Below, piece by piece: positions 1-64,000 of a stretch of DNA of 64,000 bases. The stretch covers positions 3,906,001 to 3,970,000 of the forward strand of contig CP075497.1 in NCBI GenBank assembly GCA_021613535.1, read 5' to 3'. The position numbers were made by a program, and so were the translations under genes. Each line of letters starts with the position of its first letter. Position 1 is the stretch's first letter. Source of the stretch: Adineta vaga. Lineage: Eukaryota > Animalia > Rotifera. Under the pieces are notes generated by a model. It was given only the letters and a program-made list of their open reading frames with translations. It was not told where the DNA came from and searched no databases.

Positions 1-67
1 CGCTTTGATTTGATGAATTTATTATGGTTAATCTCTTGAGATTTGATCTATTTTTGTTTTCATTTAG

Positions 68-1238
68 TGTATTGAAAAAACAATCTTCATCAGCTTCAGT
101 TAATAAAGTTGATAATCATTATCATCATTCACAAAAAGATCTCTCGGAGAAACGAATAGCGTAAATGAATGATTACAAGAAAAAATATTGTGTTTAGATT
201 TTCTTTTTTGTTTCAGTGCATATGTCAATGAAAGTGAAAATGAACAACGAAATTTTCTTAAATTAAATAAAGAAAAACGACGGTAAATCTCTTTGTTTCC
301 ATTGCAATAAATTCTGATTCTCGTTTTAGATCAATCCATGAATTACAGTTTCATCAAACTATTTTTAGTGAAAAAAAACGTGCAAAGTACGAAGAATATA
401 GACTCTGTTCGTTTTGTTTTCATTTCCGAGTTTTTAAGAAGTTCACCGGACGTTAATCAATTTATGGGAGGAAACACATCACACGAAAATACAACATGTG
501 ATGAAAATGAGAATCCCGATTGTTCTCGACATAAAAGATCAGCTGTACGTCGTCGAAAGTAAGTTGGATTCTGTATGTAATATACATATATATATATATA
601 TTGATTCATTGAATTTAGACGAAGTAAATCTCCTCGAAAACAAATGCCATCAGAAATATTAGATGCAATCAAGTATGAAAGATATATATTTTTCATAGGA
701 TATTTTCATTATTTCTTGTTTTAATAGATTTGAGCTCGTAGAACCCAATGGTTTAGATGAAAATCAGCTCAAAGATATTCCCTATGAAAATATCAAGTAA
801 GAATAATTGTTTATTACAATAAATTATCTGACTTATTTTTCTCTTCTACTTGGTAATCAAGAACAACCTCTCAACCATTTCGTATTAGTCTTTCACCACA
901 TGCTGCTCGGCGACGACGTTCTTCTCCATTTAATCGTGCAGGGTATGTCATTGATTCACTAGATCTGATTCTATCTATTGTATTCTTCTAATTATCATAG
1001 AGATGTAGTTCATAATGCATCTAGTAATATGTTACCTTATCGAACACAACCTGCCGTTGTGTGTGTTGCTCAAGTTAAATCGACAGTAAGAAATCGATCA
1101 TTCTCTTTCGTTAAATTTTCTTGTTCTTTTCTTTTCTTTTCTTAGAAAATTATTAGTATTACTCGCACAACAGATAACTGTATGTATTGAAAAGAGTGTA
1201 TGATTTAAATGAATTTGTTTTCTTTCTTTTCTTTAGAA
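68..1238 (+). CDS. 3' exons of an unidentified multi-exon gene (Ser/Arg-rich low-complexity C-terminus), 5' end outside the window
   Basis: Series of short exons bounded by GT..AG (e.g. ~68-160, ~218-282, ~1001-1085, ~1146-1179) that join in frame to ...MLPYRTQPAVVCVAQVKST|KIISITRTTDN. No recognisable domain. Confidence 0.5.
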
Positions 1239-3361
1239 AACGAAAATAATTCGATTGTTTTTCGATGAATTATTCCAATTGTTTTCTTATCTTCGTTCAG
1301 ATTTTCTAAGTAGACGTTTCTTTTGTTGTACAATCTTTATCTATCTGATTGTTCTTCTTATTTTTTTCTGTGGTTTATTTGTCAGATAATAGAAATACAA
1401 TGAATAATATTCTTCCTTATATTTATAACTTTCATCGATACTATCGAACGAAGAAAACGACATGATGAATACTTGAGGAAGTTGACTATTGTTCAACAAA
1501 AGAAAAAAAGAACATGATTGACAAGGATGTTTTGAAAATATCAATAAATGTATGTATTGATCGATCAATCAGAATATTAGCGAACAAATTGTTCGATTAC
1601 GATCAGATCTATTCTAATCTCTTGAGATAGTATACAATTTTTATGTATTAAAGAAATGAATTATTCCTCTGATAATTATAAAGTATACATTTTCATTAAA
1701 GAAGTATTTGATTGATCAATGATTTTATTCAATCAATGAACAAGACATCTTTTTGTCATGATTTAAAATAATCAATTTTTTTTTCTACAGAATATCATTT
1801 CATTTACCTTCAATGAAAGCCGAGCAGACTGCATTCAAAGGTGATAAGAAACATATACTTGAACTCTTGAGAATAATAGAACAGAAAAACTTATCATCAC
1901 TTCTTTCATATGACTCTTCAACAAAAAAAAAGATATCATTGAACACATCGATCTCAATGTATTAATATTGTCTCACAAATGAAAATTCAATTCTTTGAAA
2001 ATGATCGATGTTTTTATGTTGTCCAACTTCATCAGTCATTCATTCCTAGACTATGTATAATTGTTCGATATTATCTATTTGAAAAAAAACTAATCCACAT
2101 CTAGATTTATCTTTATATATGTATATGAATTCAATCAAAAATGGAATGTTGCCCTAACTTAGTGATAGTCATCAATACACATATAGACAGTAAAAAAGAA
2201 TAGTTAACCAACTGCATTCTTCTGTGATGATCGCCACAACAAACCGTGCATAGTAAAGAAAGATACCGGTGATATGATCGTCACAAAACATACATACATT
2301 CATACAATGATTCCTATCTTTTTTTTTCTTCGTCTTTTCTTTCGATATGCTATGGTTACGAGCTTGATTTAAAGAGAATAGAATTCCCAAACTAAATCAG
2401 TGTTGCACCAATGACCAACTGAAGGCCTTTTTTGAAATCGGCTTTCCGGATGTGTATTACATCATTGTGTGTGGTGTGTATGTCTTTAATCACTTAGTAC
2501 ATTGACTTGTCTCTTGTCTTCTATCATCATTTCTGATTATCGATCACCAGAGATCACACCCACTTTAACTTCGTTTAATTGCTATTCGTCTTCCTCATCT
2601 TCGATTGCATTTTAGATGTGATCAAACATTGTGTTTAAACGTGTCCCTCTTGTATGTTTATCGAAACCATCAGTCACTGTCGCATTCAATTGACGCGCGT
2701 CGAGATGGTTGATCTGAGAACAATTTATCGGCAAATATTGAACAACTAAGAAAATGCAATTGTTCTTGTTCTCGCATCGAATTAAAGACAGCAATTGCAT
2801 GCATATATATATATATATATGTGTGTATGTGTTTGGAGGTAGAACAGAATAAAAAGAGAAAGAATAAAAGAAAGAAAGAAGACGAGCAGTTGTCTCCCTC
2901 CCTTCCTCTCTTTTCATGTTGAACGTGTGTATAGAACCAAACTGATAGTCCTCTTTGCCGTCTTATGCTCACACACACATACATACATACACATACAAAT
3001 AGAGTCGTGTTATGAAGACAATGAAGTGAATAGACCAACACTAGAACATAGTATAAGTGAGCGAGAACAATTGTTACGCACGAAAGTATAACTGTAAAGA
3101 AGAACTACATTGTCATCAGAATGGCACACTTCTCATCATTTCTTATTCACACGCTACTTTGCAGCACATAGTAATGCCTGAGGTCTGCAATGCGACATAC
3201 TTCTTCATTAATTCGATCGTCTTATTATGTCTCTTCCGCTTTCTCTCGTTTTCCCTCCCTCTATTTCTCTTGTTCTGCTCTTTTATTTATGTACAGTTAG
3301 ATGATAATGTGGATAACTCATTATTCTTAGACGAACCATTTCACAGTCGTCTTATGAACGG

Positions 3362-5423
3362 ATGGATTGGCTAGTGTGGTATTACTTTCTTATCAATATA
3401 TTATTTGTCACAGTCATTGCTGATACCGATCATATTAAAGCAATTTATGGTCAACAGGATGAACGAATTCGACTCGAATGTATAGTGTCATCGAGATTAG
3501 ATGCTGAAGAGGTATGTGTCGAATAATATTTCATTCGCTTAAATGCTTTTACCTAGACCGGAGGTGAAACAACCTTCTAGACATTCTTATTCATATTGAT
3601 TATCAATGGTTGAATGAATTGATGTCCTTTCAATCTATCTATCTATCTCTCTATCTTTGTGTATTGTTTCTTTTTTCTAGGCCATGTGGATGCGTATTCG
3701 TCAACCACACAATCCTGATATTCTAACTTATCGAGATAGTGTTGTCTATGCACCAGATCGAATCCAACTCGAACAACGTCGTCTCAGTTCAAGTATTAAT
3801 GCAAATGGACTATTAGTTGACACATATTTTTTAACCTTAACACTTCTACGACCTAATATTGATGATGAAGGACGATATGTTTGTTCAAGAGGAAAAAACA
3901 TTTTTGCTGAATATGATCTTTCGATTATTGGTAAATATTGAAAATCAACTGATTACTAATGCACGAATTTGTTTCTTTTCTTCTTCTAGTTCCAACGCAA
4001 TTTGTCGAAGATGATAATTTTAGTCAACAACGAATAGTTCTCGAAGGTTCAACACTTCAACTTTCATGTGCAGCAACAGGTCGACCACAACCTTCAATAA
4101 CATGGTATTATCGTACAACAGATGGGAAACATATTTCATGTAAATACATCTTTTAAATGATGGAGAGGTGTAAATTAAAAAAGATTAGTTGTCTCATCTT
4201 TATTTCCGTTGTAGTAGAGTAGAAAAAAAAACATGACATGTCAATGTCGTCATTTTCCCGAATGCCTTCAAACATTTCCCGCGTTCGACTTGACCGATCC
4301 TTTCTTCTTTTCTTATATTTACGTAATCTTCAACTGATTTAAGAAGAAGAGAAAACGGAACAAGTGCGTGTGTGTTTTGCACATATTGTACTCACACATA
4401 AATGGGATCGTTATTGATTTAGTTTGTCAGATGAAGATTGATTAAAACTATCTAATAACAGATTATGTCAATAGTATTGAGACGAAAAAAAAGGAGCTTT
4501 TCTTTTGATTCTAGTGGGTGATGGTATGGGTTGTAATGAAACAGTATGTGAATTACGTCTTGGAAATTATACACGCAATGATCCGAATATTATTGAATGT
4601 ATTGCTGATAATAAAAAATCAACCAGAATATCTAAAATATTCAATATTGATGTTCATTGTAAGTTGAATGAGATGATAATCAATCAATTGATCGTCGTAT
4701 TTTGTTATATTTAGATTCACCAAAACTCATAACAAATGTTCGAACATATACACGTACACGAAGTATTGATGTAATTCTTCAATGTTCATCAATAGCTAAT
4801 CCAGCAGCACCGATTATATGGCTTGATGATACAAAACAAGAATTGAATAATTCACATATCTATGATATAAAAACAATTAATCATTCATCAACATTATCTT
4901 TTTCTGTGGTATGTCATTTCGATTGACTAGAGAAGAACAAAAATTCCAAGAGATTTGTTTATTTAGTTTCCTCATGAATATTCACCTGTCGTTTTCTATT
5001 GTCAATCTAACAATTCATATGGAACAGATGAAAAATTAATCAATATTTCAGGTATTTAATAACTTTTTCATAATCTTCCTTCAATTAACTATTCTATTTA
5101 GATTTTGTTCAATTTGATACGATTATTATTCGTGAAACAACGACTATTCCACCGTCAACATCAATAGTTCATTCTGATAAATCATTTTCAAAAAAACAAA
5201 AAACTTGTAATAAACATTTTCTATTCTCTTCTATCTACTTTTCATATGATCTTATTTAGTACGACCCACTCGTGCTCGATCTCGTTCATCGACTAGTACA
5301 ATTCCTTCGACTTCTCCAATGCAGTCATTATCTGCCCCATCCTCATCGAACAGTTTCATTGCTTCATTTTCAAACAAATTTTTTCATTTCATTTTAATTT
5401 TCTTTGTCAATTGTTTTGTATAA
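3362..5423 (+). CDS. Three-Ig-domain cell adhesion protein, probably GPI-anchored (Lachesin/DIP/IgLON-like)
   Basis: Signal peptide MDWLVWYYFLINILFVTVIA (ATG 3362). Ig motifs RLECIV..W..DEGRYVC, LQLSCAATGRPQPSITW and ILQCSSIANPAAPIIW..FYCQSNN. Ser/Thr-rich stalk and hydrophobic C-terminus FFIFILIFFVNCFV* (TAA 5421-5423). About 8 exons. Confidence 0.8.
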
Positions 5424-5595
5424 AAATTCTTCTCCTTTGTTTTTTTGTAATCTTAATATTTAATGCATATTTTATAACTCTTACAATAACTGAATTCATT
5501 ATAAAAAATAAAGAACAAACTAAATACAACTAGAAAAAAAAAGACGACGAGTCTTATTGCACTGTGGATGTTTTTTTCTTCTCTTGACTATTGGA

Positions 5596-8500
5596 TTAAA
5601 CCAAGGAGTATTGTTCCTGTTCATGATGTTTATAAGATTTCGATGATTCGATATTTAAATGATTCGGTGTTGTTCCTCTAGAATAAGAAAAGAGTTTTTA
5701 AAATGATAGACAAGAAGATCAATGAGCAATCCTACGTTAGAAATGTGAAATGATGATCATATGTTGCATATAAATGTTTCTCTTGATCGTTATTAGCATC
5801 TGCTGATGACGGACGATCATATGAAAAACCATGTGGATGACATCTAAAGATTATCAAAATGAATTTCGAATTTCAAATGAAAAGAAACAACTAACTTTCG
5901 AAATGAATGTTTAGTAATTGGACTTTGAGTAAAAGATGAATGAACACCGGAATCAGCAGAAGAAGAACTTTGATCAGCAAAGATATGATTATTATTTGAG
6001 AATTTCTTTGTATTTAATGTTGTTTGTCTTGATGATGGAACAAGTGTAAATGCGGAAGAGAGTTCACCCTGAGATGATGAAACAGTTGAAAGAACACTTG
6101 ATGATGCTTGCTGAGGTGGAGGATACTGATTTGATAATGAACATTGAGGAGGAATTTGTACAAGAGGATTACGTTTGCAAGCTTCTTCATTATCAAGTGA
6201 TGAAGATTCAAGTATTATTGGACGAAAATATCGTTCAGAAGGAGTTGTCGATGGACGAAGATCTAAATTTGTAGGAAATAGAGATCATAACAAATCAGTA
6301 TAACATATACAAGATTAATTTCTATGCCGAGAAGAAAATATTCAATTCTTACCCGAAGGATCCATCAGACAATATGCATGTTTATTATCTTTCCATACTG
6401 AATTATGATCAGTTCGATCTTTACAATTCGATGGCCAACCAGTGACTGCATATGGATTTATATTTCCTTGTGAATCTTCTGGAAAAGAAAAGCACAACTA
6501 GTCACTATGACATATCAAAATAAAAATGAAATCTACCTGATGCATAACTATATGGTCGAGTACTATTTTCAATTTGACTATCTGTATAATTTTCTATTGT
6601 AAATTCATTATTACTTGTTAACCATGTTCCATGGTACTGATGATGAGGATATGATGAACATAGAACTGGTTTTAATTTTCTTGTTTGTCCAAGAAATAGA
6701 TCTAAATAATGAACGTAAAGTTTTTCTTTGAATGAAATTCATCTAGAAATATTTACCAGCATTTTTCCAATGTAATCGACAGAATTTAATTGCTATAAAG
6801 ACAATAATTGATGAAATAAGTGCAAGAATACATGAGACAACAATAATTATAATGATAATATAATAATTTTGTGATTTTGAATTTGTTAATTTTTGATCAT
6901 TCGTTGTTCGAAAAGAAATTATTTTGATTATTTCACCAGCTTGACTATTAATTTTAATTTGTAATTGATAATCTTGATTCGATAGAAGATTATCAAGTTG
7001 AATTGTTTTCAAATGATTTTTAAATGAATAAAATTGATGAAGATTTCGTGCAGTAGAATTTCGTGTAGGAAATAATTCGATTTCAAAAGATAAAATTGAA
7101 CAATAATTGATAAACCAATTTGACATATTTAAAATAATAAAATTATTTGATATTGTTTCGATTAATTCTTTCGATGGTATCAATGTTGGAACTATTCAAA
7201 GGAGATAAACAAAATAAATTCGTAGTTCAGATTCAATCCTCTTACTTGAACCATCAGTTTTTCCAATGATCGAATCACTTAAACTAAAGCCGACAGAATT
7301 TTTCGCTGATATTACTATGTCATAGATATTTCCACATGAGAGATTAGTCAAACGAATGTTTGGCAAAGGAGGAGAAATAGATATTTCATTAATCATTGAA
7401 TTTTGTTGTGATTTATAAGTTATGGTCAAATTTTCGATTATGTCCGATGGAAAATGAAGTTTCAAACCGATTTCATTCGATGTTGTATAATGAATTTTAG
7501 CTAGAATAGGAGATGGTTTATCTGAGGAAAAAACAAAACAAGAAATTGATAGATTTCAATAAGAACAGATTTTGTTGTACCGTAGAATTGAATAATGTAT
7601 TGTTTTGATCCACAATAATATTGATTAGATTTTTCATCAAATTTTGGATGAGGTATGAATAGAGAATTATTATTTAATATATATTGATGAAGTGGTTTGT
7701 AACTAAAGTTATTTTATTGAAATACAAAAATGATAAAATAAACAATCGTTTTTTCTATGCATACCTGTGTGACCAGGAATTTTTTGATGGACAATCCAGA
7801 AGAAGTGGTTGGTTGATTGGATGTACAATGATACTTGCCATATCAAAGCCTTCAATATAAGACAAGGAATAGTTTTTTTTTGTTACAATATGATATCCAT
7901 CACTTACCTAAGGATGGTGTTTCAATACGCATTGCTAATGATGATGGACCACAATCGAAATAATTACAAACAGTGACTGAGATATAATACTTCGATGATG
8001 AATGAAGAGTATCAATAATAAGATTTGGATTGATTGTTTCAATTGTAAGTAATGTTGACATATCTAAAAAAGAAAAGATTCTGTCTGAAAGAGGAAAAAG
8101 ACAATCGAATAAGAAAATCTTACTAAAATGTTCATAAATTGTCACTGCAAATACACGAAATTTGCCATTGAGTAATTGAAGAGCATTCGTTTCAAATGTC
8201 CATGTTAAATGAACAGATGTTGTATTCAATAATACTGCTGTTAAATCTTTTACCATAGCCAATGGAACTAAAAACAAACAATATTTTTTGTTTTGTTTTA
8301 TCATTATTTCTCTTCGATAAAACATACCACTTTCTAATGTTTGTATCGTTAATGGTTGAGATTTAGGACTTGGCCCTAATTCATTGATTGCATATACAAT
8401 AAATGTATATCTAGTCGAACTTTTCAAATCATTTATGGTCAATAATGTTAAATTATTTCGATAAGTTTGAATGATAGTTTGAGTAGATTCATCATATATT

Positions 8501-11500
8501 TCAATAATATATTCAATAAATGAATTATCACATAATTGAAACGATGGATACTAAAAATAAATAAAATATTGCTTTATATATATGATGGATATGTTTATCT
8601 ATAGTTTAAGTGTTCGATACTATTAATTGCATGATGAAAATATACAATTACATCTCTAATAGAATGATTATTTTTAGACTAATCATGGTGGATTAATTTG
8701 ACATTCTAATTAATCTTTCATTCCTATTCAATCTGACATCAGGAAGTATTTCATCCTGCTAAGAAAATTCTTCAGAAATACTCATGCAAATCTCATTAGA
8801 ACATCACATTCAATTTCTTCATTAGCACTACTGACTATGTCCTAAGAAAACTATCTAAACAAAACAAATGAGTATATCTTTACACACCTGCCATGACAGT
8901 ATCACACTTTTCGATGAAATATCAATAATAGTGAGATTATGTGGAGCAATTAACAGTTCTACATGAAAAATAGATAAACATTCAATATTCAACAAATGAT
9001 TTATTACGTTGAAGATTTGTTTGAAAATGTAGAGGAATACTTGTTAATGATGTACCAATTCTATTTACTGCTTCAATTGTTACTGACATAGTACATTTTG
9101 AATAACGATTATCAAAAGAATACGAAGTGTGATTACTATCATTGACTATAATGATTGTTTCATTTGACCATGATATTCCTAAACAAAAACATATGAATAG
9201 ATCAGATTAGATGCATTGATTTAATTTACCTTGTTTATACTGAATTCGAAGGATATATTTGAAAATATGTGCATTTCCATCGAATGGTTTCATCCATGAA
9301 ATCCGATTGGAATTGTCTACGAGAATCTTTTCGATTCGATCTGGTACATTTTGTACAATTATTTGAAATATTGAACGATCTTCGGAATAATTATTCTTTG
9401 CATAACATTCATAGAAACCATGATCAGACATTTGAAGATGTTCAATTGTAAATGATAAAGTTTTTCTATAATCATTTATCGTTTCAATTATATGATATGT
9501 TTTTAATTGAGGACTTTTGAATTTCACTTCCAATTGATTATCACCTTGTGTTGAACAAGAAACATTCAATGTATCATTAATTTTCATTGTTTTATTTGAT
9601 GTTAATGATACAATTTTTGCTGGAATTTGAATTGTAACATGAACGGAATTGAAACTTTCTCCGTAAAGATTATTTCCTTGACAAGTAAAAATACTTGATT
9701 TGTTTATTGTCGTTGTTAGAAGAATTGGTGATGTTAATGAAGTATTAAGCATTTGTTTAGTTATTTGATCAAACCATTTTAATTGAAGATTTGGTTGACC
9801 AGATGCATAACAAGCAAGTGTAAATTCTTTTCCAGCTATGATTGTTTGATTTGTTAGAGATTGAATATATGGTTTTTGTTGTTCGATATTAATATGTTTT
9901 GAATAAGTTATTGAACCAAATGAATTGTTTATTCGATATTCATAAAGACCTGTTTCATTCAATTTAGATACATATATTCGATAATGAGTAAATAGATCTC
10001 CTGATGGTAAGAATTTAATTTGATTATGAGAATTTAATTTTTGACCATCTTTATACAGTTGAATTGTTGGTATTGGATCAGCATAAAGAGTCAAATTAAG
10101 ATCAATTGGAACATGTGAGATATTGTTTGATGGCATTATAATAATATTTGAATATGTCTGTTCAGCGGTGAGGATAAAAGGCGGTGAATCTAAATAGATA
10201 GACAAAGTTTGTTTAGAAGAGAATTCTACCAGATGAACATGTGTTGAAAGACAATCACTTCCGGTAATGGGATCGTATGTATACGTGCTAATGAACATTT
10301 TCTTTTTCTTTTTCTTTTCTTTTTTGTTTATCGAAACTGTCATTGTGAAGAAAGGAAAAAGCCAGCGACTTACTGATGACACGAAGTTGAGTTTGTGCAC
10401 AACAAGTATTTGAATCTGATGAACTGGTTAGATAACAACATTGATACATTCCCATATGTGCTCGTGTTAAATTAGTTATAATATATCGATCAGTAGTTAT
10501 GGATATGGGATTAGAATTATGATACCATTGCCATGAAATTGATGATGATGATGATTTCATTGAATTACTTTTACAAATTAATTCAGCAGTAGATCCAGCA
10601 TGAAAGTTTGTTTGTTGAATTGACATTGTACATTGAATAGGAACTTTAAAATGGAAATTTTATTATAAAATAAGACGAACAAATTTCACTTACGATCAAC
10701 TTTTAAAGACATTGATGATATGATACGTCCACTTGATTCATCATCAATTCGACATGCATAATTACCTGAATCATTGGATGATGTATTCGAAAGTTGAAGA
10801 ATTAAAGAGCTATTATAAACTTGTTTCGATATATCAATCATTTCAATTTCATTTTTCCACCATGATATTCGAGCATGTGTTGATACTGATGCAATACCAC
10901 AAGGTAATTCAATAAGACTACCTGCTACAGCTCGATATTCTGTATTATTTGGAATAGATAATTCTGGTCCAAATGGTGAACGATCTATATGAATTTTCAT
11001 TTGAAATAGAAATAAACTTAATTGAACTTCGATCTTACCTCGAACACGTAATGATTTAAATCGACTTTGTCGTCTGTCATTATCGATTTGATTATTAACA
11101 ATACAAGCATAAGTTCGATTATCGTCTGCTTTAGTAATATTATGTATAATTAAATTTTGATTCGATAATAAATTATATTTTGTTCTCGGTCCTAAAAGAT
11201 CTTTTACATTGTCTTTGTTTTTTTTTCCGTTGATTAACTTACGTAAATCAAGCTGAATAATTTCATTATCAACTTTTTCTAACCAACCCGTCACATGAAC
11301 ATATGAACTCGCTGATGGAGGTGAAATTTCACACGAAAGAATAACAGAAGATTGTTCAAATCCGAACGTATTTTTTACTTCAATCTCATATGTATCATAG
11401 ATTTCTAAAAGAAAAACAAAGAGAAATTCTTTTCATTTCCTGTCATAACATTAATCCATTCGAACAGTTTCATTGTTGGACAGGTCAATTCTGATGTAAT

Positions 11501-14156
11501 CGTATTAAATTAATGCATTAAGACTAAATCGAATTAGAAACGTTTGCGTGCTATTACAGGAAAACGATTAGTACATGCTCGAATGAATTACTCTGACATG
11601 TAAATATGAATAAAGACAAAGCCAAAAAGAAATTTAGATTGAATCATCGATGTTCACAAATTTTTAATTACATCTTTTTTGATTTTTGAAGATGATTGTT
11701 AATAGAAATAACAATTGAGTTTCATTTCTCAACTTTTTTTTTATTTGCCCATAGATTCTCTTTGACGACTTCAATTCACTCTCTTTTATTCTGCCACTCG
11801 ATTTCAATAATTGTGTGTTGATTTAAGATTTTTAGTTTGAAGAGTGTGTGTGTGTGTGTGATTGATAATACCAGCAGCACACACACACATGTACACACTC
11901 GTTCTGAAACTAGCTCAATCATACCCCAACCTATCATCATAGAAATTGACCGCGAGTATGTCTTACGTGAACTAATTATTACAGACATAGAAAGAAAATA
12001 GAGTCATCTGGTTTTTAGCCGGACACTATCAATAAATATTTGGACATGACGTGCATGCATGTTAAGGCACGTCGAACAGTCACACAATGATGTTACTACT
12101 ACTCTAAGCTGATTAGTGAGGATCATCTATTTGCTTGAAACATTTGTATGTCTCCTACAATTTACTAATTTATACAACACGCATGTTCTAATCTAAACAA
12201 TGACTTCTCCCTTCTTTCATTTCTTTTTCAGTCAATTGAATATATATATATGTATATATATATGTATAAATTTTATTCGATATTGTACATGATTTATTTA
12301 TTGAACACAGTTGGAATTCTGATATCAAACTATGTTCTCATTCGACTAATGCATAAGCACGCCTGTATTCTATATCTATTGTTCACTTAATTGAGCACAT
12401 AGGGGAGACAACGAGCGAGAAAGAGAGAAAATTTGCACAAGTGATAATCACCGCATATACATATACACATATGCTCGTTCGTTAGCACTTGTCAAGAAGT
12501 CACTCTGCACACATACTTATGTTCATCTTGATTTCCGCCTAGTGATAAAGAGGAAGATAATCTACTGGTATAGAACGATTTATTAGCAGAATGTGTCAGT
12601 CTAATCTTACTGTCTCTGTTTTTATTCATTGTGTGAATGCTAAAGTGGCTGCATTCAGGATCAGCCATATGGTTGTCTCGTGTATACGACGAAACAAATA
12701 ATAATGATATTGACATTTCCTATCAAATAGGCAATGCATACATGAACTAGACTCGATCAAATTACAATAGGGCGGGAGGTGAAATTTCAAGAATGTGTGT
12801 ACATCATTCTGCTCTCTCTTACTCTCTTTTTTGTTTTGCTAAGAGCATATCTTTTGAGGTTAATAGTACGAAAGTAATTTCATCACTGCAGAACATTCGA
12901 TTAAAATTACTCACGTGGTTTAAGTTGAATCGGTGTTGTTTGAATACTCCCAGCTGCATTCTCTGCTCGACAAACAAATATACCAGCATGAATAGATTTT
13001 TGATATTCACGAAATGGACGAATATATAAACTTCCATTTTGATAAACATGACTAAAATATTCAAAGAAAAGACATATAGAAATGATTTCTTCTACTATTG
13101 TTAAATGCTCATCAATGTTGATTAGCCTATTTGACAGGTGTCGAATATAATGATTAAAAACGAATTTCCGTTGCGCTCTATCGCGAATAAATACATATAA
13201 ATATCTCTTTGAGTTTGCCGCCTAACAATCTGCAGCTGATGCCCGTAGAATGATCAATGATTAACAACTGAACAGAAGAAGACACAAAAAGAAAAACAAG
13301 ATAAGATGTCTCACATAAGGTCTGAAGATTGGACAAATGTTGACGGTCGATCATCACTCCCATTCGTTCGGAACCATGTTAACATTGGTAATGGAGTACC
13401 ATTTGCTAAACAATCAAGTTTTGTACCTAAATTGTTGTAATAAAGTCTTTGTTTAGTTGTTATTGTTGACACAAAACTCGGTCCAATCGGAAGATCAATT
13501 GTCACAACATCTAAACGAATCAAACAAATAAATAAACAAATAATGAATCGTTTCTTCGTTATTTTTTTTTATGTAACCATATTTAATCAAAGCTCACACT
13601 TGAATAATTATGTTCTTCGATCTTTTTCTTTTTTGCTTTATTAACCAGCTGCTCCCTACTCACAGTTAGTCTATAGGGATTTTTAGTTTTCTTTTTAACA
13701 TATATACATATATATGTATGTATGCAGATGAAAAAACGAGTTAGGTAATCGAAACCGTCAAAAGAAGAAGTTTCATACACATGTTAAATAGAAAAAGAAA
13801 ATGATGCATTCACGCATGTCATAGAATTTTTTCAGAACCAGTATTTGACTACTGATGACCTTGTCATCTTTTCTTTTTTTTCTTATGTCCGTCATTTAAA
13901 TATGCATTCGTCCTATAGTTAGACTTCTTCTGCTATTTCAGCTGCTAACATTCACTAGATAACAATGTATGTACACGTTAATGATGCAATCTGGAGAATA
14001 CATATACGTTCTCATCAGTGCAATATGCCATGTTCTCTCACCGAATAAAGATGACAAATTATTCTATCAAATAAGACAATGAAAACGACAAAAGATCTTA
14101 CCTTGCAGATAAAGGACAAGGCAAAGTTGAATACCAATGAGTATCTTCATTTTCAT
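5596..14156 (-). CDS. Dscam: Dscam-like receptor, shortened (about 7 Ig + 3 FN3 + 1 Ig + 2 FN3 + TM + cytoplasmic tail)
   Basis: Signal exon 14156-14102 (MKMKILIGIQLCLVLYLQ). Ig1 GPSFV..YNNLGTKLDCLANGTPLPMLTW..LYIRPFREYQKSIHAGIFVCRAENAAGSI and Ig2 YEIEV..SVILSCEISP..VHVTGW resemble Dscam Ig1/Ig2. FN3 motifs WMKPFDGN, LKSSTRYTFIVYAINELG and LSCGNIYDIVISAKNSVG. TM IIIIIIVVSCILALISSIIVFIAI. C-terminus ...EQYSLV* (stop 5598-5596). Confidence 0.85.
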
Positions 14157-14695
14157 CTTGAATCATGAAAAATTATCACCATTGTATAGGCGGATAACAT
14201 CATCTAAATTGACATACAAGACACTTGTCGATACTGAATCACTATCTATATCAATTGTACACAATGTGTATCAAATATATGCGAGAGAAAGAGAAAGAAT
14301 AAGGTGAGAATGAACAAACTGAAAAAGAGAAGAAAGAGAAGAAGAAGAAAAGAAATAAATATGAACACCGGTTGTACTGTTAGAATAACAAATATAAAGC
14401 TACATAGGAGAATATGATGGTAGTAGTGCTGGTCGTCATACTAGTAGAGTACACTGATTGTCCCTCTTGCGTGTGCTTTCTCTCTCTCTCTCCTCTTCTC
14501 TGTGGGTCTATACAAGACAAATAAACTTTATAGTATAAGAAAAGAAATAAAGAAGGGAGGGAAGAAAAAAGTTATGGCTGCTGTAATGCAGACCGAAAGT
14601 CAAATCATCTCTTCGTTCCTAATTAGAGACGATCGACAAAGGAGTAAGACAAAGAGAAAAGAGGAGAAGAGAGAAGAGAAAGAACTTATGCGAAT

Positions 14696-14718
14696 AAGAA
14701 GAAGAAGAAGAAGAAGAA
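14696..14718. repeat. (GAA)n microsatellite within a purine-rich tract upstream of the Dscam-like gene
   Basis: Direct reading: agaagaagaagaagaagaagaaa. Confidence 0.8.
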
Positions 14719-17619
14719 AGAAAAAAAAGAAAGCCGAGAGAAAAAAAGGAATAATCCATCTTTTCATAGTTGTTCTAGTGAGTACGAGACAACGAAAGCT
14801 ATCACAGTTCAGGGCTATCAAAATGTTCTATGTGACATCCCATTAATTCAGCGTTTGCTTGTCGTTATCTATCGGATTCATTCCAAATATATAGATATAT
14901 CAAAATCTTTATGAATATATCTTTATTCTCTAAATGACAAGTTGTTCAATGCGTAACGAGCTCCATTAACTATTGTACCAGCAACTGACAAGCGACTGTT
15001 GCTGGTTTACTGATGAGATTGCATAAAAAAACGTATTAAATGAGAAAATGATGACCATTTGCTTGTCTTCATCATTCTCATTGAGATACGACCTATCGTT
15101 TACTCTTTTATATCTATATGTTTCAAATTTCAAACGTACTGACGACATTTCAATGATAATCGATGAGAAAAAAAAGATTGATCAATTGAAATGAAATTTT
15201 GTCCATCTTCTTTTACTTACATACAATAGCAATTCTTTCATATGTATTTTTTTTCTCCTTGTGGCGAGTGACCATCACGTGTATACATATACAAAAGCAA
15301 GAATGGCTAATTGCAGTCATTAGAGTGTTCTTTCTCTTTTGCTTTCGTAGTCCCAAATGGTACCATATACTCACTCATATATATATATATATATATGTAC
15401 TAAAGTAAAGATAATACAACAGAGAGGAGAAGTGTGTCATGTTCTTGAGATTGTGAAGATACGATGAGTACGTTTAGTGGCATAGTATTATCGTTGACAG
15501 TATACATTTATTTGCAATAAGGTTTCTATTTCTATTGCATGTTGATGATGCTGTTTTACTGGGTGATTGTTTCCGGCTTCACTTCTCGATCGATGGACTC
15601 TTTTTTTTTATATATTTCTGTCATGGATGTACATCGAATCAATCGTTCGAACAAGGTCATCGATATGCTCACTAAGAATCTTTTCTTCTATTAAGTAAAA
15701 GAAAAACTGAAAATGATTCAGTATTCAAATGACAGACGTCTAGCTTCAAGTTGATAGTTCGATGACATTAAGAGAGAGGGAGAGAAAGAGAGAAAAGAAA
15801 ATGAGACAATGACTAAAGAGGGCGGATACAATGAATTTGATTTTATCGAGTATCACAACGATTATTGAAATTGTGCACACATATTGTATGCAACACCTTC
15901 TGTCACAATGAGTGGTTCTATTAAAAAAGACAGGCAACACACTTAGGTGTCAATGGTTAACACGATCGGAATGGGTCAATGATCAGTGTCTATTGAAGGT
16001 CAAAAATATAGAAGAAAAAAAATCACATATGTATATGAACAAATTAGATTAGCTTCTTGTAGAAATCTACGTAAAACGGATGTCGATTTGCATCAGAAAA
16101 CACAAGAAGAACATTTCTTGACATTCTGCCGTAGCGGAAATCGATTAGATGTACTGATGTTAAGCACCTCTACATAAAAAGTAGACTAAGAACTAGTCGC
16201 ACTGATTAGAAATGAGATGCAACTACTTATTGTATTTCTATAATCAATGAATGAACAGCACGTTCTACTCATCATCGAACTAGCATACTGACCTTGTGTC
16301 TACTCCCTACGGAGACAGATCAGCTATATTAAAGAACGTGCTAGTGCTTTTATACATGCTGACAAGATTATGTCGTTGAACGATGGATCCTTCTGCTTCT
16401 TTAGTTATTGTCATTTGTATCATTAACTACGAACGAATATTTTGACAAGACATTGTATATATGCATGCGTCTGTTTTTGATGATAAATGTCTCATCAAAG
16501 TTGATCGAGAATTTTTCCGATAAAAGCCCAAGGTTATTATTTAGCTTGAGTAATTTATTATGTATTAGTGGGTGATCTTGCTTGCTCCATTGTGAAAAAT
16601 GTTATTTCCCACAACTTCATATGTAATATTTAATAGATTATTTGATAAATAATTAGACTGGAATTTCGTTTTCATTATGATGATTAGAAAATGTAGACGA
16701 TAAGTTTTTTTTTGTAAATGAAATGTATCGTTTCATATACGACGAATATTGATGAAGAGTAAATGGATTTACTGAATTAAATCATCACATACTCGAGTTG
16801 ATCATTGAAAGGCTTGTTCAAAAACGAAATCTCTTTTATGTAGATGATAACCTTATGAATAGGTCTCTATTCACGTATTTGTATTGTTCTTAATTAAAGA
16901 AAATGATCCTTCTTATTCTTTTCTCCATCACAATCAATCAGCGAATCTCAGACTGATCTATTTACTTAGTAGACTACAGAGTAGAGTTCTAGATGACGGT
17001 AAAATACAAGTTATCAGTACAAAATGTCGTTAAGATAATAATGTCAATATCTTTGATAATGTTTGTCTTTATTTCTAACTCTTCAATGAAATAAAATAGA
17101 AAGAAAACATTCGAAGGTCAAAATCACACATTTTCTTTTCATTTTGTAAAGCTTCATCACCTCAGTAACTTTCTCTGTCCCTCTCGGTTTTTTCTTGTTA
17201 ATATAACCGATGATTTAATCTCGAATATGTGGTTCACAGAACTAAAATTGATAAGAAAATGTACACATCATCGTACTCGTAATCATATTTTATCTTCTTA
17301 TATATGATGTGGTCAGTTAAGAAGGATAAGATTGGAGTCAAGGTCAATATCTATCACAAGAATATTAAAAAAAAAAGTTCATCAAAATGTGAGAGTAGGT
17401 CAATCCGTTCCATACTATTCTACTCGAAGTACAATTGGAATCATACTTATGTCATTCTTTTCCTCATTGTTCTAAAGAATAGTTGATGTTCTCATCAATG
17501 ACATCCTATTGAAAACTAAAACAAAAAATGAGAGAGAACATCTAGAATTCAAGTCACTGTGTCCATTTTCTCTTTATGAACGAGATAGTTAAAATTATAT
17601 TGAAAATATAGAAGTTTAT

Positions 17620-18737
17620 TTACAATGGTACAAATGTTTGAACCATCGATGCTTTTTCTTCGCCATTATCATCGATTAGATATGTAATTAGTGTGAACCA
17701 GCATCCCATGGTTTTGAATCTTCATGTACTAAGATTTCTATATTTTCTTTATCAATGTTCCGCTTTATTCCACAGTAAATTCGAATGCTCGATCGAGATT
17801 TTAGAATGAAATTCTCTGGGAATTTATAAATAATTTTCGTCTTTCTATTAGCATCACGTCTTAAAATCCATCCAGATATATTTTGATCTTGTTGTACATC
17901 TCCATCATTTTCAATATCAACATATTGATCGATATTATTCACTTTTATAATTGCAATTGAACCTAAATAAAATTAAAGACTCAAAACTCCGTTCACATTG
18001 TATCATACCTTTTGTACAAGTTTGAGTTGAATATTTCTTTTTTTCATTATCTTCATTTATGGAAAGTTTCCGTGAACGATCATACAAAAAAGCTTTCATA
18101 TCCGAAAACCAAGAGAAATTTCCCGGCCAACTTCCTTCCTAAAAATCATTGCATTAACATTGAAAAGATTAAAACAAAATCAATTTACTGTATTTTCTGT
18201 TGTTTCATCATGAAGAATTTTAATCAATTTAATCATCGATGATGAATTATCATTGACTATATTAATATTATTTGTCATACATTCGATTTCTGCTCGAAGG
18301 TGATTTAAATCTTGTGTCCATCGTGCAAGATCATTTTCAAAAAAATCATCACATTCTCTTGCTCGATAGAATTTCGTTGAAAGTTTATTCAATTCCTTCT
18401 TTCCATGATCAATAATATTATCAAGAATTTGATTTAGTTGTGCACGAGATTCATTAGCAACATGTTCAATTTTATCAATTGATTCTTTTTCCCATTGATT
18501 AATTCGTTCGAAAAGCAGATGTTTACTTTGATTTTTTGTTCGATTAACTAAATCTTCGTTGGTAATATCATGTTCTAATACAATATTATCCATTTGTGAA
18601 ATCAATTCTTGACGATGTTCAGCAACATGTTTTAAACAAAATGATTGTTGACAACCATCACATGAAAATGCACCCGAACCTTTATCACATTTTGAACAAA
18701 TCTTTTTTGAATAAATACTAACACGAGGATTAGCCAT
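17620..18737 (-). CDS. B-box zinc finger + coiled coil + lamin-tail domain (LTD) protein, frameshifted near the 3' end
   Basis: N-terminal CSKC..CDGCQQSFCLKHVAEH (B-box) followed by a coiled coil. Two introns (~18188-18139 and ~18008-17964) lead into TKGSIAIIKVNNIDQYVDIEN..NISGWILRR..YKFPENFILKSRSSIRIY..W (LTD). The expected LTD end LITYLIDDNGEEKA lies in a shifted frame after GSH. Confidence 0.75.
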
Positions 18738-20990
18738 AATATCACCCGACTGAATTTATACCTGTCAAATATTTTTGAAAGATAAACAATCGATATTCAT
18801 GTTGATTTGATACGCTTCATTACTTTTCACATGATACTGAATGATTTGATCGAGGTCTTACCCACGTTAATTTTCCCGCTACACATATTATACGGCTCTA
18901 ATATGCTCGATGCAAGTATATCGTAATATCTATAAAAATAAATAATATATGATGTTTTCTGTTTACAGAGAGAATATATGATGTCGAATGAGAATTATTA
19001 TCAAATCAGTTGTGTATTAGAATTCGATTGATTGAATTTATCTTAACACGCAATTCAAATTTATGATCTAGAGACTATATCGTGACACTTATTTTCAAGG
19101 ATCAAATCACAGAGATGACGAATCTCGGTACAATTAATAATATTATCCTGTTTTTTTTCTCAGAATATATTGTTGTTAGTATGTTTCAACGAGATACATA
19201 TGATATTCGATCTAGTATAATTTAATTATCATACAAATACGACAAGATAAAAAAAACTAACTATTTAGTTGTTCGTTTAATCTTAGTTTCATTGTTGCTA
19301 CCACGTTGTAACTAAATATAGTTCTATATTCCTCAAGTTTATTAGAAGAAGAAAGTATTCAAATTATTGAATAGAAATCAATCGTTCATTAATTTTTGAT
19401 GAATGTTATTACAATATATTGAATTAAGTTTTATAACTATCGTTCTGCTATGGTGACAACGATCTCCAATCAAGTTATGTTGTTTTTTTTTCGTTAGACT
19501 CCAAATGATGGAATTCTATCTGATAATATTTTCTATCATCAGTAGCTGTGTCTTCTATGTTTATAGGATCGATGCTATCAATAATTGATAATGAGATTGT
19601 AGATCATCTTAGTAAAACAGCAGATTTATTGATAATACTTGATGATCTTCATAGATACCGTATGACAGTAAAGACGATTACATAGAAAGATTTGAGACTG
19701 GAACATTGATAATGTGGAAATAAAGTAGTTTGCAAGAAAGAAAGCTTATATGACAAGATTTGTTCATCGAATTCTGATTTAACATGTTGCACTCAATGTT
19801 CATATAAAAATTTCGTACGATTCAATGAATATGTATATGAAGAATGAGTGTTTATTGTTAGCAATCAAATGTAATCATATCGATATTATTACAAAAGAAA
19901 ACATCAATCAACATATTTTTTTTATCAAAATGTATCTCAATGAACTTTTGTCATCTATAATATAACTATTGAAAATCATCTGATGAATTGATGCCATATG
20001 TGTTTGTATGTAAATCTACATATTAATAAAGTCAGTGACACTTCAATGATATGTAAAGTACTGACTTCTTTTTTTTATTAACGACAATATATATGATGAA
20101 GTATCTAATGTTAGACAATACCATTATTAATGTATAGGTCTTTATAATGGGGGGAGGGGGGAAGAAAGGAAGAATTGATATTCTATTCTATACAATGCAA
20201 ATATCTCGTATAAAGTGATTTTGATCCTTGTTGAATTAATAGATGAAAATACATATGTAAAACATGGCAGATCGATCACTCGTCTTGTTGATGTACAACT
20301 CTTAGACTTTCCTTAGGGACAATTTCGTGTGGATCAATGATCAATTATTAGCTTGAGTTGTTATTATTAACATCTAATCGAAAGATAAATGACATATAGA
20401 TATAAGAACAAACACATCGATTGTATTGATGAACATCCGACTAGTTATATAAAAAAAAGCATGAAGAAAAGCAACTGTTCGATCAAATAAAGATACTTTT
20501 TCTAAATAGGAACATTTATATAGTTCTCATCTGCTCGTCTTGTTGTTCTTCTGTTGCTTTTTTCTCACTAGTAATTCTGTTTGGTCCCAGTTGCTCCTTT
20601 TTTCTCATAAATATTGCTCGAAGGTTGCTTTTATATACCCCACAAACATCATCGAACGTCTTCTTTTCTCTCGCGGATGAGAAGAAGAGAAAAAAATCAT
20701 GTTTCCTTTTTCTTTTCTTTTTTTTCTTCTGTGTTAGTAAACGACGTCATAGACAGAACGAATACAATCCTCGCATAACATCCTGTACTACCGTTGAGAT
20801 TGACATCGTCGTCATTGAGAGAAAAAAGGTTTTTACAAACTACACGCGGAATAGGCCTACTTTGATCCAGTAAGAAACAAAACAATACTTGATCAACAAC
20901 ATCGACAAGGAAGAGAATACACATCAGAATCATCTGGCACATTAGGAATGTAACATCTTTGAAATATTCTCTTCCTATTTAATATTTACA

Positions 20991-22286
20991 ATGTTTACAC
21001 TTTTACCATCACTTTATATTATTGCTGTTCATTATATACGACAATGGAAAGCACCTTATTATTACGAAGAAAATATCGAAGAAGAAACTAAAACATCGAA
21101 TATTGATTTTATTCATGGAAGTAATTCAATCAAATCATCGAATGATATTCAATCTTTAGAATTGATATCAAAATGTGATAATATTTCTCCTTCTCATTCT
21201 CTTCTTCAACACAATAAAGATTTACTGATAACTCATAAACAATTGACTCGTTCGAATCTTGTGAAAAAAAATGGATATTTATTAGAAAATAGTAATGACG
21301 AGGATGATCAATTAACGAAAGTTAAATTATCGACGAATACACCACTTCAATCCTCGTCATTATTAAATGTCGGACGACAAAAGTTTTATGCAAATGATCT
21401 TAGTGAAAATGACATTGTCCGTTTAATGAACGAGACAGGATTTACTCGAGAGCAAATCCTAGTATGGCATGGTGAATTTCTTGTATGTTCGAGATATTCG
21501 ATTAATCACTTGGATTATATGTGTTGTTTTGATTCCTTTTAGCGTGATTGTCCCGATGGACGACTTTCGAAAGCGAAATTTATTGATATTTACAAACAAT
21601 TCTATAAGAAAGGTCAAGTCGCAAAATTTTGCGAACATGCCTTTCGTGTCTTTGATAAAGATGGTTCAGGTTTTATTGGTATGTTAAACAAACCTATATA
21701 TGCATAGAAAGATTTAACTTTATGATTAGATTTTGTCGAGTTTCTCATTGCTGTTAGTATGACATCGACAAAAGATCCTGAACGAAAAACTGAACTATTC
21801 TTTTCAATGTATGACATTGATCGAAATGGTTTGATCGATGAAAATGAAATGCGATGTGTCGTTGAGGTAAATTTCAAAAAAACAGTTATCATGATGAAAA
21901 TCTTGACATAATGAATATGTGAATGGTGATCGTTTCTTCATCACCTTTCATTTTGATTTCTTTTCATTAAAAGCAAATAGGTTTCTTTTTTCTTTACGTA
22001 ATTGCTTTGACATTTTCAAAACATCTATCGATATGTTATTCTAATACGAAATAGATATTGATCGGGTGTTGTTTTCTTTTTCTCGTTTTAGTCAATCTAT
22101 GAATTAATGGGTATTGATGTACATGATTCAACAAGAATTGATATGAAAGTTCAAGAAATCTTCACCAGAGCGGAATGTAATCAATCGGGATATTTAACCA
22201 AAGATCAATTTGCTTTGGCTTGTAAAAACGATCGATATATTCGAAAACTTTTAGTGCCGAACACAAAAGCACCTCATCATCGGTGA
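20991..22286 (+). CDS. Neuronal calcium sensor (NCS/frequenin/hippocalcin family) with a long N-terminal extension and no myristoylation Gly
   Basis: LMNETGFTREQILVWHGEFL|RDCPDGRL, EF loops DKDGSGFI|DFVE and DIDRNGLIDENE, degenerate EF4 (ECNQSGYLTKDQ). Four exons; TGA 22284-22286. Confidence 0.85.
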
Positions 22287-23775
22287 AAGGAGAAAACAAA
22301 CTTGTTAAATTGTCGTTTGAATGATTTGTACATACGGAATTTTCTTTTTCTCATTCGTTTTGTTTTTCAACCTCTAGAAACATATAGAAAAAGTACGCTG
22401 TACAGTACTAGTCATAAAATAACTACATGGTTTGTGTGTTTTTTCACAGTTCGGATTTTTATCATCTATTATGTTTAGATGAATGTCACGGAAAAAGAAA
22501 GAGATAAATTTTGTATTCATTAGATGCATATATTTATCATGTTAATTTATTTCTGATTGCTTTGATATGAAAAGGAGGTTTTGATATGAATGCTTTCTTT
22601 CTTTCTTTCTCTCTATTTAAATTGTGTGATTACATTGCACAGCGACGTTTAAAGAGTTGATATATAATTAATACTTCTTATACGAAGCGGATTGAATTAA
22701 TCCGATTGGAACTGAAATTTCTTCGAGTAAGATTCGATAGAACTATTGATGATACTTATCGTTTGTTATATCCGGTATAAATTATGATTTCATGAAACAT
22801 TATTAATAAGACAAATAATTGTACTAAATCTATTTGGTTGAAAGTTGCGAATTGAATAAATTACGTAAATTTTTACTGGAAAATTTTCCCTAAAGATTTC
22901 GTGAGCATTTTTCTTAGTAACTATTGAATGAATAAGATATTTAATCAGATTTACACTGATAAAAGATGAATATGATGTATGTATTTGCGAGTTTTATTTA
23001 TTAATTTATTTTCAATCAGAACTTTCTTTCAAGTAAATTTTCTATGATATAAAAAGAAATTTAAATCCGTCATTGCTTTCCCCTATCAGTCTCGTATATG
23101 TCAAGTCATGCTACGTATGTTAAATATTTCTTTGTCTTATGTTCATATTTACATATATGTTAAGTCAATACATCATGATAAATTCATTTCAATGGTAAGA
23201 TATTAACAGTAAAACGTCGTCAATGAGAAAAAGAATGACTATGTTAATACTTTTTTGATCGTTCAATCATATTGATGAATAATAAACTAAATAAATATTC
23301 ACATATGTTGTTTAAAGTTGTTGTTAAACTCTTCTCTTTTTTCTTTTTCAGATAAGATAAGCTTTTTTTGTATCAACATAGTTTCGACTATGTCACTGCT
23401 CTTCTCAATGCTTTTATCTTTATGAGAAGAAGAAGAAGAAAAAATCGGTTCGTTAAGCAATTGAATCATTGGTAATTGGATTTTATATTCTCATACTATT
23501 GATCAAAATTTGATGAACGAAAACGAAGAAAAAAACAAGATTTGCAAATATATCATTTGTCACTTATGTTCATTGAAAGAAGCAAAAAAAACACACAAAG
23601 GAATCTTTATCAGATAAAATACGTATCATTTCCTGTTTATATTGATACGCGAATATGAACAGAAAAAAAAGACACAAAGAAGAAAAAAAAGAAGTCTCTC
23701 GAAATTGCTTATTTATGGAGTAATGAGTAATACATTGATTATAAATATATATATTAGTTGTTATCCTTTGATAAT

Positions 23776-25817
23776 TCAAGAGGCTGAAGGTGCGAGTAAT
23801 TTACGTAAATAGTCATCTTGTAAACAACCAGTGACAAATTCATCTTTTGATAATTTTTGATCACTATTGACATCCATTTTGGAGAAAATTTGATCGACCT
23901 TGATTTCTGGAGAATTTGAACCTTTTTTTTCTTCACCAAGAAGATCATAGATAGCCTAGAAATAAGTCAGTTAGTAATAATTAACTATCAAGAAAAAGAA
24001 AAGAAAAGTTCTTCTCTTACGTCCATAATTTTTTTCATTTCCTTTTTCTCAATATATCCATTACGATCAATATCTAGTAAATAATAGAAAATATTCATTA
24101 ATAAACAATTAAAAAGAAAGAAGAAGAAAAAGAGAGAGAGAGAGAGAACAACAGAATCTACCTACCATACATGGAAAATGCCCATTCTAGTTTTTTTTTT
24201 GGATCTTGTTGAGCTGTTATTGAAATAGCAATTAGAAATTCGCCAAAATCTACAATAATAGTAACCATAATAATCAAATTCCTTATTTTCTTTTCTCTCT
24301 TCGAAAAACGAACAATGAATAATTAATGCATGGATTACTACTCTTCCTCACTCACTCACTCTACTATCAATAGAAGAAGAGTATTGTTGAACCCCGCGAG
24401 CCCATTTCCCTGTACTTGATCAATGTAAAGTAATGCATTATAAACTGTAGGTTATTTCTAAATGATTTCTTATACTTTTACCTTTCTATAAATATTTCTC
24501 GAGAGAACGTCGTTTCATTTACTCGATTTGTTTTCTCATGATTAATTGATTAATATGCAAAAAAGAAATGTTGAATCAACATACCTATATTGCCAGAACC
24601 ATCGGTATCAAATGTACGAAAAACATATTCACAAAATTTTTCGGCTTTTCCAGTTGGATAAAATTGCTTATAAACTTCGATGAATTTCTTTTTATTTAGT
24701 CGTCCACTTGGACAATCTTTCTAAAGATTGAAAAAACAAAACCGATAAGAGAAAACTAAATCAAATAGATAATAATTCTCAGACAAAATACATTCTTCGA
24801 CATGCCCTCGAGATATTGCATATAAATCGATTTTTATAGCGTGCATATTCAAGAGAATTTTGTTTTTCTCTCTCTCTGTCTCTTTTTTTAATCGCGATAT
24901 TTCAGGCATTGGAAAGAAATCCATGAACAAATATGGAAAAATAAAATTGAGATGTCAATCGACTAATTTATTTCGAATTTGAGAAAGAATGCATCGGAAA
25001 TAGCAATCAGGGATGAAAGCCTTAAAGTTTTATTATCCTATTTAGTTTCTCATTTTTCTTTCGTTTTTCTTCTCTTCGACACAGGATTGAAGAGCAATCG
25101 ATGCATGCTTGTGATCGAGTGGATTGTCACAGCAGCAATTCAATTCATTCTCTCTTTTTCTTTCATGCATTTTTATCTTATGAATATAGTACATTGTAAC
25201 TTCATGATGAGGATGACAATACTCGTGCTCGCGCCTGAAGTAATACGATCATACGCATAGACGTAGCTGATGCAATTAGACAAACCGTAATTTTCCTTCT
25301 GTCATTTGTCTTTTATCAACGATAACTTATTTTCAATGAAAGAAATATAAAAAACCGTCCATGGCACAGATAGAGACGAAGAAAAGGAAAAATCCTATAA
25401 AGAAATTTTTAACTAAAAAAAGAGGAAGAAGCGAGAAAATTCCACGCGCTTATAAGCACACCTGCATGGATAATGAATGTAGAATGTGTAGAATCGTGCC
25501 TTTACTAGCATAATATTGTTTGTTACTATGACGCACCAGTCAAGTGTTCATTTTATATTTATATATGGGGAAAGAGAGAGACAGAGAGAGAGAAAGACTA
25601 AGCGAGATTTGACCAGGTAGATGAGAAATGTATAGCATTATGTTGATGAGAAAAATTATGTGTAACATCTGGCAAAAGAAAAAAACTGACTTACCAAAAA
25701 GCCTGAATGCCATTCGCGAACTTGTTGAGGGGTAAAACCAGATAGATTCGACAATTCAGCAACGTCACTATCAGAAAGAGTTTTACCTCGTTTAACACGA
25801 GCTTCACTATTACCCAT
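23776..25817 (-). CDS. Neuronal calcium sensor (NCS/frequenin-like), N-myristoylation-type start
   Basis: [26 protein letters not shown]|[20 protein letters not shown]|[15 protein letters not shown]|[12 protein letters not shown]..|..[22 protein letters not shown]. Five exons, not captured in frame by the ORF track. Confidence 0.9.
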
Positions 25818-27511
25818 GATTCGTTATATGTATATTCAAATAATTTATCAAAATTTGTAAGTTAATATAGAATATCTACAAAAGATAAGATATATAAAGA
25901 ATTTAACGAAAGAAACGAAATAACAAACATAAAAGATGGTAAAAGTTGATTTCTAGAATCAGTGAATGTCTCTATGTTTTCTTCTGTATTTTCACGTTTC
26001 AAATGAAAGATGATGTAGTAGAAGAAGAGGCAGGATATGAAGAGAAAAGAGCGAGCGAGCGAGCGAGCGAGAGAGAGAGAGCAAAAGAGAGAAAGAAGAA
26101 AAAGAGAAGAATAGAGGAAAAATAGAAAGAAAGAGAAAAGAGAGAAGAAAAGAGAATAATTTCAGGTTTCTTGTTATACATCATGTTTATTCATTATATT
26201 TGTCACCAAATCCTATACTTTTGTAAATTCAACTTGATTCAAACAAAAAAACTATGAGTCATTCATTAGAGAAAAATTGAATAACATGGCGGCGACTAAT
26301 GATCGCATGTTCGATTAACATATGTCAAGAAGTAAAAAAAGAAAGAATTAAATGTATACTAAAATCTGATCAATAGAAGAATAAGAACATCATTGAAGAG
26401 TAACTCTTATAAGAACTTTCATTTCACTTGAAGGTTTGAAAAGAACATATATATATATATATATGTATACATATACGAAGATAATAAACTTGACTCATTC
26501 ATACGCATTAACAATGCAATGTAGGCACGCCTACACGAACGCATATTTTTTTCTTTCAAACAACGCATCGTCGGATACATCCACCTGTATGGGCTAGCTG
26601 TTCTCACTTAAGTATACAAATGCAAAAAAAACACTCTAAGACAAATGAAATACACAGCGAGGAAGAAAAGAATAGTAGTTTTACGTTAGGGCGCACTTTC
26701 TTATGATTAAGTTTCGCTTCATTGGCTCTCATTCACATCATTTTCTACTTGTACTATAATAAAAAATTTATCTGCTTTTCTTATAAATTATTGTTCTCTA
26801 AGAAAATGAAGTACTATTATTATTTATTACGTTTTGGCATGCAATCGAAGAGAAAAGCTTTTCTTGTTTTTTTTCTTCTTTACTAACCTTCTGATTCATA
26901 CATGTCTACATATATTATTCCTTAACAAACATTACTTTTTTTGTTTTTTATCTGACGATAAACGTGTATATGTATATACATGTATGTTCGAAATTCATTC
27001 TCATATTCTTTCTTTTTTCTCTCGATTAATAGGGAGTAGTGTATACTGGTTGAAGAAAGATTTTAGATCAAACTATAATTCTTTCTCATCTCAATACGAG
27101 TAGAGAGAAAGAAAGAAAGAAAAAGAAAAGAACGAGAATATGGTAGTGTAAAATAGAACATGATGCATTTGTTGATGGGTTATGTTGTTAGAGAAACAAT
27201 CGGAGGAAAAAGAGGGTATTGATAATGGTCAATTGACATATTATGGATTGCAATAATCTTTTTCGATAGGTTATTGATGCGTACTGTCTTCTATAGAAAA
27301 AAACAACAGACGTGCATAATAAAATTTGACGAAAAACTACGATGTATTTGCATTTAATCATTTTATTCTAACTCAGTATTCATGATAAATTATATATAAG
27401 ACTATGTTTAGTTACTTTTCCTGTTCTTTTTTTGCGATAGTTAACAAATATTTAAGATAATATTGAATTTTCTTATCATGAAGAAATAGTACCTAAAATG
27501 TGCTGCTTTAG

Positions 27512-28579
27512 TTAATGTATTGTTTGACGCCATGGTTTTGATTGTAGAATATGTTCGACAGAAGACATATCCTCGTAAATGAGTAGTTCATTAGCATTCG
27601 GCGATGGTGATCGACTATGTTGATATGTTAACCGTCGTGTGGGTAATCGTCGGTGATAGAGTAATGAAGAATCTTCATTTTCTTTTCTCTCCTCCTCTTC
27701 TTCTTCCTCGTCTTCATCATTTACTTCTTTCTCATCTTCTCTTTCTGGGTCATCAATTTCTCCGTGTGATTCCTTATCGATAATTGTGGCAAATCGAAGC
27801 ATCGCTAATGTCTCGTTGGGCATGTCAATATATTCTTTTCGATGCAATAATTCACGTCGTATTCTATTCAATCGTCGAATATGCCATTTCTTATATTTTC
27901 GATCTCGAATAACATGTGCAATTTGAAGGATAGCAAGAATAATTCCAATCATCATCAATTGTAAAACTAATAGAATACGATCTCCTTCAGTGCCTTGCTT
28001 AATATGATGACGATGGCGATCTTCATCAGGACCCATCCTAGTACAATAATGAATAATATATTGTTGTTGGTGGCGGTGGTTCCGAGAAGATCCCATGAGA
28101 AAATCATTGTAAATCGTTTTTGTTTTATTTCCTATAGAAACAGTTTTTGTCAAATTTTGACGCCGATTCGGTATTAATATGAGACAAAATGTAAAATGAT
28201 CAGTTATTGAACCATGAATTTCTTTTTCATAATAACCTGTAAATGGTCCAATATCGATTCGATAATTAGTAGATGGTAATTGTGATATCTGAACATGTGC
28301 ATTATAACGAAGTTGACTTTGTCGAAAAAGAGTTGTACGTGTCATATCAAATTTAATTAATATTGTGATGTGATCAATAATATCATAGGAAAAAAAATAA
28401 TGATCTAATGTTGTTAAATCTTCATCAACTGTCTGATTAATAATTAGAGACTTGACTTCGTCCGGCAATGATGCAGTACTGTTCGTTTCATTTAATTGAA
28501 ATATATTCCTAGCTGCAACGGTTGGAAGTAGAAAAAAACAAATCAATCTAAACAATGGGTGTTTATGAATAGCCAACAT
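27512..28579 (-). CDS. Intronless type-I single-pass membrane protein of unknown family (355 aa)
   Basis: Open ORF with signal peptide, N-glycosylation sequons, TM ILLVLQLMMIGIILAILQIAHVI followed by basic residues, an acidic tract and C-terminal SSVEHILQSKPW. Confidence 0.8.
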   Translation of the reverse strand: MLAIHKHPLFRLICFFLLPTVAARNIFQLNETNSTASLPDEVKSLIINQTVDEDLTTLDHYFFSYDIIDHITILIKFDMTRTTLFRQSQLRYNAHVQISQLPSTNYRIDIGPFTGYYEKEIHGSITDHFTFCLILIPNRRQNLTKTVSIGNKTKTIYNDFLMGSSRNHRHQQQYIIHYCTRMGPDEDRHRHHIKQGTEGDRILLVLQLMMIGIILAILQIAHVIRDRKYKKWHIRRLNRIRRELLHRKEYIDMPNETLAMLRFATIIDKESHGEIDDPEREDEKEVNDEDEEEEEEERKENEDSSLLYHRRLPTRRLTYQHSRSPSPNANELLIYEDMSSVEHILQSKPWRQTIH

Positions 28580-29153
28580 ATACTTTGTTCTTTCGTTATC
28601 AAATATAAAAATAACACGTTTGGTATATGGTTATACCTTATGATACAAACATACGATATATTCTTAACAAAATTACGCTATCGATTATATATATGTGATA
28701 TGTATGACATGCGTTAGTTATACAGATTTTGATCGTATCTTAATGTTGATATAATCTTTATTTATTTTTAAACTTCAAGAAAGTCAAATATATAGGTAGA
28801 TATCTTCATAGGAAAAGAAATTATTAGAAACGAACATTCGAAATAAATGAAATACAATCGGTGAAAAAGTGTGCACATGTTTGTGTTTATTTATTAGTTC
28901 GAAATGAGAAAATAATATTGTAAAAGAAGAAGAAGAAGAAGAAAAAGAACTTTTCAATTTTTGACTTGTCTGTATGTGTGTGTGCGCATGAAATCGTAAC
29001 TATGATGTGAGCTGCTTTCTGTTTCTTTTTCTTTACTGATTACGATCAAGACAGACAGAACATCGGTTTACTTTCTTATTTCAATAATAACAATAAGCTA
29101 GTTATTGAGTGGTGCATATAAATAAAGAAAAAAAAAACAATTTATTCATCGAA

Positions 29154-29572
29154 ATGCTTTGTCCAAGATGTGGAAGATTTTTACTGGCACGCGAAGGTAT
29201 TCTTCAAGCTGGTCGTAAGTACCATCGAGATTGTTGGAATTGTGGTGAGTTAATTACTGAATAATGTATTTCAGAAACAATAGTCATGCTTTGCTTTGTT
29301 ACTATTATTGACATTTAGCACAATGCTCAGCTCCATTGACTTCCTGGGTTCGTCAACAACCAATCAGTGATGAATATCTTTGTAATATTTGTCATATTAG
29401 AAAGAATGGTTTAAAAGAAGGAATGCTTTTTGCTACTTGGAAAAAGCAAACAAATTCAAGTTCATCTTTTAATACACAGTAAAGTTTTTATTTTATGTTT
29501 TTCTCTTAAAACTATTTTCTTTGGACGTTATTTAGATCATCAACATTATCTGACGATATTCTACTTATATAA
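29154..29572 (+). CDS. Small single-LIM-domain protein (CRIP-like), 3 exons
   Basis: MLCPRC..(17)..HRDCWNC|AQC..(18)..CNIC matches LIM zinc-ligand spacing. Introns 29245-29318 and ~29480-29535. Absent from the ORF track. Confidence 0.75.
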
Positions 29573-31037
29573 ATAAAATGTGATTATATATGTGTATATT
29601 GAAATAGAATGATATGACAATTATTTGACGAACGCTTTTTCATATATATCATAATCTTTTTATTTTGTTAAATTAGAAATCTTTCGATGAAATGAAATTG
29701 ATTGGTGATGTATGTGTATCGATAAAGATCCAAATTTATCATCTCATTAGTATTACTCTTTTTATCTCTGTTCAACAAATATCTATGTATAAAACTGATC
29801 TCAATGCCAATGACACAGCAAACGTATTAGCTATGAATGTATATCTATGCTTTGCCATATCCAATAATATATATATATAGTGATGCCGCTAACTATGATG
29901 AAACAAATTCAATTATTTGATACATAATTGCTTTGACCCATAGAAGTATATAATACAATCTAAGATATGCTGTTGATTTGTGACGAAATAACATGCATAT
30001 TATTGATTCATGAAGTATGATTTCTTCTAAACTTGAAAAAAAAACCGTCTATCGAGAACATTCGATGGTTATTACAATAGAAAGAAAAGAATTATGCCAT
30101 AGAAATGAAGTTACCGTTATCTTCTTCTTGCAATTCTTATCGAAAAATGCTGAAATTCGTTTAGACTACACAATATGATTGAAAGTATGACTACTCGATT
30201 GTGCAATAGTTTCTTCGACAGCAGTAGTATAAATAGGTACGAAAAAGATTGTATCATTACAATACTCAAAAGTAACTACACGGTTGATTGTCACAACTCC
30301 GTCGTTGTTAGTACTTTAGCTTATTTTCAAAATTCTTCGTAGTCTGAAGACTTTTTTACAGTCTTCTCAAACGCTTTCCGGTCTTCGGGTGGTACGTTCC
30401 AACACATGATGAATGTGGGGAAGCCCGGCTTTCTTCTATCGAAAGATGAAGCTAACGGGCCCCACGATTTCTATCACTGGAGGCCCTTCTCTCAAGTATA
30501 TCTATCAGTCAACACGATTATATAGATGTGTGTTTGATCGAAGACATTACTTGATGTTAGAGGTTCCAGTTTATCCGGCGAACATCATGATAACTCAAAT
30601 TATAAATCTGATCTTTTCTGTTTTTAAAAGAAGTATATCTATCATTTTTCGTTTATACATTTTAGGTATGATAGTATCAAGATCAAGAAATGGGAAATTA
30701 TTCGAAAAAATAATAATATGTACCCACACTTCAGTAATTGATCCAATAGTAAGGTGAAAGTACAAAAAGTGATTTCCCATAAAACTTGACTGAATGGTGT
30801 CTGAAGTAGAGAAATTCAAATCTGATGTTAGTTTTTTTCAAAATTTTATAAATGAATCGTTTGGTAATATGATTACTATGTGAAAGAGCTGAATGAGTCA
30901 TCGGATGAACGTTACTTGTCTAAATAAAATATCTTAATGGATTTGAAATAAAGAATAAATTTTTATTGTTAAAAATTTTGAAAAAAAAAGATAAAGATAA
31001 ATTAGAAGAGGAATAGTTTCTCTTTAATGATGATACA

Positions 31038-32928
31038 TTATTTAGATGTATTGATTGTTTCGAGATAAGATCTCCATCCACCCAAATCTGTTATATCCTG
31101 TGCAGTATCCAGAGCTGATGATTCAACTAGAAAACCTTTGACAATTTGTTCATCTTCAAGATAAATATTTCCAATCGAAAGTGGTGATGAAATTAAATGA
31201 ATAAAACTTGCTACATGTTCATTTGGAAGTGCCGATATTTCTAGTTCAATACCGGGTCCTTGACTACCAATCTTACGTATTAAACCGGGTTTAGCTGGTG
31301 TCGTATTTTCAAGGGCATATAGACGATATTCATGATGAGTACGACATGTACGAATAAGTCGACCATTTCGTTCAGTTAATTGATAATTCAATGGTTGACC
31401 GGATAAATGAGCACGGATAACAGCTATATGAAAACAATTCGATGATATACTACTATTCTGATTTGGTAGTAATCTTGGTGTATTTGATAATAGACGTTTT
31501 GAACCACCGATGTTAATTGAAAATAAACGATGAATACGATCTCCGTAAGAGAAGGGCATTATCTGTAAATGCATGACTAATTAAAGTAACACCAAATGGT
31601 AATCCATCTGAACGTATACCAGCAGGTATAGCAATTGCAGCAAGATCAAGTAAATTAACAGAATTTGTATAATATCCAAGATGACTATTATATTCAATAG
31701 GTGTACCATTGATTTCATCAATTGTGTAGGCTCGAGGTGCCGTTGGAACTAACATAACATCGAAATTCTTCCATAACTTATCTACTTGTTTCTTTAATCG
31801 TTCAAGTTCGTAAAGACCATTGAATGCATCGACTGCTGTATACTTCTTTGCGTTGGAAATAATTTTATAGACGGTTGGATCTGTATGCGCTTCATGTTCA
31901 TCAATAAATTGTCCAACAGCAGCGTATCGTTCGGCTACCCATGGGCCTTTGTAAAGTAAGGCAGCAACATTGAGAAATGGTGTAAAATCAAATTCAATTG
32001 CTTGACCATTTAAATCACGTTGAATAGTATCAATGATGTTTTGAAATAATTTAGGATTTTCCATATCACCAAAGAATTCACGTGTTTTAATTGTTGGAAT
32101 ACCAAATCGAAACGTTGACGAACTGATCCAAGGTGTTGCACCTAATGAAGATGACATTTGACAAGAATATGGATCTAATTCATCAAAATCACAAGTAACG
32201 GAGAAGATAATGGCAGCATCCGATGCTGTTTCTGCAAAGACAAAAATACAATCGAGACTACGACAAGCAGGTATAACACCGCGTGTACTAAGAAGTCCTC
32301 GAGTGGGTTTCAGTCCAATGACATTATTGAACATTGCAGGAACTCGACCAGATCCAGCCGTATCAGTTCCTAATGCAAATGTTACCTATTTTTATTGAAA
32401 TTTTTCAAAGTAATTTAATTTTTAAAGCGAAATAGTACTTACTAAACCACTTGCTACAACGACTGCAGAACCCAAACTTGAACCTCCGGAAATATAGTTT
32501 TCATTGAATACACTTGCGCAAGCACCATATGGTGTCCTTGTACCGACTAAACCTGTTGCAAATTGATCCATATTAGTTTTACCAATAAGAATTCCACCTG
32601 CTTGCTCAAGTTTTTCAACGACCGGAGCATTTTCAGTTGCTGTTTCACAAGCAAATGCTGGGCATCCAGCGGTCGTAGGTAAATTAACTACATTTACATT
32701 GTCTTTTACTGCGAATGGAATACCATACAGTCGAAATTTAGAACGATCTTCCGTTGGTATAGTCAACAATTGTTTCACTCGTTTCATAACATTTTCTCGA
32801 GATATAATTGAAATCCATATGAGATTCATATTTTCTTTTTCTATACGATCGTAAAGAGAATTAATCGTATTCAAAAGACCATTTTGATCACTTGAATAAA
32901 GATTATGAAGTTCGTTGATATCTGGCAT
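31038..32928 (-). pseudogene. atzF: Allophanate hydrolase (AtzF / amidase half of DUR1,2), one intron, frameshifted
   Basis: Amidase signature LYGIPFAVKDN, GKTNMDQFATGLVGTR, GGSSLGS and GTDTAGSGRVPA, plus LYKGPWVAER and C-domain AHLSGQPLN..GGWRSY. Intron 32442-32386 (GTAAGT..TAG). Frameshift near 31549 (ALL then YGDRIHR in another frame). Confidence 0.9.
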
Positions 32929-33377
32929 TGATATTTGTTAATTCTAAAACTAATTCTCATTCAGATGAAAATATATCGAAATTAGACAAGTTCCACGTAT
33001 CATAGTCGTACACACCTTGCAAAACTATATAACAGATTCTTTGAAATATGATAATGTCCACGTACTAATCAGCTCAAATACCTTTCTAATATTTTAGAGT
33101 AGATAGGAAGAAAAATATTTTTACTTCTTCTCTAAAAGATGGTGATTATGCGATTAGTATTGTGATGTGGATTATTAGACGCCCATCTAACATTTGTTTG
33201 AAAAAAACAATAGGGTGAAGTTTTGTAAACAAAAGTGAGGAGAGATAGTTTTTGATGTTCGAAATAACCTTGTCACATAAATGGTTGACGAGATAAATTT
33301 TGTGAAGACATATATATATATATACGCACACATATCCTTCCAATTGGTAAATAATTCGTTTGAATATCACAGATAAA

Positions 33378-36300
33378 ATGACAAACTGTGTCCCAAAAAA
33401 TGATCCTTTATTCAAATCGATACTTATTACCAATCGTGGTGAAATTGCAGTACGTGTTGCTCGTACTTTACGTAATCTTGGCATTGAAAGTATTGCAATC
33501 TATTCAGAAGTTGATCGTAATTCTGGTCATGTTATTGCAGCTGATCGTGGTATTGAATTGAAAGGTGCTTCGTCAAGCGAAATTTATTTACGTAATGATT
33601 TAATTATTGAAGCAGCAAAAGTACAAAAAGCTCAAGCTATTTTTCCAGGTTATGGATTTTTATTAGAAAACGAAGATTTTGCTCGTGAATGTGAATCTGC
33701 TGGTCTTTGTTTTATTGGTCCTACTCCAGAACAAATTCATCGACTTGGTCTTAAACATATTGCTTATGAACTAGCAGCTGATGCTAATCTACCACTTTTA
33801 CCTCATACAGGTCTTCTGTCTGGTTTGGACGAAGCTAAGAAAGAAGCATCTACTATTGGATATCCAATTATGTTGAAAAGTACAGCAGGTTCCGGTGGTA
33901 ATGCTATAACACGATGTTCAACTGAACAAGAATTAATCATTGCTTTTGAAAAAGTACGTCGTGCAGCAGTTAAATTCTTAAAAAATGATGGTATTTATAT
34001 GGAACGCTGCATTGAAGATGCTCGTCATATTGAAGTACAAATATTTGGCGATGGTCATGGTCATATTGAAGCAATTAGTGAACGAGATTGTTCTTTACAA
34101 CGTCGTAATCAAAAAATAGTCGAAGAAGCACCACCACCTAATCTATCCGATGATACACGTGCTCGTCTTCGAGATTCAGCTATTCGACTTGGTTCTCTAG
34201 TCAAATATCGTTCGGCTGGTACTGTTGAATTTATTTATGATAGAACTTCAAATGAATTCTACTTTCTCGAAGTGAATTGTCGTTTACAGGTAGTATATGT
34301 TACATTTTATACTGCTATTATTATTATTCCTCTTATAATAGGTAGAACATCCGGTTACTGAAACTATTTTTAGTATTGATCTTGTTGAATGGATGATTAA
34401 ATTAGCAGCTGATCAACCGCCAGATACTTTGTATAATTTACCATCACCAACAGGTGCCTAGATCGAAGTTCGAATCTGTAGTGAAAATCCTTTGCATGAC
34501 TTTCGCTCATCTTCTGGTACACTTCATGAAGTAACATTTCCAAATAATATTCGTGTAGATACATGGATCACAAATGGTAGAGAAGTGTCACGTTATTATG
34601 ATTCTTTATTAGCTAAAGTCATTGTACATGGTAAAAATCGTCAAGAAGCTATTGAACAAATGTGTCATGCTCTCGAACAAACTTGTTTTATTGGTATTGC
34701 AACAAATCTTGATTTTCTTCGTCAAGTCATTGGCTCATCGATATTTACTAGTGGTGATGTTTCTCTCAAAGTTTTAACAGATTGTTTTAAATATAAACCT
34801 AATGCTATAGAAGTATTAGAAGCAGGTACCTATACAACTATTTAAGATTGTCCTGGTCGTGTTGGTTACTGGAATATCGGTGTACCGCCATCAGGTCCTA
34901 TGGATGACTATGCATTCCGTCTTGCTAATCGTTTAGTTGGTAATAGCGAAAATGCTGCTGGACTTGAATGTACATTTATTGGACCTGTATTACAATTTCA
35001 TCAATCAACAACGATCGCTATTACAGGTGCAACAATGAATGCAACGCTTGATGATATTTCTCTTGAATTATGGAAACCAATATATGTTGAAAGTGGACAA
35101 ATATTACGACTAGGACGAGCTACAATTGGCTGTCGTACTTATATTGCTATTCATGGTGGTTTCAATGTTCCAGTCTATCTTGGTAGTCGTGCTACTTTTG
35201 TTCTTGGAAAATTTGGCGGTTATGCTGGTCGAATATTAACTTTAGGTGATATATTATTTATTGATACATGTATTGTTGATAAAGTTCCATCTGTTGTATC
35301 AAATGATATTATTCCACACTATCCAACTGATGGTCAAGAATGGCAAGTTTCTGTTTTATATGGACCTCATGGTGCACCAGACTTCTTTACTTCTGATTAT
35401 ATTCAAACATTTTTTGCTACTTCATGGCAAGTTCATTATAATTCAAATCGTCTTGGTATACGTTTACTAGGACTAAAACCAACTTGGTCTCGTACAAATG
35501 GTGGTGATGCAGGTTTACATCCTTCCAACCTTCATGATTGTGAATATGCTATTGGTAGTATTAACTTTACTGGAGATACACCAGTTATTCTTACACAAGA
35601 TGGACCAAGTTTAGGTGGATGTGTTTGCCCACTTACTATTGTTAAAGGAGAACTCTGGAAAATTGGTCAAGTTAAACCAAATGATCGTATTCATTTTCAT
35701 CCAATCACATTTGATCAAGCACTAACAATAGAACAAAATCAAGATAGTTTAATATCTACATTAATACCATCACCCTCAATTTCTTCTATTTCACCAATAA
35801 ATCAAACGTTTGAATGTATTCTTGGTGCATTAAGTGCCACAAACACACGACCACGTGTTCTTTATCGTCAAGCAGGTGATCATTATATTCTTATTGAATA
35901 TGGTTCAATGAATCTCGATATACATAATCGATTTCGTGTTCATTTTCTTATGGAAGAATTAGAAAAACATCATCTAATTGAAGGAATTTTAGAATTATCA
36001 CCAGGTGTTCGTTCACTTCAAATAAAATATGATAGTCGAATAATTCATCAACAAAAACTAATGAAGGAATTACTTGCTACTGAAGATCGTTTACCATCTG
36101 ATTATCATGGTTTACGTGTCAAAAGTCGTATTGTATATTTACCCCTTACTTTCGAAGATTCAGCTACACTTGATGCTGTCAAACGGTATCAAGAAACGGT
36201 CAAGGAATCAGCACCTTGGCTACCAAATGATGTTGATTTCATTCAACGCACCAATGAACTTTCTTCTCGAGATGATGTACGGAAAATTGTTTTCTATGCT

Positions 36301-37080
36301 TCCTATCTAGTTCTTGGCCTTGGGGATGTTTATCCTGGTGCACCATGTGCAATACCAATTGATCCACGCCATCGTCTCGTTACATTAAAATATAATCCAG
36401 CACGTACATTCACAGCTGAAGATACTGTTGGTATTGGTGGTGTTTATATGCGTATTTATGGTATGGATTCAGCCGGTGGTTATCAATTGATTGGTCGTTC
36501 TTTACCGATATGGAATACATTTATTTGTAATAATGCATTTAAAGACGGAAATCCATGGCTTTTGAGATTTTTTGATCAAGTTCGATTTTATCCTGTTGAT
36601 GAAAAAGAACTTTTAATTCAACGATAAGCGTTTCGTGATGGACATTTACAAATACGTATCATTGAAGATAATGAATTTGATTTAAGTGAATATGATGAAT
36701 TTCTTAAACGTGAATCAGAAAGTATTACGGATTTTATTAAGAAACGCGGTGCCGCTTTTGATGAAGAAGTTTCACATTGGCAAAAAGATATTGAAGAAAA
36801 AGATGATTATTTAGACAGTAATCATGATATTCATGAAATAGAAGAAGAAATTGATGAAAAAGTAACATTAATTCGTGCTGATGTTTGTGGCAGTGTATGG
36901 AAATTATTAGTGAAACAAAATGATGTTGTCGAAGCGAATACACCTGTTGTTATTCTTGAAGCCATGAAAATGGAACTAGTTCTTCGTTCTCCTATTGTTG
37001 GTAGAATTACATCTATTCTATGTCATGTTGGACAACTTGTTTCTACAAATGAAGTTCTTCTGAAAATTGAATCTGTTTAA
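33378..37080 (+). pseudogene. uca: Urea carboxylase (biotin carboxylase + carboxyltransferase + biotin carrier), one intron, three in-frame stops
   Basis: ITNRGEIA, PGYGF, ERDCSLQRRNQK and RLQ|VEHPVTE (intron 34290-34341); HPSNLHD..GSINFTGD, KYNPART and biotinylation motif EAMKME. In-frame stops TAG 34459-61, TAA 34843-45 and TAA 36625-27; terminal TAA 37078-80. Confidence 0.92.
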
Positions 37081-37301
37081 GTTTTTAATATTTCCTTGCA
37101 ACAAAATAAAAATTATTTTTTCATGAGAAATCGTTTGAATCAATCTTCAGTTTAATTGAATGTTCAATTGTTTCTAGTGACATCTAGATTAGCCGCACAA
37201 TACCATTGCAGAGTTGTCGAGAATATGACTCAGAGTATACATCAATCAGAAAATCTTCTTTTTTTTGTAATCACACACATTTCTTGTGTAAGCAAAGTAC
37301 G

Positions 37302-38039
37302 ATGAATCAACTATTACGTTTTCGTTCGATAGTTTCATTTTTAAATCGAACACCAATTCGTCCCTTTCATTTATCTTCTACACGATCAATTGAATGGGCT
37401 GATATTGATGAATATACGAATAAAGTGAACAATTCAGTTTTCTTAACAACTGATGTTTATGAAAAAGATGGTAATATAATCATTTGTTTTCATTTCTCTA
37501 ATACATAATTTTTCGATTTTTCAATAGATGAATGGATTCAATTTGAAGCTCGTCAAAATGAACGACTGCGTAAAAGACGTGAAGAATTTCTTCTTGGTCC
37601 ACCAAAACGTAAATCTGTTTCATCAACCAACAAAGATTCAAAAACATGTCCATCAGCAGGAAAATTTACTCGAATGGAACCGGATGTTAAATATGATCCC
37701 GATGATGATCGACCAAGACAAATGGATGATCCATATTTACCATCACCACATAAATGTGTCTTTTGTGAAAACAATCTGAAAATTGATTTTCGTAATACCG
37801 AATTACTTAGTCAATTTATTTCTCCTCAAACTGGTTTTGTTTTCAATCAACGTACGACTGGTTTATGTTATTTCAAACAAGTTGAACTTGAAAAAGCTAT
37901 TCTCAAAGCTCGTCGTTTTCATCTCATGCCATATAAATGGAAAGAAACCGTTTATTTAGATGATCCACGTTTGTTTAATCCCTATGATAACAATATGAAG
38001 AAAGTGATTAGCGAAGAAAAAGAAAAATTTGGACATTAA
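37302..38039 (+). CDS. MRPS18C: Mitochondrial ribosomal protein S18 (bS18m, S18C-like)
   Basis: Arg-rich mitochondrial presequence MNQLLRFRSIVSF. Intron 37471-37527. S18 core KCVFC..IDFRNTELLSQFISPQTG..TGLC..Q..KAILKAR..LMP. Confidence 0.85.
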
Positions 38040-38116
38040 AAACAACTGATGTTTTCTATCTAGTAAAATAAATCGTTTGTTTTTTGTTTCAGATTACATT
38101 TCAATATCGATGTTCA

Positions 38117-39114
38117 ATGACAGATTCAACAAAGTAAAATGAGTTTTTATTTTTATTTATCTACTTTAAAATCATTCTTCTCTTGATTTTCTAGTCCTTC
38201 CGCAAATTCTTCATCAAAAAAAGATTCTTTATTCTGGGGTAAAATAGTTGCCACACAATATCTCATTCGACATCCATTTTGGAAAAGCTTCTCCTTACCT
38301 ATCATTATTGGGCAGATATCAGCAAGTACACAAACAGAGTATGTCTTATCAATCATTATCAACTTTTCATTTGATTTTTATTAATTCCTTTTTTTAGTTA
38401 TACTAGTTCAAATTATCTCATCATTGTATATGTTTTAATTGCATTCCATTTTTTAAGTGGTATCTTCGTTAGTGATCGGAAATTTCGTCATGCACTCGGA
38501 TTCATTCCACATATCATAGCACTTGGTTGTACATCTTATTTATTCTATTCGAATATACTTCAACAATTAACTCCATGGTTAAAAGTAAATTCATCTTTGT
38601 TTTGTTTTTCAGAAAATTGACAACAAAATTCTTTTCTTCTCAGATTCGAATTATTATTCATGCACTTGGTACAATATCTGCCTTTTGTTTTATTGCTAGT
38701 TTACATACCAGTAGTATTTCATTTCGTGCAATCTTACGGCGTTTATCATCTTATTCAAATGTTTTCTATCTTATTGTCAATTCTTATGTTCTCTGGTGGT
38801 CAACTGATGAAACAAATCTATTCGATAATTTTCTTTGGACATTCATTATTCGTTTCCATGCCATTCTATGTTTCCTTGTCTCAGGTGGCTTTTGCTTAGA
38901 TATCTTCATCATTCAATCATGTCAATTAGCAATCTATTTGATTTGTTCAAATCTTGCATTGGATTTCTGTATACTTTATAGAACATTGCAATCGAGTACA
39001 GATTATTGGTTATTAATTGATTATATTGTTGATGATATTGCTGTTCTTTGTGGATGTTTTTATTTGTATCAATTCAATGTACATCAAAAGATTAAATTAA
39101 AGAAAAAAGATTGA
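38117..39114 (+). CDS. Multi-pass membrane protein of unknown function (4 exons)
   Basis: Exons ~38117-38133, ~38195-38338, ~38398-38584 and ~38644-39114 join in frame across GT-AG introns. Several hydrophobic helices; basic C-terminus KIKLKKKD (possible di-lysine ER retrieval signal). Confidence 0.6.
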
Positions 39115-39197
39115 ATTTTCTCTTATTTCTAGTCGAAGACAAAAAGAAATTCTTCTTCTTTCTCTTTTAGATTATTTGAAAAAAAAGGTAATTAATC

Positions 39198-41013
39198 ATG
39201 GGTAAAGACGGTGGTTTTCTAACGCCGAAAGCCATTGGTAATCGAATTAAAGCAAAAGGTTTACAGAAGTTGCGTTGGTATTGTCAATCATGTGAAAAAC
39301 AATGTCGTGACGAAGTAAGTAAATTACCTATTTTCAAATGTGATTGGTTCAAAAATAAAGAAAAAATTCGTTTAGAATGGTTTTAAATGTCATATACAAA
39401 GTGAATCTCATCAACGACAATTATTACTTGTTGGAGAAAATTCTGGCAAACATATCGCCAATTATTCACAGTAACTACAATGAATCTATCTTGATGAATT
39501 TGAACTAAGATTGTCAATTTTCTCTTCTTTTAGTGAATTTCATAGTGGCTTTTTCAGTACATTACGTCGTTCATTCGGCACAAAACGTGTTCTAGCAAAT
39601 ACTGTTTATTGTGAATATATCAAAGAACGTGATCATATTCATATGAATTCAACTCGATGGGTTGCATTAGCTGGATATGTTCGTTGGCTTGGAAGTCAAG
39701 GTAAGATCAAATTAAACGTGAGAATCATTGAAAGACTTCAAATTTCTTTTTTCAGGACTTTGTGAAATTGAACAAACAGAAAGAGGTTGGTATGTAACAT
39801 TGATTGACAAAGATCCTGATTCAGTACGACGTGAAATGGATACTGAACGAAAACAAAAGATGGATCTCGATGATGAACAACGACGACAGAAATTAATTGC
39901 TGAGCAAGTCAGTACATTCGAAAGAGAAATTAACCTTAAAATTTTGTGTATTCGTTTTGATTTAGATTAAAAGAGATCAAGAAAAGGGAATTACACCACC
40001 GGAACCAGTCTATACTGATTTTGTTCGAAAAGATGAAGATGAAAAAGGTATTTTCATGTTAGATTTCAACAAATCATCTAGATCAATATTTATCTCTTCT
40101 TATTCTAGTACAAGTGACATTCAATCAAATTGCTATTGCAGAAAAGAAAAAACTTCTTGCGTAAGATTTTTACATAGTCATTTGTTTTTATTTGTTAATC
40201 TTTTCTTTTTGCTCTGTTTAGACCATCGGTTCTAGCTGGAAGCAGTAAAAAACGTACGACTACGGCAGATGACACTTCTGATGAAGGCAATGGAAAAAAA
40301 CTGAAAATTGAACCTGATGAAGAAAGTAGTGCCACAGAATCGGTGTTTAAAAAGCCACTACCGCCTACCTCAATTAAACCGAAAAAATCGGTATTAGAAG
40401 AATTACGAGAGGTAAGATTTAAATTTTTTTAAATAAATTATTGAAATCAATCTATTTTAGGCGGAAGAAAGAAAGAAAGAAGCAAAAAATCGTAAAGATT
40501 ATTGGTTGCATGAGGTTTGAATTGCCGATCATTTCTGTATTGATTATTTTCGTTTGTTTTCTTATATTTAGAATATTGTTGTTAAAATTATCACTTCAAA
40601 ACTTGGTGATAAATGTTACAAGAAGAAAGGTGTTGTTACTAAAGTAGAAAATCGTTATCAAGCTGTGGTAAAAATGTTTGATACTAATGACAAAATTCGT
40701 GTTGATCAAGCTCATGTTGAAACTGTTATTCCAGCTATAGGTAAAGTTATGATTAAGTAACAGTTTTATTTCATATGAATTTTTATTTCTAGGAAAGAAA
40801 GTCTTGGTTGTTAATGGAGCATACCGTGGTGAAGAAGCGACATTAGAAGAAATTCATCAAGACATATTCTCTGTTGATATTACTCTACTAACGGTTCGAT
40901 TTTGATTTGAATTATTTAACTTTTGTTAACAATTGCTTTTTCTTTAGGGATCGATGGTTGGAATGCGATTCAATAATATTGCTTATGAAGATGTTTCTAA
41001 ATTAGCCGATTAA
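39198..41013 (+). CDS. KIN: DNA/RNA-binding protein KIN17
   Basis: MGKDGGFLTPKAIGNRIKAKGLQKLRWYCQSCEKQCRDE|NGFKCH, HIHMNSTRW, C-terminal KOW region RVDQAHVETVIP..VVNGAYRG..YEDVSKLA. Confidence 0.95.
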
Positions 41014-41179
41014 TATCCTTGTATTCGATCTTTTTCGGATTTATTTGCTTGTATGTACAAAGTTTTGAAGATTTGGAAAAATAAATCTATTCATTCAAAA
41101 AATATACTGAATATTATTGTATCATTTCGAGAGAAAACAAGTCGAACTTTTTTTCTAAACTATAGTATGAAAACATCTT

Positions 41180-41652
41180 TGATATAAAATCAATTCTATG
41201 ATTAGTCATCTAATTGAATGGAAAATATATTTCTTTTCAAAATTAATAATTAGTATTCAATACATGTAATTCATTGTCAGTTGAATTTTCATTCGTTGTA
41301 CTCATTCGTTTAGTAAATTCTTTTACATTAATCAAATCACGATTAATATATACTTTCGAAGCTCTTCGATCCTGAATTGTTGATGTTAAATCATTTGCAG
41401 CTAGAACTTGTTCTTCAATAGGTTCAATCATTTTAAAATTAGGCTTTACTGTTAAATTTCGATGAAATAATAAGTGATTTAAACCAGTTTGAGGTGTAGT
41501 TGTTGTATTTCTTGGAATATGTGTTGTATCAATTGCCGCAGTTCCATTTGTTTTATTGCCAAATACAATCATATAGGGTCGACTACGAATCAAACGTTGA
41601 CCAACACGATTAACAAGACTTTTTTGTCTAGCAGTTTGAACTCCATAGATGA
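41180..41652. repeat. Copy A of a 473-bp near-identical direct duplication (3' part of the gene at 45061-46149)
   Basis: Matches 44998-45470 (offset 3818 bp), with 3 substitutions by eye. Confidence 0.95.
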
Positions 41653-41662
41653 CGACTCTCAT
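41243..41662 (-). pseudogene. Truncated duplicate encoding only the cytoplasmic tail (139 aa) of the 45061-46149 membrane protein
   Basis: Identical to the parent C-terminus except 3 aa. The TM-coding segment is replaced by a shorter sequence that contains a new ATG. Confidence 0.7.
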
Positions 41663-41978
41663 TAGAATAAAAAACGGACTAGGTCCTACCGCATGATCAG
41701 TTTCTGTTTCACTATATGATGTGAAGAAGATGTCATGTTCGGCAGAGAATCAATAAGACGCCATGAAGTACATATGTATTTACGTTAGATCTTTTTCTGC
41801 AATATCAATAACATTCTCAGTAGACTTTCTACGTTTTTCTGCATGATCATCATTTTTGGTTATTGATTATTAGAGTTATAATAAACGTAACGTTTTCCAT
41901 ATCATTCTATTTTATTGGAAAATATTCTCGATTACAAAAACAAAAATTCATTAAATCAAGAAACGAAAAAAACCGAAC

Positions 41979-42762
41979 TTATTTTCTACGTTTTCGTTGA
42001 TTTTTTTTCTCTGATGAGACGACAGAAATTGTGCTTGCTCCTAATTCTTCATCGATATTTAGTTTCTTTAATTCTTGTTCACCACTAAGATGAAGCATGA
42101 TGTCGTTTAATTGCTCTTGCATATCGTTAATTTTCTAGAGAATAAAAATTGTGAGAGTCAAAACCTTATTTCCTTATGAAAAGACTCACTTTATCTCTTT
42201 GTTCCAAATGTTTACGCAAATCTGCTTGATTTTGTCGTAGCTGTTGGTTAAGACACTTTTCGTCAGCAATTTCACCTTCCATACGAATAATTCTTTCTTG
42301 TAATTTTTGATTGCATAATTTTGTCGACATTAAATCGTTATTTAATTGATCAATCTTTTGCTGATATTCATTTTCTTTTTGCTTGAAATCATGACGCATT
42401 TGACCAATTTCTTCTTCTTTTTCATACAGCTGCTTTGTTAGAAATTCTACATGATTTTTTAATATTTCATTTTGAATTTTGAATTCACTTATTTTGCCTT
42501 CTAAGCATTGATATTTGTAGTCATTTTCTTCAGCTTGATTATCATCAATTGTTTTAATACATTTAGTGGAATTTTTATTGACATACAGAGTTGTTGAGTT
42601 CGTATCATTGCTACTCGTCGATAAAATCGGATCGGCGCATGTACGATCTAATATATTGTAAATTTTGTTGTCATTTAAGTCTTTCGATAAAAAGTGATTT
42701 GTAAGAATATAATGGCTAAAATAAGTATTGTTTATTATAATAACAGAAAACAATGGATTCAT
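41979..42762 (-). CDS. Coiled-coil protein resembling the C-terminal region of BRAP/IMP; 5' end uncertain
   Basis: DEKCLNQQLRQNQ..EQRDK|KINDMQEQLNDIMLHL..KKNQRKRRK* (intron ~42189-42135) resembles the BRAP C-terminal EMNKCLRANQ..ITEIQEQLRDVMFYL plus basic tail, as recalled from memory. Confidence 0.5.
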
Positions 42763-43311
42763 ACGAGTAAATATGATCTAATTGAAAGTGATTACAGTAA
42801 ATTGAGTTGCATGATATACATTGGTACAGATTCTAAAGATACATATTCTGCTTCACCGCACCGACTGAAGAAAGATAGTACATACTAAGAGTGAATTACA
42901 TTGAATACACGTTTTGTAGACTTTTTCCGAAGACATTTATTACATTTTCCTTTCAATGTACAGTGTATTTATATAGCGAAAAATAAAGAAAGGAAACAAT
43001 GAAATTGACTGGACAACGAAAAATAAAGAGAAACACAAGAAACAAATCAGACGAAGTAAGTGGACGGTTATAGTGAATCATTTGTATTTGTTTTTAACGG
43101 AAGACTATGTTCTTATAAAGAAAAGCGACGCATCGATCCTCGTGTTCTGCATTATGTTCGACGGATAACTTGTTTTCTTTCGCTCTCGAAAAGGAAAAAC
43201 AAAGCAATATGGCGAGATTTATGTCTGAACAATGTTTTTGAACTAATCTTTTTTTAATTTGCGACACTTTAACTGAATCTTAGTCTAATGAAAATGTTAG
43301 CGAAACAAATA

Positions 43312-43433
43312 CCCATCTCCACCAATCCCATAATCGGACCCGATCGGATCCAACATAGTATCCTATATATTTTCCAACAAATAGATTTTGACGGAATTCA
43401 ATGGATTTCCGTTGTCGGATTCGTGAACCTGGA
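43312..43433. mobile_element. Degenerate MITE-like element with TA flanks
   Basis: Left end tacccatctccaccaatcccataa vs reverse complement of right end tatccaggttcacgaatccgacaa (~17/24 match including the TA). Internal palindromic ccgatcgg core; locally GC-richer than the flanks. Confidence 0.4.
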
Positions 43434-44997
43434 TATTTCATTCGAATGGTATTATCATTGATCAAATACATCTCTTTTTTCAAACAAAGCAATCTTATTC
43501 ATATTACAATGGTTTATTGTAAAATAATTTTGATTTGAATTATGAATTATTCTTTGAGTGTAGTTGAAAAAACGAACAACAAAACAAAGCTTAGTTATTG
43601 AAAATAATTTCAAGTTCTTATTGAGGGTGTGTATTAATATACAAACAATCGAAATATTCTGAAGTTTTAATAAACGAAGATTACAAAATGTAATGATTAT
43701 GTATCTTCAGTCCCTCTTTATTTGTATAAAGATCAAAATAAAATTCATAAACCTGGCATGTTAACGCTGATCTAGAAAAAAAGGAGGAAGATGGAGGATT
43801 TAATGAAAAAGTTTCTGGAAGATGTGCTGCAAAATCGGAGGATAGATGAAGGAGTTTCTTTTTAATATTGAAAATGACTTGTGTAGCGATTTTCGCATAC
43901 GGATATTCGCTTAGGTGGAGGTTTAATAAGAAACTTATCACAATTTTACAGTGCCTATTCATATCTTTCAAACTAAAATAATGAAAATCAATTACCTCGA
44001 TGTAAAACAAAAATCAAAATTGAAACATCTAACGGATCATAAAAATAATCTTATCTAACTGATTGATAACAATGAGAATTCTTTCTTAAAACACTTGATC
44101 ATCTTCATTTTTTGACTGTTCCGAAACTAATATTTTCTTTCTTAATTGTTCATGTTCAGCACGAACTCGTTTTTCTTGAATTATAGATATACATTCGCCA
44201 TAATTTTTGTCATTTCTTTATCAGTAGAGTTTCTTTTTTCAGTTGCATTTTTGTTTAATGCATAGTCAACTTGAACATCAGTAAAATCACCTGCTTCAAT
44301 GAATTTTCTAATGAATGATTTTCATCTTCAAGTGACATTTGAGCTGCTTTTTGCACTGATTGAAGCTTTTCATATATCAATATCTTAAGGGCGTGGGTGC
44401 ACGGTTTTTGTCTCCCGATGATCCCCCTCGAAAATAACGTCATTCGATAGAGAATTAAATTCTGTATACAAAACAACCTTTTCGGAGACCAGCACAAGTT
44501 TACTGGCAAATCCGGACAAAAAACAATCGAATACAGTGCTAACTTTACCTACGTATGGCGTCTTTCATATTGATATCTGATTGGTAACAGATGACAAAGA
44601 GAAAAGAATTTTCTATTTTTCAAAATAATACTGATGAATATATTCAAAAAAGAAAGTTAAAAAGCTAATTGGTTTTTCTTAAAAGAATGCTTTTGCATTC
44701 ACCGTTAAAAACTGTATTCGCCATCGAACCATTTTGCTTTATCCACTAGTAATGTAACACACCAGATATTAACCTCTTGATAATAGGGGTGAGAATGAAG
44801 ATATACGCGTAAACGGGCAATACCTACACTCACATCCTCAAGATGAGTTATAATAAATCAACTGAATACTATTGTATCATTTCAAGAGAAAATAAGTAGC
44901 TCTCATTCATACCATTAAGTGTTAGTTTTCTTAGAAAGAGTGCAAATATTTAGTTCGATTAAAATTGTTTGTTAAGTATTTATAAAGAAAACTTCTC

Positions 44998-45470
44998 TGA
45001 TATAAAATCAATTCTATGATTAGTCATCTAATTGAATGGAAAATATATTTCTTTTCAAAATTAATAATTAGTATTCAATACATGTAATTCATTGTCAGTT
45101 GAACTTTCATTCGTTGTACTCATTCGTTTAGTAAATTCTTTTACATTAATCAAATCACGATTAATATATACTTTCGAAGCTCTTCGATCCTGCATTGTTG
45201 ATGTTAAATCATTTGCAGCTAGAACTTGTTCTTCAATAGGTTCAATCATTTTAAAATTAGGCTTTACTGTTAAATTTCGATGAAATAATAAGTGATTTAA
45301 ACCAGTTTGAGGTGTAGTTGTTGTATTTCTTGGAATATTTGTTGTATCAATTGCCGCAGTTCCATTTGTTTTATTGCCAAATACAATCATATAGGGTCGA
45401 CTACGAATCAAACGTTGACCAACACGATTAACAAGACTTTTTTGTCTAGCAGTTTGAACTCCATAGATGA
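44998..45470. repeat. Copy B of the 473-bp direct duplication
   Basis: Matches 41180-41652. Confidence 0.95.
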
Positions 45471-46149
45471 TAATCATCATTATAAGAATAATTACACATT
45501 GTGATAGAATAAAAAAAGAACTAGGTCCTACAGCACGATGAACTTCTGTTTCACTATCATTTGAAGATGTTATGTTCGAGAGAGAATCAATAGTACGACA
45601 GAAAAAGATTTCTCTGAGGATTGTCGACGATGTCAGATTCAATAAAAGATATAAGCATATATTATGTGGTAATGGTTTCATAGTTGAATAATGAACGATA
45701 AATGATGAGTTATCAATACAAATATTCGTTAAAGATGCTAATAATTCATTATGTACTATATCTGTTATAAATACAGTATTATTCAGAATAGAATTATTTA
45801 ATATTATATATGGAATAGTAAAAATAATTTGAATAGTATTGAGTACAGATGAATGATCATTCTGTTCTTGATCATCTGCTGATGCTTGTTGTTGTTGCCA
45901 AGAAGATTTAAAATGGATAATATCATTTGCAAGAATCGTTGTCGAAGTATTATCGTCATGTTTATCTGGATGTGAATCAGATCCATTTGATAATGTATCA
46001 ATATTAATCGATTCCATGGAACATATATTTACCGAAAGATGTTGATTATTCGTGATTTCATTAATTCTTTGTTGTCTATTTATTGTTATTGATAAAGATA
46101 AACTTAGCTTGATTAATAGAAAGCAAATAAAAATCCAAATGTGCGTCAT
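45061..46149 (-). CDS. Intronless type-I single-pass membrane protein of unknown family (362 aa)
   Basis: Signal peptide MTHIWIFICFLLIKLSLS, many NxS/T sequons, HNICLYLL..FFC, TM FFILSQCVIILIMMIIIYGV followed by basic residues. Confidence 0.8.
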   Translation of the reverse strand: MTHIWIFICFLLIKLSLSLSITINRQQRINEITNNQHLSVNICSMESINIDTLSNGSDSHPDKHDDNTSTTILANDIIHFKSSWQQQQASADDQEQNDHSSVLNTIQIIFTIPYIILNNSILNNTVFITDIVHNELLASLTNICIDNSSFIVHYSTMKPLPHNICLYLLLNLTSSTILREIFFCRTIDSLSNITSSNDSETEVHRAVGPSSFFILSQCVIILIMMIIIYGVQTARQKSLVNRVGQRLIRSRPYMIVFGNKTNGTAAIDTTNIPRNTTTTPQTGLNHLLFHRNLTVKPNFKMIEPIEEQVLAANDLTSTMQDRRASKVYINRDLINVKEFTKRMSTTNESSTDNELHVLNTNY

Positions 46150-46722
46150 TCACTTGATCGAATGATCAATATAGAATGTTTCATCTTGATATTATATACA
46201 TTCATCATCAAACCTTTTTCACAGACTTTTCTACCTTAATTACATTTTCCCCTTTATGTCCGTCCTGACATTTGTTATTGTATGTTTTTTTTCTTCTTCT
46301 TCGTCTCTTTCTCTCTCCCTCCTATTCGATCGAACTCTATATTTGAAGACATAAACTAAACTGTAGTTTTTACCTGACCATTAATCAAAAAACTATGTTG
46401 TCTCTTTTTTTTCGTAAAGATCATTAAGAAAACTAATCCGACCAATTTTATTTTGCTATTTTTTATACTCAATTATAAGATGATTGAGTAGATTTCTTGT
46501 CGATTCTCTAATGCTATTCGAGGCATCAGCTGCATGACAATGACGAAAGGGAGGAAAAGAGAAGAAAAAAAAATTCTATTAGTTCCATTACTAGCAAGAA
46601 CGAAAAACAAAAATTATTTTTTTCTATCAGTTCTCGATGTGCATATATATCATATTTTTCTAAACAGTTCTCTTTCGTATTGATTTGATCAGACTTTCCA
46701 GTGTCATATTTCTTTTCATAAA

Positions 46723-47889
46723 ATGATTTCGTTAACTATTTGGTTTTGTTTATGGTCAAGTTTTGTTGTTGTTGCACCACCAACATTGCATATTAATCAA
46801 ACTTATTCTCTAGAGAAAATTACCAATTTATCAAATCATAGTACAAAAATCCTTATCAGACAACAAAAACTGAATACGAATCAAACGATGACAACTTTGA
46901 TGAATCTTCATCTATTTGATATTACTACTTATCGAAGTTCATGGAAATTTGTGGATAAAAATACTATTCGTGTTCGTTTTCGACTACATGAAGTCTTGTT
47001 ATCCACGGTTACCGTAACACGTTTTCTTGTTCGTCATATTCATTCTGGTCACATTCAAATCTATGAAAAACCACATGAATTAATCAATTCAACATTTACA
47101 CTCTATTTACATAGTATTAAACATGGTCGACATACTGTTTGTTTGTTACTTCATACATTGAAATTTGTCAAAACTCCGAAATATACTTTTTGTCAAGATA
47201 TTATTTTTAATTTTCAAAAATATGGTCATCATGACATTGATTCCGATGAATATGGAAATACATTTGTTTTTCTTCTAACACAATATTCTATTGTGATTGG
47301 AATTCTATGTCTTTTACAATTAGTTCATGCTGGTCGAAAACGTCGATTTCTAAAGACTGTTTATAATAAGGCCAATGCTTTACGAAATGTAATGATGGAA
47401 TATCATCGTCGTTTACCAGATACAAAATTATCGACAGATACTGAAAATACTCGAACGAATGCATTGGAATGTTTGATTTATAATTTAAATCGTAATGCTC
47501 TGTACAATTTTGATCAAATATATATGCCAACAATGACTGAAGAAGATGATGAGAATACGATAAATGATAGTTTACCTTCGATTAATCATCCGCGAACACG
47601 ATATGAAAAACATTTAACATTACCAAATCGTTTTGATGGACATTCAAGATCATCTTTACATCGTCGATCAGTAATAAATACAACGAAAAATGTCGATTTT
47701 GATAATGAAAATTCTGATGAAAGTGATTCAGATACACGATCTTATGCTCAACAGTCAACTAGTTTAAAATCATTATCACATATTCTCGAAGCGAATAAAC
47801 CATGGACAGCACGTTTAACTGATGATGGTAGAATAAAACATTCAGTATTACCTTTGCAGGAAAGTACTCGACTACAGACAAATATATGA
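46723..47889 (+). CDS. Intronless type-I single-pass membrane protein of unknown family (388 aa)
   Basis: Signal peptide MISLTIWFCLWSSFVVVA, HTVCLLL..TFC, TM FVFLLTQYSIVIGILCLLQLVHAG-RKRR, and SLSHILEANKPW near the C-terminus. Confidence 0.8.
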   Translation: MISLTIWFCLWSSFVVVAPPTLHINQTYSLEKITNLSNHSTKILIRQQKLNTNQTMTTLMNLHLFDITTYRSSWKFVDKNTIRVRFRLHEVLLSTVTVTRFLVRHIHSGHIQIYEKPHELINSTFTLYLHSIKHGRHTVCLLLHTLKFVKTPKYTFCQDIIFNFQKYGHHDIDSDEYGNTFVFLLTQYSIVIGILCLLQLVHAGRKRRFLKTVYNKANALRNVMMEYHRRLPDTKLSTDTENTRTNALECLIYNLNRNALYNFDQIYMPTMTEEDDENTINDSLPSINHPRTRYEKHLTLPNRFDGHSRSSLHRRSVINTTKNVDFDNENSDESDSDTRSYAQQSTSLKSLSHILEANKPWTARLTDDGRIKHSVLPLQESTRLQTNI

Positions 47890-48052
47890 AATTTAATAGA
47901 TGTCGCTATTATATTGAATATAACGAAAGTTTTTTGTATTAACCAATGAAATAAAAGAAGTTGTTTAGTATTTTTTTATTCGTTCGGAATAGAGACTGAA
48001 TTATATAGGTGCAATTTACAACTTCAATTCTATCTGTTTTTTTTTATAGAAA

Positions 48053-49050
48053 ATGAATCAATTAGAAGGTCGAAAATTGAAAATCTCAGTCGTTACACCA
48101 AGTCATAATCGATTGGAGTATTTAAAAGAAGCTGTTGTATCTGTTCAAGCTAATGTACTTGCACCACTTGATATTGAATTCGAACATATTATTCATGATT
48201 GTGGATCAACAGATGGAACCAAAGAATATTTTATTTCAAATTTATCACCGACGAAAATCTTCTATATCAAAGATCAAGGTGATAATAAAGAATCAACTAA
48301 AGATCGTCAATGGATTCAAGCAACAGAAGATTTACGTAAAAATGGCAAAGGTGAATTAGCTGATAATATAACATTTATTCGATCAGAACATAAAGTTCCG
48401 CCAAGTCAAGCACGAAATATTTGTATTCAAAAAGCAAGTGGACAATTTATTTGTGTATTGGTAGGTTCGAATTTTCACGGGCGATGTTTGTTTTCAATGT
48501 AGAATATGTTTTGTAGGATGATGATGATGTGTTTCTTCAACGTACTCTTCATAATTTTGCTTCTGCAATACTTTTAAATCCAACAAAGAAATTCTATACT
48601 TCGGATTTTCTACGTGTAAACGAACATTTACAATATATGCCAAAAGAAGATTATTATGGATGGATTTATTCATCACCACAAGAAATGTTACAAGCTATTT
48701 TCGATAGTTGTCATTTTATTCAAGGTATGAGAAGGAAAAGTTCATTTAATTGTGAGCCTTTTTTGTTTTGTTTAGGTAATGTTTGTTTTAGTAAAAAACT
48801 TTATGATGAAGTGGGTGGATATGATGAATCAGTTGGCATGGCTGAAGATCTCGATCTTTACGTACGTTTTCTTATTCATGGTCATCTGAATGTGTATTTA
48901 CCAATGATTTCACATTTACATCGTATGCATACAGCGAATTTTTCAATTGGATGTGATCAAAGTAAACATCATTCTGATTTAACTGATATTTATCGACGAA
49001 ATGAAAATAAACTCAAAATGATGGGTATACAATTACGACTAAGTCAATGA
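48053..49050 (+). CDS. Family 2 glycosyltransferase (GT-A fold), bacterial-like, 2 introns
   Basis: ISVVTPSHNR..L.EAV.SV..N, IIHDCGSTDGT, ARN..ASGQFICVL|DDDD and VGGYDE..AEDLDLYVR. Introns 48461-48516 and 48725-48775. Confidence 0.85.
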
Positions 49051-49186
49051 TTTTATGATTTGTTTTTTGGAAATACATCTATCTAGTCATTTTTTTTTAT
49101 TCAAGCAATAGTATTTTGATAGATGACGGTGAAATTATTCTATTTTTCAGATTGATATTAAACATTGTGAAGAAATTTAAATCATC

Positions 49187-51683
49187 ATGACGAAAATGCA
49201 GAAAAAAGTAAGTGGAAACCGTAACTTCGAACATTCCTAACTTTGTACAATTGTGTTTTAGTACAAAAAAGGTGCAGCTGTGAATTTCATCAGTCGTAAT
49301 CAAGCGTTACGCAAATTACAATTAACTTTAGCCGATTTTCGGTAAGAAAAGTTTTATTTAGCATTCCAATTTAATGATCTTCTTTTGCTTTTAGACGATT
49401 ATGTATTCTTAAAGGTATATATCCAGTCGAACCAAAGAATCGCCGCAAAGCAAATCGTGGTCGTCTTGCAAATAAAACATATTATTTAGCAAAAGATATA
49501 CGTTTTCTAACACATGAACCTATTATCGATAAATTTCGTAATATGAAAGTAAGGGAAAATATTTATCGAATGCGAGATATTGATCGTTCTATTCTTTAGA
49601 CATATCTTCGACGATTGACCAAAGCAAAAGCACGAAATGAAAAAACACGAGAAGAAACTTTACGTAATAATCGTCCTTTCTATAAATTAGATCATGTTGT
49701 GCGTGAACGGTAAGAAGAATTAAGAATAAAACAACGTCATTTGGATGATTTCTTCTAGATATCCATCATTTGCCGATGCTCTACGAGATTTAGATGATTG
49801 TTTAACACTTATATTTCTCTTTTCGAATTTTCCATTATTGAAAAAACTTTATGAACCACGTCTTCGTTTATGTCGTCGTTTATCTGTTGAATTTCTTCAC
49901 TATGTTATTACGAGTGGATCATTAAAGAAATGTTTCATATCCGTCAAAGGTTATTATTTTCAAGTAGAAATTCGAGGTGAAATCATTACATGGATTATTC
50001 CTCATAAACTTGGCCATAAAGTATACGATTTAGTTTATATGTCTGATTTTTTGTAATCATGTTGTTTTCATCTAGCAACCAGCTGATGTTGATTTTAAAA
50101 TCATGGCAACATTTCTGGAATTTTACACCACTCTTCTTGGTTTTGTTAACTTCAGATTATATTCCGATCTTGGTTTAGTTTATCCACCTAAAGTAAACAA
50201 AACGTTTATCTTTCTGATCAGAACTATTCATTATTTCATTTATAGTTAAACTTTGCTGCAACAACATCATTATCAACACTTTGTTCGGAAGATGAATTTT
50301 CTGATGAAGTTAGTTTCATTTCACATTGATTAGCTATTAAAAATCATGATTTTTCTTTCAAATAGTTTCTTGCTTCACTCGGTTTACCAATAATGAAAAA
50401 ACCAGATTCGAATCCTGTTGATCAAGTTGAAGTTGATCAAGAAGCTGCTCAACTGGTTTGTTGACATATTGTTTACTTATTTCCAGAAGAAAATTGCTTT
50501 TCTGTATGTTTTAGTTGGGTAATACCGAAGCTGATGAAGAAAATCGTCGAAAAGAAGAAGAATCAAAAAAATTACAAAAATTATTTTCGAAATGCAAGTT
50601 TTTCATCGGTCGAGAAGTTCCACGAGAAATGTTTGCCTTCGTTATTCGGTATATTCTTCTTCTTCTTCATATCAAATAACCATACAGTTGAAATTATTTT
50701 TCTTAGTGCATGCGGTGGAAATGTTTCATGGGATAAAACAATGTGTCCTGGTGCAAGTTATGATGTATCTGATGAAACTATTACTCATCAATTAGTTGAT
50801 CGACCAAAACTACATGATATGGTTGTCAATCGGTATGTTTTTATTGAGAAGAAAAATGAGGACAAGATTTGATGATTTCATAGAGTTTATGTTCAACCAC
50901 AATGGATATTTGATTCGATAAATGCACGGGAATTATTACCAGTGGATAAATATCTGCCAGGTAATTTTAGATACACTATTTTTATCATTATTTTACGTTT
51001 CTTTTGATCTATAGGTAGTGTATTACCACCACATCTTTCACCATTTGTTGAAGAAAAAGAAGGTGATTATGTTCCACCAGAACGATTTGGTCAGCGTCAA
51101 GCTGAAGAAGATATTGAGGAAGAAACAATCAAAGAAGGTATAATATAAATTAGATATAAGTAAATCACTATATAAGCAATGTTTACTGTAGTTCCGTCGA
51201 TCAATCTTGTTGAAAATAATGCTTATCTGAACGGTAATCTCAAACGAAAACGTCCAGAAACAGAAGAAACAACGGTGAAACCTAGCACAAAAGAAGAACG
51301 AGTAAGCATTCAAAGTCAGAATATAGAATTCGTTCGAATATATGTTCTAATTTAGAAACGAGCAATGCGTGTTGAATCTGGTCAAGTACAAAATGTTAAT
51401 GTTTCAAATATTGTGAAGCGTAAAGCCGATGAAGAAAAACGTTTACGTGAAATGACTATTCCGAAGAAACAAAAACGTCTCTATGACAAGATCAAATTTT
51501 CACAAAAGAAGAAACGACAAGAGGTGAGTTCGATTATTTTTTTCTTAGAAAAAATAAGATTCACGTTTATTTAAATATAAAAATATTTAGGTGGAAAAAT
51601 TGAAACGTAAACGTGCTGATCATGATAAGAATACTAAACAAAATTCAAGCAATGATAAGAAAAAACAAATGAAATTGTCATGA
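49187..51683 (+). CDS. PES1: Pescadillo homolog (PES1/Nop7)
   Basis: [70 protein letters not shown] region [21 protein letters not shown] and LPPHLSPF. Confidence 0.95.
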
Positions 51684-51771
51684 TTTTAACGATTAATTGA
51701 TTATTTCTGTTTTTCTACCATTGTTATTTGTTTTGTGGTCAAAGATACAATAAAAATAAACATTAAAGAAA

Positions 51772-54488
51772 TCATTCAGTATTATTTTTAAAAGATGGAA
51801 CTGGAGAATAAGCAAATCTTTTCACTTGGGGTATGTCTGGATCAGGAGTATCGAGTCTACTATTGAAATAGTCAGCATCTTCGTCACTCTAAAAATCAAT
51901 AAATAAGAAAAAACAAAAAAACGGAACTAATTTATATTACATGTTCTTGATCATATGTAAGATCTTCTTGTGAAGAGTAATCGTTTTGAGATTGAATTCG
52001 TAATTCAGTTACATGATCTGAATTTGCTAGATTAGACATCTATGAAAAGAAAATCGACATGTTCTATCACCCAGTTTTCGAATGAAATAGAGAAATGAAT
52101 CTTGATTGTATTCATACCCATGGATCGTCGAGTTCTGTCAAAAGATGCAATGTATTTACTATGATGAGAAAAACAGAATGAAATCTTGTCAATAAAAACC
52201 AAACTAACAATCAGTAACTGTCATAGAATCTGCATAATATATCCAATGATCTCGACCAGTCAATGATATTGAACTCGGATTATAGTCATTTGATTGCATA
52301 TGTCGAAGTCGAATAAAAATTCGATGTTCATGATATTTCGGTTCATTCGGAACTGTAAACTGTAGTAGACACTAAAGATACAATAGAAGAATAGCTGCTG
52401 TTTGAAATCATATGAAAATATCTAGAATCTTTGACGATTTTATTTGAAATACTTACTGGACAATCGATAACATATTCAGCTTGAACACAAATATGTGGAT
52501 TTTTGAATAATTCAACAAGTCGTTCGTCACTGATTGTATTCCAGAATGGTATGAAAACTAATTCGAATTGAAAAGGACATACATGATAATCTGTTTTTGC
52601 TTGATTGAAATCATAATTGCAATAGACATAAGCAGGATCTTTGGCTTTTAACTCATGTTTAGGTTGAACAATACGCATAATACGTAATGTTTCAAATGCT
52701 TTACTATTTCGTAATGGTGGATGCAATGTTTCAGCTAATAAAATATCATTTTCCCCATAAGCAGCAGCATAAAGTCGAACATGTTCTTGACTAAAAGTTT
52801 CTCTTTCGTTTTCAGCAAATAAAAAAAGCTGTTTGACACGTTTTTCTTCTATAAATACAGAGAAAAGAAAAGACTGATTTTAAAAGACTAAATATTCATT
52901 ATTTTGTAACTTACTATGAATTTTAAGACGTTTCATAACTTCGCTATTGCTTATTTCGAAATTATTATCAAGATCATCCAATTCATTAAATGGTAAATAT
53001 CGAAGAATATTTTGATTTTTTCGACGATCTTTCATAAATTGTGGATAATCTGTGCTTTTCGTTACTAGAATAGCTAATGTACCGTTATCTTTAGAATCAC
53101 TATTAATGAAAAAGAAACGAAGATATTTTTCAATAAAATGATCTTTAATAATAAACACTTACGAGTTTGCTAAATTCGCTTGAAAATCCTCCTGTTCAAA
53201 ACATGATCTGACATAATTTGCGTTATTAATTGAATTGAATAATTTTGGTCTATACCATAAATACAAATATCTTATAGTAAAATTCTTTTTTCAATTACGT
53301 GAATTTTAATTCTGGACCATAAACATCCGCTACGATGATACCAGATGAATGACTTAAACAATAAACTTTTTCTCTCGCTGTATTTCGTGCTGATGCTCCA
53401 TTTTGTTTCGCCGTTCTTGATTTTAACTTAAAAAAAACCGAAAACAAAATATTTCCTATCAGCAAGATTTCATATCATTTACTTTACAAATCCAACGAAT
53501 AGCATGGTAATCCATTCGTGCAGGAATCATGTTACTAATTAGACAAAGAACAATTCTATACGATGGTAATCTAGCATTATTTCCACAACGTAACTATATT
53601 TTGCAAATGGAATCGATGAAATTGAAGTTTTAGAAGTAAATAGATCAATTACCGTCATTTCACAATGAAATGCACCTTCACGTTTTTCTGCATCATATCT
53701 AAACAGGATTAAATTTTTTATTAGAATACAGATTAAGTTTTGTTACCTGAAACGTGTCAAAGTATTTTTTGATGTCCATGGATTTGATATAAGTTTTGGT
53801 AGAAGCTGAAAACAAGAAAAATATCAATGAAGAGAAAGTAAAGAAAATTAACGTACAATAGGTCGACCATTATTACATGGATAAATGAACGGATTTTCGC
53901 TGTTCAAACAACGAAAATTCAGATAGAGTTCGTGAAAATCTAAAATCTCATTTTTTGATAAAGAGAAAACTTTGAATTAAATATTTATTATAACCTTGAA
54001 CTTCTTCATTTCTATTAATATTATTATCGATTGCTTGACAATATCTTTTCAAATCATCATTGTTAAAATCTCGTAAACGTTTCAATTCTAAATATAATGA
54101 AATTTCATAACTAATTTGTTGTGAACGTTCGACTTCGAATGGATAATGCAGGGAAGATTGAACATTTCGTCGAAGTGTGTAAGGATGTGGATAAGATGTA
54201 TCATTGTGTTTATAATACGCTTCAAATTCAAATTCAAGTATCGTATCGCTCTAAATAATCTATTTGACATTTCGATACAAAAATATTATCTAGATGATTC
54301 ACTTGAATGAAAAATGTTCTTGTTTCTTTCGTTATAAATTGAAATACAGCAGTTGGAGTAGAATCACTCGATTCCGATAGACGGCCATGAACAAGACTAT
54401 AAAGTCAATTTATTGTTATAAGTTTACACACAATGCAAACCAATTACCTTATTTCCAGTTGAGAAAGACTATTTAAAAATTGATCCAT
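51772..54488 (-). CDS. Highly divergent Rel-homology-domain (NF-kB/Rel-like) transcription factor, no ankyrin repeats
   Basis: Spliced product shows colinear RHD motifs: PKLISNP..TRFR|YDAE, RIVLCLISNMIPARMDYHAI, TLAILVTK, HVRLYAAAY..HPPLRNSKAFETLRIMRI and LQFTVP..IFIRLR. About 13-14 exons with consistent phases where checked; acidic C-terminal tail. Confidence 0.65.
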
Positions 54489-54698
54489 TCTCTTCGATCG
54501 TATATTAAGAAGAAAGCATTTATTGTGGTGTCTTACTTGAATACAATGTTATTTCACGTTTGAAATGCTTATTGAAAAAGTGACTTTCGTATTCCTTTAA
54601 ATACAAGTGCATGAGGTATTGACGTATTGACACATCTATTTTTCAAATCTTACATTGTTCTCCGATAGTTTAAAGCCAAACATCTGAAGAGAATATAT

Positions 54699-54728
54699 TT
54701 TGTTGTTGTTGTTGTTGTTGTTGTTGTT
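54699..54728. repeat. (TTG)n microsatellite
   Basis: Direct reading of about 10 TTG units. Confidence 0.85.
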
Positions 54729-57700
54729 CGTTCTCTACTTCCTTTTTATAAAAACGAAAACTACTCCTATCACATCTTTATTATTTATCTCTCTCTCTCT
54801 CTCCTCTACATACGTATACATTTTTATGAAGGCATCGATGAAAAGAATAGAAAAAAAAGTAGACATTTTGAAAGAAAGAAAGAAAAAAACATGATCTGTG
54901 ATTTTTGTTGTTTACCGACTTTCTGAAAAAATTATTGCAACCAAAGTGATTTAAATCATAACGAGAAACCATACATATTCATGTTGGCTTCACCTTTACA
55001 ACAAAAACAGGTAAAAAGTCATGCATAATTATAATTAAGTAGATTAGAGCAACAGATAAAGCAAAAGGTGTGACTTTCAACTGATTTCTTTCGCTACGAG
55101 AGTGGGACGGGAGAGATAAACAGAGAAGGAGTGAGAAACCCTTTTACTAGATGCTCTTTATGGATCGTGCTTTGTACTATTTGTGATATTTAATTTATGA
55201 GACAAGAATCTTATTTTATTTGAATTTATTTTCTCATTTCAGTTTACCAGACACAACATACAAGGAGCAACCAAACAGAATCATTTTCACCCTCAAAAAA
55301 AAAAGAAAAACAATTACTACAACAGCAGAAATAAGAATAATGAATTTTAATATTAGAAATGATAAAATAAATCTTTTTTATCTTTTATTAAACATTTTTA
55401 ATTCTATCTTAGATTTGTTCTCTGAATATTGTTGTTTATAATTATATATATAAATCTTTAACAAAAGATATAACTAGCTTATTAAATGTCGTATTTCATC
55501 ATGGAATGAAACTATAATTTACCTTTAATTTTTTGTTTACTTGATATACATATTAAAACGATATATTCGATATTAAAAATCTTTTCAAAATTCTTATATT
55601 GATAATGAATAAATCATATCACTTGTTTTTTATTATGATGATTATATGTAATTATAAAAACATTATGCAAAATAGTAAAGGTAACAATATTATTGATTTT
55701 TTTTTCGTATAAGTCAACTATGTTTTGATCCTATCAGTCATTAGTCATCGATAACGAGTTGAATCTTAAGGTTAAAAGGATGATGTAATGATTATATACG
55801 CTTGTTTTTTAAATGATGATTTTGTAAAATATGGGCAACTACTTACCGCGAAGTATTTTTGGATATCAGAGATAAGAAATAATCGATTTCTTGAACAAGA
55901 TCATTGTCGTTATTGTAATTGATATTGTTGCCGTAGCATCTATTGTCTTGCATGTGATCATTACCACTAATAATTGGCGTAATCGTCGCCCAGGACGGTC
56001 ATTCTATCTTCTGGAAACGACGAGAAAAGTCGCTTATTTTCAATCGAATTCCGACTGTATTCTGTCACAAGTCATACATTTATCTACACTGTAAAAAGAA
56101 TGGTACCACAAGAAACTATCAAAAGTTTTAAACAGTTTTTCGAGCCATGAGAAAAAAGAAGGTTTCAAATATTCAAAAAGGTTCTATCTAGGATCTTTTC
56201 CTGTCTTTCAAAGATGAAAACATATAAAGTGCACTAGAATGGTAAGAAAAAAACGTATCGATCATTGTCATAAATTGTAAAGAGAAAAGAACGATCCTGA
56301 AACAAAAAAATCAAGCATGCTACTACAGCAGATTCTCTCGGACTCTAGGTTCCTAAAGGATCTGTAGAATACGAGAGGATCTACTTTTCCTCCTTGATTT
56401 TTTACTATATCTATAGACTAACATTGTACTAAACATGAGAACGTTTCAAAATCATGTATTACATAATGAAAATGATGATCAAGATTTGAATATAACTTTG
56501 AGATAACAATAAGACAAATGTTGAATTCTACTGTAAAATAGTTGATCTTCCTTTTTCTTTACTTATTCTATTATTGTTGTACACTTTGTGTCATGACAAA
56601 TTTTATTTGTTTTGCAATAAGAATACATTTTTTTTTCTACAAGATTTCTCGATTATCATCGATGGTCTCTTTCATCAATTTCATTTTGTTTAGTTTCTCT
56701 TGCATCCCCGTTTGTTATGTTCACTGATGATTGGAGCTGTGAACAAACAAATAGAAGACATTTTTTTTTGGAAAGAAAATTTTTCTCTTACTGTGTTGTT
56801 TGCTGTTGATAACATTTCATATACTTCTAATACAACAGAATGTGAACATCGATCAGAATAATCTGATAAAATGATTTACTTTGATCGACATTTATGGGAT
56901 CAAATGGTTCGTTGTTATAACGACACTCTGTTCTGTTATTTTGAAAACTCATTACCAAAAACCTACTTCAGATCGATAAGATTATTATTTAAAAACTCAC
57001 AACTAAGTCTAGCTTATAAATGATGAATAATTTCAATATACATATAGAATGTATGAGAAAACGATAAGAATCTTTCTTCAAGTTCAAAATAGACCATCTT
57101 TTTTTTTATAGAAAACAAACTTACATTTGATAAAATTACTGTTTTTCAATATAGACGTTGTGTTTTTATTCTTTACTAGCACGTAACTCTATGGATATAT
57201 ATATATAGATACAAATGCTATTAACTACTTACCACATTTCTGATATTTACCAACACTTAAACTTATTATGTCATATCGTGGTGGCAATGACTTCCGTTAG
57301 TCAAACGTAGGTCTAGGTCATGATTAAGATTGATCAAAATTCAAGACACGCCCACAATGTAACATTATAATCATGGTAGATATTAGATTATTTATCTTCG
57401 CCATTCAATAACTCATCAGAATACTATTTAACTGGAAAGAGTACGAAATCAGACGTAGAAAAAAAAGAGAAGACACGTTTTTCAAGGTATATTTAAAGGA
57501 AGTCATGAGAAAAAAAGATTAATTTTAGATAATTATTTTACAATTGACATTTTGTATCATATTACATTTTCCAAGTTTTAATTAAAATTCAATTTGATTC
57601 AGATCATTTTACTTCAAAATAACCATTTTGATGAAGATATATTTCTATTCATGACTTATACGTCATTAAACTACAATGAAAAAGTTTCGTATCCTATTTT

Positions 57701-58391
57701 GTCAATTAAAATACCGCCTCTGTATAACTTTATTCAAGATCATGTCGAACATTTTATGATATTATTAACAACATTGTGCAAGTTTTCAGTTGATCGCATA
57801 GTGGGCAAGTCATGCCGTGTCATAAATACGTCACTATTAGTCAAATAATTTGAATATATACACTTAGTGGTACTTCATCTCTCTTCGTCTGAAAATATTT
57901 GATGTGTTTAACACTAAGATATTTATTTTTTATTCTAAAAAGAAACAACACTCGTAACATTAGTTTTTCGTTTTAAAAACGTTCGAGAAGAAAGAAAAAT
58001 ATTTGATGTGTTTATCAATAGATATCTACATGAGAACGGAAAGAACTAAACTATCTAGGAGAAAAAAAAATGTTAATTAAACAAATAAAAAAAGAAGAGA
58101 CATGATGATGCAGATCTGACTTTTGAATATAGAATAAGTGAAGAAAAAAAAAACTTTTTTTTAAAAAATGTACAAAATTCATGACACAAATATTGGAATG
58201 TGAAAATGAATCAAAACAAGAAAGAAGAAAAGTATCTGATTGATAGATATATAATAAACAGAGAAGATAAGCATGATCATTCTTGAGCAATTCATAGAGA
58301 TAAATATATATCTGACGATGAGCAAAAAGAACGAAACCCATAACCAAAATTTATAAAAAAAAAAGAAGAGAAACAATTAAATTGCTAAGAT

Positions 58392-59047
58392 CTAACCATT
58401 TGTACGTGGCCATGAATCGAGTCCATAGAAGAAACCAAGCATCAATGCAACACCACAAATGACACTCGTAATGCATAAAGCTAAAGCTCGTTTATTTAAT
58501 TTACGTGATTCATCAAGAAAACCATCCTTGCATTTCACTTGTGCTTTACGAGCAAGACCAAATGCGATTATACCTAGATGAAAAACAAAAGAAATGAAAT
58601 GCAATAAGAATAATCAAGATTTAATTTACCTGTTGGTGGAAAAAGAAAAATACATAGAGTAGCAAACCAACGCCAATCACTAGGACGTTTAGGTAGTTGT
58701 GGATCGAATTTTTTTCGACGTTCAACCACCGTTGCCGTACTTGATACATTTGAAATACCCGATGATAAAGTTCGAATAGTAAATGTACTCGAATACAATG
58801 GATTAGTTGGTCTTACTTGAGGATATTCTAAAGAAATACAATGGAATTTTATCGAATTATCAATATTGTTTATTTTACCACTATAAGTTAATTTTGATGT
58901 ACGTGAACCAACCGATTTTGAACCAACAGATTTTGTATCAATATCACTGGGTGCTGCAGAATATGGTCGAGCAATATGTGATACTGGCGAGCCGAGATAA
59001 TCGAGTTTGATCGTATTTTCTGATACGCTACTCGTAATCGACGACAT
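58392..59047 (-). CDS. CD225/dispanin family membrane protein (PRRT1/TMEM233-like)
   Basis: PSDWRWFATLCIFLFPPTG|IIAFGLARKAQ..G..ESRKL.KRALALCITSVICG is a CD225 pattern. Ser-rich N-terminus; 2 introns. Confidence 0.8.
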
Positions 59048-59356
59048 CGCTTCTTCTACTTTTCAATCAAACACACCTGATTGATATATGATGTGGTTTG
59101 GTTTGTTGTTGTTTTTTGTCGCTTGACGTTATTCTTCTCTCGTGCAAACATTTCATCCAATCATTGTTTTATATTTAACCTCACAATTGATAAATAGAAC
59201 AAAATGCATTACTGTGTTAGAATTTTATGCATGTTTATTGGTTATTTTCAGCGAAGAAAAGCGGAATAATAATAATCATGTCATGGCGTTGAATTTAATT
59301 TTCGTGTAGAAAAAAAGCTCTAAACTAATAAAAATTTCATAGAAATAAGTTTCTTT

Positions 59357-60570
59357 ATGAGTAAAGAACATTTAGAAAATGGAGTATCTCCTTTGAAACC
59401 AACGGCAACTAGTTCAACATCATGTCCGTTTCTTATCACCGATTGTGATGATGATGATGATGATGATTCCAATTCGAATAAAGCAGCAATAACTAGTAGT
59501 AATTCTACTGGTGGTACTCCATCTAAAAGACGATTTGGTTATTCACGACAAGAAAAAAGTTTAGGAACATTAACACGTCGATTTATGTCATTATTGAGAC
59601 AATCAAAAACGGGTGTTATGGATTTAAAACATGTAAGTAATGTGATTTATTTGAAAATAGTTATGCTATCTATTCTTAGAAATGAATAATTGTCATATTA
59701 AAACATTCAATTTTCTATTACAGGTTGCAGATTGTCTTGCGACGAAACAAAAACGACGAATATATGATATTACCAATGTACTGGAAGGTATTGGTCTTAT
59801 TGAAAAGCAATCAAAGAATATGATAAAATGGAAGTATGTTGAAGAATTAGTTTGAAGAAAGAATATTGTTTTATTGTTGAATTTGATTTGAAGAGGTGCT
59901 ATATCCGGTGATAATACCATTGAAGCTTATGAACGACTTCATCGAGCTCAAGCTCAATTACAAGAATTGGAAGATGAATCAACATTTTGGACAGAAAAAC
60001 TTCGTCTTATTGAACGTAGTATTTCAAATACATTGGATGATATTACATTAAAAGAGTAAATCAATGGATTTTAGAAAATTTTCATGTAGATTATATTTTT
60101 TTATTGAAGTGTATTGTATTTGACAAAAGATGATCTATGTCAAGCAATGGATGATGAAGTTATTGTTGTAGCCGAAGGTATAAATGGAACTATGATGAAA
60201 ATCAATGAACTACATGTAAGGAAAATTTTATTCTAATAGAAATGAATCTAAAATATAAATGTATCATAGAATGGTGAAAAGATATCTCAGCAATTTCATC
60301 TTCAAACTCGTCATTATCCAGTTAATTTAAAAGTTTTAAATCGTCAATCACAAGCAGCAGCATCGAATACTACAAATTCTGATCAAAGTATATCACAACT
60401 ATCTCTCATAAACTTTTATATAAGAAAATAAAATCTATCTTTTAGTATCCATAGATCCGTTCATTGCACTGGGTGAAATGGCTCAACCAGATGATTACTA
60501 TTCTATCATGGACGATACCATAGGTGTCTGTGATTTGTATGATATTGATGATACGACGTCAGTGTCATAG
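59357..60570 (+). CDS. E2F: E2F transcription factor (E2F4/5-like)
   Basis: [18 protein letters not shown]|[30 protein letters not shown]-binding domain, and C-terminal pocket-protein-binding motif [15 protein letters not shown]. Confidence 0.92.
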
Positions 60571-61320
60571 GTTGTTTTTTTTAAACATATGTATATCAGA
60601 AATAATTTATTTGTAAAAAGATTTTTGTTCAGTTTAAAATTTTTTCAAAACTTTGTTTGCTTTTTGTGTTTATATGTATTAAGTTATTAGCCTGTCAGAC
60701 AGTTTATTTGAATAAAAATCTTCGTAGAAACAAAATATAAGAATCAAGAAATGACAACACACTTTAAATCAATGATAAAGTTATAAAAAAAGCAATAAAA
60801 TATCTTTTATAAGAATTAAATTTTACCTTGATGCAACTTCATTGAAAATGCTTCAATAAATTGACGATATTCAATAGCTAGCGACCTCTATGAAGTTTCT
60901 CTTAGCGACGAGCTTTCTGTGCATCGGCTGGTGTTTTATTCGCATGCGTTATAACAAGGTTTGTAAACAGAGTAAACATCGAGTCAGTTGGTTGATTATT
61001 TGATTCGTTCGTTCTTGTCTATACGATAAAATCTTCGATCGATATTTTATACGTTTATTTCTTCTCTATGTAATATGTTTAATAAAAAAAAAGAGGGCTT
61101 ATTTTGATAGGATCATTTATTTATCTATCAAAATGAAATTTTTTTTATTTGTTTTTTTTTATTTTTTTTTCAGTTGTCCCTTCGTTCTCGTTCGTCGTCT
61201 TGTCCCTTTTGCGATGGTCGTCGTCGTTGTTCGTCAATATTCGTTAACGTCTTTTCTTCGTACAATCGTCTCGTCTCGTTCATCAATGTATTTTCTTCAA
61301 CAAATTCTTAATCACTACTA

Positions 61321-63710
61321 ATGAATACTCCAGGAAATTTACCAACAACATCACCAATATCTTCATCACCTTCGTCAGCTGCTGTCCCAACAACAAATCT
61401 TGATAAACATGAACCCGATCCAGATGCTATTAAGATGTTTTGTGGACAAATTCCACGTAATATGCATGAAGCAGAATTACGTGATATGTTTGAACAGTTT
61501 GGTCCTGTCTTTCAATTGAATGTTTTACGTGACAAACAAACTGGTGAATCCAAAGGTTGTTGCTTTGTTACGTTCTATTCTCGAAAATCAGCATTAGATG
61601 CACAAAATGCTTTACATAATCTACGTACATTGAATGGAAGTCATCATCCAATACAAATGAAACCTGCCGATACAGAAAATCGAAATGGTAAAGAGAAAAT
61701 AGAGTTCGTTTTTAGTGATGATTATTGATTTTGTTTTTGTTAGAACGGAAATTATTCGTTGGAATGGTCTCAAAAAGTTTTGATGAACCAAATATTCGTG
61801 GACTTTTTCAATCATATGGAATGATCGAAGATTGTACAGTATTACGAGATGCTAATGGCAAAAGTCGAGGTAATGATAAATACAAAAATCAAATTGTTTG
61901 ATCATTCAAAAGATTCTCTTCTTGGTTAGGATGCGCTTTTGTAACTTTTCAAAAACGACAATGTGCTTTGAATGCAATTAAATCCATGCATCAATCTCAA
62001 ACAATGGAGGTAAAAATTTCATTTTCTTCATTTGTTCTTAACTGTTGTTGTTGTTGTTTTATGTTATTTATTAGGGTTGTTCATCTCCTTTGGTAGTGAA
62101 ATTTGCTGATACACCTAAAGATAAAGAAACAAAAAAGATTCAACAACAATTTACTACTCATAACAATGGTTTAATGCAACAGTTTCCTCCTGGAGCTTCA
62201 ATGGTAATACTTTCATTTTCTTATTTTGAATTGTTTCAAAAATTTCCTTATTACTTATAGCCTAATCCTCAACATATGAACACGTATAATTTCTTACCTG
62301 AGATAGGTAATTTAGTATTCCTACAACAATTATTTAAAAATTATGGTTTTCTTGGAAATAATGGCTCTGGTAAATGATGATTTATTTGTAAGAAAATTTT
62401 CATTCGTTTATTTGTAGCAATAAATTTTGCGGCACTGAATAATCTTTTACAAATGTTTTCGAACAATATGAATTTAAATGGAAATAAACCATCACTACTA
62501 CCACCTCCAGCTCCTGGTACTACATCAAATATGAATTTAAGTTCACAACATGGTAGTAATCAATCATTGAATGTTCAAGAGCAACAACAACAACAACAAC
62601 AACAACAACATTCTCTCAATTCACCTCGAGCACCTTCGGCTAGTACTAATAATGGTACTTATAATAATGAAACTTCATTACTTATGTGTGGAGCAGGTGC
62701 ATACAATAGTGGTGGACCAAGTCCTAATAGTACAACTGGCCCATCAGCAACTCATCATAATCAAAATGGTAGTTTAACATCCTCAGTTGCTTCACCTGGA
62801 AATAATCCATACCAACATGCACTGCCATCACTCTATACTAATACTGGCAATCCATTAACTAATGGTGGTGCAGGTATGAAAATTAAATCAGTTTATTAAA
62901 AAGAATTTCTATGGTTTAGATGCTCATCAAAATTTACAAAATCTTGTTGCCATGTCACAAGTAAATAATGGAGGTAACCTTTTTTGATTTCAGTCATTAC
63001 CATTCATTATTGTACAATATTCCAAAGGTCTCTTACCGACAAATATGCATCCAAGTCCAACTACCAATTCAACAACTGCACCACAAGGTAAAATAAATTT
63101 TCATAACATTCAGATCAAATTAATCTTCACTATTATTTATTTCTAGGTTCGTTTCCTGTTTTTTCTTCACCATCTTATATAACTTCTCAAGTAGCTGGAA
63201 AACATACTGAAGGTGGATTGGAATTCTTATCTTTGTTTAAAAAATCATTCATGTTCTCGTTTTGTTTAGGTCCTGATGGTGCCAATCTATTTATTTACCA
63301 TCTTCCGCAAGAATACAGTGATACAGACTTAGCACAAGCTTTCGCACCTTATGGACCAATCGTCTCAGCTAAAGTATTCGTTGATAAAACAACAAATCGA
63401 AGTAAATGTTTTGGTAAGGTCAATGATTTAACATTATTTTAATATATTCAAATTTATTCCGTTCTTTTTTTCTAAAGGTTTTGTTAGTTTTGATAATCCA
63501 TCATCGGCTCAAGCAGCTATTAATCAAATGAATGGATTTCAAATCGGGATGAAACGACTTAAAGTTCAATTGAAAAAACTTCGAAATGATACAAACAATA
63601 CCAATAACAACAATAGTTCAAGTCCAAATCAAACTCAGACGGCAGCTAGTAATAGTCCTAACAATCATAATGGAAATTCACCCACAACATCAAAAAAATC
63701 GACTTATTAA
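61321..63710 (+). CDS. CELF: CELF/Bruno (CUGBP Elav-like) RNA-binding protein with 3 RRMs
   Basis: [37 protein letters not shown]2 [29 protein letters not shown], and RRM3 [42 protein letters not shown]. Confidence 0.95.
62582..62608 (+). repeat. (CAA)9 coding polyglutamine tract in the CELF linker
   Basis: Direct reading; encodes Q9. Confidence 0.9.
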
Positions 63711-64000
63711 ATAAGCCAAATATTTAAAAGAGAAAACAAAAATAAATCAATTAGACATAGCATTCTCGTACATTTCAGATTTCTTTCTTTCGCTTCATCT
63801 TCTATTATTAAGACGACCTATTTTTGGCTCCTATTTATAATACATATATACTCTTGGCTCATACGAGTTTTTTCGTCTTCTTCTTCGTCTCTATATTATT
63901 TCTCTTCATGTCTTTTGTCATGTATTTTGCATCATTCATTTCTTTGTTTTTGTTAATTTATTCCTTGTCATTACGTTGATTGAGAGAAGGTATATCATCA

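Follow-up and report, generated by a model that had tools for sequence, protein, structure and literature searches.

In the bdelloid rotifer Adineta vaga, positions 31038–37080 of a 64,000-nucleotide stretch (the window; chromosome assembly GCA_021613535.1, contig CP075497.1, 3,906,001–3,970,000 of the forward strand) carry genes for an allophanate hydrolase (AH, minus strand) and a urea carboxylase (UC, plus strand), arranged head to head. The locus raises the question of whether an animal chromosome holds a complete and domesticated pathway for the degradation of urea, as the first-pass annotation had proposed. We found support for a bacterial origin of both genes and for their integration in the animal chromosome, but the copy in the window is probably a duplicate, recently turning into a pseudogene, of a UC/AH module that bdelloids gained by horizontal transfer. 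This copy is still heterozygous, and function, if retained, would lie with an intact paralogue (copy 2) elsewhere on the same chromosome.

Pfam matches and the reading of open frames bear out the layout first described, with ATGs at 32928 and 33378 on either side of a divergent 449 bp intergenic region (32929–33377), presumably a shared promoter region, and one GT–AG spliceosomal intron in each gene (57 and 52 nt). Exon 1 of AH (32443–32928, minus strand; 162 codons) encodes the N-terminal part of the amidase signature, where the lysine of KDN and the cis-serine of GGSS are found. It is followed by the 57 nt intron (32386–32442, GTAAGT...TAG) and by exon 2 (31038–32385), which holds the rest of the amidase domain, including its nucleophile motif GTDTAGSG, as well as the AH_C domain and the TAA stop codon (31038–31040). 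Both Amidase and AH_C were detected by Pfam on this strand, the latter (PF21986) at 31038–31574 with E = 6e-41. All three motifs of the Ser-cisSer-Lys triad are present on the assembled haplotype. The two domains do not, however, share one continuous frame there, as 2 nt between them are missing at 31544–31545 relative to both copy 2 and the other haplotype, on which the frame is restored.

Exon 1 of UC (33378–34289, plus strand; 304 codons) spans Biotin_carb_N and ATP-grasp, and has Ala at a glycine-loop residue that is invariantly Gly in homologues. The 52 nt intron (34290–34341, GTAGTA...TAG) falls between ...CRLQ and VEHP..., and exon 2 (34342–37080) encodes Biotin_carb_C, CT_A_B, CT_C_D and a biotinyl domain with AMKM, ending in TAA at 37078–37080. 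Pfam recovered the full domain order of a UC on the plus strand (Biotin_carb_N, ATP-grasp, Biotin_carb_C, CT_A_B, CT_C_D, Biotin_lipoyl), and the biotin-attachment lysine is found as EAMKME in both the window and copy 2. On the assembled haplotype the frame of exon 2 is interrupted by three in-frame stops. These are a TAG at 34459–34461 (exon 2 codon 40), where the other haplotype has Ser (TCA); a TAA at 34843–34845 (codon 168), replacing the Gln of the TTxQDxPGR motif, a residue found without exception in copy 2, in other rotifers and in 20 of 20 bacteria; and a TAA at 36625–36627 (codon 762), where copy 2 has Gln. With these stops and the AH frameshift, the module is not the complete one that had been claimed, even though the motifs KDN, GGSS, GTDTAGSG, AMKM and NSNR are all kept on the assembled haplotype. 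An alternative genetic code was considered and rejected, given a stretch of 575 codons without TAA or TAG and the fact that both genes end in TAA, with no TGA nearby.

The intact paralogue lies 8.2 Mb from the window at G000:C6:12176228-12182494 (C6:12.18 Mb; its AH is annotated by NCBI as I4U23_031111). Copy 2 has the same head-to-head order and 80–83% nucleotide identity over the two genes. It also shares the position of the AH intron (47 nt in copy 2; likewise found in L091 and Rotaria sordida) and of the UC intron (49 nt in copy 2; likewise in L091). Unlike in the window, every frame in copy 2 is open, and neither its flanks nor its intergenic region show any relationship to those of the window; the 449 bp intergenic region gave no alignment to the matching region of copy 2. 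Divergence between the paralogues (dS 0.47, dN 0.125, omega 0.27) suggests long earlier constraint. The window copy thus combines disabling mutations with a retained parental exon-intron structure, as in an unprocessed pseudogene.

Public DNA runs reveal a second haplotype at this locus. Contigs assembled from DNA runs X3 and X6 have AA inserted behind 31544, which restores ...NALLLLGDRIH... in AH, and X6 also yields a contig without the insertion. In a run from 2013, the contigs with and without the 2 nt insertion each have about half depth, as expected of a heterozygous indel. At 34459, the X3 and X6 contigs contain only TCA (TAG to TCA at 34460–61). The other haplotype therefore lacks at least two of the lesions, namely the AH frameshift and the first UC stop. 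The haploid assembly may itself be a mosaic of the two haplotypes, and the four lesions need not share one molecule.

Several observations point to a loss of purifying selection. Among the allelic codon differences listed, a tool-chosen subset of 33, there are 27 nonsynonymous and 6 synonymous changes (omega ~1.3), a ratio that for this subset departs from the paralogue omega of 0.27 (binomial P = 6e-5) and agrees with neutrality (P = 0.35). Of the derived changes, 11 are in the reference and 11 in the alternate allele. The window copy has 22 deviations among ~516 columns invariant in 53–55 homologues; copy 2 has 5, of which two occur in both. Replacements at invariant residues include AH G44R and UC F427C on the assembled haplotype. 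On the alternate haplotype they include UC D189E and AH P217L, G256S and G13S, the last of which turns the Gly just after the nucleophile Ser into Ser. The other haplotype, though free of at least two of the lesions, has replacements of its own at invariant residues. Since their divergence, neither allele therefore seems to have been held by purifying selection, which argues for a recent and still heterozygous pseudogenisation. A relative-rate test over all residues found no overall acceleration of the window copy (e.g., 63 vs. 60 unique changes), so that any relaxation must be recent. Eight A. vaga runs labelled as RNA, the labels being guessed, contain a fraction of only 0.00–0.03 of the words of this copy. 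Three short, low-depth RNA contigs map to the window, at 35167–35325 and 36649–37012, although contigs cannot prove the absence of a transcript.

These data also bear on other readings of the locus. One haplotype could still encode an open and working UC and AH, with only the assembled haplotype dead. The restored AH frame, the Ser at the first UC stop, the conserved catalytic motifs and the unaccelerated overall rate would all fit such a heterozygous null. The alternate haplotype, however, has its own changes at residues invariant across rotifers and bacteria, the allelic ratio in the listed subset looks neutral, the RNA-labelled runs (by their guessed labels) contain almost none of the words, and the evidence for open frames covers the AH frameshift and the first UC stop only. 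We therefore regard a working second allele as unlikely. The original proposal of a complete, domesticated and functional module on a bidirectional promoter draws on the presence of all domains, both introns and the divergent layout, and on the protein-coding models that NCBI annotates at the window (I4U23_028469 and I4U23_028471). These models escape the lesions solely through an artificial intron that bridges the AH frameshift and the splitting of UC into separate models. Together with the three stops and one frameshift, the excess of deviations at invariant columns relative to copy 2, and the failure of an alternative code, this renders the proposal very improbable for the window. What stands of the acquired and domesticated cluster is its bacterial origin, chromosomal integration, introns and divergent layout. 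Domestication of the window copy is unsupported in view of the four lesions, the neutral-looking divergence of the alleles and the near-absence of its words in RNA-labelled runs.

It is more improbable still that the lesions are errors of assembly or polishing, or that the block arose through contamination or a chimeric join. Error could be taken to be favoured by the haploid, long-read nature of the assembly and by the X3 and X6 contigs, none of which showed the reference TAG at 34459. Against this, the 2013 run contains both forms of the indel at about half depth each, and substitution, to which three of the four lesions are due, is not a typical long-read error. As for contamination, at least four studies have DNA runs containing the locus, which lies inside a chromosome-scale contig of 13.9 Mb; the two genes carry host-type introns and have ~33% GC, like their surroundings. 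They also adjoin a mitochondrial-type ribosomal S18 gene (MRPS18) immediately to the right of the module (37674–38039). Among the metazoan neighbours named in the first-pass annotation, the MRPS18 part is confirmed; single-ORF Pfam scans of the left flank returned no match. UC and AH are hence integrated in a host chromosome, and the heterozygous decay of this copy remains the preferred reading.

Phylogenies of both proteins, which had been suggested as a check, recovered a bdelloid clade (SH-aLRT support of 100% for UC and 97% for AH) placed among bacterial sequences, which are the nearest non-rotifer homologues. The nearest bacterial UCs share 56–61% identity with that of the rotifer, compared with 45–49% for fungal DUR1,2. 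Among the best 120 matches, from length-limited searches, the animal entries were bdelloids and one flagged contaminant (Trichonephila). A search of relatives, likewise suggested as a check, showed that the divergent UC/AH arrangement and the intron positions recur in other bdelloids. An origin of both UC and AH in bacteria is thus supported.

The two genes differ in their bacterial affinities. Rotifer UC most resembles that of the alphaproteobacterial urea-type operon urtABCDE-UC-AH (e.g., Bradyrhizobium ontarionense and a Xanthobacteraceae MAG; L009, L010, L094, L096), with 59–61% identity, the same domain order, Asn at the NSNR motif and a partner AH that likewise combines Amidase and AH_C. 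That partner, however, is just 42–43% identical to rotifer AH. UC and AH in this operon are co-directional and ~20 nt apart or overlapping, whereas the rotifer genes point away from each other, contain introns and lack adjacent transporter genes. The nearest bacterial clade to bdelloid AH, at 53–64% identity, is instead found in the guanidine-type DUF1989-DUF1989-carboxylase-AH operon of Acidobacteriaceae (L008, L011-L061). The carboxylase of this operon shares just 45–49% identity with rotifer UC, its specificity site is occupied by Asp, and the DUF1989 genes of the operon have no counterpart found in the rotifer genome. UC and AH do not trace to any one sampled bacterial operon, and most likely stem from two different donor lineages, with an Asn-bearing UC of alphaproteobacterial type and an AH of Acidobacteriaceae type.

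We favour the following history as the most probable. A bdelloid ancestor acquired a two-gene urea-degradation module from bacteria, the genes being joined head to head and gaining one intron each before the lineages of Adineta and Rotaria separated. Duplication of the 6-kb pair came after the joining and the intron gain and left A. vaga with two paralogous copies. On the assembled haplotype of one of them, three nonsense codons interrupt UC and a 2 nt deletion interrupts AH. A more specific version, which we hold tentatively and at slightly less than even confidence, is that the ancestor itself joined UC and AH from two donors on one control region and kept them so through the Adineta-Rotaria split, and that the spare copy created by the later duplication then decayed one allele at a time in an ancient asexual.

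By analogy with the families, UC would carboxylate urea to allophanate using ATP, bicarbonate and a biotin swinging arm passing from BC to CT. AH, which belongs to the amidase-signature enzymes and has AH_C as well as a Ser-cisSer-Lys triad, would then split allophanate into ammonia and CO2, a route free of nickel. If the animal retains this function, it would rest on the copy at C6:12.18 Mb. At family level, the bdelloid pair could alternatively degrade guanidine through the guanidine carboxylase route. The closest bacterial relatives of the AH clade sit in guanidine-type operons, and a preference for guanidine is predicted for ~75% of the bacterial genes that bear a urea carboxylase annotation (PMC12186494). 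Urea and guanidine carboxylases are separated by Asn vs. Asp at one active-site position (PMC12186494), which we infer from the alignment to be the NSNR column. Asn occupies this column in the window UC, copy 2, all rotifers and the best 120 bacterial matches, as it does in the UC of Kluyveromyces lactis and in carboxylases linked to urea ABC transporters, whereas DUF1989-linked and Nitrosomonas-type carboxylases have Asp (SDR). Rotifer UC is in this respect of the urea type. Furthermore, a search of the A. vaga genome for DUF1989 (carboxyguanidine deiminase) found none, and allophanate is the substrate of AH in both routes. We thus consider a guanidine route quite unlikely.

The same two activities form a eukaryotic nickel-free route in fungal DUR1,2 (K. 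lactis structures 3VA7 and 5I8I; Vanderwaltozyma, Fusarium), and the UC part of the K. lactis enzyme can be aligned along the entire exon 2 of copy 2 UC (917 bits). Fungal DUR1,2 is nevertheless a single fused polypeptide of ~1830 aa, while the rotifer genes are separate, and for AH the fungal match scores 305 bits vs. 646 bits for the bacterial one.

Nor is the pathway unprecedented in animals. The whitefly Bemisia tabaci has horizontally acquired UC and AH genes (BtUCA and BtAtzF), whose role in recycling nitrogen from urea was demonstrated with enzyme assays, RNAi and 15N labelling (PMC4607527; PMC10836729). Both animals carry bacterial UC and AH among host genes, but the acquisitions were independent (PMC10836729). 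The whitefly genes are reported to be gammaproteobacterial and lie on different scaffolds, whereas the bdelloid pair is adjacent, head to head, has one intron per gene, shows discordant bacterial affinities and has been duplicated. The window copy is moreover broken, and the rotifer pair is known from sequence alone, the whitefly pair from function. With massive horizontal transfer into bdelloids known already and the whitefly pair published, the window adds a case rather than a kind. It corrects the reading of a locus whose lesions are hidden in the public annotation, and shows, in a dated and heterozygous case, how foreign genes that are redundant as a pair decay in a diploid asexual, the haplotypes being damaged differently. 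It may also represent a eukaryotic gene cluster assembled from two donors and, together with copy 2, suggests that rotifers have a nickel-free urea route open to testing. Elsewhere in the A. vaga genome, UreD and UreF were not detected and a urease-like locus occurs only in fragmented form; arginase-family genes and UT urea transporters are present.

An ORF map of 30.9-37.3 kb of the window (C6:3906001-3970000 in an assembly of 100.8 Mb in six contigs) breaks each gene of the divergent pair into several open pieces. Three lie on the minus strand (32928-32422, 32334-31513, and 31574-31038) and match, in order, the Pfam domains Amidase, Amidase, and AH_C. The four on the plus strand (33378-34361, 34492-34845, 34900-36627, and 36910-37080) match Biotin_carb_N with ATP-grasp, Biotin_carb_C, CT_A_B with CT_C_D, and Biotin_lipoyl. 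The domains mark the minus-strand gene as a predicted allophanate hydrolase (AH) and the plus-strand gene as a predicted urea carboxylase (UC), with decisive support from sequence similarity to solved structures. Read from the DNA, AH exon 1 runs from an ATG at 32928 to 32443 and is followed by a 57-nt GT-AG intron (32442-32386) and an exon 2 that extends down to a TAA at 31038-31040. UC exon 1 (ATG at 33378, to 34289) is followed by a 52-nt intron (34290-34341) and an exon 2 ending with a TAA at 37078-37080. The start codons, the intron lengths, and the 449 bp between the two ATGs are exactly as given in the first-pass annotation. Database searches used the individual exons of the spliced models, and exon translations were joined only for residue mapping. 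GC content stays at ~30-35% along the entire window and does not shift at the UC/AH module. Directly to the right of the UC stop, a plus-strand Ribosomal_S18 ORF (37674-38039; E = 5e-15) confirms the MRPS18 neighbour proposed earlier, while single-ORF Pfam scans returned nothing for the NCS and LIM neighbours proposed on the left flank.

The module had been described as complete, but the pair in the window carries three in-frame stops in UC and a frame change in AH. The UC stops all lie in exon 2: a TAG at 34459-61, a TAA at 34843-45, and a TAA at 36625-27. The second replaces a Gln, within a TTxQDxPGR motif, that is invariant in the paralogous pair on the same chromosome (copy 2), in four rotifer sequences, and in 20 of 20 bacteria; at the third, copy 2 has Gln. 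The minus-strand frame of AH changes at 31544/31545, inside ...FTDNALLL/GDRIH..., and every homologue aligns in one frame up to that position and in another beyond it.

A variant genetic code in which TAA and TAG encode Gln, as in ciliates, would make the UC stops harmless. It is excluded by a 575-codon stretch without TAA or TAG, by the use of CAA for Gln throughout, and by the termination of both genes at TAA with no TGA nearby. Additional introns can likewise be ruled out, in UC because the stops sit within conserved, alignable sequence, and in AH because the two frames overlap and leave no space for one. The lesions are masked in the public annotation. The NCBI model of the window AH (I4U23_028469, 582 aa) bypasses the frameshift by skipping 31455-31536 as an "intron," which is artificial, and UC is split into separate models, none spanning the whole gene, with I4U23_028471 (676 aa) representing its C-terminal part. 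A search of the protein collection for open allelic ORFs found only NCBI models from the same assembly.

Public DNA runs show that the AH frameshift is heterozygous. Runs of at least four studies contain the window pair, and the best of them shares only 0.71 of its words, a fraction that fits Logan contigs retaining a single allele out of two that are ~2% apart. Two DNA runs (2013 and 2015) each differ from the window at ~90-96 positions over 5.9 kb. On the other haplotype, an "AA" inserted behind 31544 restores ...NALLLLGDRIH..., exactly like copy 2, and two substitutions (34460 A>C and 34461 G>A) turn the TAG into TCA (Ser). One DNA run (X6) contains contigs with and without the "AA" insertion, each at about half depth, so the frameshift is real and heterozygous. 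Eight A. vaga runs with guessed RNA labels, whose contigs cannot prove transcript absence, contain 0.00-0.03 of the words. Their only matches are three short contigs (depth 2.7-9.4) at 35167-35325 and 36649-37012, a signal pointing to no more than weak transcription, or to carried-over DNA.

A six-frame search of the assembly located each gene exactly once more, at C6:12.18 Mb. This copy 2 is also arranged head-to-head, with introns of 47 and 49 nt at identical codon positions and open frames (444 codons in AH exon 2 and 915 codons in UC exon 2). Its AH matches NCBI "hypothetical protein I4U23_031111 [Adineta vaga]" at 100% identity (contig of 13,893,210 bp). The full-length UC of copy 2 gave no 100% match, and its public model may be wrong too. 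Copy 2 is homologous to the window only over 31037-32937 (80.4% nucleotide identity) and 33371-37119 (82.7%); neither the intergenic regions nor the flanks of the two copies can be aligned. A larger duplicated block was rejected, as comparing 26 kb surrounding copy 2 with the entire window by tblastx and blastn gave matches only in the two gene segments. An AH of Adineta ricciae type (the cluster of protein P0124) branches together with copy 2, apart from the window copy (96% and 98% SH-aLRT), which places the duplication before that species split.

Between the paralogues, dS is 0.47, dN 0.125, and omega 0.27, so both copies were constrained through most of their history. The alleles of the window copy differ in another manner. 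The counts rest on the 40 listed rows of allelic differences, a subset of the whole, and include four in the AH intron; the remainder affect 33 codons, 27 nonsynonymously and 6 synonymously. Set against 4196 nonsynonymous and 1243 synonymous sites, these listed differences give an omega of ~1.3, which fits neutrality (P = 0.35) but not the paralogue value of 0.27 (P = 6e-5). Polarisation against copy 2, other rotifers, and bacteria assigns 11 derived changes to the assembled haplotype and 11 to the other. Invariant residues are altered on both: AH G44R and UC F427C on the assembled haplotype, and AH G13S (adjoining the nucleophile Ser), P217L, and G256S and UC D189E on the other. Both alleles thus appear to be drifting. 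Of ~516 columns without variation among 53-55 homologues, 22 are altered in the window copy, among them a Gly of the ATP-grasp glycine loop that has become Ala, and 5 in copy 2, with two common to both. Counter to this, a relative-rate test on the full set of residues shows the window copy evolving no faster overall (e.g., 63 vs. 60 unique changes), and the core catalytic motifs survive in it, which argues that constraint was lost recently. Judged from its sequence, the window copy is best described as a duplicate that is recently and heterozygously pseudogenising. The domestication proposed earlier does not hold for it.

The same pair occurs elsewhere. In a 1.83 Mb contig of 50% GC (ENA ERZ26165376; locus L091:1-14745), it is divergent, with both introns at identical positions. 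In Rotaria sordida (CAJNOU010000740.1), it is divergent with starts ~6 kb apart and no called gene between, a spacing that suggests inserted sequence in their common intergenic region. Arrangement and introns are therefore older than the split of the Adineta, L091, and R. sordida lineages. The AH intron of L091 is in frame, and the gene caller read through it. A vanadium-chloroperoxidase-like gene, another candidate foreign gene, adjoins the pair at this locus.

According to a review (PMC12186494), urea carboxylases are marked by Asn and guanidine carboxylases by Asp. Both rotifer UC copies have Asn at the NSNR site, an alignment column that we infer to be the residue meant in that review. DUF1989 (carboxyguanidine deiminase) has no match in the A. 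vaga genome, which encodes arginase-family proteins at no fewer than five loci and UT-type urea transporters at two. Its sole urease-like locus is fragmented (C2:13456296-13459292; L093:3296-6292), comprising a Urease_gamma ORF, a Urease_alpha match with three stops, and two short Amidohydro_1 pieces; neither UreD nor UreF was found anywhere in the genome. This locus may be a decayed or intron-rich urease, and it bears on whether UC and AH are the sole urea route.

A bacterial origin of the two genes, whose horizontal acquisition was proposed in the first-pass annotation, is supported. The best UC matches are Adineta steineri and R. sordida (69-75%) together with bdelloid-like contigs, followed by bacteria at 56-61% (a Xanthobacteraceae MAG, Bradyrhizobium, Roseomonas, Enterovirga, and others). 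Fungal fused amidolyases share 45-49% identity with rotifer UC (Kluyveromyces lactis, 917 bits) and form the next clusters in a search of 50%-cluster representatives. AH matches bdelloids at 65-76%, then Acidobacteriaceae at 53-64%. Trees recover a single bdelloid clade per gene (SH-aLRT 100% for UC and 97% for AH), with bacteria as the nearest non-rotifer relatives.

The two genes point to different bacteria. Rotifer-like bacterial UCs mostly adjoin an AH, with urea-type ABC transporter genes alongside in three of the four sampled loci where an AH is adjacent, and that AH is only 42-43% identical to rotifer AH (4/4 loci). Conversely, wherever an Acidobacteriaceae-type locus has a rotifer-like AH next to a gene that could be scored (42 of 42), the operon is DUF1989-DUF1989-carboxylase-AH, and its carboxylase is 45-49% identical to rotifer UC and has Asp, not Asn, at the NSNR site. 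Five genomes with such an AH lack a second carboxylase of the UC family, and no sampled genome combines a rotifer-like UC with a rotifer-like AH. A single donor among the sampled bacteria is rejected on these grounds. These sequence relationships favour a reading in which the genes would have arrived by two separate transfers; one transfer from an unsampled donor is a possible alternative.

Our literature search found no paper linking bdelloids with urea carboxylase or allophanate hydrolase. Whiteflies obtained BtUCA and BtAtzF by horizontal transfer, and both have been shown to be active enzymes that steer nitrogen recycling (PMC4607527, PMC10836729). A protein labelled "UNVERIFIED_CONTAM: Urea amidolyase [Trichonephila clavipes]" (P0092) falls within the proteobacterial UC radiation in the tree and is bacterial contamination in a spider assembly, not a further animal case.
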